64,000 nucleotides of DNA from Nitrososphaerota archaeon (GCA_033581555.1 JAVQSZ010000002.1:64001-128000), one strand, 5' to 3'; counted from the first letter of the stretch, positions 1 to 64,000 are shown. Made by a program: numbers and translations. The notes: generated by a model from the letters alone, not told the origin.

Positions 1-543
1 CGAGAGGTACCTCACGCGTCCCCGTTCCTTGTCAACGGTCGCGATCAAGAAGTTCTTCTTCACCGTGGTAGAGAGCCTCCCGGCCCTGACGATGTCCGTC
101 GCCCAGAGCTGTTCGTCCTCCGACCTGACCAGTACGATGAAGGGCGCGTGGTCTATGCCTGGTCCGTACACGTAGACCGCGAAGTCGCTCCCGAACTTGA
201 TGCCCGTGCTGACGTAGTAACCCCTCTTCCTCAGGTCCCTGTAGACCGAGTAGAGGTCGTCGTACTTCGTGTAGTTCGCCCTCCCGACCTCCGCGACCTC
301 CTCGGCGGTCATCCTCCTCCCGTCCTTGTAGACCTCAAGGTACCCCTCCTCGACCAGATACCTGGCCTCGATCAGGTCTAGCACGAGCGGCTCGTCGAAG
401 TCCGTGCCCTTGGGCTTGGGGACGCCGAGCGGCTTCCCGAAGTACCCGAGGGAGTAGACCGCCCTCGCCTGGGCCCTGTCGAAGACCACTACGCTTCCCT
501 CGACGTAATCGCCCCTGAAGGGAGGCCTTGCCTCCGCGTCCAT
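1..543 (-). CDS. endA: tRNA intron (splicing) endonuclease, 3' end runs off the window
   Basis: Manual translation from ATG at 543: MDAEARPP...GYFGKPLG...LDLIEARYL...VYRDLRKRGYYVSTGIKFGSDFAVYVYGPGIDHAPF. These are the EndA catalytic GxKFGxDFxVY and His motifs. Not in the ORF track because it is truncated. Confidence 0.9.
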   Translation of the reverse strand, partial: MDAEARPPFRGDYVEGSVVVFDRAQARAVYSLGYFGKPLGVPKPKGTDFDEPLVLDLIEARYLVEEGYLEVYKDGRRMTAEEVAEVGRANYTKYDDLYSVYRDLRKRGYYVSTGIKFGSDFAVYVYGPGIDHAPFIVLVRSEDEQLWATDIVRAGRLSTTVKKNFLIATVDKERGRVRYLS

Positions 544-549
544 CCCCTG

Positions 550-1224
550 CTACCGGTAAAGGATGCTCAGGACGTCCGCGGCCTCCTCGGAGATGTCCGA
601 GACCGACTCGAGGAGGTCCACGATCTCCCTCAGGAGCAGCGTGTGGGCGGTGAGCTGGCCCCTCCTCAGAATATCGATCCCCGTCCTCCGGTAGATGTCG
701 TCGACCCTCTTCTCGTGCGCCTTGACCTCCCTCAGCTTCTGGTAACCCTGAGCCGAGTCCATCTCGAGCGCAGTGATCGCCCTGTTGAGCGTCTCGAGGC
801 AGACCCCCACCTCCTCGAGTAGGTCCACGACCGGCCTCAGGGCCTCGCCCTCGGGCCTCCCGAGCTCGACGAGGCTGAGGGTCCTATAGGCAACCCCCTC
901 GAGCCTGTCGGGGACCTTGTCGAGGCAGCCCAGTAGCCTGATGAAGTCGCCCCGCTCGACCAGAAGCGCCCCCGCCTCGAGGATCCTCTCCTCCGCCTCG
1001 GACTTCAAGGCTTTGCACTCGTCGTCGAGCTTGAGGATCTCGTTGAACTTCTGCTGGAGGAAGGACTTGTCAGCGCCGCCCTCGACGAGCACTTCCATCA
1101 TCGCCCCTAGGGCCCTCAGCATCTGGATCGACTTCCTGGTGTGGTCCTTGGAGGTCATTAGGACGACCCTTCTGACGTCCTCGAGCTTCTGGCGTCCGAT
1201 GAAAGCCACGGTCATACTCCCCAA
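550..1224 (-). CDS. DUF47 / PhoU-like phosphate transport regulator
   Basis: Duplicated helical repeats LDDECKALK...LDKVPDRLE and HEKRVDDIYR...LESVSDISEEAAD. Confidence 0.75.
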   Translation of the reverse strand: MGSMTVAFIGRQKLEDVRRVVLMTSKDHTRKSIQMLRALGAMMEVLVEGGADKSFLQQKFNEILKLDDECKALKSEAEERILEAGALLVERGDFIRLLGCLDKVPDRLEGVAYRTLSLVELGRPEGEALRPVVDLLEEVGVCLETLNRAITALEMDSAQGYQKLREVKAHEKRVDDIYRRTGIDILRRGQLTAHTLLLREIVDLLESVSDISEEAADVLSILYR

Positions 1225-1315
1225 TGAGCGCTATTAACCCTTCACCCCGACCCTGCGAGACGCGCTGCCGGTCCTCGGTAACCTCTATCAGAGGGCGGCC
1301 ACCACTCGGGTCGCC

Positions 1316-2368
1316 ATGAGCCTTCCGAGCTACGTGGGCTCCATGAAGGGCAGGTCGTTCCTGAACACGAACGACTTCACGAGGGAGGAGATCGAGGAGG
1401 TCCTGAAGGCCGCGAGGGACCTGAGGGAGAAGTTCAGGTCACGGGTCCCTACGCCCTACCTCCCGGGGAGGACGCTCTTCATGCTCTTCTACAACAGGAG
1501 CCTAAGGACCAGGAACTCCTTCGAGGCCGGCATATTCCAGCTCGGGGGCCACGCGCACTTCCTCAGCCCTCAGGACGTCTACACCCCGACCCTCCCTGAG
1601 GATATGGTCCCGTATCAGACCGAGTCGATCGCGGACGTCGCGAGGGTCCTGAGCAGGTACGGCGACGCGATCGCGATCAGGATCTACGGGGACGCCGCGA
1701 AGTGGCACATAGGTAGGGGCCACAGGGTCGTGAGGGAGTTCGCAAAGTGGAGCTCGATCCCGGTGTTGAACATGGAGGACGACCTCTACCACCCGTTTCA
1801 GGCGCTCGCGGACATCATGGCCATCACCGACGTCGCCCCTAACCCGAGCGGGAAGAAGTTCGTCGTCTCCTACGCCTATTCAGGTGGGCTGAAGCCGCTC
1901 GCCGTCCCGCAGAGCTGCGTCCTGATAGGGACGATGTTCGGGATGGACGTGGTCCTGGCTCACCCGAAGGGCTTCGAGCTGGAGGAGGGAGTGATCAAGG
2001 CTTGCGAGGAGAACGTTGACAGGTACGGCGGGAGCTTCGAGGTCGTCCACGACATGAAGGAGGCCTTCGAGGGCGCGGACTTCGTCTACCCGAAGGCCTG
2101 GTCGCCAAGAGGCTTCTTCCCGCCGTACAACGGCAAGGTCGACAAGGAGGGCGCGGTGGAGTACCAGAACAGGTTCAAGGACTGGATCTGCACCCAGGAG
2201 CTGATGGACCTGACGAGGAGGGGGAAGTACATGCACTGCGGCCCGGCGGACAGGGGGCAGGAGGTGACGGACGACGTGATCGACAACCCCGAGTACTCGC
2301 TTTACTTCGAGCAGGCCGAGAACAGGCTGCACGTGCAGAAGGCAGTGATGTGCATGGTGATGGGCTAG
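1316..2368 (+). CDS. YgeW-like (knotted) carbamoyltransferase
   Basis: SLRT carbamoyl-phosphate motif, HPFQALAD and HCGPAD. The segments [29 protein letters not shown] and [11 protein letters not shown] parallel E. coli YgeW (recalled TWAYSPSYGKPLSVPQG, ADIVYPKSWAP) rather than OTC. Confidence 0.8.
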
Positions 2369-3906
2369 CCCGCGCCCCTGGCCCCCAGCATCATCACTCC
2401 CACCTGCTCCAAGCTCGCCGAACCCCTCTCCAGTATTCCCACCATCTCGCCCTTGTACATCACGCCTATCCTGTCGCTCATCGCGAGGAGCTCCTCGAGG
2501 TCGTCGGAGAGGAGGACGATCGCGACGCCCTTCGACTTCAGGTCTAGGAGGAGCCTCCTGACGAAGTCGGTCGCCCCCACGTCGAGTCCTTTCGTCGGGT
2601 ACGCCGCGAGGACGAGCCGCGGCAGCTCTCCGGTCGGGCACGCGAAGAGCTCCCTCGCGATCACCAGCCTCTGGAGGTTGCCGCCGGAGAGGGTCTGGGC
2701 CTTCGCGGTCGCGGACCTAGTCACGATCGAGAGCTTCCCGATCAGCTCCTCGGACCTCCTCCTCATCAGCTTCCTGTTCAGTATCCCGGCCCTCGAGTAG
2801 GGAGGCCTCCTGTAGCACTTCAGCAAAAGGTTCTCGGCGACCTCCAAGCCCAGCCCTACGCCCTTCTGTGGCTCCGGGACGATCATCGAGACACCCTCGA
2901 GGACCAGGTCGTAGGTGTGCGCGTTAGTGACGTCCATCCCCATGAGGATTACCCTCCCCCTCGATACCTTCCTGAGCCCGTAGATCGCCTCGAGGAGCTC
3001 GTCCTGACCGTTCCCCGCCACCCCAGCTATCCCGAAGATCTCGCCCCTCCTGACGCTGAACGAGACCCCCTTCACTGCCAAGTGTCCCCTCTCGTCCCTC
3101 ACGTGGAGGTCCTCGACCACCAGGACCGGCTCTTGCGAGGGCGGAGGAGCGTGCGGGTAGGAGAGCCCCACCTCCCTCCCTATCATCAGGGAGACCAGCT
3201 CCTTCATGGAGACCTCGCTAGTCCTCCTGACCGCGACGACCCTCCCCTTCCTCATCACAGTCACCCTGTCGCTCACCCTCATCACCTCCTCCAGCTTGTG
3301 CGTCACCAACACGACCCCCATCCCGGAGTTGGCCATCGCCCTCACGCTCTCAAAGAACTGGGCGGTCTCCTGGGGCGTGAGGATCGACGTAGGCTCGTCG
3401 AGGATGAGGACCTTCGCCCTCCTCACGAGCATCTTGAGGATCTCGACCTGCTGCTTCTGGGAGGCGGTCAGCTGCCAGACGTAGTCGTCGGGGCTCACGT
3501 TCCAGCCGTACCTCGCGACCAGCTCCGAGAGCATCGACCTCAACTTGCCGTAGTCGAGCACGATCCCGGCCTCCTTCAGGCCCAGGACGACGTTCTCGAG
3601 GACCGAGTGCTTGGGGATCAGCTTGAACTGCTGGTGGACCATCCCGAGTCCGTGCCTTATCGCGTCCTTCGGCGACCTAATGTTGACCCTCCTGCCCTCT
3701 ATGAGGATCTCGCCCTCGTCCTTGCTGTAGAGCCCGTAGAGTATGTTCATCAGCGTCGTCTTCCCCGCTCCGTTCTCGCCCAGCAGCGCGTGGACCTCTC
3801 CCGCGTAGAGGGTGAAGTCGACCCCGTCGTTGGCCACGACCCCTCCCGGGAACCTCTTCGTTATCCCCCTCATCTCGACCAGGGGGATCAGCTGGGGATC
3901 CGTCAA
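2365..3906 (-). CDS. CUT2-type (nucleoside/sugar) ABC transporter ATP-binding protein with tandem ABC domains
   Basis: [36 protein letters not shown]. Start placed at TTG 3906; the ORF-track extension overlaps the next gene. Confidence 0.9.
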
Positions 3907-3977
3907 CTCGTTATAGTGAATGCCGTTCAGCAATAAAAGAGTGATGGACGGTGCGCTGCGGTTTTGACGGCATGAGG

Positions 3978-4208
3978 TCAAACGACGACCGCGGTCTCCG
4001 TCCTCTCGACCCCCTCGACGGCGTGGACGCGCTCGACGATCAAGGACCCGAGGGCCTGCAGGTCGGACGCCTCGACGAAGGCGATAACGTCGTACCTCCC
4101 CGTGACGTTGCAGACAGCGAGGCATCCCTGGACCTTCGTGAGCTCCTGGGCGACCCTCTTCGCGTAGCCAGGCTTGGTCCTGATCAGTACGTACGCTTGA
4201 ACGGGCAT
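3978..4208 (-). CDS. Stand-alone Lrp/AsnC ligand-binding (RAM) domain protein
   Basis: AYVLI...[13 protein letters not shown]...GVERTET is the RAM-domain pattern; no HTH. Confidence 0.85.
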
Positions 4209-4249
4209 CTCACCGCACCAACACCCCCGTCAGTATAAGTCTTCCGCGG

Positions 4250-5446
4250 TCAGTATGTCAGCCTCCCGAGAAGGGTCAGCTTGACGGCCTCACCGAACGT
4301 CGCGTGGGCGCCGGGCGGGACGACTAGGAACGCGTTCGCCCTGGACGCGGTGTAGAGGTTGTTGACGCCCTTAGGGAGCACCTTCGCCCTGACCCCCTCT
4401 CCGGATGGCTCAAGCGATGCGAAGTAGACGCTGCTGACGCCCGGTCTTCCGGGAGCGTCGCCGTCCAGACCGGCAGCGAGCTCGGGTGGAGGCGACCTGA
4501 GGCGGTAGAGGGACCTCAGGTAGGGCGCCCCGATCAGATGGAGGCCAGCGATCGCGGCTGTCAGGGAGCCGGGAAGGATTAGCCAGCTCCGCTCCCTCAC
4601 CATCACCAAGCCGACCGGCTTGCCGGGGTGGAGCCGCACGCCGTGGAAGAGGACCTCTGCGCCCTCCATCTCCGCGTAGGCTTTCCGGACGACGTCGTTG
4701 CTCCCGCTCGAGGCCCTCCCGACGGTGACGACCAGGTCGTTGGTCTCAGCGGCCCCCTTCACCCTGCCCACCAACCCGTCGACCTCGTCCCCGACCGCTT
4801 CGATCGAGGTAACATCGCAGCCCATCTGGCGGAGGTACGATGCGACGACGTGGGCGTAGTCGTTCGGGATGGCCCTCCCCGACTCGCTCAGGAGCTCACC
4901 GCCGACCGAGATCACGGCACACCTCGGCCTCCTGTACACGGAGACCCTCCTTACGCCCAGCTCCGAGAGGACGGCGACCTGCGGAGGCCTGAGGAGCTCG
5001 CCGCGCTCGACGACCCGATCGCCGGCCCTGAAGAATGAACCCCTCCTCTCGACGTTCTCCCACCTCTCGGCCATCCCCCTGAAAACCAGCTTCTGGCCCT
5101 CGAGCTTGACGTGCTCCGTCCTGATCACGACGTCCGATCCCGGCGGGATCGGCTGTCCGGTGAGGACGCTCACCGCCCACGGCCCATCCCCCGGAGACTC
5201 CGAGAGCTTGAGCCTCACCGCGCCCCCGCCGTCCCTCCGCTCGAGGAACTCGAACTTGGTCGCGAAGCCGTCGAGGGCCGCCCTGTCGACTCCGGGGACG
5301 TCGGAGCCCGAGAAGACCGGCTCTGCGACGACGCGACCTACCGCCTCCTCGATCGGCAGCTCGATCAGCTCCAGCGTCCTCCGGGACCCCGCGGAGACTG
5401 CAGCCCTCTGGGCCTCCTCGAGGGTCACCAGCTTCAGCGCACTCAC
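4250..5446 (-). CDS. moeA: Molybdopterin molybdotransferase MoeA
   Basis: GRVVAE, DRAALDGFA, TGQPIP, GGEL, HPGKP, LPG motifs; GTG start at 5446. Confidence 0.85.
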   Translation of the reverse strand: MSALKLVTLEEAQRAAVSAGSRRTLELIELPIEEAVGRVVAEPVFSGSDVPGVDRAALDGFATKFEFLERRDGGGAVRLKLSESPGDGPWAVSVLTGQPIPPGSDVVIRTEHVKLEGQKLVFRGMAERWENVERRGSFFRAGDRVVERGELLRPPQVAVLSELGVRRVSVYRRPRCAVISVGGELLSESGRAIPNDYAHVVASYLRQMGCDVTSIEAVGDEVDGLVGRVKGAAETNDLVVTVGRASSGSNDVVRKAYAEMEGAEVLFHGVRLHPGKPVGLVMVRERSWLILPGSLTAAIAGLHLIGAPYLRSLYRLRSPPPELAAGLDGDAPGRPGVSSVYFASLEPSGEGVRAKVLPKGVNNLYTASRANAFLVVPPGAHATFGEAVKLTLLGRLTY

Positions 5447-5453
5447 CGAGACC

Positions 5454-5948
5454 TCACCCGGTGGGCCCGCGGACCACCCGCAGGACCTCCGAGAGGAGCT
5501 CGTCGAACTGATCCGGCAGGAGGTACCTCGCCGATGGGTTGGGCGCAAAGGAGACCGGGATGTCGTTCGGTCCCACGTCCTCCCCCTCCTCTCTGAGCAC
5601 CCTGATCCTGACGACGCCCTCGGAATCCTGAGGCATCATCGACTGGAAGCCCTCGACGACGAGGAAGTCCACGTCGCCCGCGAGCGCCCTCAAGTCCCCG
5701 ACCCCCCTAATCGCGACGGACCTGTGGATCACCGCGGTCTCCCTCGGGGAGGAGACGATCACCGGGTCGGCACCGGACTGGTAAAGCCTCCAGCTGTCGG
5801 ACCCCTCCCTTTCGATCGTGAAGTCGGCGTGGTGGACGTGCTTCGCCGCCGCGACCCTGTACCCCATCGACCTGAGCGCCGAGACGATCATCGAGGCGAG
5901 CCTCGTCTTACCTGCCTTCTTGAACCCGAAGACCGCTATGACCCACAC
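5454..5948 (-). CDS. mobB: Molybdopterin-guanine dinucleotide biosynthesis protein B
   Basis: GFKKAGKT P-loop, AKHVHH, GSDSWR, DFLVVEGF; start approximate. Confidence 0.85.
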   Translation of the reverse strand: MWVIAVFGFKKAGKTRLASMIVSALRSMGYRVAAAKHVHHADFTIEREGSDSWRLYQSGADPVIVSSPRETAVIHRSVAIRGVGDLRALAGDVDFLVVEGFQSMMPQDSEGVVRIRVLREEGEDVGPNDIPVSFAPNPSARYLLPDQFDELLSEVLRVVRGPTG

Positions 5949-6034
5949 CGGCTCCTCAACGCCCCGGACCGTGAAAAGCTTAACCCGATCCCTCCCGGTT
6001 TTCATCTTATTACTCACGGCGAGGTATTCGAAGT

Positions 6035-7042
6035 GTGGGCTCGATACCCCGTCTCGGGCTCTATCTTCAGGACATGCACGTCAGGGAAATGATGAGGTAC
6101 GCGCAGATCGCTGAGGAGCAAGGTTTCGAGTCGGTTTGGATCGCCGAGTCCAGGCTCTCGAGAGACGCGATAGTCCCGATGACCGCCATCGCCGCCGTGA
6201 CAGAGAGGATCAAAGTTGGAGCGGGCGTGATCAACACCTGGACAAGGAACGCCGCGTTGATCGCTCAGACATTCGCGACCCTCGACGAGCTCGCCGACGA
6301 CAGGATCCTGCTGGGCCTCGGGGCTTGGTGGGACCCGCTCGCGTGGAAGGTCGGGATCGAGAGGAGGGAGCCCCTTAAGTGCATGAGGGAGTACGTCGAG
6401 ACGATCAGGAGGCTCCTCAGGATGGAGGAGGTGACCCATGAGGGCGAGTTCGTCAAGCTGAGGGGCGTGAGGCTGGACGTCCTGCACGGCAAGGGTCCGG
6501 TCCCGAGGAACGTCCCGATCTACATCGGCGCCACCGGGTTCAAGATGATGGAGCTATCGGGCGAGATAGCGGACGGCGTCCTCCTCAACTACTTGGTCTC
6601 GCCTCTTTACAACGACAAGGCCATCGAGCACATCAAGGTCGGGGCCGCGAGGGCCAAGAGGAGGCTGGAGGACATCGACAGGCCCCAGCTGATAGCCTGC
6701 TCGGTCCACGAGGACGGCGACTACGCCGTCAAGCTCGCGAAGAAGCACGTAACGATGACCCTCGGCCAGCAGCCCCACATCATGAAGGCGAGCGGCGTGA
6801 GAGAGGACCTAATCGAGGAGGTTCAGAGGGCGATGGGCGGATGGCCCGCGAAGCCTGGCGGGATCGAGAGGGCGATGGAGATCGTCCCGGACGACGTCGT
6901 GAGGCTCATTACGGCATCGGGCACGCCGTCCGAGGTGAAGAGGAAGATCGAAGAGTACATGGCCCACGGCTGCACCGCGCCCCTCATCCTCCCGCTGAGC
7001 GGCGACGTCGAGTACGCGATTAGGGCCCTCGCAGCCCTCTGA
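6035..7042 (+). CDS. LLM-class (luciferase-like, Mer/F420-type) flavin-dependent oxidoreductase
   Basis: [57 protein letters not shown]. Confidence 0.9.
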
Positions 7043-7051
7043 GGTGGGACG

Positions 7052-8422
7052 ATGAAGTCCGAGAGGAAGCTGGTCAGGGGCGGAGTGTTAGTCACGATGG
7101 ACGACGAGCTCGGCGTGATCAGGGACGGAGCCGTCCTGGTCGAGGGCGAGAGGATAGCCGCGGTCGGGAAGGCCGACGAGTTGACGAGGACGGAGAAGGT
7201 CGACGAGGTCGTCGACGCGAGGGGGAGCTTCGTGCTTCCGGGGCTGATCTGCGGCCACACCCATCTGTACGGGATCGCGCTGAGGGGATCCGGCCTGAAG
7301 GTCGAGCCGCCGACTGACTTCCTCCAGATCCTCCAGAGGGTCTGGTGGCCGCTGGACGAGAGGCTGGACAACGAGGCGGCTTACGCGACGGCCCTGGCCG
7401 CGTCCATGGAGATGGCCCTCACCGGGACCACCTGCTTCGCCGACACGTACTCCGCGCCCAACGGAATCGAGGGGTCCCTCGACGCGATCGCAAGGGCGGT
7501 CGACGAGGTCGGGATCAGGGGCCTGATCTCCTTCGAGGCGACGGAGAGGCGGAGCGGCGATGAGGGCCTTAGGGGGCTGAAGGAGAACGAGCGGTTCCTC
7601 TCGAGCTCATCCTCGCGGAGGGCGATGGGGATGGTGAGCGTCCACGCGTCCTTCACGGTCACCGACGAGCTGATCGAGAGGGCCGTAGAACTCTCGAGGC
7701 GGTTCGACTGCCCGATCACGGTCCACGTCTCCGAGGGGCCGAACGACGTCTACCACAACATCGAGAGGTACGGCATCAGGACCGTCGAGAGGCTCGAGGG
7801 GCTGGGGTTGCTCTCGCCGAGGGCTGTCCTGGCCCACTGCGTCCACCTCTCACCGAAGGAGATATCGATCCTCGCGAGGACGGGGGCGAACGTCGCCCAC
7901 AACCCGATGAGCAACATGCTGAACGCCGTGGGCGTCTCCCCGGTCCCGGAGATGCTCAGGGAGGGCGTGAACGTCTGCCTCGGGAACGACGGCTACGTCT
8001 TCGACGCCTTCGAGAACGCGAGGGCCGCGTTCCTGGTCCACAGGGTCCACAGGAGGGACCCGACCGCGCTCTCCGCGAAGGTGGTGCTAGAGATGGCGAC
8101 CGTCAGGGCTGCTGGGGCTTACGGCCTGAAGGACCTAGGGTCCCTGAGGCCCGGGAAGCTCGCGGACCTGATCGTCGTGAGGCCGACCGTAATGGCTACG
8201 CCCCTCACCGGAGACCCGTACTCCTACGTCGTCAACGGGCTGAGGGGATCGGACGTAAGGCTCGTGATGGTCGGCGGCGAGGTCGTCGCTAGAGACGGGA
8301 GGCTCACGAGGCTCGACCAGAGGGAGGCGGAGGAGAGGGTCCTCAGGTCGATCGAGAGGCTCTGGGAGAAGTTGGGCGAGGGGCCGCTCAGGGCCGTCGA
8401 GCCTCTGCGCGGAGGTGCGTGA
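7052..8422 (+). CDS. ssnA: SsnA-like amidohydrolase (Atz/Trz family)
   Basis: PGLICGHTHLY, DFLQILQRVWWPLD, IEGSL, FEATER, HASFT, HVSE, AHCVH, HNPMSNM, LGNDG; closely parallels recalled E. coli SsnA. Confidence 0.75.
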   Translation: MKSERKLVRGGVLVTMDDELGVIRDGAVLVEGERIAAVGKADELTRTEKVDEVVDARGSFVLPGLICGHTHLYGIALRGSGLKVEPPTDFLQILQRVWWPLDERLDNEAAYATALAASMEMALTGTTCFADTYSAPNGIEGSLDAIARAVDEVGIRGLISFEATERRSGDEGLRGLKENERFLSSSSSRRAMGMVSVHASFTVTDELIERAVELSRRFDCPITVHVSEGPNDVYHNIERYGIRTVERLEGLGLLSPRAVLAHCVHLSPKEISILARTGANVAHNPMSNMLNAVGVSPVPEMLREGVNVCLGNDGYVFDAFENARAAFLVHRVHRRDPTALSAKVVLEMATVRAAGAYGLKDLGSLRPGKLADLIVVRPTVMATPLTGDPYSYVVNGLRGSDVRLVMVGGEVVARDGRLTRLDQREAEERVLRSIERLWEKLGEGPLRAVEPLRGGA

Positions 8423-9684
8423 GCGTGTCCTTCGTCAGGGAGCTGGTCTGCTCGAGGTGCGGAAGGAGCTACCTGCCGACCGAGAGGCCGGTCCTCTGCG
8501 CCTCCAGGGACCTCGGGAGGCTCGACGTGGTCTACGACTACGAGGAGCTGAAGGAGTTCCTGACCAGGGAGGCGGTCTCGAGGAGGCCTTGGGCCGGAGG
8601 GGTCTGGAGGTACTGGGAACTGCTCCCTGCCGCGATGGAGTTCGGCGCGCCCTTCGACGAGGGCCTGACACCGCTGTTCTGCGCCAGGAGGCTCAACGAC
8701 CACCTCGGCCTGAGGAGGATGAGGCTGAAGGACGAGACCCGGAACCCCACGAGCTCCTTCAAGGACAGGGCGATGGCCGTGGGAGCCGCGAAGGCCGCCG
8801 AGTGGGGTGCGGAGACGGTTGTGACCGCATCGAGCGGGAACGCTGCCTCAGCGCTAGCCGCATACGCAGCGAGCCTGGGCCTGAAGTGCGTCGCGTTCGT
8901 CCCCGAGAACGTCTCGCTCGGGAAGGCGGCGCAGCTGATCTCCTACGGCGCGAGGCTCTTCAGGGTCAAGTCGGTCGAGGAGGGGAGGGACCCGACGGTC
9001 CAGGCGATGCTGAGAGCGGTCGAGGAGTTCGGGTGGTACCCCTGTCCGAGCTTCGGCCCCTTCAACCCGTACCAGGTCGAGGGCCCCAAGACCATCGTCT
9101 ACGAGGTCGCGGAGCAGTTGGGCTGGAGGTTCCCGGACGCGTTCATCGTCCCGACTGGCTCGGGGTGCCTTCTCGCGGGGATCTGGAAGGGCGTGAGGGA
9201 TCTGGTCGAGCTGGGGCTCGTTGAGGGCGAGATGCCGAGGTTGATAGCGGTCCAGCCGGAGGGGAACCAGCCCCTGGTGAGGGCTGTCAGGAAGGGACTC
9301 TCCTTCAGCGATGTCGTGCCCGAGAGGTCGCCCAAGTCGATCGCCTCCGGGTTGCTGGACCCGTACCCCTGGGACGGCGACGCGGCGATGGAGGGGATAA
9401 GGAGGACCGGTGGGACAGGGGTCGCGGTCACCGACGAGGAGATCCTCGAGGCGGTCAAGCTCCTAGCCAGCAAAGCAGGCGTCTTCGCGGAGCCCTCGGG
9501 CGCGGTCGGAGTCGCGGCCGCGGTGAGGCTGCAGGACGAGGGCCACCTCGACGGGTCGGACGAGGTAGTAGTGCTGGTCACGGGTTCGGGGCTGAAGGAG
9601 GTCGAGAAGCTGGTCCCGACGGTCGGTGAGATACCGCTGATAACGCCTGACGTCGAGCAGTTGAGGCGCTACCTGGGGACCTGA
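8419..9684 (+). CDS. Threonine-synthase-like PLP enzyme (fold type II)
   Basis: N-terminal CxxC, NPTSSFKDR (PLP lysine), ASSGNA, EGPKT, PTGSG, EPSGA, TGSGLK; 4-bp overlap with the ssnA-like gene. Confidence 0.85.
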   Translation: MSVSFVRELVCSRCGRSYLPTERPVLCASRDLGRLDVVYDYEELKEFLTREAVSRRPWAGGVWRYWELLPAAMEFGAPFDEGLTPLFCARRLNDHLGLRRMRLKDETRNPTSSFKDRAMAVGAAKAAEWGAETVVTASSGNAASALAAYAASLGLKCVAFVPENVSLGKAAQLISYGARLFRVKSVEEGRDPTVQAMLRAVEEFGWYPCPSFGPFNPYQVEGPKTIVYEVAEQLGWRFPDAFIVPTGSGCLLAGIWKGVRDLVELGLVEGEMPRLIAVQPEGNQPLVRAVRKGLSFSDVVPERSPKSIASGLLDPYPWDGDAAMEGIRRTGGTGVAVTDEEILEAVKLLASKAGVFAEPSGAVGVAAAVRLQDEGHLDGSDEVVVLVTGSGLKEVEKLVPTVGEIPLITPDVEQLRRYLGT

Positions 9685-11069
9685 GCCCTCGTCGCCCTAT
9701 GGACGTACCGCCCCCTCCCGGGCCTCGAGGTGACCTCTCCGTCCTCAGCGACCACTTCGCCCCTCGAGATCGTCAGCACGGGGTACCCCGTGACCTCAAC
9801 CCCCTCGTAGATCGAGAAGTCGAGCCTGCTGTGGAGGACGTCCTTCCCGAGCCTCACCCTCCTCTCCGGATCGATCAGAACGATGTCCGCGTCCGCTCCC
9901 ACCGCGATCCTCCCCTTTCTCGGGTAGAGGCCGTAGACCCTCGCGGGGACGTAGGAGGTCAGGCGGACGAAGCGTTCGAGGCTGATCCTGCCCTTCCTCA
10001 CTCCCTCCGAGAAGAGCGTCGGAACGATCGTCTCAGTCCCCTGGACGCCGCCCGGGATCTCCCTGAAGTCCCTCGACTTGAGCTTGTGGGCAGAGGCATA
10101 GGGCGCGTGGTCGCTCCCCACCACGTCGATCTGCCCCGAGGCGAGCCCGGACCAGAGGGCCTGGGCGTCCTCCCGCGTCCTCAGGGGCGGCGCCATGACG
10201 AAGAGCCCACCGTCGGGCCTCGAGTAGACCTCCTTCGTGAGGAGGAGGTAGTGGGGACAGGTCTCAACCCACATCCTCGCCCCGATCCCCCTCGCGGCCT
10301 CCGCGGCCCTCAACCCCGCTCCCGAGGAGAGGTGGACGACCAGGACCTCTGCCCCGGTCACCGACGAGAGGTAGCCGAGCCTCAGGACCGCCTCCGCCTC
10401 CGAGACCGCCGGCCTGCTCTCCTCGTACCTCGAGACGTCCGCACCCGCCTCCTCCACGACCCTCTCGGTCTCCTTCAGGACAATCCACTCGTTCTCGCAG
10501 TGGCAGAGGACCAGCACCCCGGCCCTCGAGGCCCAGCTCAGCGCCCTGAGGAGGGACCCGTCGTCGATCATCAGCCCCCTCCTGCTGTAGGCCGTGAAGA
10601 CCTTGACCGAGGAGACGCCCCTCCCGCCCACGAGCTCGTTCAGCTCAGCCTCTACCCTCGGACCCCACTCGAGGACGCAGACGTGGAGCCCGAAGTCGAT
10701 CCTCGACTTCGCTGACGCGGCCGCCAGCCTCTCCTCGAAGGCCCCGACGATCGATCCTCCCCTCTCGGGCGTGACGAAGTCGATGAAGGTCGTGACGCCA
10801 CCACACGAGGCCGCTGAGCTGCCCGAGTCGAAGTCATCAGCGGTCGCCATCCCACCGCCGTACTGCATCTCGAAGTGGACGTGCCCGTCTATCGCACCAG
10901 GGACGACCACTTTCCCGGAGGCGTCGATCACCCTTTCGGCCCGTGCCTCGATCGACTTCGCGATGACCGCTATCTTCCCGCCCTCGACCCCAATCTCGCA
11001 CTCGAAGGTCCCGAACGGGTCAGCCACCCTGCAGTTCCTCAGGACCAGGTCAAACCCCAACTCCCGCAC
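9669..11069 (-). CDS. hydA: Dihydropyrimidinase / D-hydantoinase (HyuA/HydA-like)
   Basis: PGAIDGHVHF, GGVTTFIDF, KVFTAY, HCEN, VHLS, ETCPHYL, PPLR, SDHAP; GTG start at 11069. Confidence 0.9.
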   Translation of the reverse strand: MRELGFDLVLRNCRVADPFGTFECEIGVEGGKIAVIAKSIEARAERVIDASGKVVVPGAIDGHVHFEMQYGGGMATADDFDSGSSAASCGGVTTFIDFVTPERGGSIVGAFEERLAAASAKSRIDFGLHVCVLEWGPRVEAELNELVGGRGVSSVKVFTAYSRRGLMIDDGSLLRALSWASRAGVLVLCHCENEWIVLKETERVVEEAGADVSRYEESRPAVSEAEAVLRLGYLSSVTGAEVLVVHLSSGAGLRAAEAARGIGARMWVETCPHYLLLTKEVYSRPDGGLFVMAPPLRTREDAQALWSGLASGQIDVVGSDHAPYASAHKLKSRDFREIPGGVQGTETIVPTLFSEGVRKGRISLERFVRLTSYVPARVYGLYPRKGRIAVGADADIVLIDPERRVRLGKDVLHSRLDFSIYEGVEVTGYPVLTISRGEVVAEDGEVTSRPGRGRYVHRATRAQVPR

Positions 11070-11079
11070 CGCCTTGAGC

Positions 11080-12864
11080 TCAGGCCGGGACGACGGCCGC
11101 GACCGGGTCGACGAACCTCTGCGCGTTGACGTCGAAGAGACCCTTGTCGGTAACGCGGGCCTCGGGGATGACCGAGAGCGTGAGGAGTGAGACGATCGGC
11201 ATGTACGGGTGGTCGATCGCACCGAGCCTCTCCAGCGCCCTTCTGAATCCCCTCATCTTCTCCGCCATGACCCGCACGGGCTCCTCGGACATCAGCCCCG
11301 CGATCGGGAGCTCTATCCTCGAGAGGACCTCGCCGTTCAGGGTCGCGACCAGTCCTCCCTCCGACTTGACGACCTCTGTCGCCGCGAGGTGCATGTCCCT
11401 CGGGTCGGTCCCTATCACTGCGAGGTTGTGGGAGTCGTGGGCGACCGTGGTCGCGATCGCGCCCCTCTCCATGAAGCCCTTCACGAACCCGTAGCCCCTC
11501 TTCCCAGTGCCCCTGTGCCTCTCCATTACCACCATCAGCGCGACGTCGCCCAGCAGGGCCCTACCTCCCCTGACTTCGACCTCGGCGGTAGACCTCTTCG
11601 TCACGATCATCTCCAGGAACGCCCTCGAGACGTCTTCCACGGACGGGTCGGGCCTCCTGAACTCGATCACGTTCAGGACCAGCTTGCCGTCGCTGATCGG
11701 CGGCCTGAACTCGAAGTCTTCAGGCCTCAGGTCCTTGACCCTGACGGTGCCCAGGGCTCTCTTGTCGAACCTCCTCTCCGGGAGCTCCGCGACGAGCCTT
11801 CCGTCCCTCGCGACGACCTTGCCCCCGAAGAGCACCATCCTCACGTCGATCCTCTTCAGGCTACCGAGGACTACTAGGTCGGCGAGCTTACCAGGCGAGA
11901 CCGCTCCCAGCTCGAACATCCTCATGTGGGTCGCGGGCCTCAGTGTCACGCTCCGGATCGCCTCGACCTCGTCCATGCCGGCCTCGATCATCGACCTGAC
12001 CACGAAGTCCAGGTGTCCCCTCTCCGCGAGCGTGTCGGGCATCACGTCGTCCGTCACAAGGATCACCCGGTTCCAGGGGCTCGGGAGAGAGCCGATCGAC
12101 CTCACGAACCTCCTTGGGTCCAGGATGTAGGGCCCCCTCAGCTTGACGTACATCCCCCTCCTGAGCTTCTCGACCGCCGACTCGACAGTGAAGTTCTCGT
12201 GGTCTGCCTCAGGGCCCGTCGCGACGTACGCGTTCAGCCTCGCGCCTGAGAGGAGTACGCAGTGCCCGTCGATCACGCACCTCCTCCTCCAGCCTATCTC
12301 GAGGATCCGCATGAACTTCTCACGGCCCGCGAGGACCGACTCGAAGTCCATCACCTCGCCCAGCCCCACAATCCCTTCCCAGTCGAGGGCCCTCTCGACG
12401 TCCTCCGGGGTGATCTCGGCCCCAGCCGTCACCGCATCGGACTCCGGGACGCAGGTCGGGACGAAGTAGGTGATCCTCATCGGTAATTCCCTAGAGTTCT
12501 CGAGCATCATCCTGACGCCCTCGATCCCGAGGACGTTCGCGATCTCGTGGGGGTCAGCGCAGACCGTCGTGGTGCCGTGCGGGAGGACGGCCTCCGCGAA
12601 CCTAACCGGGGTGACCATGCTGCTCTCGATGTGGAGGTGGGTGTCGATGAAGCCCGGCACCACCACGCCCTCTACGTCCAACACGCCCTCGGCGCTCGGA
12701 GCGTCCTTGCCCACGTAGACTACCCTGTCCCTGTATATCCCGACGTCGGCCCATTCTACCTCACCCGAGTAGACGTTGAGGACCTGGGCGCCCCTCAAAA
12801 GGAGCGTGAGTTTCCTTTTGCCCTGCGCAGCCTCGACGAGCTCCCTGATGTACTGCGCGTCCAT
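11080..12864 (-). CDS. ade: Adenine deaminase
   Basis: PGFIDTHLHIESSMVTP, DPHEIANVLG, GLGEVM, DHE, TDD, AHDSHN, LPIAGLMS. Confidence 0.93.
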   Translation of the reverse strand: MDAQYIRELVEAAQGKRKLTLLLRGAQVLNVYSGEVEWADVGIYRDRVVYVGKDAPSAEGVLDVEGVVVPGFIDTHLHIESSMVTPVRFAEAVLPHGTTTVCADPHEIANVLGIEGVRMMLENSRELPMRITYFVPTCVPESDAVTAGAEITPEDVERALDWEGIVGLGEVMDFESVLAGREKFMRILEIGWRRRCVIDGHCVLLSGARLNAYVATGPEADHENFTVESAVEKLRRGMYVKLRGPYILDPRRFVRSIGSLPSPWNRVILVTDDVMPDTLAERGHLDFVVRSMIEAGMDEVEAIRSVTLRPATHMRMFELGAVSPGKLADLVVLGSLKRIDVRMVLFGGKVVARDGRLVAELPERRFDKRALGTVRVKDLRPEDFEFRPPISDGKLVLNVIEFRRPDPSVEDVSRAFLEMIVTKRSTAEVEVRGGRALLGDVALMVVMERHRGTGKRGYGFVKGFMERGAIATTVAHDSHNLAVIGTDPRDMHLAATEVVKSEGGLVATLNGEVLSRIELPIAGLMSEEPVRVMAEKMRGFRRALERLGAIDHPYMPIVSLLTLSVIPEARVTDKGLFDVNAQRFVDPVAAVVPA

Positions 12865-12966
12865 ACCGATTGGGCGTCGCCGGTGTTAATTTAGGTGAGG
12901 GGCCATGACCCCGGGACCGCGGCCTGGACAAACCGATATCTCTCGGGGCTTGTGGGAAAGGGGAGC

Positions 12967-13593
12967 ATGGAGCAGGTCCAGGGGAGGCTGCCTCCAGGTC
13001 AGAGGTACGTCCGGGACTTCATCGTCTACGCGGCGCTGGGGATACCGAGGGTCGACCTGAACAGCTACAGGCTCTCGGTGACTGGTCTCGTCGAGAGGCC
13101 GCTCTCGTTCACCTACGAGGAGCTGCTCAGGATGCCGATGAAGAAGTACGTCAGGGACGCCCACTGCGTTACCAAGTGGTCGGTGAAGGACGTCGAGTGG
13201 GAGGGAGTTCAGATCAGGTACCTCGCCGAGCTCGCCGGCGTCAAGCCCGAGGCCAGGTGGGTGATGTTCAGGTGCCTAGACGGCTACTCGGCCCCCGTGC
13301 CGGTAGAGGACGCGCTGGACGAGTACTCTATCGTCGCTTTAAGGATCAACGGGAGGCCCATACCCCTCGAGAACGGGTTCCCCGCGAGGCCCTTCATCCC
13401 CCACCTCTACCTCTGGAAGAGCGCGAAGTGGTTGAACGAGATCGAGTTCATCGAGGAGTATGAGGACGGGTTCTGGGAGAGGCCAGAGAACGGCGGCTAC
13501 CATGAGCGGGGGAACGTCTGGCAGGAGGAGAGGTTCAAGGACGCGGGCGGGTTCCACTCGAGGAGGAGGCCGATCAGGCCGAAGGGTTTCTGA
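12967..13593 (+). CDS. Sulfite-oxidase-family molybdopterin oxidoreductase (YuiH-like)
   Basis: RLPPGQ, HCVTKWS (Mo-ligand Cys), [17 protein letters not shown]...GYHERG. Confidence 0.9.
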
Positions 13594-13614
13594 GCTCCTG
13601 ATGCCAGGCCCACA

Positions 13615-14382
13615 TCAAGATGGCAAGAACTTGGACCTGAGCCTGCTGCTCGCGACGTCTATCGCAACGACGAACGCTAGGACCACGAGCAGGGCCGTCG
13701 TGAGGGACCTGTAGTCGAGGACCTGGACGTAGGAGAGGATGTAGAACCCGATGCCTCCCGCGCCGACCAGCCCGAGGATCGTCGAGGCCCTCACGTTGTA
13801 CTCGAACATGAAGATCGCCTGGCTGATGATGTAGTTCGCAGACTCAGGGATCACGACGTACCTCATCAGAGCCAGCTTCCCCGCGCCAGAGATCCTGACC
13901 GAGTCTAGGACGTCCCTGTCGACCGCATCGAAGGCCTCGTAGAGTAGCTTGCCGAGGTATCCGATCGAGTACACCGCGGTCCCCAGGACGCCGGCTAGGG
14001 GCCCGAACCCGACTGTGATGACGAAGAGGAGCGCCCAGAGGATGGCCGGGATGGTCCTAATCACAGACAGGAGGAACCTGAAGAAGCTGGTGACCGGCGC
14101 AGTGAACAACGACCTGCTGCTCAGCGATGCCAGCGGCACCGAGACTAGGACCGCGAGCGTCGTCCCGGCGAGCGCTATCAACACCGTCTCGAGCATGCTC
14201 CCGAGGAGAACCGGTATCGGCTCCGGGTCTGGAGGGAAGGCGTTCGCGAGGAAGACGCAGAGGTTCGGGAGCTTGGAGATCGTCCTTGGGCTGAAGGCTC
14301 CGAAGTGCCAAAGCAGGACCAGCGCGACCCCCAGGAGGATCAGGAGGTTCGCGTTGGGGCCGGCCCACCGTAAGGCCCTCAA
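13615..14382 (-). CDS. phnE: Phosphonate/phosphite ABC transporter permease PhnE
   Basis: RTIPAILWAL, GPLAG, FEYNVRASTILGLVGAGGIG. Confidence 0.9.
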   Translation of the reverse strand: MRALRWAGPNANLLILLGVALVLLWHFGAFSPRTISKLPNLCVFLANAFPPDPEPIPVLLGSMLETVLIALAGTTLAVLVSVPLASLSSRSLFTAPVTSFFRFLLSVIRTIPAILWALLFVITVGFGPLAGVLGTAVYSIGYLGKLLYEAFDAVDRDVLDSVRISGAGKLALMRYVVIPESANYIISQAIFMFEYNVRASTILGLVGAGGIGFYILSYVQVLDYRSLTTALLVVLAFVVAIDVASSRLRSKFLPS

Positions 14383-15086
14383 AACACGCTCAGGACCTCC
14401 TCGACGGACGCGTTAGAAGCGTCCTTGTGGAGCGCGATCCGGCCGTCCCTGATCACAGCGACCTTGTCGCCGAACTTCGGGACGAGGTGGACGTCGTGTG
14501 TGGTGATCGCGAACCCTATCCCTTGCGTCCTCAGGTCCCTAGTCAGCTCCAACACCTCCAGCGAAGTTAAGGGGTCGAGCTGGGAGACGAACTCGTCGGC
14601 GAGGACAATCTTCGCGCCTTGGACCAGTGCCCTCGCGATCGCGACCCTCTGCTTCTGCCCGCCGCTAAGCTCTTTCGCCTTGACGTTGACGTAATCCCCG
14701 AGTCCCAGGAGCTCGCAGGCGTCCTTCGCCCTCGAGACCGCCTCTCTGGGGAAGGACCCGACGACCTGCGAGAAGAGCGAGAGCCCGCCGAGGGCCCCGA
14801 GGAGCGCGTTCTCCAGGACCGTGAGGTTCTCGACGATGCCGATCGCCTGCGGGACGTAAGCTATGGCCCGACTTCGCCTCCCGTCGACTTGAAGGCCCTC
14901 GTATACCACGGAGCCCGACTGTGGTTTCAGGAGGCCCGCCGCGAGCTTGAGGAGCGTCGTCTTCCCCGCGCCGCTCCTCCCCAGGACCATCAGGACCTCG
15001 CCGGACTCGATGTCCAGGCTCACGGAGCTGAGGACCGGCCTCCCGGGCCTGTAGGCGAAGCTCACGTCCCGCAGCGATATCCTCAA
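14379..15086 (-). CDS. phnC: Phosphonate ABC transporter ATP-binding protein PhnC
   Basis: GRSGAGKTT, LSGGQKQRVAIARAL, ADEFVSQLDP; lies between phnD and phnE. Confidence 0.85.
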   Translation of the reverse strand: MRISLRDVSFAYRPGRPVLSSVSLDIESGEVLMVLGRSGAGKTTLLKLAAGLLKPQSGSVVYEGLQVDGRRSRAIAYVPQAIGIVENLTVLENALLGALGGLSLFSQVVGSFPREAVSRAKDACELLGLGDYVNVKAKELSGGQKQRVAIARALVQGAKIVLADEFVSQLDPLTSLEVLELTRDLRTQGIGFAITTHDVHLVPKFGDKVAVIRDGRIALHKDASNASVEEVLSVF

Positions 15087-15096
15087 CGGAGGTCCC

Positions 15097-16026
15097 TCAA
15101 GCGTCGTACCCGAGCCCCGTCAGCTCGATGAACCTTTGCAGGGAGGCGAGGTGCTCCTTCGAGTCCTTCCTCTCCCACCCGACGAAGAGCCCGGAGACGA
15201 GCCTCCTCATGAGCTCCCTGTACTCCTCCCTCCCGAGGTCCTCAAAGGCCGAGATCAGGAGCTCCCTCGTCCGCGGGTCCAGCCTCTTCGAGACGACCAG
15301 CGTGTGGGACGGGAGCGGCCCCTGCTGCTCGATCACCCTGGTCGTGGCCATCACCTTCTGGAAGAGGTCGTAAGCGACGTCGCCCGCGGTCACGGTCACG
15401 TCCACGTTCCCGGCCATCAAAGCCTCGTAGCACTGCTGGTATCCGCCGCCGAAGTAAACCTCGGAGAAGAACTCCTTCGGGTCGACGGGCTTATCGCCCT
15501 TCCTGGTCAGGAGACCGAGCTCAACCATCCTCGCGAGCGGCGCCAGGTAACCCGAGGACGAGATGGGGCTCGGGAAGCAGACCCTCTTCCCCCTCAGGTC
15601 CTCGAGCTTGGTGTACGGCGAGTCCGGCCTCACGATCCAGTACGAGAAGTAGAACGTGCCCTCGACCCTCCTGCCGTCGATCGCCACGGTCCTCACCTCC
15701 GCGAGGTAGACCTCCGAGTCCGCGACCCTCACCGCGATCGCGGACGGCCACGAGCCCATCATCGCCGCGTGGACGTTGACGTACCTCAGCGCCTCGATCA
15801 CCGCCGAGTAGCTCGTCGGGACGTAGACCTCGACCGGTCTGCCGAGCTTGGCCGTCAGGTACTCCTTCAGCTGCTGGGCCCTCTCGAGGATCGCTGCGGG
15901 GTTCTGAGTCGGTTGGATCGCGACAACGATCGGCTCGTCTCTGGTCTGCACGCCCCAGAGGGACCAAACCGCGATGGACGCCAACGCGACGATCGCAAGG
16001 ATCCCGAGGAGGTGCGAGCGTCTCAC
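15097..16026 (-). CDS. phnD: Phosphate/phosphite/phosphonate ABC substrate-binding protein PhnD
   Basis: N-terminal signal/TM segment, YSAVIEAL, DLRGKRVCF.SPISSSGYLAP. Confidence 0.85.
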   Translation of the reverse strand: MRRSHLLGILAIVALASIAVWSLWGVQTRDEPIVVAIQPTQNPAAILERAQQLKEYLTAKLGRPVEVYVPTSYSAVIEALRYVNVHAAMMGSWPSAIAVRVADSEVYLAEVRTVAIDGRRVEGTFYFSYWIVRPDSPYTKLEDLRGKRVCFPSPISSSGYLAPLARMVELGLLTRKGDKPVDPKEFFSEVYFGGGYQQCYEALMAGNVDVTVTAGDVAYDLFQKVMATTRVIEQQGPLPSHTLVVSKRLDPRTRELLISAFEDLGREEYRELMRRLVSGLFVGWERKDSKEHLASLQRFIELTGLGYDA

Positions 16027-16037
16027 GCCCGCTAGAG

Positions 16038-16052
16038 TATAACGTCGTTATA
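16038..16052. promoter_or_regulatory. Perfect 7-1-7 inverted repeat overlapping the phnD TATA box (candidate operator)
   Basis: TATAACG-T-CGTTATA, 12-26 bp upstream of the phnD GTG, overlapping the minus-strand TTATTATA. Confidence 0.55.
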
Positions 16053-16165
16053 ATAACCTTTCACGACGACAACGCCCGACACGGGAGGACGACCGTCAGT
16101 AAGGCTCACTGAACCCTGAAATTCCCGCACGGGCGAGCGGATTTCACGGCGTTAAACCACGACCA

Positions 16166-16912
16166 TTAGGCTACGCTGCGCCTCGATCCGAGGAGGACCT
16201 CGAGCATCGCTACGTGCTTCTGCTCGTCGTGGTCGATCGAGACCAGCAGCGCCGCGAGCGCCGGATTTCCCACCATCTCAGCGAGCTCGGTGAGGCCCTT
16301 CTCCTCGGCCTCCGACTCGTACTCCATCAGCTCCTCCAGTAGGGCCAGGTCTGACCTCAGGGACCCGTGGTCGGTCCCGATGCCCCTCGAGACGAGCGTG
16401 AGTATCTCGGCGTGCCTGAGGCTGTCGACCGCGATCTGCCTGAGGACCTGTTGGACCGCGGCGTCCCTCACCCTGTTCATCACCTCGAGCACCCTCCTCG
16501 CGACGGCCTCCTCGAGCCTGATCCTCTCGGCGATGGAGCTGAGAGTCTCCTCGCTCAGGACCCCTGCGCCTCCGGCTGCGCGCTCGCCTGCGATGACCGA
16601 GTAGAGCCTGTTCGCGAGCTCGGAGACCTCCCTCGAGGCCTCTACCGCCACGCCCAGCCTGTGCCTCCTCGCCATAGACTCCGCAGCCTCGGATATCATC
16701 CTCCGGGCCGTCGCGTCTGACTCGATCGCCTCGAGCCATTGCGCGCCCCTCTTCTTGCTGAGGTAATGGGTGACCGTCGCGGGCCTGACGCCAAGTATTG
16801 AGGCGACCTGGACCTTCCGGAGCCCGTGCTTCTCGAGCAGCTCCCTACAGAGGGCCGCCCTCACCGAAGGCAAGAGCTCCTCTGGCCGCTCGGGGAGCCT
16901 GACGCTCTGCAC
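16166..16912 (-). CDS. HTH transcriptional regulator (COG2522-like) fused to a ferritin/rubrerythrin-like domain
   Basis: LPSVRAALCRELLEKHGLRKVQVASILGVRPATVTHYLSKKRG HTH; C-terminal E...DSLRH and E.EAE...DEQKH metal-ligand repeats; start approximate. Confidence 0.7.
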   Translation of the reverse strand: MQSVRLPERPEELLPSVRAALCRELLEKHGLRKVQVASILGVRPATVTHYLSKKRGAQWLEAIESDATARRMISEAAESMARRHRLGVAVEASREVSELANRLYSVIAGERAAGGAGVLSEETLSSIAERIRLEEAVARRVLEVMNRVRDAAVQQVLRQIAVDSLRHAEILTLVSRGIGTDHGSLRSDLALLEELMEYESEAEEKGLTELAEMVGNPALAALLVSIDHDEQKHVAMLEVLLGSRRSVA

Positions 16913-17034
16913 GACCCGAACCTCTGATCCCAAGATAAAACTGAATCCGGGAAGGGGTTGGGGGCTCACCGTCCACCTTCAGATAACATGTTGGGTAGAG
17001 ACCTGGAAAGGACTTCCGACGGAAGGGGCTGGGG

Positions 17035-17256
17035 TCAGCCGTCGACGCCCAAGTTCTCCCTCAGGGCCCTGAGCCTAGAGAACTGGAGCCTTACCTCTTC
17101 CTCGAACGGGACGTCTCCCTCGCCGAAGCCGTGCTCGGACCTCAGCTCCCGCTTCAACACGACCATCTCCTCCGCGACCCTCCAGAGCTCCTCCTCCGAG
17201 ATGCCGGGCTCAAGGGCACGCCTCGCCAGCCTCCCGAACCTCTCGGCGTGGCTCAA
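17035..17256 (-). CDS. Hypothetical protein (73 aa)
   Basis: ATGA overlap with the aspS stop; host-like codon usage. Confidence 0.55.
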   Translation of the reverse strand: MSHAERFGRLARRALEPGISEEELWRVAEEMVVLKRELRSEHGFGEGDVPFEEEVRLQFSRLRALRENLGVDG

Positions 17257-18572
17257 GGCATGAACCTCTCAGGCGCCCTCGGGAAGAGCACGACCTCCCT
17301 GATGTTCGAGGCTCCGACTACCGCCATCGTCAGCCTCTCGATCCCGATGTTGAAGCCACCGTGGGGTGGTGCGCCGTACCTGAAGAACTCGGTGAACCAC
17401 TTCACGCTCTCGGGGTTCATCCCCTTGAGCCTGACCTGCTCCACGATCTTCTCGTACCTATGCTCCCTCTGTCCCCCCGAGCTCATCTCAAGCCCCCTGT
17501 ATACCAGATCGATGCTCCTCGCCCACGTCGGGTCCTCGTCGACCCTCATGACGTAGAAGGGCTTCACGGCGAACGGGAACCTGTTGATGAAGAAGGCCTC
17601 CGACTTGTACTTCTCCAAGACGTACTGGCTGAGGAGCCTCTCGGACTCCCTGTCAAGGTCGTCGCCGTACCTGATATCCTTGCCCATCGAGCTGAGGATC
17701 TCGTAGATCTCCGGGAACCTGAGCTCAGGGAGCGGCGTCCTCGGCACCTCCAGCTCCACGCCGAGAGCTTCGAGCTCCCTCGTCCTCTCCTCGAGGACCC
17801 TCTTCAGCCCCGCGATGAAGAGCTCCTCCTCGACCCTCATGACGTCAGTCTCGTCGGAGATGTAGGAGAGCTCAACGGCGCAGCCCCTGTGCTCGCAGAG
17901 GTGCCTCGGCGTGTGGCTGGGCTCGGCCCTCCAACTCGGACCGACCTCGTAGATCCTATCGAAGCCCGCGACCATCAGGAGCTGTCTGTGTAGCTGCGGG
18001 TCCTGCCTGAGGTAGGCCCTCTTCCCGAAGTAGTCGATCTCGAACATCTCCGCGCCGCTCTCTGAGGGAGCGCCGATGATGCAGGGCGTGAAGACTTGAA
18101 CGAACCCGCGGGACTCGAGCCACTCGGTCATCCCCCTGACGAGGGACTGCTGGATCCTGAACACGGCCAGGTTCCTGGGGTTCCTGAGGTCGATGGGCCT
18201 CCAGTCGAGCCTCGTGTCGAGCTGGGTCGCGGCGGCCCCCGTCACGTCTATCGGAAGCCTCTCCGCCCTCGAGAGGACCTCGACCTCCTTCGGGATCAGC
18301 TCGATTCCGACCTTCGCCTCCCTCCGCTCCGGAACCACGCCGACGACCGAGACGACGTCGTGGGTGTTCAGGGACTTCGCGACCCTAACGAGGTCCTCGG
18401 GCGCCTCCGCCTTCCTCAAGGTGAGCTGCGCGATCCCGCTCCTGTCCCTGACCCAGACGAAGACCAGCCTCCCGACCTCCTTCACGTTCTCTACGAACCC
18501 CGCGATCCTCACCGTCGTCCCGGGCTCCTCGGGGATCTCGGCGATCTCGTGCGTCCTCTTCACGTCCCTCAC
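17253..18572 (-). CDS. aspS: Aspartyl-tRNA synthetase (archaeal type)
   Basis: RDRSG OB-fold, TRLDWRPIDLR, QDPQLHRQ, WRAEPSHTPRH, SSGGQREH, PPHGGFNIGIERL, FPR. Confidence 0.95.
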   Translation of the reverse strand: MRDVKRTHEIAEIPEEPGTTVRIAGFVENVKEVGRLVFVWVRDRSGIAQLTLRKAEAPEDLVRVAKSLNTHDVVSVVGVVPERREAKVGIELIPKEVEVLSRAERLPIDVTGAAATQLDTRLDWRPIDLRNPRNLAVFRIQQSLVRGMTEWLESRGFVQVFTPCIIGAPSESGAEMFEIDYFGKRAYLRQDPQLHRQLLMVAGFDRIYEVGPSWRAEPSHTPRHLCEHRGCAVELSYISDETDVMRVEEELFIAGLKRVLEERTRELEALGVELEVPRTPLPELRFPEIYEILSSMGKDIRYGDDLDRESERLLSQYVLEKYKSEAFFINRFPFAVKPFYVMRVDEDPTWARSIDLVYRGLEMSSGGQREHRYEKIVEQVRLKGMNPESVKWFTEFFRYGAPPHGGFNIGIERLTMAVVGASNIREVVLFPRAPERFMP

Positions 18573-18648
18573 CAGCCCTCGGGGAGTTAAAAGCCTGGTC
18601 ACGAGGTCCGACGACTTTTATTAGATCGAGGAAGGGCAGCTGCGCGGG

Positions 18649-19143
18649 ATGCCCATCAAGACGTTCAGGTTCGACGTTGAGGGAGGGAAGGCGACCGCCG
18701 GTCCGCCGATAGGCCCTTCGCTGACGCCTTTGGGGCTGAACGTCCTCGCGGTCGTCGAGAGGATCAACGAGCTGACCTCGGAGTTCAGGGGGATGAGGGT
18801 CCCCGTGAAAGTCAGGGTCAACACCGACACGAAAGAGTTCGACGTCGAGGTCGGGATACCCACGGTCTCAGCGCTGATAGCGAAGGAGGCCCAGATCGAG
18901 AAGGGCTCGGGGGAGCCCGGGAGGAAGGCGGTCGCGAACCTCACGATGGAGCAGGTCGTGAAGATCGCGAGGATGAAGATGCCCCACATGAGGGTCAACT
19001 CGCTCAGGGCCGCGGTCAAGACCGTCCTCGGGGTCTGCGTGAGCATGGGCGTGAACGTCGACGGCAAGAACCCCAAGGAGGTCCTCAGGGAACTCGAAGA
19101 GGGGGTACACGAGGGGCTCCTCGGAGAGGCGGCTACCGCCTGA
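18649..19143 (+). CDS. rpl11: 50S ribosomal protein uL11
   Basis: VEGGKATAGPPIGPSLTPLG, GMRVPVKV, GIPTVSALI, GVCVSMGV. Confidence 0.97.
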   Translation: MPIKTFRFDVEGGKATAGPPIGPSLTPLGLNVLAVVERINELTSEFRGMRVPVKVRVNTDTKEFDVEVGIPTVSALIAKEAQIEKGSGEPGRKAVANLTMEQVVKIARMKMPHMRVNSLRAAVKTVLGVCVSMGVNVDGKNPKEVLRELEEGVHEGLLGEAATA

Positions 19144-19792
19144 CCGAGAGCCTCACCGGCTCGCCCATCGAGAGCTTCAGGTAGACCGACTGAACGTTCG
19201 CCCACCTCTTCGGGAGCCTCTCGACGACCCTGTTCAGGACCGCCTGCGCGTTCTCGAGGAGGTGATCTATCGGCATCTCCTCGGTCCCGATCACGCAGTT
19301 CGCCTGCGGGTTCTTCCTCACCCTGACCGTCACGCTCCGCTTGTACCTCGCGGCCATCGCGTCGATGTCGGTCCCCGCTGGAACGGGCACCGGCGCCTTC
19401 CCCACATAGCCCAGTGCTGACCCCAGGGCCCTCGCGGCGAGGGAGATGAGGGAAGTGTCGACGAGGAAGTAGTCGTACTCCCTCGCGAGCTTCTTCGCGG
19501 CCTTCTTGTTCCCCACGAGCAGCTCGACCTCCTCCCTCTCGAGGACCTTGTCGATGTTCGCGGACTTCCTCGCCTCAACAGCGAGCGCGCCGCCCGCGAT
19601 CACCGCGACCCTCCTCGGCCTCGACCCCAGGCCCCTCGGCAGCTCGACCGTCTCAGTGAACCTGTTCTCCGGTTTCTTCAGGTCTATGTCCCTGAGGTTC
19701 ACCTGTAGCTCCACCGACTGGACGAACTTCCTCTTCCCCCGGTCGCCCATCGCCCTTCTGAGGCCCTCCGAGATCTCCTGCGCTGCCAGCAT
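19133..19792 (-). CDS. rpl1: 50S ribosomal protein uL1
   Basis: KRKFVQSVELQVNLRDIDLKKPENR, IGTEEM, YLKLSMGEP. Confidence 0.95.
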   Translation of the reverse strand: MLAAQEISEGLRRAMGDRGKRKFVQSVELQVNLRDIDLKKPENRFTETVELPRGLGSRPRRVAVIAGGALAVEARKSANIDKVLEREEVELLVGNKKAAKKLAREYDYFLVDTSLISLAARALGSALGYVGKAPVPVPAGTDIDAMAARYKRSVTVRVRKNPQANCVIGTEEMPIDHLLENAQAVLNRVVERLPKRWANVQSVYLKLSMGEPVRLSVRR

Positions 19793-19900
19793 GCTCCTAC
19801 CACGTGCGCAGACCTAAGGGAAATACGTACCGCGATCGGGCGCCAGGGCTCTGCCGATCTCCCGAAAATGTTAAGAGCTGAGCAGGATGGCAGGTCGGTG

Positions 19901-19974
<74 letters not shown>

Positions 19975-20061
19975 GAGGGCAGACATCTTCAAGGTCTCGG
20001 CCTCGCGCCCCTAACCGTTGAGGTCTCGACAGACCTCTCGATGGGCTAGGCCCTCAGCAAC

Positions 20062-20964
20062 TCACGAGCCGGCCAGCCTCACCAGCCCCTCCCAACGGGC
20101 CTCAACCTCCCTCTTCAGCTCCTCGAGGAGATGGGCGTTCTCGGGTCTGAGGAGGTAGCTGAACCTCTCTTGGAGACGGAGGAACTCCTCGAGCGGCCGT
20201 GGCCTCGAGACGAAGTAATTGATCCTGTACTTCCCTTCTTCGACCTCGTAGAGCGGGAAGTACCGAGTCTCGACCGCGAGCTTCGCGATCCGCATCGTCA
20301 GGGACGGATCGAACCTCCAGCCCCTGTTGCAGGGCGCCAGGACGTGGAGGAAAGTCGGCCCATCGAAGGTCAGGGCCTTCCTCACCTTGTTGGCGAGGTC
20401 CTTCCAGAAGTAGGGCGATGCGGTGGCGGCGTAGGGGACGCCATGGGAGACCGCGAACGCGATCAGGTCCTTCTTCGGGCCCGCCTTCCCGAACGGCGTA
20501 GTCGAGGTCCACGCGCCGTGGGGCGTGAGGGAGGAGCGCTGGATCCCGGTGTTCATGTAGGCCTCGTTGTCATAGCAGACGTAGAGGAACGAGTGTCTCC
20601 TCTCGAGGGCGCCCGAGAGCGCTTGGAGGCCTATGTCCGCGGTACCCCCGTCGCCTGCGATCACGACGACCCTATGGTCCCGCGCCAGCCCCTTCTCCTT
20701 CAGGACCCTCAGGGCCGCCTCGATCCCAGAGGCGACCGCTGCCGCGTTCTCGAAGGCCACGTGGACGTACGGGACCCTCCACGCCGTGTTCGGGTACTGG
20801 GTCGTCACGACCTCGACGCACCCGGTGGCGTTCACGACGATGTAGGGCTGCGGCACAGCGAGCAGGACCTGCCTGACCGCGATCATCGCGCCGCAGCCCG
20901 CGCAGGCCGAGTGGCCCGGGCTCAGGGGCTCGAACCCGACCAGCTCGTCGAGCCTTGACACCAT
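20062..20964 (-). CDS. porB: Pyruvate/2-oxoacid:ferredoxin oxidoreductase beta subunit
   Basis: GHSACAGCG, ATGCVEV, GDGGTADIGLQALSG, YDNEAYMNTGIQRS. Confidence 0.93.
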   Translation of the reverse strand: MVSRLDELVGFEPLSPGHSACAGCGAMIAVRQVLLAVPQPYIVVNATGCVEVVTTQYPNTAWRVPYVHVAFENAAAVASGIEAALRVLKEKGLARDHRVVVIAGDGGTADIGLQALSGALERRHSFLYVCYDNEAYMNTGIQRSSLTPHGAWTSTTPFGKAGPKKDLIAFAVSHGVPYAATASPYFWKDLANKVRKALTFDGPTFLHVLAPCNRGWRFDPSLTMRIAKLAVETRYFPLYEVEEGKYRINYFVSRPRPLEEFLRLQERFSYLLRPENAHLLEELKREVEARWEGLVRLAGS

Positions 20965-20974
20965 GCCGGCCACC

Positions 20975-22135
20975 TCACCTGAGGAGGATCCGCCTCGACC
21001 TGGCTTCACGCTCCCTCACTCCCCTCTCCGCCTCCCCGAGGAGCCTGCCGATCTTCCTCAGCGTGACAGGCTTCCCGCCAAGCCCGTAAACGACGCTCCA
21101 CACCGGTACACGGAACCCTGCGTCGTAAAGCGCGGACTTGACCTCTGAGACCAGCGGAGGCGACACGGCCCCCGGCGAGAGGGACCTGTCCATCACGACC
21201 ACGAGCTCCGCGTCGTTCAGCAGCTCGATCAACCTCCGCCTCGGGAAGGGCCTGAATAGCCTGACCGAGAGGACATCGAAGATGTCCTGCAGCCTCTGCG
21301 TCTTCACGAAGTGCCTGAGCGACCCCGCGACGTCGCCCATGCAAATCAGCTTCACTCGCCCCCCGGTCCACTCGGCGTGGATCGCGCCCCTCTTCGACTC
21401 GGAGTTCGGGTAAAGCTCCTCAACCTCCGTGAAGACTCGGCCCGCGGCCCTGAGGGCCTTCTCCTGCTCGACCTTCGACTCGAAGTAGGCGTCCGGGAGC
21501 GCGAAGCCACCGATCGTCATCGGCTCGTCGTAGCTGAGCCTATGCCTCTCCCTCCTCGGGAGGAACCTCCTGACCTCCTCATCTGGGAGCACGGCGACTG
21601 GTTCGCACGAGTGCGAGGTGGTAAAGCCGTTGAAGTTAACCGCTACCGGGAGCAGCACCCTCGGGTCCTCGGCGAGCCTGAAGGCCTTGACGACGTTGTC
21701 GTAGACGTCCTGCGGGTCCTCGCAGAAGACCTGGACCCATCCCGAGTCCCTCGAACCCATGATGTCAGAGTGGTCGCAGTGGATGTTGATCGGAGCGGAG
21801 AGCGCCCTGTTCGCCACCGCCATTACGATCGGGAGCCTCAGCCCGGAGGCGACGTACATCACCTCGTGCATGTACGCGAGCCCCTGGCTGCTGGTGGCGG
21901 TGAAGACCCTGGCCCCCGCCGCGGAGGCGCCTATGCACGCGCTGAGCGCGGAGTGCTCCGACTCGATGAGGACCATCGCGGCCTTGACGTCCCCCCTCCC
22001 GACGTACTCGGCCAACTTCTCGACGATCGTCGTCTGGGGCGTGATCGGGTATGCGGTGATCAGGTCGACGTCGGACTGCTTGACCGCGTACGCCGCGGCC
22101 TCGTTCCCGGTCATGAGGAGCGAGTTGAGCAACAT
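20975..22135 (-). CDS. porA: Pyruvate/2-oxoacid:ferredoxin oxidoreductase alpha subunit
   Basis: GNEAAA, AYPITPQT, ESEHSA, TATSSQGL, NRAL.APINIH.DHSD. Confidence 0.93.
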   Translation of the reverse strand: MLLNSLLMTGNEAAAYAVKQSDVDLITAYPITPQTTIVEKLAEYVGRGDVKAAMVLIESEHSALSACIGASAAGARVFTATSSQGLAYMHEVMYVASGLRLPIVMAVANRALSAPINIHCDHSDIMGSRDSGWVQVFCEDPQDVYDNVVKAFRLAEDPRVLLPVAVNFNGFTTSHSCEPVAVLPDEEVRRFLPRRERHRLSYDEPMTIGGFALPDAYFESKVEQEKALRAAGRVFTEVEELYPNSESKRGAIHAEWTGGRVKLICMGDVAGSLRHFVKTQRLQDIFDVLSVRLFRPFPRRRLIELLNDAELVVVMDRSLSPGAVSPPLVSEVKSALYDAGFRVPVWSVVYGLGGKPVTLRKIGRLLGEAERGVREREARSRRILLR

Positions 22136-22401
22136 CACGACTCCCTCACCATCCTTATCGCTCTCCTGGGACACTCGACCGCACAGATCCCGCAGCCCTT
22201 GCAGTGGTCGTAGTCTATCGCGACCTTCCCGTCCTCGGTCACGATTATCGCGGGCTCTGGACAATAGATCCAGCAGATCAGGCACCCGACGCAGTTCGCG
22301 AGGTCCACAACGGGCCTAGAGCTCCTCCAGCCCGCGGTGACGTTCCGTGCTGAAGACCCCGGTTCGAAGATCAGCGCAGCTGTCCTGGGGCGGTGGGCCA
22401 A
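22135..22401 (-). CDS. porD: Pyruvate/2-oxoacid:ferredoxin oxidoreductase delta subunit (2x[4Fe-4S])
   Basis: TAGWRSSRP, CVGCLICWIYCPE, YDHCKGCGICAVECP. Confidence 0.93.
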   Translation of the reverse strand: MAHRPRTAALIFEPGSSARNVTAGWRSSRPVVDLANCVGCLICWIYCPEPAIIVTEDGKVAIDYDHCKGCGICAVECPRRAIRMVRES

Positions 22402-22402
22402 C

Positions 22403-22924
22403 TCAAGTCACCTCGTTGTAAGCCGCCCTGGCGACCGCAGCGTCCTGCGGGCTCAAGTGCTCCGAGACGGCCTGTTCGAGCGCCCCGATCTCCGGCACCC
22501 CAATCGCCCTTGACATCGCCCCGAGCAGAGCGATCCCTACCGACCTCGGCCTCCCTAGCCTCTCCGCGATCCATGACGCGTTGACCACCGTGACCCTGTA
22601 AGGCGCGCCCGACGGCTCCGGCCCCCTCGTCGCGGAGTTGACAACTACGTGCGACTCCCTCTTTACCAGCCTCTCGAGCGGGACAAAACCCAGCAGCCTC
22701 TCCTCGAGGACGACAGCGACGTCCGCGCGTTCTACCGGCGTCCTGAGCTCGATCGGCCTCCGGGAGAACCTCAGGTAGGCCCTGACCGGTGCGCCGGCCC
22801 TCTCCGGTCCGAACTCGGGAAACGTTTGGACGTGAAAGCCCGTGCGGAAGAGGGCGGTCGCGCAGATCCGCGCCGACGTGACCACCCCTTGGCCTCCCCT
22901 CCCGAGGAAGACCACCTCGGCCAA
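22403..22924 (-). CDS. porG: Pyruvate/2-oxoacid:ferredoxin oxidoreductase gamma subunit
   Basis: GRGGQGVVT, FPEFGPERAGAPVRAY. Confidence 0.92.
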   Translation of the reverse strand: MAEVVFLGRGGQGVVTSARICATALFRTGFHVQTFPEFGPERAGAPVRAYLRFSRRPIELRTPVERADVAVVLEERLLGFVPLERLVKRESHVVVNSATRGPEPSGAPYRVTVVNASWIAERLGRPRSVGIALLGAMSRAIGVPEIGALEQAVSEHLSPQDAAVARAAYNEVT

Positions 22925-23207
22925 GGAGACTTCACCCCCATAATGACAGGGTAACGACGTAAAAAATATTGGACGAACGAGGGAAATTCATCATAGCCTG
23001 CGAACGTCTAAAGGGGGAAGGGCGCGGAAACACGACGGACGGTAGGGATCATGGGTTCCGCTCTGAACGCGTTCGGGACCGGTGATTCACGACGTCTCCC
23101 GCTGGGATCGATAGCGACTCTTGACGAAGACGATGGGATCGCTCTCGGCCGATCGTCGACATTTGGAGTCGTGGGACTCGCCCGCCGGTCGATGCGCTTC
23201 AGACGGC

Positions 23208-24449
23208 TCAGAAGTCCTTCCACTTGGTAGCCACGACCGCGAGGGAGAGGCCGAGCGCGGCCAGCCCGGCGACCACGAGCGCAGGGAGGAGGGCTCCGGC
23301 CGGAGACCCGACGATGAGCGCCTCCCTAAGGGCCACATGGAAATAATAGAGGGGCGTGAACCTCGCGACCGCCTGAAGGAACTCGGGCATCAGCTCGAGG
23401 GGCCAGAGGGCTCCAGAGAGGAACATCATCGGGAACGCGACGGAATTCGCGAGAGCGGTCACCGCCCCCGCCTCCCTGAGAGAGCCGCCTATCGCGACGC
23501 CGAAGCCCGTGAAGGCCAGCGTCCCGAGCAGAATGACCAGGAGGCTCAGGGCGTCTGGGAACGCGGAGATCCTGAAGACCGCCCAGCCGACCGCTAGCAT
23601 CACCCCCAGCAGGATCAGCGAGACGATGGTCTGGACGACGACGATCGACGCGATCCACGTCGACTTCGGGAGCGGCGTCGAGGCGAGGAGCTTGACTAGG
23701 CCGCGCCTGTACGCGTCGAAGACCAGGAGGGAGACCCCGATCAACCCGTTCGTCATGACGAAGGCCGCGACGTATCCGGGGAGGTAGTAGTCGACGAGGC
23801 GGAGCTGCTTGGTTTGCGTTAAGACTGAGCTCACCTCCATCGCCGAGGAGGCGTTGAGGAGCGCGAGCTCGAACTTCGACGCTATCACGTTGATGATGCC
23901 CTCGATCGGCTGGAGGAGCCTGTCGTCGGGGCTGCCCTCCAGGGTCAGCTTAGGCCTCTCGCCCCCAATGGTCTGCCTGAAGGACCTTATCGCCCTCACC
24001 GACGACTCGATCTCTGCTCTGGTTTGCGGGGGGATCGACTCCCCGGCCATCGCGACCATCCTCAGTATCGTGTCGGCCGTGATCTCGAGCCTGTTGGCGA
24101 CGGTGACGTTAAGGAGGTTCTCGGTGAAGCCCTTCGGGATCGTGAGGATCCGGACCGCCGCGAATCCGGTGCCGCGCGGCGCGGGGTCGTCGGGCCTGAG
24201 GAGGTGGACCTCGAAGACGCTCTCGTTGAGGGCCCTGATGAAGGCCTCCGAGAGGGCTCCAGGCTTCCCGCTCTGGTCGACGTCGAGGTTCCTGACGTAA
24301 AGCGTGTAGTTCGGCGGCGAAGGCCCTCCGAAGACGCTCCCGAAGATGAGCAGGAGCATCACGGGGAAGAGGAACCCGAAGAAGATGCTCTGCTTGCTCC
24401 TCATCCAGGCCTTGAAGAGTAGCTTGATCAGGGTCGGTGCCGCCCTCAC
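23208..24449 (-). CDS. ABC-2 type exporter permease
   Basis: FFGFLFP N-terminal TM, large extracellular loop, YLPG, FPMMFLSGALWP, PLYY. Confidence 0.88.
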   Translation of the reverse strand: MRAAPTLIKLLFKAWMRSKQSIFFGFLFPVMLLLIFGSVFGGPSPPNYTLYVRNLDVDQSGKPGALSEAFIRALNESVFEVHLLRPDDPAPRGTGFAAVRILTIPKGFTENLLNVTVANRLEITADTILRMVAMAGESIPPQTRAEIESSVRAIRSFRQTIGGERPKLTLEGSPDDRLLQPIEGIINVIASKFELALLNASSAMEVSSVLTQTKQLRLVDYYLPGYVAAFVMTNGLIGVSLLVFDAYRRGLVKLLASTPLPKSTWIASIVVVQTIVSLILLGVMLAVGWAVFRISAFPDALSLLVILLGTLAFTGFGVAIGGSLREAGAVTALANSVAFPMMFLSGALWPLELMPEFLQAVARFTPLYYFHVALREALIVGSPAGALLPALVVAGLAALGLSLAVVATKWKDF

Positions 24450-25378
24450 GCCAGCTCGCCCCTCTCGGTGAGCCTTGACCCGATGACCCTCAGGAAGACG
24501 TCCTCGAGCCCGGCCCTCCTGATCTCGGGGTAGGCCTCGACCGAGAGCTCCCTGAGGGTCGAGATCACCTCCGCGACCTCCGACTGCGTGCGGACCTTTA
24601 CGACGGCTCGGCCATCTGGGGCGACCTCGACCTCGTACCCTCTCTCCCGGAGAGACCTGACAGCCCTCTCCTCCAACCCCTCGAAGAAGAGCCTCGTCTT
24701 CCCCCCGTGCTCCTCGATCAGCCTCCTCACCTCGCCGATCGCAGCGATCCTCCCCTTGACGATGATCGCGACCCTGTCGCTCAGCCTCTCGGCCTCCTCC
24801 ATGTAGTGGGTGGTGAGGACCACCGTCACGCCCTCCCTCTTCAGCTGCTTGATGTAGAGCCAGGTCTCCCGCCTCGCCTCCGGGTCAAGTCCGGTCGTGG
24901 GCTCGTCGAGGAAGACGATCTCCGGGTCCCCCACGAGGGCCATCGCTATCCCGACCCTCCTCTTCAGCCCTCCCGAGAGCTTGGAGAACAGCCTGCCCCT
25001 GAGCTCCCAGAGGCCCAGCTTCTCGAGGACCTCCCTGACGTTCTCCGCGCCCTTCGACGCTGCCGCCAGCTCGACGTTCTCGTACACGGTGAGGTCGTCC
25101 TCGGCGTTGAACTCCTGGGGCAGGACGCCGATCAGCTTCTTGATCTCCCGTACGCCGGCGGGGTCTCGGATGCTGAAGCCCTTCAGGTACGCGTTCCCTG
25201 AGGTCGGCGTTCGCAAACATTCGAGCATCTCGACGGTCGTCGTCTTCCCGGCGCCGTTGGGACCGAGAAGCGCGAAGACTTCGCCCTCGTTAACCGTGAA
25301 AGAGATCCTGTCCACCGCGAGGACATCACCGTACCTCTTGGTGAGATCCTCTACGACGATGGCGGGAGAGACTCTCAC
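24446..25378 (-). CDS. ABC-2 type exporter ATP-binding protein
   Basis: [36 protein letters not shown]. Confidence 0.92.
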   Translation of the reverse strand: MRVSPAIVVEDLTKRYGDVLAVDRISFTVNEGEVFALLGPNGAGKTTTVEMLECLRTPTSGNAYLKGFSIRDPAGVREIKKLIGVLPQEFNAEDDLTVYENVELAAASKGAENVREVLEKLGLWELRGRLFSKLSGGLKRRVGIAMALVGDPEIVFLDEPTTGLDPEARRETWLYIKQLKREGVTVVLTTHYMEEAERLSDRVAIIVKGRIAAIGEVRRLIEEHGGKTRLFFEGLEERAVRSLRERGYEVEVAPDGRAVVKVRTQSEVAEVISTLRELSVEAYPEIRRAGLEDVFLRVIGSRLTERGELA

Positions 25379-25538
25379 GCTGCCACTTCCGGCTGCCGCT
25401 ATAAAAGATCAAAGAGGTCGAAGACCAGCTCAGGCACTTTAGCGCCGCGAGGATTGCGACCTGACCGTCGTGCGGAGGCGAACGAGTAGCTCAAACTCAG
25501 TCCTAAACAATTATATCGGCTCAGCATAACAAATCCTC

Positions 25539-27044
25539 GTGAACTCCCAGTGGCCTTCACTTTCCAAGGAGCAAATCTTCGCGAGGCTGAGGGAATACGC
25601 CTCAGAGGACGCGGAGCCGTCGAGCGGGAGGCTCTTCACGATCGCCTTCGAGTCCGGCCTCGACGACCTGAAGGAAATCGCCCTCGAGGCCTTCAGGGCC
25701 TTCATGGACAAGAACATGCTCGACTTCACGGAGTTCCCCAGCGTGATCAGGATGGAGAGAGATGTGGTCGGGATCGCGACAAGGTTGATGAACGGCGACG
25801 AGCAGGTCGCGGGGACCTACACCTTCGGCGGTACCGAGAGCGTCTTCCTCGCGGTGAAGGCCGCGCGCGACTGGTTCATCCTCGGGAGAGGAACGATCAC
25901 GATCCCCGAGTTAGTGATCCCCGTCACCGCGCACCCGTGCTTCGACAAGGCCGCCGAGTACATGGGCCTAAAGGTCAAACGAGTGAAGGTGGACCCGGAG
26001 ACGCTTCAGGCTGATGTCGAGGCCGTGAAGGAGGCGATCACGGAGAACACCGCGATGGTCGCAGCTTCTGCTCCGAACTGGCTCTTTGGGACTGTCGACC
26101 CAGTTAAGGAGATGGCCGAGGTCGCGCAGGACGGTCGCATCTGGTTCCACGTCGACGCTTGTGTCGGCGGCTTCGCGCTCCCGTTCATGAGGAAGCTGGG
26201 CGAGGACGTCCCGGACTTCGACTTCAGCGTCGAGGGGGTCACCTCGATATCGCTGGACCCGCATAAGTACGCATACGCGCCCATAGGAGCATCGGTGGTC
26301 CTCTTCAGGAAGGAGTACTACAAGATGTATTCCCAGTTCGCCTGCCTGAGGTGGCCGGGTTACCCGATCGTGAACCCCGCCGTGCTCTCGTCGAGGTCCG
26401 CGGGACACCTGGCCTCCACGTGGGCAGTCCTCCACTACTTGGGCGAAGAGGGTTACCTGCGGCTCACCAGGTCGATAATCGAGGCGAGAGACCTGATCTC
26501 CCGCGGCGTGGAGAAGCTGGGTTACAGGGTTATGGGGAGGCCGACGGTCATACTCGCCTTCACCTCGGAAGACCTCAACCTCTTCAGGCTCTCCGACGAG
26601 ATGACGAAGAGGGGCTGGTACCTCTTGCCTCAGAGGGGCGTCCCTGAGATGGGGATACCCCCAAGCGTCCACCTCACGATCACTCCGCTCAACAGGAGAA
26701 CCTGCGATGAGATGGTGAGGGACCTGGAGGAGTGCACCGATCTCGTGAGGAGGCTCCCGCCCAGCGAAGCAGAGGGACTGATCGAGGGACTAGGTCTGAT
26801 CATGCGGCTGATCACGCCCCAGGAGTTCGACCTGGCCTCATTGGGGGCTCTGATGAGGGAGCTTGAAAGGAGCCTAGAGGTCTACGGCCCCGCGCTCCTC
26901 AAGGCCCTTGGCCTGAAGGAGGGCCTCCCCAAGGAGATGTCGACTATATATCAGCTCTTCAACAACCTGCCGCCGAGTGTCACGGAGCTCCTCGTGAACT
27001 ACGTTGTCATACAGCTCTTCCGGGGAGCCGGACGACCCGTGTGA
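25539..27044 (+). CDS. Group II PLP-dependent decarboxylase / sphingosine-1-phosphate-lyase-like protein
   Basis: GGTES, AHPCFDKA, GTVDP, HVDACVGGF, SISLDPHKY. Confidence 0.85.
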   Translation: MNSQWPSLSKEQIFARLREYASEDAEPSSGRLFTIAFESGLDDLKEIALEAFRAFMDKNMLDFTEFPSVIRMERDVVGIATRLMNGDEQVAGTYTFGGTESVFLAVKAARDWFILGRGTITIPELVIPVTAHPCFDKAAEYMGLKVKRVKVDPETLQADVEAVKEAITENTAMVAASAPNWLFGTVDPVKEMAEVAQDGRIWFHVDACVGGFALPFMRKLGEDVPDFDFSVEGVTSISLDPHKYAYAPIGASVVLFRKEYYKMYSQFACLRWPGYPIVNPAVLSSRSAGHLASTWAVLHYLGEEGYLRLTRSIIEARDLISRGVEKLGYRVMGRPTVILAFTSEDLNLFRLSDEMTKRGWYLLPQRGVPEMGIPPSVHLTITPLNRRTCDEMVRDLEECTDLVRRLPPSEAEGLIEGLGLIMRLITPQEFDLASLGALMRELERSLEVYGPALLKALGLKEGLPKEMSTIYQLFNNLPPSVTELLVNYVVIQLFRGAGRPV

Positions 27045-27073
27045 ACTCCGCACCTGTAGTGCGTATCTGACCG

Positions 27074-28693
27074 TTATGGTTGCTGACTTTTCGTTGACCT
27101 TTCAATGAAATAATTCTTGTACATCTCGCGAAGGGCCTTCTTGTCGAACTTCCCTGTCCCTGTTTTCGGTATCGATTCGACGAAGATTATTTCATCGGGT
27201 AACTGCCACTTAGCCACCCGTTCTCTCAGGTGATCGATTATCTCTGCCTTACCGATTTTGTTCACGTAATCGCCCTTGAGTACAACAAAAGCCAGAGGCC
27301 TCTCCTGCCATACCTCGTGTGGAACCCCCACGACGGCTGCTTCGAGTACAGCGGGGTGACTCATTATGAGATTCTCTAAGTCAACCGATGAGATCCATTC
27401 TCCCCCGCTCCTTATGAGGTCTTTGTATCTATCGACTATCTGAATGTAGCCCTTTTCATCAATAGTCGCCGCATCACCAGTTCTCAACCATCCTCCACAG
27501 AAGGATTGAGCTGTCCTCTCTGGGTCCTTGAAGTACGAGTCGATAACCCACGCTCCCCTGAACAGTAGTTCTCCGACCGACTTCCCATCCCGAGGAAGCT
27601 CGTTCCCCTCCTGATCCACGACCTTGACCTCGATGCCGGGGACCGGTATTCCCTGCTTGAGCTTGACCCTCCTCACCTCCTCCTCGTTGCCGTCGATGTC
27701 CCTCTTGAGCCAGTTGACCACCGCGGCTGGCCCCTCGGTCATCCCCCACGCGTGCACTACCTCCACACCTAATTCCTCGAACTCGTTCAATATCGCCGGC
27801 GTGAGAGAGGCTCCTCCGACGATGACCCTCTTCAGGCTGCTGATGTCGTAGTTCCGGGTTTTGTTGAGGTGATTGAGGAAGTTGATCCAGACGGTCGGTG
27901 CGCCTGCGGTCACGGTCACCCTTTCGCCCTCTATCAGCTCAGCGAGCCTCTGAGGGGTAGGATGTGGACCGGGTAGGACGATCTTCGCTCCCGCTATCAT
28001 CGAGGAGAAGGGGAGGAACCATCCGACCGCATGGAAAAGCGGGACCTGTAGGAGCACCACGTCACGGTCCGTCAGGTTGAAGAACTGAGGGAGACAGAGC
28101 GCCAGCCCAGCGATGAACACGCTTCTGTGGCTGTGAATCACTCCCTTGGGAGGCCCAGTCGTTCCGCTCGTGTAGAGGAGGAACGCCGGCGCGTTCTCGT
28201 CTAGGCTGTCGGGGAACTCGAAGCCCTGCTGGCCGTTCTCCAGTAATTTCTCATACGACGCGACCCCTGACCGGTGTTCCGTCTGATCCTCCCCCATGAT
28301 TACGCATCTGAGGTCGTGCCTGCCCAATTCCGCGAAGGCGGCGTACTGGTCTTCGTCGACGAAGACGATCTTGTCGTCCGCGTGGTTGAGAATGTAACCT
28401 ATTTCACGCTTCGAAAGTCTGAGGTTCAACGTGTGCAGGACGGCGCCCATGCAGGGGACGGCGTAGTACAGCTCGAGGTGACGGTGAGTGTTCCACGCGA
28501 GCGTTCCCACGACGTCGGCCTCGCCTACACCTAAGCCCCGGAGAGCTGAGCCGAGCCGCTTTACCCTTTCGTAAAACTCAGTGTAGCTGTATCTTAAAAT
28601 TTCACCGTCCGATTTATAAGAAGCTATCTCCTGACTTCCGAATAATAAGGCCGCACGCCTGAGGACGCAGATTAAACTCAACTGAAAGACCAC
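27074..28693 (-). CDS. Medium/long-chain acyl-CoA ligase (AlkK/DmdB-like)
   Basis: WNTHRHLELYYAVP, YTSGTTGPPKG, WGMTE, TGD, RSGGEWISSVDLEN, WQERP, TGTGKFDK. Confidence 0.92.
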   Translation of the reverse strand: MVFQLSLICVLRRAALLFGSQEIASYKSDGEILRYSYTEFYERVKRLGSALRGLGVGEADVVGTLAWNTHRHLELYYAVPCMGAVLHTLNLRLSKREIGYILNHADDKIVFVDEDQYAAFAELGRHDLRCVIMGEDQTEHRSGVASYEKLLENGQQGFEFPDSLDENAPAFLLYTSGTTGPPKGVIHSHRSVFIAGLALCLPQFFNLTDRDVVLLQVPLFHAVGWFLPFSSMIAGAKIVLPGPHPTPQRLAELIEGERVTVTAGAPTVWINFLNHLNKTRNYDISSLKRVIVGGASLTPAILNEFEELGVEVVHAWGMTEGPAAVVNWLKRDIDGNEEEVRRVKLKQGIPVPGIEVKVVDQEGNELPRDGKSVGELLFRGAWVIDSYFKDPERTAQSFCGGWLRTGDAATIDEKGYIQIVDRYKDLIRSGGEWISSVDLENLIMSHPAVLEAAVVGVPHEVWQERPLAFVVLKGDYVNKIGKAEIIDHLRERVAKWQLPDEIIFVESIPKTGTGKFDKKALREMYKNYFIERSTKSQQP

Positions 28694-28778
28694 GCCTTTG
28701 CGACGGTGAACCTAAATTTTAAGCCTTTCCTTTATTGCTCATTAGGTCGGTCATAGATTTATTAACCACGAGGGGGTA

Positions 28779-30245
28779 GTGAAAGAGATGATCAGAAACC
28801 CAGAAGATTATATAGCGAGCATACAGGACGGCAGGGAAGTCTATTACATGGGTAAGAGGGTTAGCGACATCGCCGGCCACCCGTCCCTCAGGATCCCGCT
28901 CCATCACGCAAAAAGGATGTACGAACTGAGGAGCGACCCAGCCTACAGGGCTACACTCGTCTACGAGGACGAGAGGTTCGGTCCCGTCAGCTCCTTCTTC
29001 AAGGTACCTAGGAGTGAGCAGGACCTAGTGGAACGCGCAGAGACGATCGGTGCCCTCACGAGGGCCTGCAACGGGATATTCAACATCACGCAGGCGATAG
29101 GAAGCGACGCCCTGTTCGCGCTGATGATAATCACGAAGAGGCTGGAGAAGGAGCAGGGCAAGGGCGAATACCACGAGAGGCTGATGAGGTATTACGAGCA
29201 CGTCGTGACCCGGGACTTGGCGCTAGCGACGGCCCAGATGGACGTCAAGGGGGATCGGTCCAAGAGGCCCCACGAGCAGCCCGACCCCGACCTCTACCTA
29301 CGGGTCGTGGAGGTGAGCGAGGGCGGAATCGTGGTCTGCGGTGCCAAGGCCCACACGACCCAGAGCGTAGTCGCCGACGAGCTGTTCTTCATCCCCAGCA
29401 GGGCAATGACCGAGAAGGACCAAGACTACTCCGTTGCCTTCGCGATCCCCGCAAACGCGAAGGGCCTCAAGTTCATCGTGAGGCCCCTGTTGGAGTTCGA
29501 CGGTTACGCGGAGAAGGAGGACGCCCCGCTCAGCTCGTCGAACCTCGAGGCCGAGACGCTCACGGTCCTTGACCACGTCTTCGTCCCATGGGACCGGGTC
29601 TTCCTCTTCAAGGAGTGGAGGTTAGCCGGCGAGCTCGCGAACCTATTCGCAACCTACCACAGGTATACGGCGGTCAGTTACCGGTCCGTCCTGGTCGACC
29701 TCTTCTTAGGCGCGGCGAGGCTGGCGGCCGCTTGCAACGGCATCGAGAACGCGCCGCACGTCAGGGACGACATCTTGGACATAGTCCTCTACAAGGAGAT
29801 CATGCGCATGGCCACGAGGATGGCCGCGTTGAAGGCGATCCGCGACCCCGAAACGGGGATCCTCGTGCCGAACCCCGTCTACACAAACATCGGCAAGCTG
29901 TACTCGAACGCCTTCTTCCCAGTCGTGATCAAGAACCTGATCGACATAGCTGGAGGACTCGTCTCCACCCTTCCCTCGACCGCAGAGCTCAAGAACCCGG
30001 CCACTGGGCACTACATAGAGAAGTTCATGCAGGGCAGTCCGAAGTTCAGCGGGCTGGATCGATTCAAAGTCATGAGACTCGTGCGGGAGCTGGCTGGAGG
30101 GCCCCTGACCGGATACCTGTTAGGCGCCATGATACACGCGGAGGGATCCGTCGCCGCCAGCAAGATCGCGCTCTACAGGGACTACGACTTCGCCGAGGCC
30201 GAGAGGCTCGCCATGAAGGTAGCGGGGCTGAGCGAGGGAGAGTGA
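28779..30245 (+). CDS. 4-hydroxyphenylacetate 3-hydroxylase / 4-hydroxybutyryl-CoA dehydratase family protein lacking the Fe-S cysteines
   Basis: QMDVKGDRSKRP, DPDLYLRVV, GAKAHTT, VFVPWDRVF, YHR, HAEGS. Confidence 0.85.
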   Translation: MKEMIRNPEDYIASIQDGREVYYMGKRVSDIAGHPSLRIPLHHAKRMYELRSDPAYRATLVYEDERFGPVSSFFKVPRSEQDLVERAETIGALTRACNGIFNITQAIGSDALFALMIITKRLEKEQGKGEYHERLMRYYEHVVTRDLALATAQMDVKGDRSKRPHEQPDPDLYLRVVEVSEGGIVVCGAKAHTTQSVVADELFFIPSRAMTEKDQDYSVAFAIPANAKGLKFIVRPLLEFDGYAEKEDAPLSSSNLEAETLTVLDHVFVPWDRVFLFKEWRLAGELANLFATYHRYTAVSYRSVLVDLFLGAARLAAACNGIENAPHVRDDILDIVLYKEIMRMATRMAALKAIRDPETGILVPNPVYTNIGKLYSNAFFPVVIKNLIDIAGGLVSTLPSTAELKNPATGHYIEKFMQGSPKFSGLDRFKVMRLVRELAGGPLTGYLLGAMIHAEGSVAASKIALYRDYDFAEAERLAMKVAGLSEGE

Positions 30246-30348
30246 GTCACCCGATAGTCCGAAGGCGAACTCGAGCTCCGAACTTCGGCGATCACAAGCC
30301 CCCTTTTCGCTTAACCGGAGCGAAATCGACCTCTGACCGACAGCTCGG

Positions 30349-31245
30349 TCAACGTGTGAAAGTCTGATGAGATACCTCGTAACGCGAGTACTTGATCATC
30401 CCGAGTCCCGCTGTCCTCTCGTCGCCGACGTTGAAGAGTTCCCCCAGCTTGAGAAGCGCATCGGTGAACCTCATGAAGGTCTCGGACATCAGCGAGTCTG
30501 AGGGTATTACGTAGTGGACCCTCCCCAAGAATCCGATGCTCGCCCCACCCCGTTTCAATGAGACAGTCTTTATGCCCTTCGGATAGCCAGAGCACGCAAC
30601 CCCCCCGGCCTTCAGCCACCTCCTGTACGCCTCATTAGGAACTGGCGTCTCGCCGAGGTTGGCAACCCAGAAGTTAAGGAGGCTCACCAACAGCCTCTCA
30701 GGATCGGGGAACATCACGTTGCGCGGAGGAGCCAGCCACACTCGATCACCGCTTAGGCCCAGCAGATCGGACACGTCCCTCGGCGGCGCGGTAAACCTTG
30801 TGGGTGTGATGAAGCGTACCGCGAATCTGTTCACCGGGACTGACCTCTTCCAGAGCTCTCGAAGTTCTATCAATCTGAAGTCGATGGCCTCAACTTTGCA
30901 CTCAGTTCCGTTGAATGAGACCTTGTTGAGCGCCATTATTCCTTTGCTGAGCGCTCCACTGAGTCGTTCACCGAGAGCAGTTACGTTGAAGTAGAAAATC
31001 TTCTCAGGAAGTAAATACCTGTACACGGGCTCCGCAGTTGCTGCATCGATCACCGGCGTGACAGAGTAGGGCGCCGGCTTATTTGTTGAGTGAATCTCGT
31101 CAGCCAAGCTACCGTCAACCGAGGACAATATATTGTAAAATAATCCCTGTACCGCGTATCCACTGTAATCTGAGAAAGTGATCGGCGCTCTGGTTTTGAA
31201 CGAGATAGTGAACCTCGCGCACAATTCTTGGGAGTCGTATTTCAT
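30349..31245 (-). CDS. cas6: CRISPR-associated endoribonuclease Cas6
   Basis: H...PAPYSVTP, FITPTRF, FPDPERL, C-terminal G-rich loop GELFNVGDERTAGLG. Confidence 0.9.
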   Translation of the reverse strand: MKYDSQELCARFTISFKTRAPITFSDYSGYAVQGLFYNILSSVDGSLADEIHSTNKPAPYSVTPVIDAATAEPVYRYLLPEKIFYFNVTALGERLSGALSKGIMALNKVSFNGTECKVEAIDFRLIELRELWKRSVPVNRFAVRFITPTRFTAPPRDVSDLLGLSGDRVWLAPPRNVMFPDPERLLVSLLNFWVANLGETPVPNEAYRRWLKAGGVACSGYPKGIKTVSLKRGGASIGFLGRVHYVIPSDSLMSETFMRFTDALLKLGELFNVGDERTAGLGMIKYSRYEVSHQTFTR

Positions 31246-32375
31246 ATCGCTCTGCTGAGTTTCCTTGCGATTCTCAGACTTCTCCTCTGAAGCATGTACA
31301 AATTGAAATCCTTGTCGCCTCTGTTAGGAAGTTTGTTCGTGTCCATCAACACCCAACGCATGAACTCCCTGTCAACCGTGTATACGAACTCCTCATAAGG
31401 CTTGAGACCGTGTATGACCTCATAGAGGAGAACAGAATATCTGATCGCTGCGGCCCTCTCGGAGCCGCTGTTAGTCGCGTCCAGCGCCACCTCGAGGAGC
31501 CCATGGAAGTCGTCCGCCACCCCGTTACCGTCTATGATACCGCATCTTCTCAGCTCTGCGTAGGTCCGATCGAGTCTCATGGTCATCGAAGTGAAGATCG
31601 ATGCTGGTGCGCTCCCCCCGGGCTCTCTAATCGCGTATACGGATACGCTCGTCGAGCGCATGAGGCTCGCCATCAGTAGGTGGAGTGCCGACTCGGGGAA
31701 GAGTCCCGCCAAACGTCCCTTTCTCTTACCTACATAAGTGCTTAGGTCCTTGTAGCCGGTTTGATGCGAAATAATGCGCTCCGCGTTGATGGTGAAGCCC
31801 CTCTCCGTCGAGGACGTCAGCGGGGTCACCACGACCGTAACGTAGTCGTTCACTCCTACCAACGTCCTGCCTACCGCGCATCCGAGGTAACCGCATAACG
31901 CGAGCGCTATCGAAGATAATGGGTATTTTTTGCTTTTAATGAGGCCAGCCGTAGAATAGCCTGGAACCCTGTTGTGTTCATAGAACTCAGGCTTGAGTAT
32001 TTCTATCAGTCTAAAATTTTCATTCGAGGACACGACGGAACGCAAATTGTCCTTCACCAGCTTCAAGAAAGAAAGGGCGTCTATCCCTTCATCTCGCTTT
32101 CCGAGTTCTCGCAATATCTCTACCATCACTTTCTTATCGTTCCCACTCATCGGCAGCCTGAGAGAGACCCCCTTACTCACCGATGCTTGCTTCTCTTCCA
32201 GAAGTTGTTCCACTGCTTCTAATGCGTTTTCTAAGGCCTTTACAGGTCTAGGACCGTCTACGATTATTTCCGTAGGCGTTACGGTTATTCTGTACGCAGG
32301 GTCTAAATGGAACAATAATCCGAGTAGACAATCAGTAGCGAATTTGGGGAGAAGCTTTATTGTAAGCGTAGGCAC
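31242..32375 (-). CDS. cas8a: Type I-A large subunit Cas8a (Csa4-like)
   Basis: Position between cas3'' and cas6 in a I-A operon; SGNDK and KPEFYE motifs; 377 aa. Confidence 0.7.
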   Translation of the reverse strand: MPTLTIKLLPKFATDCLLGLLFHLDPAYRITVTPTEIIVDGPRPVKALENALEAVEQLLEEKQASVSKGVSLRLPMSGNDKKVMVEILRELGKRDEGIDALSFLKLVKDNLRSVVSSNENFRLIEILKPEFYEHNRVPGYSTAGLIKSKKYPLSSIALALCGYLGCAVGRTLVGVNDYVTVVVTPLTSSTERGFTINAERIISHQTGYKDLSTYVGKRKGRLAGLFPESALHLLMASLMRSTSVSVYAIREPGGSAPASIFTSMTMRLDRTYAELRRCGIIDGNGVADDFHGLLEVALDATNSGSERAAAIRYSVLLYEVIHGLKPYEEFVYTVDREFMRWVLMDTNKLPNRGDKDFNLYMLQRRSLRIARKLSRAI

Positions 32376-33193
32376 TAAACTTCACCTCCTAATGCGCTCT
32401 TCAGCTCCTCGATGAATTGAGTACGACTAGATGTCGATTCGTCGCTCCGCCTGCTCTCGGAAGCATCTAGGTTGTCTCCTATCAATATCGGTAAGAGAAT
32501 CAAAACATACCCCTTCAGCTTCTTTCTCCTGGTAGAATCTTCTTCAAAATTCGATATGCTTTTCATCAGCTCTACGACTTCCTCAAAAGATATCTTCTCA
32601 GCTAGCGCTTCGTGAACGTGATAGGTCTCTATCCCCGTTCGTCTAGATATGTAATCGGACAAGTTGGAGAGATATTCTCTCTTGATATATCCACCGGTTT
32701 TTATCAAGTGGATAAACTTGTCGCGAATTTCTCTGTGCTCGCCGCTAAGATAAGTCACATCGAACGTGAAAGCCTCTTTGAAGTTATCGAAAGTCCTACC
32801 CATGGCGTGCAGATGATCCAAAACAGCGAGAACAGTCAAGTGTGTGAGATCGCTCTTCTCTCCTAAACTGTCAAAAACTCTCTTAAGGTATACAGCTGAA
32901 AACACCTCATGTAGGTAGAAGCCAGACGCCCTTCCCTCTATAGGGGTGCAATCGTCTTCGTAATTGACTTGGTATGCTTCGATAGCCTTTCCTACGTCAT
33001 GAAACACGCCGGCGATCATAATACTCTGCTTGATCTCCTCGGGCGAGGTCCCTATACCTAAGACTCTGAGGCGTCCCGAAACAGTCTCGTGGTAGCCGTT
33101 ATCGATTATCTTCTCAACATATTTCAGGACTCCTTCGGTGTGTCGTATCAGCGATTGACCTCTATAAGCACACGGCTTGCAGTCGGTCACCAC
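32375..33193 (-). CDS. cas3'': CRISPR-associated HD nuclease Cas3''
   Basis: LIRH, FHDVGKA, HEVFSA, DHLHAM, GDNLDA. Confidence 0.9.
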   Translation of the reverse strand: MVTDCKPCAYRGQSLIRHTEGVLKYVEKIIDNGYHETVSGRLRVLGIGTSPEEIKQSIMIAGVFHDVGKAIEAYQVNYEDDCTPIEGRASGFYLHEVFSAVYLKRVFDSLGEKSDLTHLTVLAVLDHLHAMGRTFDNFKEAFTFDVTYLSGEHREIRDKFIHLIKTGGYIKREYLSNLSDYISRRTGIETYHVHEALAEKISFEEVVELMKSISNFEEDSTRRKKLKGYVLILLPILIGDNLDASESRRSDESTSSRTQFIEELKSALGGEV

Positions 33194-34842
33194 TGCATAC
33201 CTACCTCCTCATCATAGCCTTCTAAAATTACCGCTGCTATGTTATTCATCACGAATTGCTTCGATAGGCAGTCCGCTCTCGATGACAGTCTGATGTCTTT
33301 ACGCCGCACAATTTCCTTTGACTCGGTGACGAACTCCTTGATCCGCTCGGAGTCGAACAGCCTCCAAAATTCTTCGTCTCCTATCGTGAATATTAGATTA
33401 ATTCGCTCCTGAGGGTTCTTTACGAAGGTATCCGCGTATGCTCTGGGAACGACCGGAATCATCTCTCCCTCACGAACGAACCCACAATAAGCCTCCCACA
33501 CTTTTACAGCAACCCTTGCAGAGAGGGATGGATAAAAGTCCACCAGCCTCAGCTGATAGAGCAGGCTCCTGTCTACGAGCCGGGTTTCAACGTAATCGTC
33601 ATAAACCTCGAGTAGTGCGGTAGACAACTCTCTCATCCCCAGGAGCTTTCGAAGGGTCTTCTCAACCAGCTCTTCGGCGTACACACTCTTTCCGCCCTCG
33701 CTCAGTGGATATATGAGCACCTTACCAGATCCGCCTTTCCTCGCTACTCTACCGGCCCTCTGAATGAGCGAGTCTGGTGGAGCGGCCTCGGTTATCAGAG
33801 CGTCGAAGCTCATGTCTACGCCCGCTTCAAAAATCTGTGTGGCTACAACAACGCACGGCCCTCTCTCTACTTCGGAAAGCCTCCGTCTTCTCTCGGCCTC
33901 AATCATCTTCGCGTGAAGTATTACAGGCTTGATCCCTTCCTTCTGCAAGGACCTGTAAATCTCAATCGCGTTTCTTACCGTATTGGCGATAACTAATACG
34001 CGGCTGAACCTCCTCGCGGCTTCAACTATCTGACTTAATTTATCCTCTTCTCCCACTATTTCTACATCGATCTGTCTTTTAACAAATCCAAGATCAGATT
34101 GTGAAGGCATTATCTCTTTTATGAGTGAATCCTCTAACACTCTTTCGACCTCTTCTTTTATTTTGTTTTTAATTAGTTGAGGCATCGTCGCTGTAGATAT
34201 TATAACGGGAACTCCCATTTCTAGTAAGCCTATTATGCTTGTAATCGCAGAAGTTAACATTTTGCTTCGCCCATTCACAATAGAATTCGAGCTTACAAAG
34301 AGGTGAAATTCATCGAAGACTACTGTCGCGGAGTAAATGCAGCCCCTAGGCACCTCATAGTGAGCGTAGCCCTTAGTAAAGAGTTTCTTTAATTCTACCG
34401 GAGGGATCTTATATAATGAAGAGACGAACGTATCGAGGGTTGTGATGACGAACCTCTTACATAACATAGGACTTCCCGGAGAGCTCATCTGTTGAAGGCC
34501 TACTTCATCCCCAGCCAGTGGAAGCCCGGTTTCACTCAATCTCCCCACATAATCCCGCATCCTCTTCAGCATGTGTGTCCCTATCGAGCGCATAGGTAGG
34601 ACGTGTATCACCCTCTGCCCTAAGTCAGCCCTCCCTTGTTTAATTGCGGCGTAAATGGTGAGAGAGAGGGTACTCTTGCCGTAGCCCGTTGGGGCCTCAA
34701 GAAAGATAAGAGTCCTCGACTCCTCTCTTACCCCCTCTTCAAGGGCTGAGAGGGTCTTTTCTAACAAGGGCCTCGCGTCTCCGTTGAAGAGTTTGCGGCT
34801 GATGTCCTGATAGACCTCACTCAAAGACTGCGAGCCCATCAT
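33187..34842 (-). CDS. cas3': CRISPR-associated helicase Cas3'
   Basis: APTGYGKS, DEFH, STAT, NTV, ATQIFEAGVD, QRAGRVAR; HD domain encoded separately. Confidence 0.93.
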   Translation of the reverse strand: MMGSQSLSEVYQDISRKLFNGDARPLLEKTLSALEEGVREESRTLIFLEAPTGYGKSTLSLTIYAAIKQGRADLGQRVIHVLPMRSIGTHMLKRMRDYVGRLSETGLPLAGDEVGLQQMSSPGSPMLCKRFVITTLDTFVSSLYKIPPVELKKLFTKGYAHYEVPRGCIYSATVVFDEFHLFVSSNSIVNGRSKMLTSAITSIIGLLEMGVPVIISTATMPQLIKNKIKEEVERVLEDSLIKEIMPSQSDLGFVKRQIDVEIVGEEDKLSQIVEAARRFSRVLVIANTVRNAIEIYRSLQKEGIKPVILHAKMIEAERRRRLSEVERGPCVVVATQIFEAGVDMSFDALITEAAPPDSLIQRAGRVARKGGSGKVLIYPLSEGGKSVYAEELVEKTLRKLLGMRELSTALLEVYDDYVETRLVDRSLLYQLRLVDFYPSLSARVAVKVWEAYCGFVREGEMIPVVPRAYADTFVKNPQERINLIFTIGDEEFWRLFDSERIKEFVTESKEIVRRKDIRLSSRADCLSKQFVMNNIAAVILEGYDEEVGMQW

Positions 34843-35650
34843 CCCCCACCCTGTAAGCATCGTGCCTCTCAGCCAACTTGATCCTCATCCAGCAGCTCGA
34901 GACCGGGTCCCTACTGCCCGGGATGATGTATTCTTCCGTCTCAGGCTCACCGACCCATCGGTAGTCAAGCGCCCAGAAGGACTCCGTATAAACACCTGAT
35001 AGGGCGTACGGTCCGCCTCCGTATTCTAAGACGTCTTCCACCAGCCTCTTAGGGTGGTAGAAACGGGTTCTATACTCCCGTCCGATCATTACGGCCTTCC
35101 TGAGGTCTGCCTGCTCGACCGAGACGATGCCCTCTTTTGAGCCGAGAGCTGTAATCGAGTTAGCCGCCACGAGTAGCTTGTGCTCCCAGTCTTTCCCGAG
35201 CTTCTCCTCAGCTAGCTCCTCCTTGACGAGCAGGCCTAACGTTAACAATCCCGAGGGCATGTAGATTTTACCCGTGGGAACGACGTTGAACCTGTACAGT
35301 GGGTCCCCCCGCCTACTGGGCCTCTGGAACTGCAGGATTTGATATCTCACTATGTCCTCCCAGTATTTTCCGACGCGTTTCTCTCCGCCTTCCTCTTCCA
35401 CGAAGAACGCAGATGCCGAAGCGAAGATGTCCTTATAGAGTTCTGCGCTCGATCCAATCACCGCCTTCCCCATCTGTGATACGGTGATAAGTTCTCCTGT
35501 CTTGCCCATCACGCACAATGGCTTTGATATCGCTCCGATGATCGTTGTTGGTGGGGGAGGTGAGGAGTAGGCGTGCTGGACTTTCGATACTAGGGGGGTC
35601 TTGACGCTGAAACCCCAACATAGTCTGAGATCGATCGTCAAGCTCATCAT
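34817..35650 (-). CDS. cas5a: Type I-A Cas5a
   Basis: WGFSVKTP, PPPTTIIGA, GKIYMP, LGSKEGIVSV. Confidence 0.9.
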   Translation of the reverse strand: MMSLTIDLRLCWGFSVKTPLVSKVQHAYSSPPPPTTIIGAISKPLCVMGKTGELITVSQMGKAVIGSSAELYKDIFASASAFFVEEEGGEKRVGKYWEDIVRYQILQFQRPSRRGDPLYRFNVVPTGKIYMPSGLLTLGLLVKEELAEEKLGKDWEHKLLVAANSITALGSKEGIVSVEQADLRKAVMIGREYRTRFYHPKRLVEDVLEYGGGPYALSGVYTESFWALDYRWVGEPETEEYIIPGSRDPVSSCWMRIKLAERHDAYRVGDDGLAVFE

Positions 35651-35660
35651 GGTTGATCTA

Positions 35661-36683
35661 CTATTTGCCTTGTGTGACCAGATTCATGATGTCTTCGAAA
35701 ACGTCCTCGAGCGTTTCGTGTTTTGAGACGCCGGCGGGGACGCTCAACCCCTCTCTATTCACGCACCATACTTTGACTTCATGACCTGTTAGCGCCAAGT
35801 ACTTCTGCGCCCTCTTCCACGTCCTCTCAACGTAGTCGGTGTAGTTCCCTGGAGAGACAGTGAAGGAGTCACGAGATAGCGCGAGCACGGAAGACCTAAG
35901 CTCGATGTTGGGGAAGAACCTCGACCTCTTCCCGCCATAGGAGTTGTTGGTAAGCAGCTTCAGGAGCGCGATCAGAGCGGCCTTTCTCCTATTGGGGATC
36001 GAATTGCTTAGTTCTTGTTTTTTCTTCTCCAATTCATCGCGCGCTCCCTTTGGAGTTTCCCCGAAAACGTTAGATGGTACGCCGATTCCTGCTAAGTCGA
36101 GGTTTAGGTTAAGCGTGTATACAGAAGAGGCTATCTCGACGTTATACGGGATCTGACCGAGTTTGGCGTCTTTCCCAGCCTGCGAGAACAGGTAGCGAAC
36201 GTGAAACTCAGCCTCCATCGCGGTGGCGTTAAGCACGTCCTGGATAGCTGGGATCATGTATCCGACCTGAAAGCGGGATGTTCGTTTAACTGGGATATCA
36301 CCAGTGTAAAGGAACCCGCCTACGTCGGCTACAATGTCTTTCAATAGAACGTCTATTTCGAACCTCATGATGTCCTCGTGGCTCTTCGGCGGCTTGACAC
36401 CCTCTTCCGTAAGATAGCTGTCCTCAGAGAACTTGATGAACTCGTTTCTGGATGAGAATACGCCTACAGGCAATTTCATAGATTTCGCTACGTCGACTAA
36501 CAGAGCCTGATATCCGTGGGCTATTGATTCTCCGGAGACTGCTGGCACGTATTTCAGGGTGTAGCCGTCGTGCTGTGGGATCACCATCGGTACAGTTCGA
36601 TGCCTCGACAGGTTGCCGACGGTCTCGACCGAGTTGAGGGCCTCGACGTTCATCAAGCACCTCAAGGATATGCTGAGGAACAC
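35661..36683 (-). CDS. cas7: Type I-A Cas7 (Csa2)
   Basis: NVEALNSVETVGNLSRHR, VPAVSGESIAHGYQ, DVGGFLY, KRTSRFQVGY, GGKRSRFFP. Confidence 0.95.
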   Translation of the reverse strand: MFLSISLRCLMNVEALNSVETVGNLSRHRTVPMVIPQHDGYTLKYVPAVSGESIAHGYQALLVDVAKSMKLPVGVFSSRNEFIKFSEDSYLTEEGVKPPKSHEDIMRFEIDVLLKDIVADVGGFLYTGDIPVKRTSRFQVGYMIPAIQDVLNATAMEAEFHVRYLFSQAGKDAKLGQIPYNVEIASSVYTLNLNLDLAGIGVPSNVFGETPKGARDELEKKKQELSNSIPNRRKAALIALLKLLTNNSYGGKRSRFFPNIELRSSVLALSRDSFTVSPGNYTDYVERTWKRAQKYLALTGHEVKVWCVNREGLSVPAGVSKHETLEDVFEDIMNLVTQGK

Positions 36684-36684
36684 C

Positions 36685-37131
36685 TCACTTCACCTCGCCC
36701 TGTTGAGCCGAAGGGGCTCTCAATCTCGACTCCACCAGTATCGCCGAGGCATACGCACCGATCTTCCTGGCAAGCGATGTATCGCTCTGAACCTTATCGA
36801 TGAATTCCCTAACCATCTCGCTGCTGGGGAGGTGTCCCACGATCTGAAAGACACCGATTTCGTCCTGCACCTCGACGACCCGATACTCCCGCCCAGTGGT
36901 CGTTGTCTTAGTGCCAACCCTAAGTCTCCGTTCACTCTCGGATCGCGCTAGCTCGCTGTCTACGAGCCTCAGCGAGTCCCGTATAGTTCGAACCGCGGGC
37001 TCGGGGTTTAGCGCGTTAGCCATCCTGTCGATCATCGAGGGCGAACCGCTCAGAGCAGCAGCTGTAGCCAGGAGGACAGCGATCGGTCTGAACCCTTCTA
37101 GATCATGTTGAGGAGACTTACTCCCTGTCAT
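36685..37131 (-). CDS. csa5: Type I-A small subunit Csa5 (Cas11)
   Basis: IDRMANALNPE...RDSLR, GHLPS; first gene of the I-A operon; ATG at 37131. Confidence 0.8.
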   Translation of the reverse strand: MTGSKSPQHDLEGFRPIAVLLATAAALSGSPSMIDRMANALNPEPAVRTIRDSLRLVDSELARSESERRLRVGTKTTTTGREYRVVEVQDEIGVFQIVGHLPSSEMVREFIDKVQSDTSLARKIGAYASAILVESRLRAPSAQQGEVK

Positions 37132-37180
37132 GCGAGCCAAAAATATACAAGATGGTATATAAGATTTATTCACCCGGAAA

Positions 37181-37192
37181 GGAATGCATTCC
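37181..37192. promoter_or_regulatory. Perfect 12-bp palindrome between the divergent csa5 and csa3 promoters (candidate Csa3 site)
   Basis: GGAATGCATTCC, centred about 55 bp from the csa5 ATG and 60 bp from the csa3 ATG, flanked by TATA-like elements on each strand. Confidence 0.5.
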
Positions 37193-37246
37193 ATCTACTT
37201 GAAACAGATAAAAGCCTTATTACGGCTTAGTGAAACCATAGAGTCG

Positions 37247-37903
37247 ATGATTTTAGCGGTCACGCTGGGCTTCGACGAGAAGTTCGCGGTCAGGGCCGTC
37301 ATTCGGCACTCACACTCACGGCTGACCCGCATCGTGGTGATAACGCCTGCGCTTAGGGCGGATGAACGCACGGAGGCGGCGATTGGATCTCTGAGGGAGT
37401 TCCTGAGGAGATACCTCCAGATCGAGGACGTCGAGAGGGTTGAGGTGAGCGTGGACGACTGTTTCGACGCCGTCGGCGAACTCGTTGGAATGTTCGACTC
37501 GTGGGCAGGAGACGCCGTGACCCTCAACTTAAGCGGCGGAATGAGGCTCCTCGTGATCGAGTGTCTGATCGGCGCGCTGATGAGCAGGACACTTATGACC
37601 ATCGAACTGGAGAGCGAAGACGGTTCGGCTTACTTTAGTTTCGGGAACGATTACTTCGATCCAGCCGTTTTCAACGAAATCGACCATATAGACAAACTGA
37701 TTCTGAAATATCTAACTAACAAATGTTCCGCGTCTTCGTTGTCGAAGTTGTTGGATCTCCCCAAGTCTTCTGCTTGGAGGAGGGTAAGGAAACTTGAGAG
37801 GCTCGGGCTCGTCGAGGTGGAAAGGGTGGGCAGGTCTCTTGCGGTGAGGCCTACCGACAAAGGAAGAGTGCTGAGAAGCATCATGCGCGACCTACACCGC
37901 TAA
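37247..37903 (+). CDS. csa3: CRISPR-associated CARF-wHTH transcriptional regulator Csa3
   Basis: TLGFDEKFAVRA, NLSGGMR CARF motifs; C-terminal wHTH (LPKSSAWRRVRKLERLGLVE...TDKG). Confidence 0.92.
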   Translation: MILAVTLGFDEKFAVRAVIRHSHSRLTRIVVITPALRADERTEAAIGSLREFLRRYLQIEDVERVEVSVDDCFDAVGELVGMFDSWAGDAVTLNLSGGMRLLVIECLIGALMSRTLMTIELESEDGSAYFSFGNDYFDPAVFNEIDHIDKLILKYLTNKCSASSLSKLLDLPKSSAWRRVRKLERLGLVEVERVGRSLAVRPTDKGRVLRSIMRDLHR

Positions 37904-37930
37904 CGCTTAGAGTTGAAGCCGAGCCCCCGC

Positions 37931-38350
37931 TCAATCGAGTTTCTGGACGACGTCGTGAACGATGACGTTGGTCTTGTCGCCGATGCGCGTTATAGTGGCC
38001 TTAGCGATGAAGGCACTCCCGCGTTTGATCAGACCCACAGGGCCGTAGTAGTTAGTGGATTCGAGCCTTGCCATGAACCGGTCGTTGACCTTTACCACCG
38101 CGAACCCCTTGTAAACACGCTCCACCTCGACCTTTAGGAGCCTCCCTCCAGCGAACCTCGACCTCACCGCGGACGATGCGACGTACCTGCCCCTCACTTT
38201 CACCACCCTCCTCGACCTCATTAAGCCCCTGAGGACTGACCGGGCCCTAGAGGGCTCGAGTTCGAGCTCCTGCGCGACGTCCTCCAGCGTCATCCCTGCC
38301 CTGCCTGCGGTCAGGAGAAGCATGTACACCTCCTTCGTAAGGGAGGTCAT
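37931..38350 (-). CDS. Uncharacterised winged-HTH plus OB-like beta-domain protein
   Basis: GMTLEDVAQELELEPSRARSVLRGL...GRY wHTH, followed by beta-rich VEVERVYKGFAVVKVN. Confidence 0.65.
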   Translation of the reverse strand: MTSLTKEVYMLLLTAGRAGMTLEDVAQELELEPSRARSVLRGLMRSRRVVKVRGRYVASSAVRSRFAGGRLLKVEVERVYKGFAVVKVNDRFMARLESTNYYGPVGLIKRGSAFIAKATITRIGDKTNVIVHDVVQKLD

Positions 38351-38372
38351 CTCTCAACAAGTGGACTAGTCG

Positions 38373-39250
38373 TTAAAATAGGTCTACTTCGTCCGGATTT
38401 ACCGAATGCAACTTTAGAAGACGTATGGAATGTTTTACTATATCCTTACTGGAATAATATGTCTCAACATATAAGCCATCTACTTTTTTAGGACTACGGA
38501 ACTTTTTCCATCCCTGTGCTCAGGAGTATCATTGATCAGAACACGGTAGCCACGACGGGATGTCGTCTGTACTGGTAATTTGTCTTTATCCAACCGTTTA
38601 GTTTCAAGCAACCACTCTGCACATCTGGTCAATATATCTTTCCACACTCTAATTTCATACTCCTTACCGTCAGGGAATCTTATCGACTTGTAACGTAACG
38701 GTTCTCCTTTCTTGGGTTTAAGTTCACTTAGCGGTAGACCTTTCCTGTCACGATAAGGAGGCGCAATTACGGTAGGAGGAGGACTGCCTATGCCGGCGTA
38801 CCTCATTATCGAAAAGGCGTTCCTGATGACTTCGCCCGGCTCCATCTTCCTTATGTCCCATTCTGCGATCTTCTTTTCATGCAGAGGCTTCTGCACTTGG
38901 GTGTCATAGACCTCCCACTTCGCCCCATCGGTCGCGATGAAGTATCTCACTCCCTCCGACACGCAGTATGACACCTGCTGAATCAAGTCCTCCTCCTTCC
39001 CCAGGCTCTTAGCACCTATGAACGCGATCCTCTGGCCGTTCAGCAGAAGCGCGTAGTCAGGTCTTCCGGCCTGAGTGGAGACTTCGGGTATGACGAGGTT
39101 CGGGTCTTCGGTGTCCCAACCTAGCGCCCTCAGGAAGGGGTCGATGAGCACGTACCTTGTCAGGGTCTCGCTTTTCTGTAACATGTCACGGTGACTTTCG
39201 ATTTTCATTCTAAGCTGCCTGACGAGATCAACGAGTCCTTCAAGCGCCAC
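38373..39250 (-). pseudogene. HsdR_N-type PD-(D/E)xK restriction nuclease with C-terminal SeqA-like domain, interrupted by a -1 frameshift near 38484-38507
   Basis: ETLTRYVLIDPFLRALGWD, RPDYAL, ATDGAKWEVYD. Frame 0 stops at 38480; the -1 frame continues KFRSPKKVDGLYVETYYSSKDIVKHSIRLLK to TAA at 38373. Confidence 0.75.
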
Positions 39251-39281
39251 AATCCTAATTTTAAAATCATAAATATATACT

Positions 39282-40961
39282 TTATGGGAAATAATTTGTA
39301 GGACCGACTGTCGATGTGCGAAACCTAAGTTTACGCTCCTCAATTGAGGCTGCTTTACCGCTACGCGACCCTCCAACATTGGTCCACGGCCAAGGATGAC
39401 CCACCACGGGTTCAGGCCCCCTTCGCGGAACCAGAACTCCCGGCAAGTCCCTCGAGGCGAGCTTCAGGACCCTCTCGACCCGCCGGGCCCTCCTATACCC
39501 CTCCCTGAAGTAGTACTCGTCTATCGTCCCCTTGGTCACCAGAATAACGACCCTGCCGGGTAACCTCCTCCCCGTCCTACCCCTCCTCTGGATGTACCTG
39601 ATCCCGGACACGGTCGGCTCGTAGAAGACGACCAGCCCACACTCGGGGACGTCGAGCCCCTCCTCACCGATAGACGTGGCCACCAATACGCTGAACTTCC
39701 CCGCCCTGAACTCCTTCAGGATCCTGACCTGCTCGTCCTGGGTCATCCTCGGGCCCGACTTGCCCTCCGCCTTCCCCACGAAGAGGTGGGCTCTGATACC
39801 CCTAGAGCTCATCCTCTCGACGAGGAGCTCAGCCGTAGACCTGAGGTTGGCGAAGACCAGGACCCTGTCGCCAGGGTTGGAGGAGAGGTGTTCGCTCAGG
39901 ACCCTGAGGAGGACCTCGACCTTCGGGTGCTCGGCCTCGCATCCCTTCACGAGCTCCACCAGCTCGCGGAAGTCTGGGCTCGATGACAGGACCCTGTGGC
40001 TCCTGCGCCTAGACCTCCTCACCTCGTCGAGGTATCTGAGGAGGAGTGAAGCGTGCTGACTCTCCACGAGCTCCAGGGCGTAGAAGAGGCTGAGGACTTC
40101 GGAGAGGACTACGAGGGAGTGGGCGACCAACCCCCTCGCACCGGACCCGAGCTCCGCCTTCAGCCGCTCCATCACCGCGAGCAGCGACCTCCGGTTGAAC
40201 TCGATCCCCTCGAGGGCGACGTAACCCGTTGACCGGAGCCTCTCAAGCCTCGACTCGATCATCTCCTTGATCTTCGACCTGATTCTTTCGTACTGCTCGG
40301 GGAGGGAGACGGTGACCCAGCTGACGTCGGTGCCGGGCACGTAAGCCTTCACGTCCTCGTCCTCCTCGGTCCTCCATTCGATCCTCTCTATCCAGAGGTT
40401 CCTGACCAGCTCCTTCACCCTCTCGGGGTCCGAACCTGGAGAGGCTGTGAGCGCGAGGATCAGGGGCCATGGGCAGGCCTTGACGTACTCGTTCGCGATC
40501 CGCGTGTACGCGTAACGCTCCCTGGACCTGTGGCACTCGTCCATCACGACGACCGCGAACTCCTCGAGGTTCACGAGGCCCCTGGAGATGTCGTTCCAGA
40601 CCGTCTGGGGCGTGGCGAGGACTAGCCTTACGCTCGGGTCGAGCCAATACCGTTCCCTGTCGGGGACGTCGCCGGTCAGCGCCGCGACCTCCCTCCTCTC
40701 GAGCCTCAGGTGGGCGAGGACGCTGGAGGTGTGCTGTAGGACGAGGGGCTTGGTCGGGGCCATGACTAGGGCCCTGCACCCGGGATACCTGTGGAGGACC
40801 TCCGCGACGACGAGCTCCGCGATTACGGTCTTCCCGAGCGCGGTCGGGAGGACGACCAGCGTGTTGCCCCTCAGCGCGGCCTCCGCGATCCTGACCTGGT
40901 ACTCGCGCCTCAGCAGGGTCCTCTCCCTCACCATCGGGTGCTCGATGAACTGGACCTCCAT
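39282..40961 (-). CDS. Hef/FANCM(Mph1)-family DEAH helicase without an ERCC4 nuclease domain
   Basis: REYQ, LPTALGKT, APTKPLV.QH, TPQ, DECH, LTASPG, HPK, ATSIGEEGLDVPE, QRRGRTGR. Confidence 0.9.
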   Translation of the reverse strand: MEVQFIEHPMVRERTLLRREYQVRIAEAALRGNTLVVLPTALGKTVIAELVVAEVLHRYPGCRALVMAPTKPLVLQHTSSVLAHLRLERREVAALTGDVPDRERYWLDPSVRLVLATPQTVWNDISRGLVNLEEFAVVVMDECHRSRERYAYTRIANEYVKACPWPLILALTASPGSDPERVKELVRNLWIERIEWRTEEDEDVKAYVPGTDVSWVTVSLPEQYERIRSKIKEMIESRLERLRSTGYVALEGIEFNRRSLLAVMERLKAELGSGARGLVAHSLVVLSEVLSLFYALELVESQHASLLLRYLDEVRRSRRRSHRVLSSSPDFRELVELVKGCEAEHPKVEVLLRVLSEHLSSNPGDRVLVFANLRSTAELLVERMSSRGIRAHLFVGKAEGKSGPRMTQDEQVRILKEFRAGKFSVLVATSIGEEGLDVPECGLVVFYEPTVSGIRYIQRRGRTGRRLPGRVVILVTKGTIDEYYFREGYRRARRVERVLKLASRDLPGVLVPRRGPEPVVGHPWPWTNVGGSRSGKAASIEERKLRFRTSTVGPTNYFP

Positions 40962-41082
40962 CCCTTAGGACGCGGCCGGCTCCGCCTAATTTGCCATCGC
41001 GTGCTCGACCGTTCTAGTGCCCAACAGACCGAGGACTTAACGCGGCAGACCTTTTTACCAGTCCGAGTCCGGAACGTTTGGG

Positions 41083-41466
41083 ATGAAGCGGGTCTCGCCG
41101 AGGGCGCTGAGGAGGATGCAGGAGAGGCTCCTGTCGTCGTCGGGGATATCGATGAACGAGCTTGGCGAGGCGAGGGTCCTGATCGAGCTGGGTGAAAGGA
41201 GGATAAGGCTCGAGGGCGTGACGGTCGTCGAGCTCGAGGGCCCGATGGGGAAGGTCTACCAGCTGGTGGGGGGTAGAGAGGTCGAGGAGGTAGCGGTGAG
41301 CGAGGAGGTTCAGGCTACGGCCGCGAGCGTTCCGGAGGTCAGCGATGAGGACGTAGCCCTGGTGGCCGCACAAGCGGGGGTCTCTGAGGAGGAGGCGAGG
41401 AGGGCCCTGATCGAGGCCGGAGGCGACCTCGCGAGGGCCATACTCTCGCTCAGGTCCAGGAAGTAG
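41083..41466 (+). CDS. nac: Archaeal nascent polypeptide-associated complex protein
   Basis: YQLVG; C-terminal UBA-like EDVALVAAQAGVSEEEARRALIEAGGDLARAI. Confidence 0.9.
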   Translation: MKRVSPRALRRMQERLLSSSGISMNELGEARVLIELGERRIRLEGVTVVELEGPMGKVYQLVGGREVEEVAVSEEVQATAASVPEVSDEDVALVAAQAGVSEEEARRALIEAGGDLARAILSLRSRK

Positions 41467-41467
41467 T

Positions 41468-41872
41468 TCAGAGGCCGACGTAGTGCAGCTTCACGTGCTC
41501 CCTCATCAGCTCCCCGTAGGGCGTGGCATAGCCACAGTGGGGACAGACGTGAAGACCAGGGTCGGCCGGACCTGCCGTGCTCAGCGCGAGCCTGACCTCT
41601 TCAGGGTTGAGCACGACCACCCTCAGCCTCTCGCCGTCGGACTCCACCTTGCAGTGCTCCGAGACGCTCAACTCCCCTAGGGCGTCCCGAACGAGGCCGA
41701 GGAGGGCGGCCTGGCTCGGCCTCGACCAGCTGACCGAGAGGTCTATCGCGACCGACCCCTCCCTGGGGACCGCGATCCCGCCCAACTCAACAAGGCGCTC
41801 GGTGAGCCTCGCCGCGAGGGGGACCTCGAGCCCCCTGAAGCCCACGACGACGACGTAGACGACGTCCCTCAA
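41468..41872 (-). CDS. Hypothetical protein with a C-terminal C2H2 zinc finger
   Basis: CPHCGYATPYGELMREHVKLHY; overlaps the nadM stop. Confidence 0.7.
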   Translation of the reverse strand: MRDVVYVVVVGFRGLEVPLAARLTERLVELGGIAVPREGSVAIDLSVSWSRPSQAALLGLVRDALGELSVSEHCKVESDGERLRVVVLNPEEVRLALSTAGPADPGLHVCPHCGYATPYGELMREHVKLHYVGL

Positions 41873-42423
41873 GTCCCGGTCACCCGCGGAGCTGAAGTCT
41901 TCATTTGGGAGAAGATCACCCTCAGCCTTTCGACGCCGCCGATGCTCCTGATGTACTCCGCGACCTCGGGCTGGACGTAGTCCTCCCAGGGCCCTCCCTC
42001 GACCATCAGCCTCCTGATCTCGGTCCCGTTGAACCTCTCCCTCTCGAAGAGCTGGGGCTCCCTCACCCTGATCCCCGAGGACTCCGCCAACAGCTTTACG
42101 AAGGGGTTGTTGGTGTAGAGCGCCTCGAACTTGGGCACCGTGGCTACCACCCTGCTGATCCAGAGATGGTGCTCTCCGATGTCCGGCACCGGGACCGGAA
42201 TCACCCTCGAGAGGTCGTGTCCCGCGCTCTTCAGGCCTATGCGGATCATCTCGATCCTCTCACCCGCGGTGAAGGGGTTGTCGGGCGTGTAGCTGAACTG
42301 GGAGCTCCCTATAGCGACTATGAGCTCGTCGTTCTCCGATAGTGCTTGTTCAGCGGCCCTGAGGTGTCCGAGGTGAAACGGCTGGAACCTCCCGACCAGC
42401 AGCCCCCGCTTCGGTATCGCCAA
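41869..42423 (-). CDS. nadM: Nicotinamide-nucleotide adenylyltransferase
   Basis: GRFQPFHLGH, GSSQ, NPFTAGER, GTEIRR. Confidence 0.93.
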   Translation of the reverse strand: MAIPKRGLLVGRFQPFHLGHLRAAEQALSENDELIVAIGSSQFSYTPDNPFTAGERIEMIRIGLKSAGHDLSRVIPVPVPDIGEHHLWISRVVATVPKFEALYTNNPFVKLLAESSGIRVREPQLFERERFNGTEIRRLMVEGGPWEDYVQPEVAEYIRSIGGVERLRVIFSQMKTSAPRVTGT

Positions 42424-42533
42424 CCCGTGCCGTCGTAGCGGCGACTCTCTAATTAACGGAACACCGGTCCTTCCTTCGACCGATCCGGGACCACAAAACT
42501 ATTAACGCCCCCCAAATCGCGTGCTAGAGGCGC

Positions 42534-42953
42534 ATGTCGACCACTTACGAGGTGCCCAGCGGGCTGAGCTACTCTAGGAACCACGAGTGGGTCAGGCAGA
42601 AGGGCAAGTACGCGGTGATCGGGGTCACGGACTACGTCCAGAAGAAGCTGCGGGAGATACTCTACGTGGAGCTCCCGAACATCAACACCAAGCTCACCAG
42701 AGGCCAGCACCTCGCGACGATCGAGTCGGTCGGGGGGAGCCACGAGGTGAGGGCCCCGGTCAGCGGGAAGATAGTTGAGGTGAACGCGAGGCTCATCGAC
42801 AGCCCCGAGCTGATCAACGAGTACCCCTACGAGGACGGTTGGATCTGCAGGATGGAGGTCTCGGACCCGACGGAGCTAGAGGACCTGATGCAGCCCGACG
42901 AGTACACTAGATACATCGAGGAGCTTGAGCTGGAGGCTAGCGAGACCGAGTGA
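42534..42953 (+). CDS. gcvH: Glycine cleavage H-protein homolog with the lipoyl-lysine position replaced by Gly
   Basis: YSRNHEWV, GVTDY, IESVGG (canonically ESVK), APVSG, PELIN.YPYEDGWI. Confidence 0.85.
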   Translation: MSTTYEVPSGLSYSRNHEWVRQKGKYAVIGVTDYVQKKLREILYVELPNINTKLTRGQHLATIESVGGSHEVRAPVSGKIVEVNARLIDSPELINEYPYEDGWICRMEVSDPTELEDLMQPDEYTRYIEELELEASETE

Positions 42954-42968
42954 GCGCCGTTCACTCTC

Positions 42969-43949
42969 TCACGCCGTTAAAGCAGAGATCACCCTCAGCG
43001 GCGTCCTCATTATCGAGACGAAGCCCTCGAGCTTGATGCCCCTCGCGATCCCGAAGAGCTCCTCCACCTCTCCTGGAGTCAGAGGCACGTCGGCGGAGTG
43101 CGCGTTGAGCTCGGCCTGTTGGGGCGTCTTCACGCCCGCGATCGCGACGACCTTGTCCCTCTCCACGAGGGCCCTCAGCGCGATCTGTGAGACCTCGCAC
43201 CCGTACTTCCTCGCCAGCTCCCTCATCCTCTCCAGCAACGGCTCGACCCTGCGGAGGTTGGTCCCGTCGAAGAGCCTGTTGATGCTCCTCACTAGGTCCC
43301 TGGGCCTGTTGACGGCCGAGTACTTCCCCGTCAGGAGGCCCTGCGCCAGGGGACTGTAGGCGAGGACCGTCACCCTCTCGCCGAAGGCCCTGAAGTTGCT
43401 CTCCGCCGCTCCCCTCTCCAATAAATTGTACTTCACCTGGTTCGAGACGATCTCCGCAGACCTCAGGTGCTCCTGGGCCTTTGCGAGCAGTCGCGGTGGG
43501 AAGTTGCTGACGCCGACGTACCTGATCTTCCCCTCCCTCAACAGCCTGTCCATCGCCCTCATCGTCGACGATATCGGGACGAACGGGTTCGGCCAGTGGA
43601 CCTGATAGAGGTCTATGACGTCCACCCCGAGCCTCTTCAGGCTCCGCTCGCAGGCCTTGATCGTCCCGTCGTAGGTGGCATGGGTCGGCCAGACCTTCGT
43701 CGCTATGAGGACCGAGTCCCTCATCCCCTTGATCGCCCTCCCGACCACCTCCTCTGACCTTCCGCCGCCGTAGATCTCCGCGGTGTCGATCAGGTTGACC
43801 CCGAGCTCGATCGACCTCCTTATGGCCTGGATCACCTCCTCCTCTCCGTAGCCCCTCCCCCAGCCCCACTCCCTGCTCCCGATCTGCCAAGTCCCGACGG
43901 CGATCACCGAGACCCTCTCGGACGACCTCCCGAGAGTCGTGTACCTCAC
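42969..43949 (-). CDS. Aldo/keto reductase
   Basis: GTWQ, IDTAEIYG, ATKVWP, SLKRLG.DVIDLYQVHWP, GVSNF, AYSPLAQGLLTGKY; GTG start at 43949. Confidence 0.92.
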   Translation of the reverse strand: MRYTTLGRSSERVSVIAVGTWQIGSREWGWGRGYGEEEVIQAIRRSIELGVNLIDTAEIYGGGRSEEVVGRAIKGMRDSVLIATKVWPTHATYDGTIKACERSLKRLGVDVIDLYQVHWPNPFVPISSTMRAMDRLLREGKIRYVGVSNFPPRLLAKAQEHLRSAEIVSNQVKYNLLERGAAESNFRAFGERVTVLAYSPLAQGLLTGKYSAVNRPRDLVRSINRLFDGTNLRRVEPLLERMRELARKYGCEVSQIALRALVERDKVVAIAGVKTPQQAELNAHSADVPLTPGEVEELFGIARGIKLEGFVSIMRTPLRVISALTA

Positions 43950-44326
43950 GCACCCCCCGACCTCCTCAGGACGAGCCTCAACGCGGTGCTCAAAGATATC
44001 GCGGCTGCGGCCGTCACGGCGAAGTAGACGACCGCGGGAAGCGAGACGAGGACGACAGTCGGCAGCCCAACGACTGCAGAGAGCAGCTCGGCGAGCCTGA
44101 AAGACTTCGGGTGCGAGAGGGTGGAGAGGAGCGCGACGACGTAAGGCAACGTCCCGACGGCCGCGAACGGGATCGCGTGAGCCCTCCTCTCGAGCAGCGA
44201 CCCGCCGATCAGTCCGGTGATCAGGGCCGCGACCGCCCAGAGGCCGGAAGGCAAGATGATCAGAGCCAAGGCGCCGACTGGAACGCCGATCATCGGAAGG
44301 ATGCTCCTCGCCCTCAACCCGGTCAC
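43946..44326 (-). CDS. Small multi-pass membrane protein
   Basis: Hydrophobic throughout; GTGA overlaps with both neighbours. Confidence 0.6.
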   Translation of the reverse strand: MTGLRARSILPMIGVPVGALALIILPSGLWAVAALITGLIGGSLLERRAHAIPFAAVGTLPYVVALLSTLSHPKSFRLAELLSAVVGLPTVVLVSLPAVVYFAVTAAAAISLSTALRLVLRRSGGA

Positions 44327-46863
44327 CCGCTGATCGTGAGGACCATGAGCCTCTCCCTGACCTCCTCCGGCCTCCTCGGGACCTCCAGCAGGTGATACCT
44401 GTAACCGTACCACTCGTCAAATGAGTCGGAGTAGAATTCCGAGACCGGGCTCTCGCTCTGGCCTCCAGGATAGACTCCGTACGCGATCGGCCTCCCGTCT
44501 ACGAAGGTCACGACCATCTTCCAGCTCGGGCCCGTGGTGACGTAGACCTTCCTCTCGAGTACACGGAGGTCGTACGGGAACCCGGCGTTCATCAAGGTTC
44601 CCGAGGCTCCGTCGTGGGACAGTGGCCCGATCGAGAACGCGTCGAGCGAGCTCAGGTGTCCGACGCGGAGCCTGTGTATCCTTCCCCAAGTCCACCCTCC
44701 CGGGTCCGGCCCGAGGTTCGCCCTCAACCACTCGACCGCCCTCGAGAGCGCGGACCTCGCGACCCTCCTCAGGTCTCCCCCGAACCAATAACTCTGGGGC
44801 TCGTTGTGGATCAGCCAGACCATCGTCGACTCCAGGGGCAGGTAGCTGCTCGAGAGCCCCAGCTCCCTGAACCTGGCCGCGAAGGACTCCTCGTAGAGCG
44901 CTGAGAACCAGGCCCACCATATCGCCGGTGCGACCGAGTCCCTCCTCATTTTGTAGTCCCATCGCCGGAGCTCCTCAAGCGCGCGCCTCTCGGGATCCGT
45001 CAGCCCCTCGAAGCCTGCCGAGAGCTCGAGCAGCTTGGGGACCATCGAGGCCGCGAACCAGAGGTGGACGTCGTTCTGGTAGGCCATGAAGTCCTCAATT
45101 GAATGGGAGCCCTTCGATGCTAGGAGAGCGTGTATCCGCTGGGCCCTAGCGCCGGGGTCGTACCATCCCGCCAAGATATAATACGGATAGAGTCTCCCCG
45201 CGGTCTGCTGGTTCGGTGCGGCCGCGAAGCCCCTCGCCGGGTTGATCGTCATCGGGACGTGCTCGTAGGGCACGAAGCCCTCCCACTCGTGCGCGCCGGT
45301 TCCGTTCAGAATCGACCTGGAGCCTATCACCTTGATCGACTCGCCGGTCGGAAGCCTCACGGTCCTGTAGGGGAAGAGCCCGGGGACGACGATGCCGTAG
45401 TTCCCATGCTTGTCGATCACAGCCCAGTTCTGCGACGGCACGTCCCAGTACCTCAGCGCTTCAACGACCTCGGCGAGCGATCTGGCTCTCATCACCCTGT
45501 AGGCTGCGACCGACTCGCGCGTCACTCCGGAGCCGTCGTCGTTGAACCCGGAGATCGCGGTCCACTTCATCGAGACGTACACCCCGTTGTGGTGGAAGAC
45601 CGGCCCGTGGACCGTTAGGTTGACGGTTATGACCCTCTCGCCTCCTCCCCTGACCCTGATCGTCTCCTCGAGTCTCCTCATCTCCCTCCACTCGCCCTTG
45701 AAGGAGTACTGGTTGCCCCTGACTTTCTCGAGGTAGAAGTCTGTGACCCCGATCTGCGAGTTGGTGAGGCCCCACGCGACGTGCTCGTTGAACCCGATGA
45801 TCACGAACGGCACCCCTGGGAGAGTGACTCCCCTTACGTTCAGCTCACCGGTCACGAGGTGAACCTCGTACCAGACCGAGGGGAGGTTCAGCGATAGGTG
45901 GGGGTCATCTGCGAGCATCGGCCCGCCAGTCGCGGAGAGCCTCGGCGAGACGACCCAGTTGTTGCTACCGACGTCGAGCCTTCCGAAACCCGCGAGGCCC
46001 GAGATTGAGTTGATGAACTCGAAGAGCCTACCCGCGAGCTCCTTATCTGTGAGGTCTACGCCGGTCGCCCACTCCTCGAACCAGTTGAGCCTTTCGAGGA
46101 GGTCCGGGTCCGCGCCGAGCCTGAGCCTCCCGATCGAGCCGTCCCCGGGGACGACGGTGACGTTCTCGATGTAGTAGTGCCTTACTGGGTAGAGCTTCAT
46201 CGCCTCAGAGGGTCCCAGCTTGACCGCGAGGGCCGTTAACAGCAAGGGGTACCAGAAGCCCGTGAGCGTCCAAGCCATGAACCTTGCCCATACGAGGGAG
46301 TCCTCAGGCCTCCACGGCTCGGGCTCGTAGTTGAGGAGCTTGAACATCAGGGGCAACTTCCCCGAAGTCCTCATCTCCTCGATCGCGGCGTTCACGCCCT
46401 CCGAATACGCGACCAGGACCGAGTGGACCTCAGGGTGGTTCGCCCTGAGCCACTCCGCGGTCGCCTTCGCGGACCTGTGAAGGCCTATGACCCTCATCAG
46501 CGCGTCGGTCCTCAGGCCGGCCTCCCCGACGATCTCGGAGAGCCTCCCTGAGGCCAGCCTCCTCTGCACGTCCATCTGCCAGAGCCTGTCCCTCGCGTGG
46601 ACGTAACCTAGGGCCCTGAAAGCGTCGAGCTCGTCGGCGGCGTAGACGTGTGGAACAAGCCTGCCGTCGTAGACGACCTTCACCTGCGACCTCAGGCCGG
46701 GGAGCCTCACGATCGCGTCCGAGACCCCAACCCTCTCGAGCTCGGTCCAGACGCCCTTGATCGGATGGAGGACCGCGAAGGGCCCAGACACCAGGATCAG
46801 CAAGACGGCTATCGTCGCGGACAAGACGGCTATCGATAGATCTCCGAGGACGCGCCTGACCAT
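44323..46863 (-). CDS. Penicillin acylase family Ntn-hydrolase (peptidase S45), membrane-anchored
   Basis: PHVYA, GYVHARDRLWQMD, GRLSE, GSNNWVV (nucleophile Ser), DPHL, PGGQS. Confidence 0.93.
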   Translation of the reverse strand: MVRRVLGDLSIAVLSATIAVLLILVSGPFAVLHPIKGVWTELERVGVSDAIVRLPGLRSQVKVVYDGRLVPHVYAADELDAFRALGYVHARDRLWQMDVQRRLASGRLSEIVGEAGLRTDALMRVIGLHRSAKATAEWLRANHPEVHSVLVAYSEGVNAAIEEMRTSGKLPLMFKLLNYEPEPWRPEDSLVWARFMAWTLTGFWYPLLLTALAVKLGPSEAMKLYPVRHYYIENVTVVPGDGSIGRLRLGADPDLLERLNWFEEWATGVDLTDKELAGRLFEFINSISGLAGFGRLDVGSNNWVVSPRLSATGGPMLADDPHLSLNLPSVWYEVHLVTGELNVRGVTLPGVPFVIIGFNEHVAWGLTNSQIGVTDFYLEKVRGNQYSFKGEWREMRRLEETIRVRGGGERVITVNLTVHGPVFHHNGVYVSMKWTAISGFNDDGSGVTRESVAAYRVMRARSLAEVVEALRYWDVPSQNWAVIDKHGNYGIVVPGLFPYRTVRLPTGESIKVIGSRSILNGTGAHEWEGFVPYEHVPMTINPARGFAAAPNQQTAGRLYPYYILAGWYDPGARAQRIHALLASKGSHSIEDFMAYQNDVHLWFAASMVPKLLELSAGFEGLTDPERRALEELRRWDYKMRRDSVAPAIWWAWFSALYEESFAARFRELGLSSSYLPLESTMVWLIHNEPQSYWFGGDLRRVARSALSRAVEWLRANLGPDPGGWTWGRIHRLRVGHLSSLDAFSIGPLSHDGASGTLMNAGFPYDLRVLERKVYVTTGPSWKMVVTFVDGRPIAYGVYPGGQSESPVSEFYSDSFDEWYGYRYHLLEVPRRPEEVRERLMVLTISG

Positions 46864-46911
46864 CGAATACGGGAGGAGCGTTCTTGGAAATAAAGGGGAT
46901 TGATTGGTGCC

Positions 46912-47511
46912 TCAGAGGGGCGTGGTCGCGGTCGGTTGGGCGGGCTGCGGAGGCGACTCAGGTATCGAGAAGAACGCGACTATCTGCAGGATCTCTGCGA
47001 TCAGAATCAGAATGAACCCCACTAGAATTATGCTGAGGAGCGCGCCGTAGAAGTACAGCTTTCCCACGGTCCCGAACATGGGAACATTAAGCCTGGAGTT
47101 GATCGCGTCGTAGCCGCGCCGTAGAAATCTGGCTGAGAAGATCATGACGAGCCAGAACGCGACGAGGCCCACGATGAACACCCCGAGCAGCTGCGAGAAG
47201 AACGCAAAAGGATCAGCCGGCGCTCCCGGACCTAGTCCTCCCCCGAGGATCGTGAAGAACAAACCAAAGCCGAGGAGCAGCCCCGCGACTACCGACCCGA
47301 TGATTGCTAAGATCACCGCTGTCAGGACGTTGTTGAAGATTGTCCTATCGTTCACGGCCTTGGAGACCCTGTCGACCGCGATCAGTATGAGGACCCACCC
47401 CACTATCGCCAGCACAAACCCGACCGAGGGCACGAGACCCAGGACGACTAGTATCGCTCCGATCCCACCAAGCGTCTTTGCCTCCGAGAGACTTTGCACG
47501 GCTGGCCTCAA
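46912..47511 (-). CDS. DUF996 family membrane protein
   Basis: AKTLGGIGAIL, GWVLILIA, YFYGALLSIILVG, AFFSIP. Confidence 0.8.
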   Translation of the reverse strand: MRPAVQSLSEAKTLGGIGAILVVLGLVPSVGFVLAIVGWVLILIAVDRVSKAVNDRTIFNNVLTAVILAIIGSVVAGLLLGFGLFFTILGGGLGPGAPADPFAFFSQLLGVFIVGLVAFWLVMIFSARFLRRGYDAINSRLNVPMFGTVGKLYFYGALLSIILVGFILILIAEILQIVAFFSIPESPPQPAQPTATTPL

Positions 47512-47568
47512 TTCCGTTGATTATTAACTGTTTAGCAAAAACGCGTTCGACTATGAGGGTTAACACCG

Positions 47569-47907
47569 TCAACCTCGGGCGCTGCCCAATAGCCTCGCGA
47601 GCTCCTGAGCCTCGAGGACGTTCCCTTGGACCCTGAGCTTGCCCGCGAAGAAGAGCTTGAACGGGTCGGCCTTTCCCGTGAAGACGTCGACGAGGTCCTG
47701 CGAGGACGCTATTATGGTCGCGACAGGGTTCGGCCCTTCTCCCGCTGCGGCCTCGAGCGATCCGGGCTTGACGTGGAGGTAGAACGGACCTCCGTCCGTG
47801 GGCTTGAACTGGAAGACCTTCTCCGCCTTAGCGAGGCTCGCCATCAGACTCGGGTTGGCAGAGACCCTGGAGACGAGGTCGCGGAGGGAGTCTAGAGGCG
47901 CGCTCAC
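47569..47907 (-). CDS. SCP2 sterol/lipid-binding domain protein
   Basis: GKADPFKLFFAGKLRVQGN. Confidence 0.85.
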   Translation of the reverse strand: MSAPLDSLRDLVSRVSANPSLMASLAKAEKVFQFKPTDGGPFYLHVKPGSLEAAAGEGPNPVATIIASSQDLVDVFTGKADPFKLFFAGKLRVQGNVLEAQELARLLGSARG

Positions 47908-48046
47908 GTTATAACACGTAGGTAGTGATTATTAAATCGTTCAGCCGAGCGACTACACGGAGCGGCCTTACCCGTTTGGGTCAGATCTCCCTCGATCGCA
48001 CAGTCACGATCGATGGACACCGGTGTGGCCGTCACGCATCCTGCGG

Positions 48047-49120
48047 TCACCTCGAGAACCCGATTCCGTCGCAGGTTATCCTCGCGCCCCGGTCGCCGAG
48101 GGACTCGACGTCGAACCTCGCGCCTATGACCCTCTCCGCGATGAAGACCGCTGTCTCCGTGTGGCCTGTCAGCTCGGTCACCCTGTAAGTCGACCTGCCG
48201 TCCGCGAGGGCGACCCAGATCACGAGCTGGTCCCCGAGGTGGCTGTCGACCGGCGCGCCTGTCCTCAGCTGCCTCGCGCACTCCTCGACCGCCCTGTCCG
48301 CGACCCTCTCCGCAGGAACCCCCCTCTCTCCCAACGAGTCGAACCCCATCGCGAGGCCGTTGTCGAGCTCGAGGACGACGATCACTCCCGTGCCGGGGTC
48401 GAGGGAGCACTTGGGGTGAGGGCTTTGGAGCGCCTCGGTCTCAACGGCGACCTCAGGTACTTTCAGCCTTTTCAGGCCCTCGGACGCCCTCCTCGCCATC
48501 CTCTCGACGATGTGCTCGGGGAGGTTGCAGCTGTACGCAAAGACCTTCGCCCTTACGACCCTCCCCGTCTCGACATCGATCGGCCGTAGCCTCCTCACGG
48601 GCTCGACCCTCGCCCTAACGATCCCACCTCCCCTAGGATAGAAGCCCCTCCTGACCAGCTCGATCTCGGCCCTCACGCCCATCCTCCTCAGCGCGGGCAT
48701 CAGGACCCAGTTCAGGTACTCTACGGGCGGTGCCATAGGGTTGTTCGTCCCTCCCCGGAGCTCGAGCTCGACGGGGCCGGTCGCGAACGCCGTTACCGGG
48801 AGGAGCGACTGGAGCATCAACGTGGTGCTACCGGCGGTTCCCGCGTCGACGACGAACCTCCCCGACCTGGGCGCGGAGGGATAGAACGCGACCTCCATCG
48901 ACCCGACCCTGAGGCCCTCGACCCTGCCCCCGGTCAGCTCCGCGACGCCCCTCACCGCCACCAGGTGCTGCGGCCTGAGCCCCGGCGGGTTCCTCTTCGC
49001 CCTGACGTTCACGACCCTGATCGGCCTCGAGAGCAGCGCCGCGGCCGAGACCGCCATCCTGAGGATCTGGCCGCCCCCCTCACCGACCGATCCGTCGATG
49101 ACGATGGGCTCCACGACCAC
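48047..49120 (-). CDS. rtcA: RNA 3'-terminal phosphate cyclase
   Basis: IDGSVGEGGGQILR, PGLRPQHL, TAGS, RGFYPRGGG, VDSHLGDQL. Confidence 0.95.
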   Translation of the reverse strand: MVVEPIVIDGSVGEGGGQILRMAVSAAALLSRPIRVVNVRAKRNPPGLRPQHLVAVRGVAELTGGRVEGLRVGSMEVAFYPSAPRSGRFVVDAGTAGSTTLMLQSLLPVTAFATGPVELELRGGTNNPMAPPVEYLNWVLMPALRRMGVRAEIELVRRGFYPRGGGIVRARVEPVRRLRPIDVETGRVVRAKVFAYSCNLPEHIVERMARRASEGLKRLKVPEVAVETEALQSPHPKCSLDPGTGVIVVLELDNGLAMGFDSLGERGVPAERVADRAVEECARQLRTGAPVDSHLGDQLVIWVALADGRSTYRVTELTGHTETAVFIAERVIGARFDVESLGDRGARITCDGIGFSR

Positions 49121-49121
49121 C

Positions 49122-50324
49122 TCACCTCCGAGCGGCGCTGACGATCGAGACGACGTCCCTCGGCCTCAGCCTGTAGTCCGCCGGGAGCCTCATCTTGCTC
49201 CTCGCGTCGATGGCGTAGAGGAAGTTCTCCCCCAGCTCTGTGTGGACCTTGTATGCCAAATCCCTGGGGGTCGAGCCCTCCTTCACCAAGTAGACGTCGG
49301 GGAGGACGCGACCGTTCGAGTCCGCGAAGGTGCTCGGGTCCTCGACCGGGAAGACCGGGATGTACCTCAGGACTTCGAGGTAGACCTTGTCGATCAGCCT
49401 CTGGACGCCGGTCCCACCGTTCCGCGCCATGAACTCCGCGACCCTCTCCAGCGCCCTTCGCTGCTCCGACGTGAGCCTCGCCTGCTCGGTGACCTCGAAG
49501 CTCGGGTCGCCGGGCAGGTACTTCACGACGCCCCTCCTCGCCGCGAGCCTCAGGAGCTTCTCGGCCTCGGCGCTGCAGGCGACGACGTCGTACCCGGCCT
49601 CGACCAGCCTACTGATCCCCTCCCTAGCCGTAGGGACGTCGGCCTTGTTGGCCGCTACGATCATCGGTTTCGTGAGCCTCCTGAGCGCCCTGACGTAACG
49701 CAGCACGTCCTCCCTGGTCCACTTGGAGGGCCTGGAACCGTCGAGGCCCGCGGACTCGAGCGCCTGCTCGGCGGCCTGCTCGGTAACCCTCAGCCCCGAC
49801 ATCTTCCTCGCGACCTCAGCGGCCATCGTCGACTGCTTCGTCTCCACGACCCTCACGACCCTGTTCCAGTCCCTCGCGAGGAGCTCGGCCATCCAGAGGT
49901 CCATTTCGTCCTCGACCATCCTCACGTCCTCGACGGGGTCGTGCGTCCCCGGCTGGACCGGGTTGCCGTCGTCGTCGGTCCCTCCAGAGGCGTCCGCGAC
50001 CACTATCAGCGCGTCGGCCTGCCTTATCTCGTCCAGGAACTGGAGGCCCATCCCCCTCCCCGCGTGGGCGCCCCTGACGATCCCGGGGCAGTCGATCACC
50101 GCGATCGGAACGAACCTGGTCCCGTCGACGCAAAGGGAGTTGTTCGGGTCGTCTTTCACGCCCAGCTCCCTGCAGACGCAGCTCACCCTTAGGTAGGTGA
50201 TGCCCCTGTTCGGCTTAGTGGTGGTGAAGGGGAAGTTCGCGGCCGGCACCTCGACCATCGTGAGCGCGGTGAAGAGCGTGCTCTTGCCGACGTTGGCCTT
50301 CCCGACGATGCCGGCCAGCTCCAA
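49122..50324 (-). CDS. ychF: Obg-family YchF-type translation-associated GTPase/ATPase
   Basis: GKANVGKST, NFPFTT, DCPG, ANKAD, C-terminal TGS domain (AYKVHT). Confidence 0.9.
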   Translation of the reverse strand: MELAGIVGKANVGKSTLFTALTMVEVPAANFPFTTTKPNRGITYLRVSCVCRELGVKDDPNNSLCVDGTRFVPIAVIDCPGIVRGAHAGRGMGLQFLDEIRQADALIVVADASGGTDDDGNPVQPGTHDPVEDVRMVEDEMDLWMAELLARDWNRVVRVVETKQSTMAAEVARKMSGLRVTEQAAEQALESAGLDGSRPSKWTREDVLRYVRALRRLTKPMIVAANKADVPTAREGISRLVEAGYDVVACSAEAEKLLRLAARRGVVKYLPGDPSFEVTEQARLTSEQRRALERVAEFMARNGGTGVQRLIDKVYLEVLRYIPVFPVEDPSTFADSNGRVLPDVYLVKEGSTPRDLAYKVHTELGENFLYAIDARSKMRLPADYRLRPRDVVSIVSAARR

Positions 50325-50393
50325 TCCGACTGACGTGGTCCTCGCCGCTATTAGGGGATCCCCTTTATCAATGGGGCGGGCAGAGGGTGCGCG

Positions 50394-50582
50394 TTGAGCC
50401 CGAAGGCCCTGGTGCTGCTGACGGCTGCGGTCGTCACCGTCCTCTCGCTGCTCGGGACCTTCCTCTACGGCGTCGTTGCGGGCCTCAGGGTAGCCCTCCG
50501 GTTCCTCCTGCCCCTGTTGGTGATCGCTGTGGCCCTGATGCTCCTGGTCGCGCTCCTCTCGAGGCCGAGGGAGGAGGACTAG
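50394..50582 (+). CDS. Small two-TM membrane protein
   Basis: Two hydrophobic helices; fills the gap and has an upstream TATA-like TTTATC. Confidence 0.55.
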   Translation: MSPKALVLLTAAVVTVLSLLGTFLYGVVAGLRVALRFLLPLLVIAVALMLLVALLSRPREED

Positions 50583-51868
50583 ACCGCGCAGGCGTCTGAC
50601 CCGCTAGATGCCTGCAGCCAGAGAGGCCTGACCAGGTGCCGCCTCGCCGAGACCGCGACCTCGTAGACCCCCTCCCTGACCTCCCTCTCGACCCTCACCC
50701 TGACCTTCGTCGCGTTAGGGTCGACCCTGCCGCAACCCTTGCACCTGTATCCCTTCCCGGAGCCCACGGACTTCATCGCCCTCCCGCAGTCCTGACACCT
50801 AGGAGCGCGCTCCGCGTACACATCCCTCAGCCTGATGACCTCGAGCTTCTCGAGGTTCAGCGTGAGGCCCTCCGGCTTCGGCTTGACGGCGCCGTAGACC
50901 GCGACCTCGTCCCCGACCTCGAGCCTCTCCACGACCCTCCTGAACTCACCAGTCGGCTCGTAGGCCGCGACCGTGATCTCGCCGGTCCCGTCAGAGACCT
51001 CCAGCAGGACGTGCCCTCCTGGGATGACCCTGGGCCTCCCCGCGACTAGGCCCCTCACGACGACTGACTCGAGGGGCCTGACCGACTGGACCTGCCGCTC
51101 GACGTAGTGGATGTCGGTTGCCTGGTTAGTCCTGTAGACCTCGAAGAACTCGATCGGCTCGTTGACCCTCAGCAGGGTGAGCGCGCCAGTGAGGACGTCA
51201 GCGCGAACCGACCTGATCCCGAGGAGGACCGGACACGGCGTGTGGGGCGTGACCCTGACTTCGCCCTTCTCGTAGTCGTAGTTGTCGAAGGTGACGCCGC
51301 GGTAGGCCCTGTCCATCTCCTTCACCGACTCGGGGTCGACCAGCCTCTCCTTCCCCCACATCTCCCTGGTCCGGTAGGCTAGAAGCTCGAACGTCGAGAG
51401 GGTCTCCTTCACCGCCCCCGCGGCCGCCGTCGCACCGATCAACCCCCTCATCTCGCCGTAGCCCCAGTGCGCGATCGCAAAAGTCCGGACGAGCTCCATC
51501 GCCTCCTCGAGCTCAACGATCTCCCTGACCGCCCTGAAGTAAAACCGCCGGAGCCCGGGCCTAGCGTCCTCCCCGAACGCCACGACCCCAGGGTCGGCCC
51601 CGCTCTCCAGGTCCGCGAGCTCCTCAACAGTCTCGATAACGGCCCTCCAGACGTCCCCGAACACGGAAGGGTCGACCTCGAGGGGCAGGCAGACGGCCGC
51701 GTTCCCCCTCGTCTTGTAGGGGCAGTTCGGGTTGAGCCTGACCAGCCAAGGGTGGTCCAGCCTCCTCGCCCCGAGGGACTCGGCCCTCCTCAGCGCCACC
51801 GCTCCGACGTAGGTCGTGCACATCGACCTCTTGGAGTCGGTGTCGTCGATCCCGACGTAGACCCTCAC
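50579..51868 (-). CDS. tiaS: tRNA(Ile2) agmatinylcytidine synthetase
   Basis: GIDDTDS..MCTTY, RLNPNCPYKTRGN, PHTPCPVLLGIR, TNQATD, Zn ribbon, RRHL. Confidence 0.95.
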   Translation of the reverse strand: MRVYVGIDDTDSKRSMCTTYVGAVALRRAESLGARRLDHPWLVRLNPNCPYKTRGNAAVCLPLEVDPSVFGDVWRAVIETVEELADLESGADPGVVAFGEDARPGLRRFYFRAVREIVELEEAMELVRTFAIAHWGYGEMRGLIGATAAAGAVKETLSTFELLAYRTREMWGKERLVDPESVKEMDRAYRGVTFDNYDYEKGEVRVTPHTPCPVLLGIRSVRADVLTGALTLLRVNEPIEFFEVYRTNQATDIHYVERQVQSVRPLESVVVRGLVAGRPRVIPGGHVLLEVSDGTGEITVAAYEPTGEFRRVVERLEVGDEVAVYGAVKPKPEGLTLNLEKLEVIRLRDVYAERAPRCQDCGRAMKSVGSGKGYRCKGCGRVDPNATKVRVRVEREVREGVYEVAVSARRHLVRPLWLQASSGSDACAV

Positions 51869-51983
51869 TCCCGAACCTGAGTCCGCCGGCCCGAATTTCA
51901 GCCTTCACAGGTCGACGGCTACCCGCTTTCGGCGAGGACCTGCACGGCTTAAAGCGAGCTTCCGGCCGTGAGGTCAGGAGCGG

Positions 51984-52673
51984 ATGAGCGTCCCGGAGAA
52001 GCAGGAGGTGCTGGTCGTGAACGGCTGCGCTCTGCCGAGGATGGCCCTCTACGACCTCGAGAACGAGAGCTGGTACCTCGAGGAGGACGACGTCATCAGG
52101 GTTGGGGTGCTCCCCACCACGCAGACGAAGTGGGGCAAAGTTACCTCCGTGAGGCCCAAGACCCCAGGGACCGTCGTTGAGGAGGGGAGGTCGCTGGCGT
52201 TCGTCGAGGCTAAGAAGTTCGTGGGACGCGTCAACGCGAGGTTCAAGGTCGAGGTCTTGGAGGCGAACCGAGAGCTCCTCGAGGTCCCGCACCTCTGCCA
52301 GTCCGATCCCTACGGACGTGGATGGATCGTCGAGGTTAGGCCGCTCGAGGCAGGGTACAGGGAGAGGCTCAGGACGTTCGACGAGGCAGCGGACGTCCTC
52401 CGCGAGGAGATCAGGAGCAGGGGGATCATGTGCTTCAGGGAGGTCCCGGACGTCGTGATGGCGGCCCTGGGGGTCGAGTGCAGCCAGGCGCTGCTAGTCC
52501 TGGCCGACGCGATAAGGCATGTCCCTCCGGGGCAGGTGATCCACTTGGTCGCTGAGGCCGACGAGAACGCTGAGCGGGAGGTCAGGGCCTGGGCGAGGGT
52601 CACCGGCAACGAGCTCCTCGAGTTCGCGCTGGAGGGCAGGCTGGCTCACGCGTTGATCAAGAGGCGTGGGTGA
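51984..52673 (+). CDS. GcvH/LbpA-like lipoyl-carrier domain fused to a TusA/SirA-like domain
   Basis: N-terminal VEAKKFVG...N...DPYGRGWI; C-terminal GVECS...PGQVIHLVA...VRAWARVTGNELL. Confidence 0.75.
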   Translation: MSVPEKQEVLVVNGCALPRMALYDLENESWYLEEDDVIRVGVLPTTQTKWGKVTSVRPKTPGTVVEEGRSLAFVEAKKFVGRVNARFKVEVLEANRELLEVPHLCQSDPYGRGWIVEVRPLEAGYRERLRTFDEAADVLREEIRSRGIMCFREVPDVVMAALGVECSQALLVLADAIRHVPPGQVIHLVAEADENAEREVRAWARVTGNELLEFALEGRLAHALIKRRG

Positions 52674-52699
52674 GTCCCTTTCATTAGGGACCGAACGCG

Positions 52700-53626
52700 G
52701 TGATCTCTCGGATGGGCGCGGCGGTCGAGTCGGAGGACCTCTGGAAGACCTACGACGGCCAGAACTGGGTCCTGAAGGGCGCGACCCTCACGGTCAACGA
52801 GGGCGAGGTCTTCGCGCTCCTCGGGAGGAACGGAGCCGGGAAGACGACCTTCATCAGGATAGCCTGCACGCTCCTCAAGCCCAGCAGGGGGACGGTCAGG
52901 GTGCTTGGGCGCGACGTCATCGCGGACGCTGGGTGGATCAGGAGGAGGATCGCGGTGGTGCCGCAGGAGGGGAGGCCGTCGAACCTCTCGACGCCATGGG
53001 CCCACGTCTACTACTACCTGATCGCTAGGGGGATGCCCAGGAGCGAGGCCGCGAGGAGGGCGAGTGAGTACCTCGAGGCGATGGAGCTTTGGGAGGTCAA
53101 GGACGTGATCTGCGGCAACCTCTCAGGAGGGATGAGGCAGAGGGTCTACGTCGCGATGGCGATGGCGACCGAGGCCGACGTCCTCTTCCTCGACGAGCCA
53201 ACGATCGGGCTGGACCCCATCTCGAAGACGACGATGTGGTCCCAGATCAGGAGGGCCTCCGAGGAGGGGAGAACCGTCATAGTCACCACCCACAACATGG
53301 AGGAGGCCGAGACGATCTCCGACAGGGTCTCGATCATCAACGCCGGGAGGATCGTCGTGACCGGGAGCGTCGAGGAGGTGATGAGTGCCGTCGAGTACGA
53401 TTACAGGGTCGACGTCGAGGGGATGGCTGACCCGCAGGAGCTCAACGCCTACGGTCCCGTCAGGCGGATCGGTGACCGGTTTAGGGTCCTAACGACCGCG
53501 TCCGGCGCGAGGGAGCTCGCGGAGGTCGCGGTCGAGAGGGGTTGGAGGGTGAACGTCTCCAAGACCTCGCTCGAGGACGCCTTCATCTTATTGGCGGGTG
53601 GTCACGTTGAGGATGAGGCTCGCTGA
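52700..53626 (+). CDS. ABC-2 type exporter ATP-binding protein
   Basis: [36 protein letters not shown]. Confidence 0.9.
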   Translation: MISRMGAAVESEDLWKTYDGQNWVLKGATLTVNEGEVFALLGRNGAGKTTFIRIACTLLKPSRGTVRVLGRDVIADAGWIRRRIAVVPQEGRPSNLSTPWAHVYYYLIARGMPRSEAARRASEYLEAMELWEVKDVICGNLSGGMRQRVYVAMAMATEADVLFLDEPTIGLDPISKTTMWSQIRRASEEGRTVIVTTHNMEEAETISDRVSIINAGRIVVTGSVEEVMSAVEYDYRVDVEGMADPQELNAYGPVRRIGDRFRVLTTASGARELAEVAVERGWRVNVSKTSLEDAFILLAGGHVEDEAR

Positions 53627-54374
53627 GGGCTTAGTCCACTTCGTGAAGTCGGTTTACGCCTCGACGATGCTCTTCGGGGTGATCCCGTTCAAGCAGAACC
53701 CACTCTGGTCGCTCTCGCCGATGCTGGCGCCGATGGCCTTCCTCCTCTTCCTCTCGGTCTACGGGATACGTGAGATCGTGCCTTACGCGCTGATAGGTGG
53801 GATGACCTCGATCGTCGTCGCGAACTCGATCACGATGGAGTCGGACGCGGCCTTCAACAGGCTGATCCTGAAGATAGAGTCGATGTTCGTCCTAACGAGA
53901 GGCGGCCTGATACCCTACGCGGTGGGGTTGGCGCTCGGGAACCTGATCAACGCGCTGCCGGGGATGCTGGTCTTCGGGGCGTTACTCTGGACCCTCGCAG
54001 GGGTGAACCAGCTCTGGAGCTGGGCGGTGTTCCTAGGAGCGCTGGCGGCGACGTGGGCGATCGTCTCCATGGTGGGCTACTACATCAGCACGTTCGCACG
54101 GGACATCAGGGACCTCTGGGTCTACTCGCCGATCTTCACCGGCGTCTTCTCCTACCTGCCACCGGTCTTCTACCCGCTCGAGAGGATCCCGTGGACTGAG
54201 CTGAAGTATTTCGCGTACGTCTCCCCGACCACCGCGCCCGCGAGGCTGATGCAGGCGGCCGCTGGCCTCGTGAGTATCACTTGGACCGAAGCCCTCCTCC
54301 TCTGGCTGTTGCTCCTGGTCCACGGCTCGATCGTCTTCGTTCTGCTCCACCGCAGGCTAAGGAGGCCCATCTGA
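53613..54374 (+). CDS. ABC-2 type exporter permease
   Basis: About six TM segments, PPVFYP; overlaps the ATPase gene. Confidence 0.8.
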   Translation: MRLAEGLVHFVKSVYASTMLFGVIPFKQNPLWSLSPMLAPMAFLLFLSVYGIREIVPYALIGGMTSIVVANSITMESDAAFNRLILKIESMFVLTRGGLIPYAVGLALGNLINALPGMLVFGALLWTLAGVNQLWSWAVFLGALAATWAIVSMVGYYISTFARDIRDLWVYSPIFTGVFSYLPPVFYPLERIPWTELKYFAYVSPTTAPARLMQAAAGLVSITWTEALLLWLLLLVHGSIVFVLLHRRLRRPI

Positions 54375-54419
54375 CAGGTCGGGGCTCACGGTGATAAGAG
54401 GGCTCCGCGGAGGGCCGGC

Positions 54420-54887
54420 GTGGAGTTCACCCTTAGGGCGGTCGGCGTCGTGAGGGTCGAGGCCTCGGAGGAGGAGGTGAGGGAGAGGTCCGGGGAGCTG
54501 CGGGGGACCGTAGAAGTCTTCCCGGAGTTCGAGGAGGCCCTCGAGGGGATCGAGGGGTACACGCACCTATTCCTGATCGCCTACCTGGACAGGGTCCAGC
54601 AGAGGCTGCTCAAGGTCAAGCCGAGGAGGCTCCTCAGGAAGGGCTTCAGGGAGGAGGACCTCCCGGAGCTCGGGGCCTTCGCGACCGACTCGCCGGTGAG
54701 ACCGAACCCGATCGCGCTGACCCTCGTCAAGCTGGTGAGGAGGGAGGGGAGGTTCCTCCACGTCGAGGGCCTCGACCTCTTCGACGGCACGCCGGTGCTC
54801 GACATCAAGCCCTACAGGTCCGACTACAGGGCTAGGGAGTTCAGGGTCCCCGAGTGGGTGAAGTTCAACTCGCGCCCCGAGATCTGA
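54420..54887 (+). CDS. trmO: TsaA/TrmO-family tRNA (m6t6A37) methyltransferase-like protein
   Basis: GAFATDSPVRPNPI, GLDLFDGTPVLDIKPY. Confidence 0.88.
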   Translation: MEFTLRAVGVVRVEASEEEVRERSGELRGTVEVFPEFEEALEGIEGYTHLFLIAYLDRVQQRLLKVKPRRLLRKGFREEDLPELGAFATDSPVRPNPIALTLVKLVRREGRFLHVEGLDLFDGTPVLDIKPYRSDYRAREFRVPEWVKFNSRPEI

Positions 54888-54891
54888 ACTG

Positions 54892-55503
54892 CTACTGCCC
54901 GGTCAGCGCCCTGACGACGATCGATCTCAGCTGCTCCTCGGCCCTCTTCAACCTATAGTCCAGCGTCGAGTCTATCACCATGCTGCCGTCCGGCCTCGAG
55001 GCCCTCACGCCCCCGATCACGGGTATCGGTCTAACAGAGACGTTCACCTTCACGCCCCTCTCCTTTGAGAGCTCCTTCGCGATCGACCTGACCGCCTCCA
55101 TGTCCTCCGCGCAGGTCTCAACGACGACCTCCTCGGTCCCGAGGTACTCTACGGCGTCGGAGAGGCTCCTCCTCAGGAACTCCCTGTACTCCTTCGAGCC
55201 CCTCATCGACTTAACCCGCTCCACCGCGTCCCTGATCGCCGCGTCGACCATCCTCTCCATCTCCTCAAGGTAGGCCCTCCTCGCCTCGAGCTCCAGCTGG
55301 CCGGTCCTCCGCATCCTCTCGGACTCCACCTCCCTGATGACCCGCTCCATCTCCGACCTCAGCTCCTCGAGGAGCCTCGCGCCCTCCCTCTCGAGCCTCT
55401 CAAGGACCCTCTTCCCGGCCTCGTCGAGCTTGGACTCGTAGACGATCAGGGCCTCCGAGACTACCTCCTCGATCAGGCGCTCTAGCGTAACGGGCGCCGA
55501 CAT
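54892..55503 (-). CDS. atpE: A/V-type ATP synthase subunit E (stand-alone copy)
   Basis: N-terminal coiled coil; C-terminal IGGVRA..DGSMVIDSTLDYRL. Confidence 0.8.
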   Translation of the reverse strand: MSAPVTLERLIEEVVSEALIVYESKLDEAGKRVLERLEREGARLLEELRSEMERVIREVESERMRRTGQLELEARRAYLEEMERMVDAAIRDAVERVKSMRGSKEYREFLRRSLSDAVEYLGTEEVVVETCAEDMEAVRSIAKELSKERGVKVNVSVRPIPVIGGVRASRPDGSMVIDSTLDYRLKRAEEQLRSIVVRALTGQ

Positions 55504-55613
55504 CGCGGACCCTCCTCTCGCCGTGGATATAACCTGATACCCGGCGTCGGAGCCCCTCTCGACCCATCTGGTCGGGGACCACGTTTAAGAGCCCGAGGGG
55601 ACGAATCGGGACG

Positions 55614-56057
55614 TTGAGGACGAGGCTGTTCCGGTGCACGGACTGCGACCTCGAGGTCAGGCTCCAGGCGTGGAAGGCCGTCTGCCCTAGGTGCGGCAAG
55701 CAGTACACGCTCGTGCCGGTGGAGGAGAGGCTCCCGAAGGCCTCGCCTGCGTTCGCGTACGCCTCCGCCGCGCTCCTCATCGCGTCTGGCCTCGCGGCCG
55801 CGTCGTCCTCGGTCCCCTATTGGGGCGTTGCGGTCGCGTCGGCACTCCTCGCCTCGGTCGCGGTGCTCACGAGGTCGCTCGGGGGCCACCTGATCGGGGC
55901 CTCGGTCGGCCTCGCTCTGGGGCTCCTGTTCGGGGTCTTGATCTCCACGAACCCGGTAGTCCTCGTCGCGGGCCTCGCCTCGTCGGCGCTCTCGGTCTAC
56001 GATGAGATCGCGGTCTCGGGCTCCAAGAGGAGGCTGTTGGAGCTCAGGAGCCACTGA
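55614..56057 (+). CDS. Zn-ribbon plus membrane protein
   Basis: CTDC...CPRCG followed by about four TM helices. Confidence 0.6.
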   Translation: MRTRLFRCTDCDLEVRLQAWKAVCPRCGKQYTLVPVEERLPKASPAFAYASAALLIASGLAAASSSVPYWGVAVASALLASVAVLTRSLGGHLIGASVGLALGLLFGVLISTNPVVLVAGLASSALSVYDEIAVSGSKRRLLELRSH

Positions 56058-56059
56058 AC

Positions 56060-57865
56060 TCATTTAGGCAGAAAGGCCCTGATCCTCTTGCCCTCCGCCA
56101 GGGCCGAAAGGAGCGCCTTGCCGGCCTCGGTCCCTTTCGAGACCTTGACCTTCCCCCTCCTTCCGACGGTCGCCGTGAGGAGGTATTCGCCCTCGACGTA
56201 GACGCTCACGGGCCTGCCTACCTCGACGTCCTTCACCGTCAGGACGATGGAGGGGCCCGCGTCGCTGACCGAGCACTCGACCTCCTCTCCGATCGCGTCC
56301 GGGTACGGGACGACCTTCACCCTCACGCCGTGGACCCTCTCCACCTCCTTCAGGGCCCTCCCGAGGGACTTGCCAGCCGCCCTGAGCTGAGACCTGTCGA
56401 CCATCACGGCTATCGTGCCTTCGGGAGAGGCCTCGAGCCTGAAGCCCTCGACGCCCGCGCCCCTCATGAGCTCCTCGACCTTGGAGACGGCCTCCTCCAC
56501 TCCCCTCGGCTTGAGGGAGACTACCACCCGCTCCTCGCCGAAAGTGTAGATCTCATACTCGAGCTCACCGGTCTCGAAGTCCCTGACCTCGACCAGCGGC
56601 CTGACGAGGTCCTCGTTCCTCATCCCCTTCGGGAGCCTGACGGTCAGCGACAGCTCCAGGACCTTCTGGACTTTTCCGTCCCTGAGGAAGATCACCGTGT
56701 CGACGATGTGCGGCAGCATCCCGAGCTCGGTCCGCTCGAGGAGCCGCTGGATCGCGTCGATCGGGTCGCTGGCGTGTATCACGCCGACCATCCCAACCCC
56801 AGCGAGCCTCATGTCGATGAAGACTTGGAAGTCCTTGGGCCTCCGCATCTCGTCGAAGATCGTGTAGTCCGGCCTCACGAGCAACAGCACCTCCGCGGTC
56901 TTCTCGAAGTCGCCCTCCAGGGGGCCGTACTGGGTGATCTCAGGCCCGACGAGGAGGTCCCTCGGCGACTCGAGGGTCTTGACGACCTTCCCCAGCCTGG
57001 AGTAGAACTCCGCAAGCGAGGAGGCGAAGGTGGTTTTGCCGGACCCGGGCGGGCCCGCGATCAGAATCCCTTCCGCCCTCTTCGAGAGCCTCGCGATCAG
57101 CCTCTCGCTCAGGTTGTAGTCCTCGAGCCTCATCCTGACCAGGGGCCTGACGACCGTCAGCTCCAATTCGTCGCTGAAGGGGGGCCTCGCGACCGCGATC
57201 CTCAGGTCCCCGAGCTGCGCGACCATCGCGCCCTGCCTGACGATCTCGACGTAGCCGTCTTTAGAGTTCCTCAAGGCCCACATCAGCTCGTCGACGTAGG
57301 CCTGGACCTCCTCCTGCGAGAGCGGCTCCTCCCTCAACCTGACCAGCGTGACCGAGCCCGGCCTCCCCCTCTTCGCTGTCGGGGGCGCGCCGACCTTGAG
57401 GTGCAGACTGATCGTGTCGTGCGTCATCAACCTCGTCACCGAGAGCTCGCCAACTTCAGGCCTCCAGGGGACGTACACCGCCTTCACGCCCTCGGCCTCC
57501 GCGACCAGCGCCTGGACGTAGTCCGAGGTGTACAGGACAGCGCCTTCACGCTTCGCGACGTCCCTGATCAGCGCGTCGATCCTCCCTCCCCTCGCGAGCC
57601 TGATCTCCTCGAGCGTCGGCCTCTCTCCCGCGAACCTCAAGGCGACCGAGGCCGACTGCCCCAGCTCCCTGATCCTCTTGATCTCCTCAAGCCCGACGAG
57701 CCCCTCTCCCCTGCCCCTTGAGGCCTGGGCCTGGAGCTCGTCGAGGGCAGGGACCGGAACGATGACCTCTGCGTCCCTCAGTTCCCCGGACTCGATCATC
57801 CTCGAGAGGACCCTGTTGATCAGGACGCTCGTGTCGGGGACGATCCTCTTCGGCTCCCCGCTCAT
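56060..57865 (-). CDS. PINA: PIN domain, VirB11-like ATPase and KH domain protein
   Basis: VPDTS (PIN), GPPGSGKTTF, ESPRDL, RPDYTIFDEMR, GMVGVIHA; ATG at 57865. Confidence 0.9.
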   Translation of the reverse strand: MSGEPKRIVPDTSVLINRVLSRMIESGELRDAEVIVPVPALDELQAQASRGRGEGLVGLEEIKRIRELGQSASVALRFAGERPTLEEIRLARGGRIDALIRDVAKREGAVLYTSDYVQALVAEAEGVKAVYVPWRPEVGELSVTRLMTHDTISLHLKVGAPPTAKRGRPGSVTLVRLREEPLSQEEVQAYVDELMWALRNSKDGYVEIVRQGAMVAQLGDLRIAVARPPFSDELELTVVRPLVRMRLEDYNLSERLIARLSKRAEGILIAGPPGSGKTTFASSLAEFYSRLGKVVKTLESPRDLLVGPEITQYGPLEGDFEKTAEVLLLVRPDYTIFDEMRRPKDFQVFIDMRLAGVGMVGVIHASDPIDAIQRLLERTELGMLPHIVDTVIFLRDGKVQKVLELSLTVRLPKGMRNEDLVRPLVEVRDFETGELEYEIYTFGEERVVVSLKPRGVEEAVSKVEELMRGAGVEGFRLEASPEGTIAVMVDRSQLRAAGKSLGRALKEVERVHGVRVKVVPYPDAIGEEVECSVSDAGPSIVLTVKDVEVGRPVSVYVEGEYLLTATVGRRGKVKVSKGTEAGKALLSALAEGKRIRAFLPK

Positions 57866-57921
57866 CTCCAGCCTCCTGAGCTTCAGCCCTCGTGCGTGGT
57901 AATAAGACAGAGCTTCCGGAG

Positions 57922-58914
57922 TCACCCTCCCGGCCTCGCCCTCGCCTCCCGGATCCCGAGCACAGCCGCGACGGCCGCCCCGACTACCGGTGAGTGCTCC
58001 CCGAAGGCAGGGTCCTCGACTGAAGGGGCCTCGAGGATCAGGTAGGAGCTCATCCTCGGGATCACCGAGCCCGCGAAGAAGTCCTTGTTCGAGAGGTATA
58101 CCGAGCCGCCCAGGACGAGGACCTCGGGGTCGAGCGCGTTGACCGCTGAGGCGAGTCCAGCCGCGTGGACCTCCGCGAGCCTCGCGAAGAGCTGAGCTGC
58201 TCCCTCGTCGCCGGCGCGGTAGAGCCTGAAGGCCTCTGAGGGGTCCTGACCGCCGGAGGTGAGGTACTCGGCTAGCTCAGACGAACTCGGGATCAGCCCG
58301 TCCTCGAGGAGCCTCCTCGCAAAGGAGAGCATGTTGCCTCCGGACGCGTAGGCCTCCCAGTGTCCTCTCCCTCCGCAACCGCAGCCCATGTAGCCCGATG
58401 GGTCGACGACGACGTGACCCAGCTCGATCGCGTTCCCCCTCCTCCCTAGGAGCGGCCTCGAGGAGAGGACGCAGCCCGCGCCGATTCCGGTGCTTACGGT
58501 GACGTAGAGCAGGTCCTCGATCCCCCTTGACCTCCTCGCCCACCACTCCGCGATCGCCGCCGCGTTGCAGTCGTTCAGGACGAAGACCTCCTCGACGCCC
58601 CCGACCTCGACCACCGGCCCGACCACGTCGACCATCTCCGGCCTCCCGGCGACGTTGGGCGCCCTCAGTACCACGCCCCTCCTCGCGTCCAGAGGCCCGA
58701 TCGTCGCGACGCCAGCCTCCCTCCTCACCCTCTCCCCCGCGACGACCTCCCTCACCACTTCCCTCAGAGCCTCAGGGATCGCCTCCCTCCTCCCCGACTG
58801 AGGAGTGGGCGCCCTCACGAGCTTCAGGACCCTCAGGGCCTCTGGGTCGACCAGCGCGGCCCTCAGCCACGTCGCGCCCACGTCGACCGAGAGGACGGCC
58901 TCCAACGCCTCCAC
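57922..58914 (-). CDS. ROK family sugar kinase (glucokinase-like)
   Basis: DVGAT, NDCNAAA, STGIGAG, ELGH, CGCGGRGHWEAYASG. Confidence 0.9.
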   Translation of the reverse strand: MEALEAVLSVDVGATWLRAALVDPEALRVLKLVRAPTPQSGRREAIPEALREVVREVVAGERVRREAGVATIGPLDARRGVVLRAPNVAGRPEMVDVVGPVVEVGGVEEVFVLNDCNAAAIAEWWARRSRGIEDLLYVTVSTGIGAGCVLSSRPLLGRRGNAIELGHVVVDPSGYMGCGCGGRGHWEAYASGGNMLSFARRLLEDGLIPSSSELAEYLTSGGQDPSEAFRLYRAGDEGAAQLFARLAEVHAAGLASAVNALDPEVLVLGGSVYLSNKDFFAGSVIPRMSSYLILEAPSVEDPAFGEHSPVVGAAVAAVLGIREARARPGG

Positions 58915-59238
58915 CTAGTCCGGCCAGCTCCACGACTTGTACAAGGAGTAGACTTCGCCTCGCCTGAAGAAGTGGTGCCTCAGCTCGGAGAAGGTCTCGG
59001 GGGCCTTCATATCCTCAGCGCTGCACTCGCCCTCCTCCTCGACGACCTTGAAGGCGACGAAGTCGCCTGCCCTCGAGCCGTAAGGCCACTGAGAGGACCT
59101 CGCGGCCGAGACGATCAGCCACGCCGCGTAGTCTACCGCAGCCTCCCTCTCCCTGAAGCACTCCGGCACACCGGCTCGCTCACCCCCCGGGACCCATCCC
59201 TTGCCTTGGACGAAGAGGAGGACCCTGTACCTCGCCAT
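58915..59238 (-). CDS. Hypothetical protein
   Basis: ATG start, abuts the ROK gene, host-like codon usage. Confidence 0.65.
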   Translation of the reverse strand: MARYRVLLFVQGKGWVPGGERAGVPECFREREAAVDYAAWLIVSAARSSQWPYGSRAGDFVAFKVVEEEGECSAEDMKAPETFSELRHHFFRRGEVYSLYKSWSWPD

Positions 59239-59314
59239 CGGGGCCTGAAGACCTCGGCCTCTGATATCGCTTAGCCCGCGATACCGTTTTTACGCCGAAG
59301 ACCGCGATCCGCCC

Positions 59315-60481
59315 GTGACCGTCGCCGACGGCCTCGACTCCGTGGGCACCTCGAGGATAGAGGAACTCTTCGAGCTGGCGATGAAGATGGAGGACGCCAT
59401 CAACCTCGGCGTGGGCGAACCCGACTACGACGCGCCCGAACCCCTCGTCGAGGCCGCTTGCAGGCAGATCAGGGCCGGAAAGAACAAGTACGGTCCGGTG
59501 GCAGGGATCCCTGAGCTCAGGGAGAGGATAGCTGAGAGCTACGCGGAGCGGGGGGTCGACTTGAGCCCGGAGAACGTCTTCGTCACGCTGGGCGCTCAGA
59601 ATGCGATCTTCGCAGCGATGGCATCGATACTCGAGCGGGGCGACGAGGTCGCGGTCTTCTCGCCTGCCTTCCCGACTTATGCCGCGGTCGCGACGATGCT
59701 GGGGGCGAGGGTCAAGTTCGTGAGGACTTCGCCCTCGAGGAGGTACGTCCCGGACCCTGAGGAGGTGAGGTCCGCCGTAACGAGGTCTACGAAGGTCGTC
59801 GTGGTCAACTCGCCCTCGAACCCGACGGGCGCGGTCTACGGGAGGAGGGAGATGGCTGAGGTGTTCGAGGCCGCGAGGAGGGCGGGGGCATACGTCATCT
59901 CCGACGAGGTCTACGAGGAGTTCGTCTATGACGGAGAGTTCGTCAGCGCCGCCGAGTTCCTCGACGTCCACGACAGGGTCCTGATCGCCAACAGCTTCTC
60001 GAAGACGCTAGCAGTGACCGGGTGGAGGCTCGGGTACCTGATCGCGCCCCCTGACCTCTCCGAGAGGATCGGCAAGGTCCTCCTCTACGGGCACACCTGC
60101 CCCCCGACCTTCGCGCAGCACGCGGTCCTCGAGGTCCTCGGAAGCGAGGAGGTGAAGGGGTTCGTCAGGAGGATAAGGGAGGAGTACCGGAGGAGGAGGG
60201 ACGCGTCCGTTGGGGTTCTTAACGAGCACGGGATCGAGGTAGTGCCGCCGTCCGGATCGCTCTACCTCTTCCCCAAGCTGCCAGGCCCGCTCGACGACAA
60301 CGCCTTCTGCCTGAGGCTGCTCGAGCGCGAGAGAGTCGTCGCTGTCCCGGGCAGCACCTTCGGTCCGGGAGGAGAGCGCCACGTCAGGTTGAGCATCACC
60401 AGACCGCTGGACGTCCTCGTCGAGGGAGTCAGGAGGTTCGCGAGGCTCGCGAGGGCCCTGTCGGACCTAGGCGACCCGTGA
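59315..60481 (+). CDS. Class I/II PLP aminotransferase (aspartate aminotransferase-like)
   Basis: GEPD, NSPSNPTG, SDEVY, SFSKTLAVTGWRLGY, PGSTFG. Confidence 0.92.
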   Translation: MTVADGLDSVGTSRIEELFELAMKMEDAINLGVGEPDYDAPEPLVEAACRQIRAGKNKYGPVAGIPELRERIAESYAERGVDLSPENVFVTLGAQNAIFAAMASILERGDEVAVFSPAFPTYAAVATMLGARVKFVRTSPSRRYVPDPEEVRSAVTRSTKVVVVNSPSNPTGAVYGRREMAEVFEAARRAGAYVISDEVYEEFVYDGEFVSAAEFLDVHDRVLIANSFSKTLAVTGWRLGYLIAPPDLSERIGKVLLYGHTCPPTFAQHAVLEVLGSEEVKGFVRRIREEYRRRRDASVGVLNEHGIEVVPPSGSLYLFPKLPGPLDDNAFCLRLLERERVVAVPGSTFGPGGERHVRLSITRPLDVLVEGVRRFARLARALSDLGDP

Positions 60482-61501
60482 GTGCCTCAGCCTATCGAGC
60501 TCCTCCTCGATCGCCCCGAAGTCCCGAGAGACTGCCCTGTAAGAGAGCCTGCCCCTGGTGGCGCGCTCCGCCAGGCCGATCTCGACCAAGAACTCGGCGT
60601 GGGATAAGGCCTCGAGGACAGCTAGCCAAGTGTCGACCGGGCCGAGCTCCTCGAACCTCCCCCTGGACCACGTGAGGCTTGCCGCGAGGCCGATCGCGTC
60701 CATCCAGCCGCCCATCGCCTCGAGCGCCTCCCTAAGCCTCTTCACGTGGTGCTCGAAGAGGAAGTCGACCCTCGCGCTGACGTCAGAGAACGGCTCGCCG
60801 TGGGCCGGGAGGACGACCGAGGGCCTGAGCGTCTCGGCCTTCACGAGGGACATTAGGTATGATCGGAGCGAGTTGTAACCCGGGATCGGGTAGAACGGGA
60901 CGTTCGAGGTCTCCCTCGGGAGCAGGTGGTCGCCTGAGATAAGGGCCCTGGTCTCCGAGTTGAGCACGCACACGTGCCCCGGCGTGTGGCCCGGCGTGTG
61001 GACGACCACCCACGGGCTCCCCTCGCCGCCCAACCTCTCGCCCTCGCTCACGGGACCTAAGTCCTCCGGCAGGAGCTTGACGTTCCGCTCGAAGAAGGAC
61101 CTGATCAGCTCCTTCACCCTCCCCTCGACGCCGAGCAGGTCGAAGAATCCCAGCTCGCTCCGAACCGCCCCCTTCACCATCTCCAGCACGCCGATGTCGC
61201 CTGGGTGCATGCGGACACCGCACCCGAAGACCTCTGCGACCGCCCTCGAGCCTCCCGAGTGGTCGTAATGGATGTGCGTCAGGACGACATCATAGGGACC
61301 GGAGCCGCCCGCGACCCTCTTGACCTCCCCGATCAGCAGCGAGGAACTGTCCGGGAAGCCAGTGTCGACCAGCGTCCACCTGCCGCCGGCCTTTAGGAGG
61401 TAGGCGTTGACGTGGTCGACGTACTCGGAGCTCGACCACATCCTCAGCCTCCAGACTCCTGGGAGGACCTCGGAGCTCTCCGCCTCCAACCGACCCCCCA
61501 A
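60467..61501 (-). CDS. MBL-fold metallo-hydrolase
   Basis: VDTG, THIHYDHSGG, TPGHTPGH, SGDH, PAHG. Confidence 0.9.
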   Translation of the reverse strand: MGGRLEAESSEVLPGVWRLRMWSSSEYVDHVNAYLLKAGGRWTLVDTGFPDSSSLLIGEVKRVAGGSGPYDVVLTHIHYDHSGGSRAVAEVFGCGVRMHPGDIGVLEMVKGAVRSELGFFDLLGVEGRVKELIRSFFERNVKLLPEDLGPVSEGERLGGEGSPWVVVHTPGHTPGHVCVLNSETRALISGDHLLPRETSNVPFYPIPGYNSLRSYLMSLVKAETLRPSVVLPAHGEPFSDVSARVDFLFEHHVKRLREALEAMGGWMDAIGLAASLTWSRGRFEELGPVDTWLAVLEALSHAEFLVEIGLAERATRGRLSYRAVSRDFGAIEEELDRLRHSRVA

Positions 61502-61522
61502 GACCAGCCCCTCTAAAAACGG

Positions 61523-63247
61523 TTAGCCCAGGAGAGGAGGCCCGAGCTCGCCGACGTTCCTGACCCTCGACGCGATCAACGACCCGATCCACTCGGCGAG
61601 CTCCCCGACCTTGATGCCCCTCACTACCGTGCCCCTGTGGTCCCTGAGCGAGACTGTCCCCTCGCTCGCCTCTGCCTTCCCGACGATCGCGACGAAGGAG
61701 ACCCTCTGCCTGTGGGCCTCCCTGATCCTCCTCTCGAGCGTCCCCTCCGTCCAGACCTCTGTCCTGACTCCGTGCCCCTCGAGGAGCTCAGCGACCCTCC
61801 GCGCGTAGTCCGACTCGCCCTCGGTGACGGGCAGCACCGCCACCTGGACCGGTGTGAGCCAGACCGGAAGCCTACCGTTGTAGTGCTCGAGGAGAACGCC
61901 GATGAACCTCTCGAGGCTCCCGAGGATCGCCCTGTGTATCATCACCGGCCTCCGCCTGACGTTGTCCTGGTCGACGTACTCGAGCCCCAGCCTCTCGGGC
62001 ATGAAGAAGTCCAGCTGGACGGTCGTACACTGCCATCTCCTCCCCATCGAGTCCTCGACGTCGACGTCTATCTTCGGGCCGTAAAAGGCCCCCTCGCCGT
62101 GCTTGATCTGATAGCTCGCTCCGACCGCTTCCAGCGCCGACTTGAGGTCGGACTCGGCGACCTCCCAGAGCTCCGGGGTGCCGATGAACTTATCCGGCCT
62201 CGTCGAGAGGTTGACGTAGAGCCTGGCGCCGAGCGTCCTCTCCAGCACGTCGAACGCCGCCTCGAGTATCTCGGTGACTACCCGCTCGACCTGGTCGGGC
62301 CTCGCGAAGACGTGCCCGTCGTCCTGGGTGATGCTCCTGACCCTCAACAGGCCCGTCAGCTCGCCGGCCTGCTCGTTCCTGTAGACGGTCCCGAACTCCG
62401 AGAGCTTCACCGGGAGGTCCCTGTAACTCCTCGGCTTACTGGCGTAGATCATCGCGTGCCCTGGGCAGTTCATCGGCTTCAGGACGTACTCCTCGTCGCC
62501 GAGCGTGAAGTGGAACATCCTGTCCCTGAAGGTCTCGTAGTGTCCAGTCCTGTACCAGAGCGTCGACTTGAAGAGGTGGGGCGTCCAGACCTCCTGAAAA
62601 CCCAACCTTCTGTTAACCTCCCTGATCAGCCTGATCAGCTCGTCCCTGATGACGAACCCCCTCGGGTGGAAGAGGATCAGCCCAGGCCCCACGTTCTCGT
62701 TAACGCTGAAGACGTCAAGCTCCCTCCCGAGCGATATGTGGACCGGCTCAGCCTGCTTGACCTCGACCGCGGCGACCGCACCGCTCTCCTGCTCGGCCCG
62801 TCGGACCTGCGCCCGCTCGGCCCCCCTCCTCGCGACCTCCTTGGTCACGACCCTCAGCTGCTCCGCGAGCGGGTGGCCCTTCACCGAGACCGAGAACCTC
62901 TTGTTCCACCCGAAGGGAGCCCTGTGGACCTCAATCCCGAGACCCGCCGCGCGGTCGGCCATGAACCTGATCAGCTCGAGGGCCTTCGAAGGCGGAGCGA
63001 GGTCCGGGCTCAGGTGGGCATAGGGGTAGATCAGGAGCCTCTTGGCCCCAAGCCGGTCCATCGCTTCCTTCACCTGCCTCACCATCTCCTCAGCGACCTC
63101 CTCTCCGTCGTCACGCTCGACGGTCGTAAAGAGCACAAGGAGGTCCTCGTGCCTCTTGACGCGCCTCTCGGCCTCCTCGTGGACCGGCCCCTCGACCGCG
63201 ATCGGCTCGTACTCGATCGAGTCGACGTGGAGCTGCAGCGCCCTCAT
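61523..63247 (-). CDS. thrS: Threonyl-tRNA synthetase (archaeal editing domain plus bacterial-type catalytic core)
   Basis: N-terminal LQLHVD...IYPYAHLS...APFGWNK...KGHPLAE; catalytic LKPMNCPGH, YRNE..GEL.GLLRVR, QDDGH, GAFYGPKID, HRAILGSLERF. Confidence 0.95.
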   Translation of the reverse strand: MRALQLHVDSIEYEPIAVEGPVHEEAERRVKRHEDLLVLFTTVERDDGEEVAEEMVRQVKEAMDRLGAKRLLIYPYAHLSPDLAPPSKALELIRFMADRAAGLGIEVHRAPFGWNKRFSVSVKGHPLAEQLRVVTKEVARRGAERAQVRRAEQESGAVAAVEVKQAEPVHISLGRELDVFSVNENVGPGLILFHPRGFVIRDELIRLIREVNRRLGFQEVWTPHLFKSTLWYRTGHYETFRDRMFHFTLGDEEYVLKPMNCPGHAMIYASKPRSYRDLPVKLSEFGTVYRNEQAGELTGLLRVRSITQDDGHVFARPDQVERVVTEILEAAFDVLERTLGARLYVNLSTRPDKFIGTPELWEVAESDLKSALEAVGASYQIKHGEGAFYGPKIDVDVEDSMGRRWQCTTVQLDFFMPERLGLEYVDQDNVRRRPVMIHRAILGSLERFIGVLLEHYNGRLPVWLTPVQVAVLPVTEGESDYARRVAELLEGHGVRTEVWTEGTLERRIREAHRQRVSFVAIVGKAEASEGTVSLRDHRGTVVRGIKVGELAEWIGSLIASRVRNVGELGPPLLG

Positions 63248-63323
63248 TCCCCCGCAGAGGGCCCCCGGTCGACCATAACTTAAACGGGTACCGTTCGGGA
63301 CCGCGCGGTTCAGGGTTATCTAC

Positions 63324-63641
63324 TTGGGGCTCGAGGGGCGCGGCGTGAGCTCGATCGATGACGTGAGGATCGAATCGGTCGAAACCGAGGGGAAGGTCAG
63401 CCTCTTCAAGGGCAGGGCGAGGGTCTCGGGGGTCGAGGTGCGGTTCAGCGGGATAGCAGTCTACACGATCGGAGGTCCGACGGTCGGGATTGAGCTCGAC
63501 GAGGACTCGAGGCTGAGCCTCGCTGCGATGGGGGTCTCCGGAGAGGCAATCGACGAGCTCCTCGGCGAGCTGACGAGGCGCATAGTTGAGGGGGATTTGA
63601 TCCTCGCGGGAGAGAAGAGGGTCAGGGGTCAGCCCCTTTGA
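63324..63641 (+). CDS. Hypothetical protein
   Basis: Divergent from thrS; TTGA overlap with the next gene. Confidence 0.55.
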   Translation: MGLEGRGVSSIDDVRIESVETEGKVSLFKGRARVSGVEVRFSGIAVYTIGGPTVGIELDEDSRLSLAAMGVSGEAIDELLGELTRRIVEGDLILAGEKRVRGQPL

Positions 63642-64000
63642 CGGAGCGAGGGCCTCAGGACCCGTTCGAGGCGGTGGTCTCGGCCTACGAGTCGATCGGG
63701 CGCGGAGACGTCGAGTCGCTCATCGAGGCCTACGCAGAGGGATACACGCTGGTCAGCGAGCTGAACCCCGGGGAGCTCCTCGAGCCCGAGAGGGCGATCG
63801 CGACGAGGAGGTCGATGCCTGCTCAGATCGCCGACCTCGAGTTCAAGCTTGAGGAGGTTCACACAAGGCGGATCGGGAACGACGCGGCGCTGGTCGTCTA
63901 CAGGCTGAGGTACAAGGGGATCCTCGTCTACCAGTATAGGTTCGAAGGAGCTTATCTCGAGGTCGAGGCGATTGGGACCGCGCTCCTAGTGAGGGAGGGA
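63638..64000 (+). CDS. NTF2/SnoaL-like (DUF4440-like) protein, runs off the window
   Basis: Manual translation from TTG 63638: AYESIGRGDVESLIEAYAEG...LEFKLEEVHTRRIGNDAALVVYRLRY; open to the window end. Confidence 0.65.
   Translation, partial: MTERGPQDPFEAVVSAYESIGRGDVESLIEAYAEGYTLVSELNPGELLEPERAIATRRSMPAQIADLEFKLEEVHTRRIGNDAALVVYRLRYKGILVYQYRFEGAYLEVEAIGTALLVREG

Follow-up and report, generated by a model that had tools for sequence, protein, structure and literature searches.

The region described here (positions 1316–13593) lies in a 64 000-nucleotide stretch of DNA, hereafter the window, from a hot-spring archaeon of the Caldarchaeales (Calditenuaceae). Three genes of the plus strand form a tight operon: an F420-type luciferase-like (LLM) oxidoreductase, a candidate heterocycle reductase (6035–7042; PF00296, 229 bits); after a gap of 9 nt, an SsnA-like amidohydrolase, a putative ring-opening hydrolase (7052–8422; best NCBIfam model SsnA, NF005540, 350 bits); and a ThrC-like PLP enzyme, proposed as a terminal lyase, whose first 4 nt overlap the end of the SsnA-like gene (8419–9684; PF00291; TIGR00260, 188.0 bits). 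The same strand carries CT1 (1316–2368), a 350-aa carbamoyltransferase of the YgeW/AOTC group (PF02729 and PF00185; OTC/ATC family). Encoded on the minus strand are a HyuA-like dihydropyrimidinase/D-hydantoinase (9669–11069), an adenine deaminase (11080–12864; PF13382, 175 bits; TIGR01178, 438 bits for a cut-off of 472) and a tandem-domain ABC ATPase of the sugar/nucleoside (Bmp/PnrA-type) transporter class (2365–3873; two ABC_tran domains). The 586-aa ORF that prolongs the latter to position 4125 is too long, with its ABC domain starting only at about residue 85. The hydantoinase clears the TIGR02033 (= IPR011778) cut-off (445.2 versus 393.25 bits) and is the best match of E. coli HyuA in the host genome (36% identity), in agreement with the HyuA family membership proposed in an earlier note on this DNA. 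All the genes which that note had listed within 12 kb, including those for molybdenum cofactor enzymes and a regulator, were detected at or near the positions expected.

This arrangement was compared with 80 loci encoding a relative of the SsnA-like protein. In 23 of them, the SsnA-like gene is immediately preceded by an LLM gene (72–93% identity), which amounts to every Nitrososphaeria locus with upstream DNA, the only two Nitrososphaeria exceptions lacking such DNA; conservation of this gene pair was thus borne out. A cyclic amidohydrolase is divergently adjacent to the SsnA-like gene in 33/80 loci, the hydantoinase (at least 46% identity) is present in 14/80, and adenine deaminase or an Ade-like gene (38–93% identity) in 20/80. 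The ThrC-like gene directly follows the SsnA-like gene in six loci, and stands between CT1 and carbamate kinase (CK) in six Caldarchaeum loci. These six Caldarchaeum loci bring together Bmp, Ade-like, LLM, SsnA-like, FAD, FeS and Mo subunits, a second carbamoyltransferase (CT2), CK, ThrC-like and CT1; the succession reductase, SsnA-like, FAD, FeS, Mo reproduces the E. coli order ygfK-ssnA-ygfM-xdhD. In the Bathyarchaeia, the ThrC-like gene adjoins CT2, CK and CT1, and one Bathyarchaeota genome holds XdhC, two Xdh sets, an LLM (62%), Ade-like, ThrC-like, CT2, CK and CT1 within approximately 30 kb.

The distribution of these genes was then considered across 76 genomes of the order, the genomes compared being kin, so that the counts are not independent: the SsnA-like gene occurs in 30 genomes (8 of 15 genera), CT1 in 34 and the ThrC-like gene in 33, both of them present wherever the SsnA-like gene is (30 of 30); LLM is found in 26, all of which have the SsnA-like gene. 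The proposed link of the ThrC-like enzyme to the SsnA-like gene is thereby supported. Canonical SsnA was found in none of the 76 genomes. The cluster genes are accessory, being missing from 42/76 genomes, including most of the host family, of which three other genera are devoid of them except for CT1 and ThrC-like in two genomes. Because the grouping recurs in relatives and co-varies across the order, it is more than chance.

The opposite view would be that housekeeping genes are juxtaposed by chance: a deaminase of MTA, SAH or 5'-deoxyadenosine, a threonine synthase, an ornithine or acetylornithine carbamoyltransferase of arginine synthesis and a Mer-like C1 enzyme. Indeed, public annotations of the relatives carry such names (‘MTA/SAH deaminase’, ‘ornithine carbamoyltransferase’, ‘methylene-H4MPT reductase’), and, among solved structures, an MTA/SAH deaminase matches the SsnA-like protein best. 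In a FastTree phylogeny (LG+gamma; 152 sequences, i.e. 14 references and 138 of 150 representatives, 12 having been dropped for a length outside 400–520 aa), however, the protein groups with SsnA: its clade (support 0.958) is sister to canonical SsnA (only 0.533) under a joint node of support 1.0 that covers 117 of the 152 tips, and MTA/SAH-deaminase-like proteins fall outside this joint clade. The canonical clade comprises 106 tips, and 8/8 tested members clear the SsnA cut-off.

Within this grouping, the protein is a sister paralogue of SsnA. E. coli SsnA finds it as the best match in the host genome, and its next-best NCBIfam family scores 284 bits, yet it falls under both SsnA equivalog cut-offs (350.1 versus 444 for NF005540; 325.2 versus 455.5 for TIGR03314). 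Other members of its clade reach 381–425 bits, and the canonical SsnA tested 478–556. The protein retains the metal and catalytic residues (HxH, HxxE and Asp), and 7 of 15 SsnA-specific conserved columns are common to both, whereas eight are not; where canonical SsnA has an invariant His-His (E. coli 125–126), the SsnA-like clade has Thr-Tyr. Moreover, in six Hadarchaeales loci an SsnA-like/UacX-like pair lies beside canonical SsnA, accompanied in two of the six by canonical YgfK. This coexistence speaks for distinct substrates and against equivalence, and the data do not establish that one protein simply replaces the other.

The ThrC-like protein clears the threonine synthase cut-offs (TIGR00260, 188.0 versus 167.1; PRK08197, 311 versus 303), which would suit the housekeeping view, but two paralogues in the host genome are better threonine synthase candidates (284.5 and 298.7 bits on TIGR00260), from which it diverges most, and its gene varies together with the purine cluster. 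It retains the fold of threonine synthase, the SFKDR PLP-lysine motif and the Cys-rich segment at the N-terminus; the segment ‘AIRIGRPVNW’ of the paralogue on contig C12, which we take to be a threonine synthase hallmark, reads ‘GLLDPYPWDGD’ across the ThrC-like clade. As for the bacterial lyase YgeX/DpaL, no orthologue was found in the host genome, the only match (25% identity, 57 bits) being a threonine-dehydratase-like gene on contig C6.

CT1, described earlier as YgeW-like, is not a YgeW orthologue by profile models: it scores 277 bits on AOTC (NF003384, N-acetylornithine carbamoyltransferase), just short of the cut-off of 288, 234 on OTC, and only 149 and 146 on the YgeW equivalogs (cut-offs of 453 for NF005538 and 500 for TIGR03316). 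CT2, located on contig C7 of the host genome (76% identity to its Caldarchaeum cluster orthologue), likewise remains under the YgeW cut-offs (147 and 142 bits). The best solved-structure match of CT1 is also an AOTC (PDB 3KZC, 211 bits), and its Hecatella orthologue clears NF003384 at 313 bits. In contrast with an arginine-synthesis role, the host genome has a canonical ArgF elsewhere (383 bits, cut-off 306), and CT1 of relatives lies in operons with carbamate kinase, as in the CT1, ThrC-like, CK gene run of Caldarchaeum, indicating a catabolic context. Its motifs (SLRTR, HPFQ, ‘VYPKAWSP’) are close to those of YgeW (STRTR, HPTQ, ‘VYPKSWAP’), and the segment ‘VYPK(S/A)W(A/S)P’ common to both occupies the DxxxSMG position of OTC (DVFVSMG). 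In a small tree built without AOTC, SOTC and PTC references, CT1, CT2 and YgeW stand apart from OTC (support 0.933), and CT1 is 74–95% identical across archaeal phyla. YgeW belongs, according to Barba et al. 2013, to a group that has a common ancestor with AOTC and SOTC.

Taken with the synteny with Xdh, CK and hydantoinase genes, which holds across phyla, these data leave chance juxtaposition very improbable; it is largely refuted by the co-variation over the 76 genomes of the order and by the better threonine synthase paralogues.

The reductase position is held by the LLM protein, for which 15 of the 15 best NCBIfam models are F420-dependent LLM families, although none reaches its cut-off (Mer, 199 versus 276 bits); FMN-dependent models score 53 bits at most. 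The named matches listed among its best 120 relatives are all archaeal. Of the F420 metabolism genes, the host genome has CofD (288 bits, cut-off 257) and Fno (161, cut-off 150); CofH was not found in the assembly, which is 90.6% complete. The LLM fold family (PF00296) is unrelated to YgfK/DOPOR (TIGR03315), and a tblastn search of the host genome with E. coli YgfK gave no match at E 1e-5 or better. The absence of ygfK and dpaL (ygeX), noted earlier for the cluster, extends to the whole genome.

Two of the three components which the earlier note had not seen in the window, an Xdh-type enzyme and carbamate kinase, were found together on contig C7. An Xdh-type FAD/FeS/Mo enzyme (Mo subunit 61% and FeS subunit 64% identical to the Caldarchaeum cluster orthologues) is directly followed, after its Mo subunit, by carbamate kinase (C7:90357–91292; TIGR00746, 412.7 versus 358.25 bits), which is 72% identical to its Caldarchaeum orthologue and 47% to E. 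coli YqeA. In Caldarchaeum both are fused into the same cluster. YgeY, also sought, has no orthologue in the host genome, where E. coli YgeY gives only a weak match (approx. 25% identity). The cluster-linked Mo subunit resembles XdhD no more closely than XdhA, and the insertion bearing XdhD Glu606 is lacking in the Mo subunits encoded on host contigs C7 and C5 and in the one of the Caldarchaeum cluster, as it is in E. coli XdhA. Li et al. 2025 link this insertion of the XdhD-type urate 6-dehydroxylase to 2,8-dioxopurine formation. The label ‘2,8-dioxopurine-type’ given earlier to the pathway is thus unproven.

Seen as a whole, the gene set is conserved and looks like an archaeal form of the purine and uric-acid breakdown route recently described in gut bacteria, with several steps apparently carried out by unrelated enzymes. 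We consider that the window probably holds the core of a purine-base catabolic pathway that follows the logic of the bacterial reductive urate (2,8-dioxopurine) route but employs other enzymes for several of the reactions. The observations behind this reading are the protein families, the arrangement of the operon, the conserved synteny and the joint occurrence of the genes; from them we infer all the substrates, the involvement of F420, the sequence of reactions and the functions of CT2 and of the ThrC-like enzyme. Adenine deaminase and Xdh-type Mo hydroxylases, among them the cluster-linked one on C7, would convert purines to an oxopurine, which the LLM enzyme would reduce (dearomatize) with F420H2. 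The SsnA-like amidohydrolase would open the reduced ring straight away, and the hydantoinase the second ring, to give a diureido acid. CT1 and CT2 would then strip the ureido groups by phosphorolysis, with carbamate kinase turning carbamoyl phosphate into ATP, and the ThrC-like enzyme would deaminate the leftover diamino acid, probably 2,3-diaminopropionate, to pyruvate.

More tentatively, and with somewhat less than even confidence, we propose that several archaeal lineages (Caldarchaeales, other Nitrososphaeria and Bathyarchaeia) run their own reductive purine catabolism, in which an F420H2-dependent LLM enzyme dearomatizes, a sister family of SsnA opens the ring, two knotted carbamoyltransferases harvest both ureido groups as carbamoyl phosphate, and a threonine-synthase-family enzyme has been recruited as a novel type of diaminopropionate (or albizziin) lyase. 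If true, two ATP would be gained per purine instead of one, three non-orthologous displacements would have occurred within one pathway, and archaea of hot springs and the subsurface would draw substrate-level ATP from purines.

The pathway itself is known from E. coli and Clostridium sporogenes, where it comprises XdhD-YgfM or DOPDH, YgfK/DOPOR, SsnA, HyuA, YgeW, YgeY, YgeX and YqeA (Li et al. 2025; Liu et al. 2025). The archaeal set shares with it a Mo hydroxylase, a reductase, an SsnA-type ring opening, a TIGR02033 hydantoinase, a carbamoyltransferase and carbamate kinase yielding ATP, and a fold-type-II PLP lyase as the last enzyme. By contrast, YgfK, YgeX and YgeY are lacking; the position of the reductase is occupied by an F420-type LLM, SsnA is represented by a sister paralogue that scores below the cut-off, the Mo enzyme consists of three subunits without the Glu606 insertion, two carbamoyltransferases are present, a ThrC-family enzyme stands in the place of DpaL, and the organism is a thermophilic archaeon, not an anaerobe of the gut. 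The remodelled reductive purine pathway imagined earlier is partly supported, most checks being in its favour and several points having changed. In particular, two non-orthologous replacements had been suggested, to which the gene content probably adds a third, CT2 for YgeY, while the LLM swap has a precedent.

This precedent comes from the Chloroflexota, in whose SsnA clusters an F420-dependent LLM was proposed as isoxanthine reductase (Li et al. 2025). There too, a PF00296 protein adjoins the SsnA-type gene instead of YgfK or UacX, but the Chloroflexota SsnA proteins are members of IPR017700, whereas the archaeal ones remain under the cut-off of that model; the SsnA network of that study is limited to bacteria.

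A rival reading is a reductive pyrimidine pathway, in which the LLM would be an F420-dependent dihydropyrimidine dehydrogenase, the TIGR02033 enzyme a dihydropyrimidinase, the SsnA-like protein a cytosine-type deaminase, and a carbamoyltransferase with carbamate kinase would strip the ureido group of N-carbamoyl-beta-alanine. Such a route is consistent with the dihydropyrimidinase score of the hydantoinase (445 versus 393 bits) and with the deaminase-rich amidohydrolase group to which the SsnA-like fold belongs. It could also invoke the DHO_dh+Fer4 reductases encoded directly downstream of the SsnA-like gene in Hadarchaeales (16/80 loci), which score 214 bits on the PreA model but do not attain its cut-off of 335. 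We regard it as improbable, since it leaves no role for the Xdh-type Mo enzyme (in the same operon in Caldarchaeum), adenine deaminase, two carbamoyltransferases and the ThrC-like enzyme, and SsnA, whose clade is sister to the SsnA-like one, opens a ring (Li et al. 2025).

A closer variant keeps the same architecture (reduction, ring opening, removal of ureido groups, ATP formation) and assigns the LLM/SsnA-like pair to a heterocycle other than a 2,8-dioxopurine-type oxopurine, which would be handled by canonical YgfK/SsnA where present; candidates are a different oxopurine isomer, an oxidized guanine product, a pterin or a hydantoin-type compound. The coexistence of both pairs in six Hadarchaeales loci, the His-His to Thr-Tyr change with eight divergent signature columns, and a Mo subunit without the Glu606 insertion all speak for it. 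So does a second LLM (approx. 51%)/amidohydrolase module in Caldarchaeum genomes, which indicates that such pairs have diversified. However, full sets of upstream and downstream purine genes cluster with the SsnA-like gene in an order where canonical SsnA is absent, the gene order matches that of E. coli, and adenine deaminase, the Xdh-type enzymes and the Bmp/PnrA-type transporter point to purines. We therefore hold this variant to be unlikely, though a minor share of our confidence goes to it.

The Hadarchaeales arrangement also recalls Clostridioides difficile, in which UacX is a DHO_dh+Fer4 reductase and UacY a hydrolase (Li et al. 2025). The gene following the SsnA-like one in Hadarchaeales (16/80 loci) has the UacX architecture, whereas the window has an LLM, and ureido cleavage, judging from the carbamoyltransferases, appears to be phosphorolytic rather than hydrolytic.

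MoeA molybdopterin molybdotransferase (4250–5548, minus strand; PF03453 and PF00994) and MobB (5454–6017, minus strand; TIGR00176, 87 bits, above the cut-off of 76) adjoin it only here and in locus L021, which makes the pathway membership of MoeA uncertain. The ‘molybdoenzyme’ of the earlier note does contain a Mo domain, but is a small sulfite-oxidase-family protein (12895–13593, plus strand; PF00174, 142 bits) rather than an Xdh-type enzyme; it adjoins the cluster only in L021–L023 and its link to the pathway is doubtful. A stand-alone RAM (Lrp/AsnC ligand-binding) domain protein of 76 aa (3978–4208, minus strand; PF01037, 55 bits, E 7e-15) is kept beside the cluster in 4/80 loci (L021, L024–L026), all from the closest relatives. 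Finally, copies of the ABC ATPase (50–91% identity) lie near the cluster in Caldarchaeales, those of Caldarchaeum being accompanied by permeases and a Bmp/PnrA binding protein; in the host genome, the corresponding Bmp gene is on contig C8.

All the components on which an earlier note had based an archaeal variant of reductive purine degradation (1316..13593) were recovered by ORF listing combined with Pfam and NCBIfam profile scans. The forward strand carries an OTC/ATC-family carbamoyltransferase (CT1, 1316-2368), a luciferase-like oxidoreductase (LLM, 6035-7042), an SsnA-like amidohydrolase whose best NCBIfam model is SsnA (7052-8422), a threonine-synthase-family PLP enzyme (ThrC-like, 8419-9684) and a sulfite-oxidase-family Mo domain (12895-13593). 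On the reverse strand lie a two-domain ABC ATPase (2365-3873, the ORF reaching to 4125 being an over-extension), a stand-alone RAM domain of 76 aa (3978-4208; PF01037, 55 bits), MoeA (4250-5548), MobB (5454-6017), a dihydropyrimidinase/hydantoinase (9669-11069; TIGR02033, 445 bits for a cut-off of 393) and an adenine deaminase (Ade, 11080-12864). Since LLM is separated from the SsnA-like gene by 9 nt, and the latter overlaps the ThrC-like gene by 4 nt, these three genes form one operon. The genes of a phosphonate/phosphite-type ABC transporter (PhnE, PhnC and PhnD, 13615-16026) stand beside the cluster. MoeA, MobB, the sulfite-oxidase-family protein and PhnCDE were left out of the core pathway, because their adjacency is limited to the closest relatives (loci L021-L023). 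The nearest proteins and loci belong to Candidatus Caldarchaeales/Calditenuaceae, with 90% identity to a Caldarchaeales MAG; a haloarchaeal origin, considered on account of the GC content of 63-67%, was discarded in view of these matches.

The amidohydrolase scores 350 bits on the SsnA model, for a cut-off of 444 and a second-best family at 284. From a homologue search of 1.84 billion representatives, the best 150 were taken, and 138 of these (12 outside 400-520 aa being excluded) entered a tree with 14 references from the loci and E. coli. The archaeal SsnA-like sequences, together with their two nearest representatives, formed a single clade (support 0.958), sister to a 106-tip clade holding E. 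coli SsnA and one Hadarchaeales SsnA (support of the joint node 1.0). The SsnA equivalog cut-off was exceeded by all eight tested members of this 106-tip clade, five SsnA-like members reached 350-425 bits, and the proteins outside the joint node had best models of the MTA/SAH-deaminase type. Reciprocally, the window gene is the top match of E. coli SsnA in this genome, the top match of E. coli GuaD being another amidohydrolase, on contig C5. Metal and catalytic residues are kept. Of the 15 columns whose conservation is specific to SsnA, the window protein shares only 7, and where canonical SsnA has an invariant His-His the SsnA-like clade has Thr-Tyr. The tree, the model scores, the reciprocal matches and the residue and column comparison together argue that the window amidohydrolase belongs to SsnA's nearest sister family and not to SsnA proper; the SsnA-like character proposed earlier holds as a grouping with SsnA and apart from the MTA/SAH-deaminase-type proteins. 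A search of solved structures returned 23 matches, the best an MTA/SAH deaminase (175 bits); no chain among them was titled SsnA, and structures did not separate SsnA from deaminases.

Scanning one genome per prokaryotic species yielded 80 loci encoding a relative (49-90% identity), from Caldarchaeales, other Nitrososphaeria, Bathyarchaeia, Hadarchaeales and Asgard archaea, plus one Acidoferrum-labelled record. Neighbours were called by tblastn with the window proteins and others, and by Pfam for 150 neighbours in 12 of the loci; gene bounds outside the window come from a GC3-based ORF picker, not a trained gene caller. The pairing of LLM with the SsnA-like gene, whose conservation across archaea had been put forward as a check, is kept in 23 of the 80 loci, with LLM directly upstream; these are all 25 Nitrososphaeria loci minus two without upstream DNA, and LLM identity across them (72-93%) is above that of the SsnA-like protein itself. 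In 33/80 loci, from Bathyarchaeia, Hadarchaeales, the Acidoferrum-labelled record and one record labelled Methanobacteriota, the adjacent gene in divergent orientation encodes a cyclic amidohydrolase (dihydroorotase/allantoinase/hydantoinase-like). In 16/80 loci (Hadarchaeales), the SsnA-like gene has at its 3' side a DHO_dh+Fer4 reductase, the architecture that passages of Li et al. 2025 give for the C. difficile reductase UacX. Genes for Mo-cofactor maturation (XdhC and MocA-type) often lie nearby as well. The Asgard loci are without LLM, cyclic amidohydrolase, DHO_dh+Fer4 reductase and XdhC/MocA-type neighbours.

The full cluster was found in six Caldarchaeum loci (L031, L033, L034, L035, L045 and L084), where it starts with a Bmp/PnrA transporter and an Ade-like gene. 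One strand then carries LLM, the SsnA-like gene, the Xdh FAD, FeS and Mo subunits and a second carbamoyltransferase (CT2), and the other CT1, ThrC-like and carbamate kinase. The succession of reductase, SsnA-type enzyme, FAD subunit, FeS and Mo subunit equals the E. coli order ygfK-ssnA-ygfM-xdhD. In one Bathyarchaeota genome, about 30 kb hold XdhC, two Xdh sets, LLM (62%), Ade-like, ThrC-like, CT2, carbamate kinase, CT1 (74%) and a deaminase-type amidohydrolase, the SsnA-like gene lying with a cyclic amidohydrolase about 280 kb off on the same contig; in a second, carbamate kinase, CT2 and ThrC-like are adjacent, with LLM 16 kb off. Six Hadarchaeales loci have the SsnA-like/UacX-like pair beside canonical SsnA (79-100% identical among them), and two of these, L052 and L059, also have canonical YgfK (in L052, 556 bits for SsnA and 1011 for YgfK). 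As the two pairs are maintained together, different substrates are suggested.

Carbamate kinase and the Xdh-family enzyme, which the earlier note had placed outside the window, were both located on contig C7 of the same genome, where FAD, FeS and Mo subunits are directly followed by the kinase (413 bits, cut-off 358). The C7 Mo subunit is 61% identical to its Caldarchaeum cluster orthologue, versus 37% for the other Xdh set (C5); the corresponding values are 64% for the C7 FeS subunit, 72% for carbamate kinase and 76% for CT2, which C7 encodes too. The genome-wide search called for at the outset gave no match to E. coli YgfK, and weak matches only (about 25% identity) to YgeX (DpaL) and YgeY. 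The sole candidate YgeY orthologue, an M20 peptidase, was rejected at 70 bits, far below the cut-off of 321. An XdhD-like Mo subunit was likewise rejected: the cluster-type subunit, equally similar to XdhA and XdhD, is without the Glu606-bearing insertion that passages of Li et al. 2025 link to 2,8-dioxopurine formation. Contig C8 (L018:7428-14544) has genes for FdrA-like, cyclase and AllG proteins (AllG, PF06545, being a subunit of oxamate carbamoyltransferase) next to those for a Bmp-type ABC transporter and a Mo subunit resembling CODH/glyceraldehyde-DH; this group may represent a second, oxalurate-type route to carbamoyl phosphate.

The best 15 NCBIfam models for LLM are all F420-dependent LLM families. 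The F420-related CofD and Fno are above their cut-offs in this genome; CofH was not found in the assembly (1.43 Mb, 72 contigs, 90.6% complete). The idea of such a reductase has a precedent, as passages of Li et al. 2025 propose an F420-dependent LLM enzyme in Chloroflexota clusters. A search for a Chloroflexota link through LLM homologues gave no bacterial names, the named ones among the best 120 matches listed being all archaeal. Caldarchaeum has a second module (e.g. G013:C28:736-4392 and G012:C1:361541-365194), in which two additional amidohydrolases of the SsnA/ATZ-TRZ type (SsnA-model scores of 277-280 and about 240 bits) flank an LLM paralogue about 51% identical to the window LLM, suggesting that LLM/amidohydrolase pairs diversified.

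Canonical ArgF (383 bits, cut-off 306) and PyrB are encoded elsewhere in the genome; CT1 and CT2 are therefore extra carbamoyltransferases. Both keep the carbamoyl-phosphate motifs and, like YgeW, have a 'YPK/R-S/A-W' segment at the position of DxxxSMG in OTC. In a small tree built without AOTC, SOTC and PTC references, CT1, CT2 and YgeW stood apart from OTC (support 0.933), YgeW being weakly closer to CT2 (0.72). The YgeW-like character attributed to CT1 is borne out by this segment and grouping and qualified by HMM and solved-structure comparisons, in which CT1 is nearest AOTC, a proximity that fits the placement of YgeW with AOTC and SOTC in a passage of Barba et al. 2013. Among the best 120 matches listed, CT1 is 74-89% identical, and these include records named Nitrososphaerota, Nezhaarchaeales, Hadarchaeota, Conexivisphaerales and Bathyarchaeia; between phyla its identity is 74-77%. 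Its pathway partners are far less conserved (SsnA-like, 49-66%), so that CT1 either is very strongly constrained or was transferred recently.

Of the three threonine-synthase-family paralogues in the genome, the ThrC-like enzyme (188 bits on TIGR00260, cut-off 167) departs furthest from the thrC model, the others scoring 285 and 299 bits. It keeps the SFKDR PLP motif, and its clade has 'GLLDPYPWDGD' at the position of 'AIRIGRPVNW' in the contig C12 paralogue, a motif presumably typical of threonine synthases. The contig C6 paralogue (L105:1198-2749) has a small protein of the ThiS family directly after it and may be a synthase that depends on a sulfur carrier, not a threonine synthase.

Co-variation was followed across 76 genomes of the order (15 genera), which are kin, so that counts are not independent. 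The SsnA-like gene (at least 329 bits) occurs in 30 genomes of 8 genera, and canonical SsnA in none of the 76. All 30 carriers are included among the genomes with ThrC-like (33/76) and CT1 (34/76), while the 26 with LLM are every one among these carriers; CT2 usually accompanies CT1. Within the window's family, SsnA-like and LLM genes are confined to the window's own genus. Two of the three genomes of one sister genus have CT1, ThrC-like and CT2, on one contig (G019:C2:44716-54707 and G020:C4), and searches of both for SsnA-like and LLM found neither. Apparently the pathway's lower half can occur by itself. That the cluster genes are accessory and co-occur speaks against housekeeping roles.

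When the coexisting Hadarchaeales pairs, the second LLM module and the missing Glu606 insertion are weighed, there is good support for a cluster of purine catabolism that includes a module for reductive ring opening, whereas 2,8-dioxopurine as its substrate is not well supported; of the '2,8-dioxopurine-type' variant first proposed, it is the former part that stands. Most probably, purine bases would be taken up or released, deaminated by Ade, and hydroxylated or dehydroxylated by Xdh-type enzymes. The LLM enzyme would then transfer hydride from F420H2 to the oxopurine, and ring hydrolysis by the SsnA-like protein would pull this unfavourable reduction forward, as passages of Li et al. 2025 report for YgfK with SsnA. 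The hydantoinase would open the second ring, and the two ureido groups would be phosphorolysed by CT1 and CT2, the latter in place of the hydrolase YgeY. Carbamate kinase would yield ATP, and the ThrC-like enzyme could eliminate ammonia from the remaining diamino acid to give pyruvate.

It was not until 2025, and in gut bacteria alone, that the reductive purine pathway was elucidated. The two preprints on it, Li et al. 2025 and Liu et al. 2025, treat bacteria only, and a term search of their main texts returned neither 'archaea' nor 'threonine synthase'. Literature searches, including terms inside Caldarchaeales/Thaumarchaeota genomics papers and the pathway preprints, found no description of an archaeal cluster. 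If a conserved archaeal version is real, the route would be widespread outside guts and outside Bacteria, and nucleobases would be a source of nitrogen, carbon and ATP for heterotrophic Nitrososphaeria, Bathyarchaeia and Hadarchaeia. Families now labelled 'MTA/SAH deaminase', 'ornithine carbamoyltransferase', 'threonine synthase' and 'methylene-H4MPT reductase' would also gain functions, and for the dearomatising step, which is a difficult one, there would be thermostable candidates that depend on neither Se nor Fe-S.

Elsewhere in the window, a tRNA lies at 19901-19974. No CRISPR repeat array was seen between 26000 and 41000; the segment 30349-37903, of low GC (0.48-0.55 versus about 0.64 in the flanks), encodes type I-A-like CRISPR-Cas proteins, namely Cas6, a Cas3-type helicase, Csa2/DevR (Cas7), Csa5 and Csa3.
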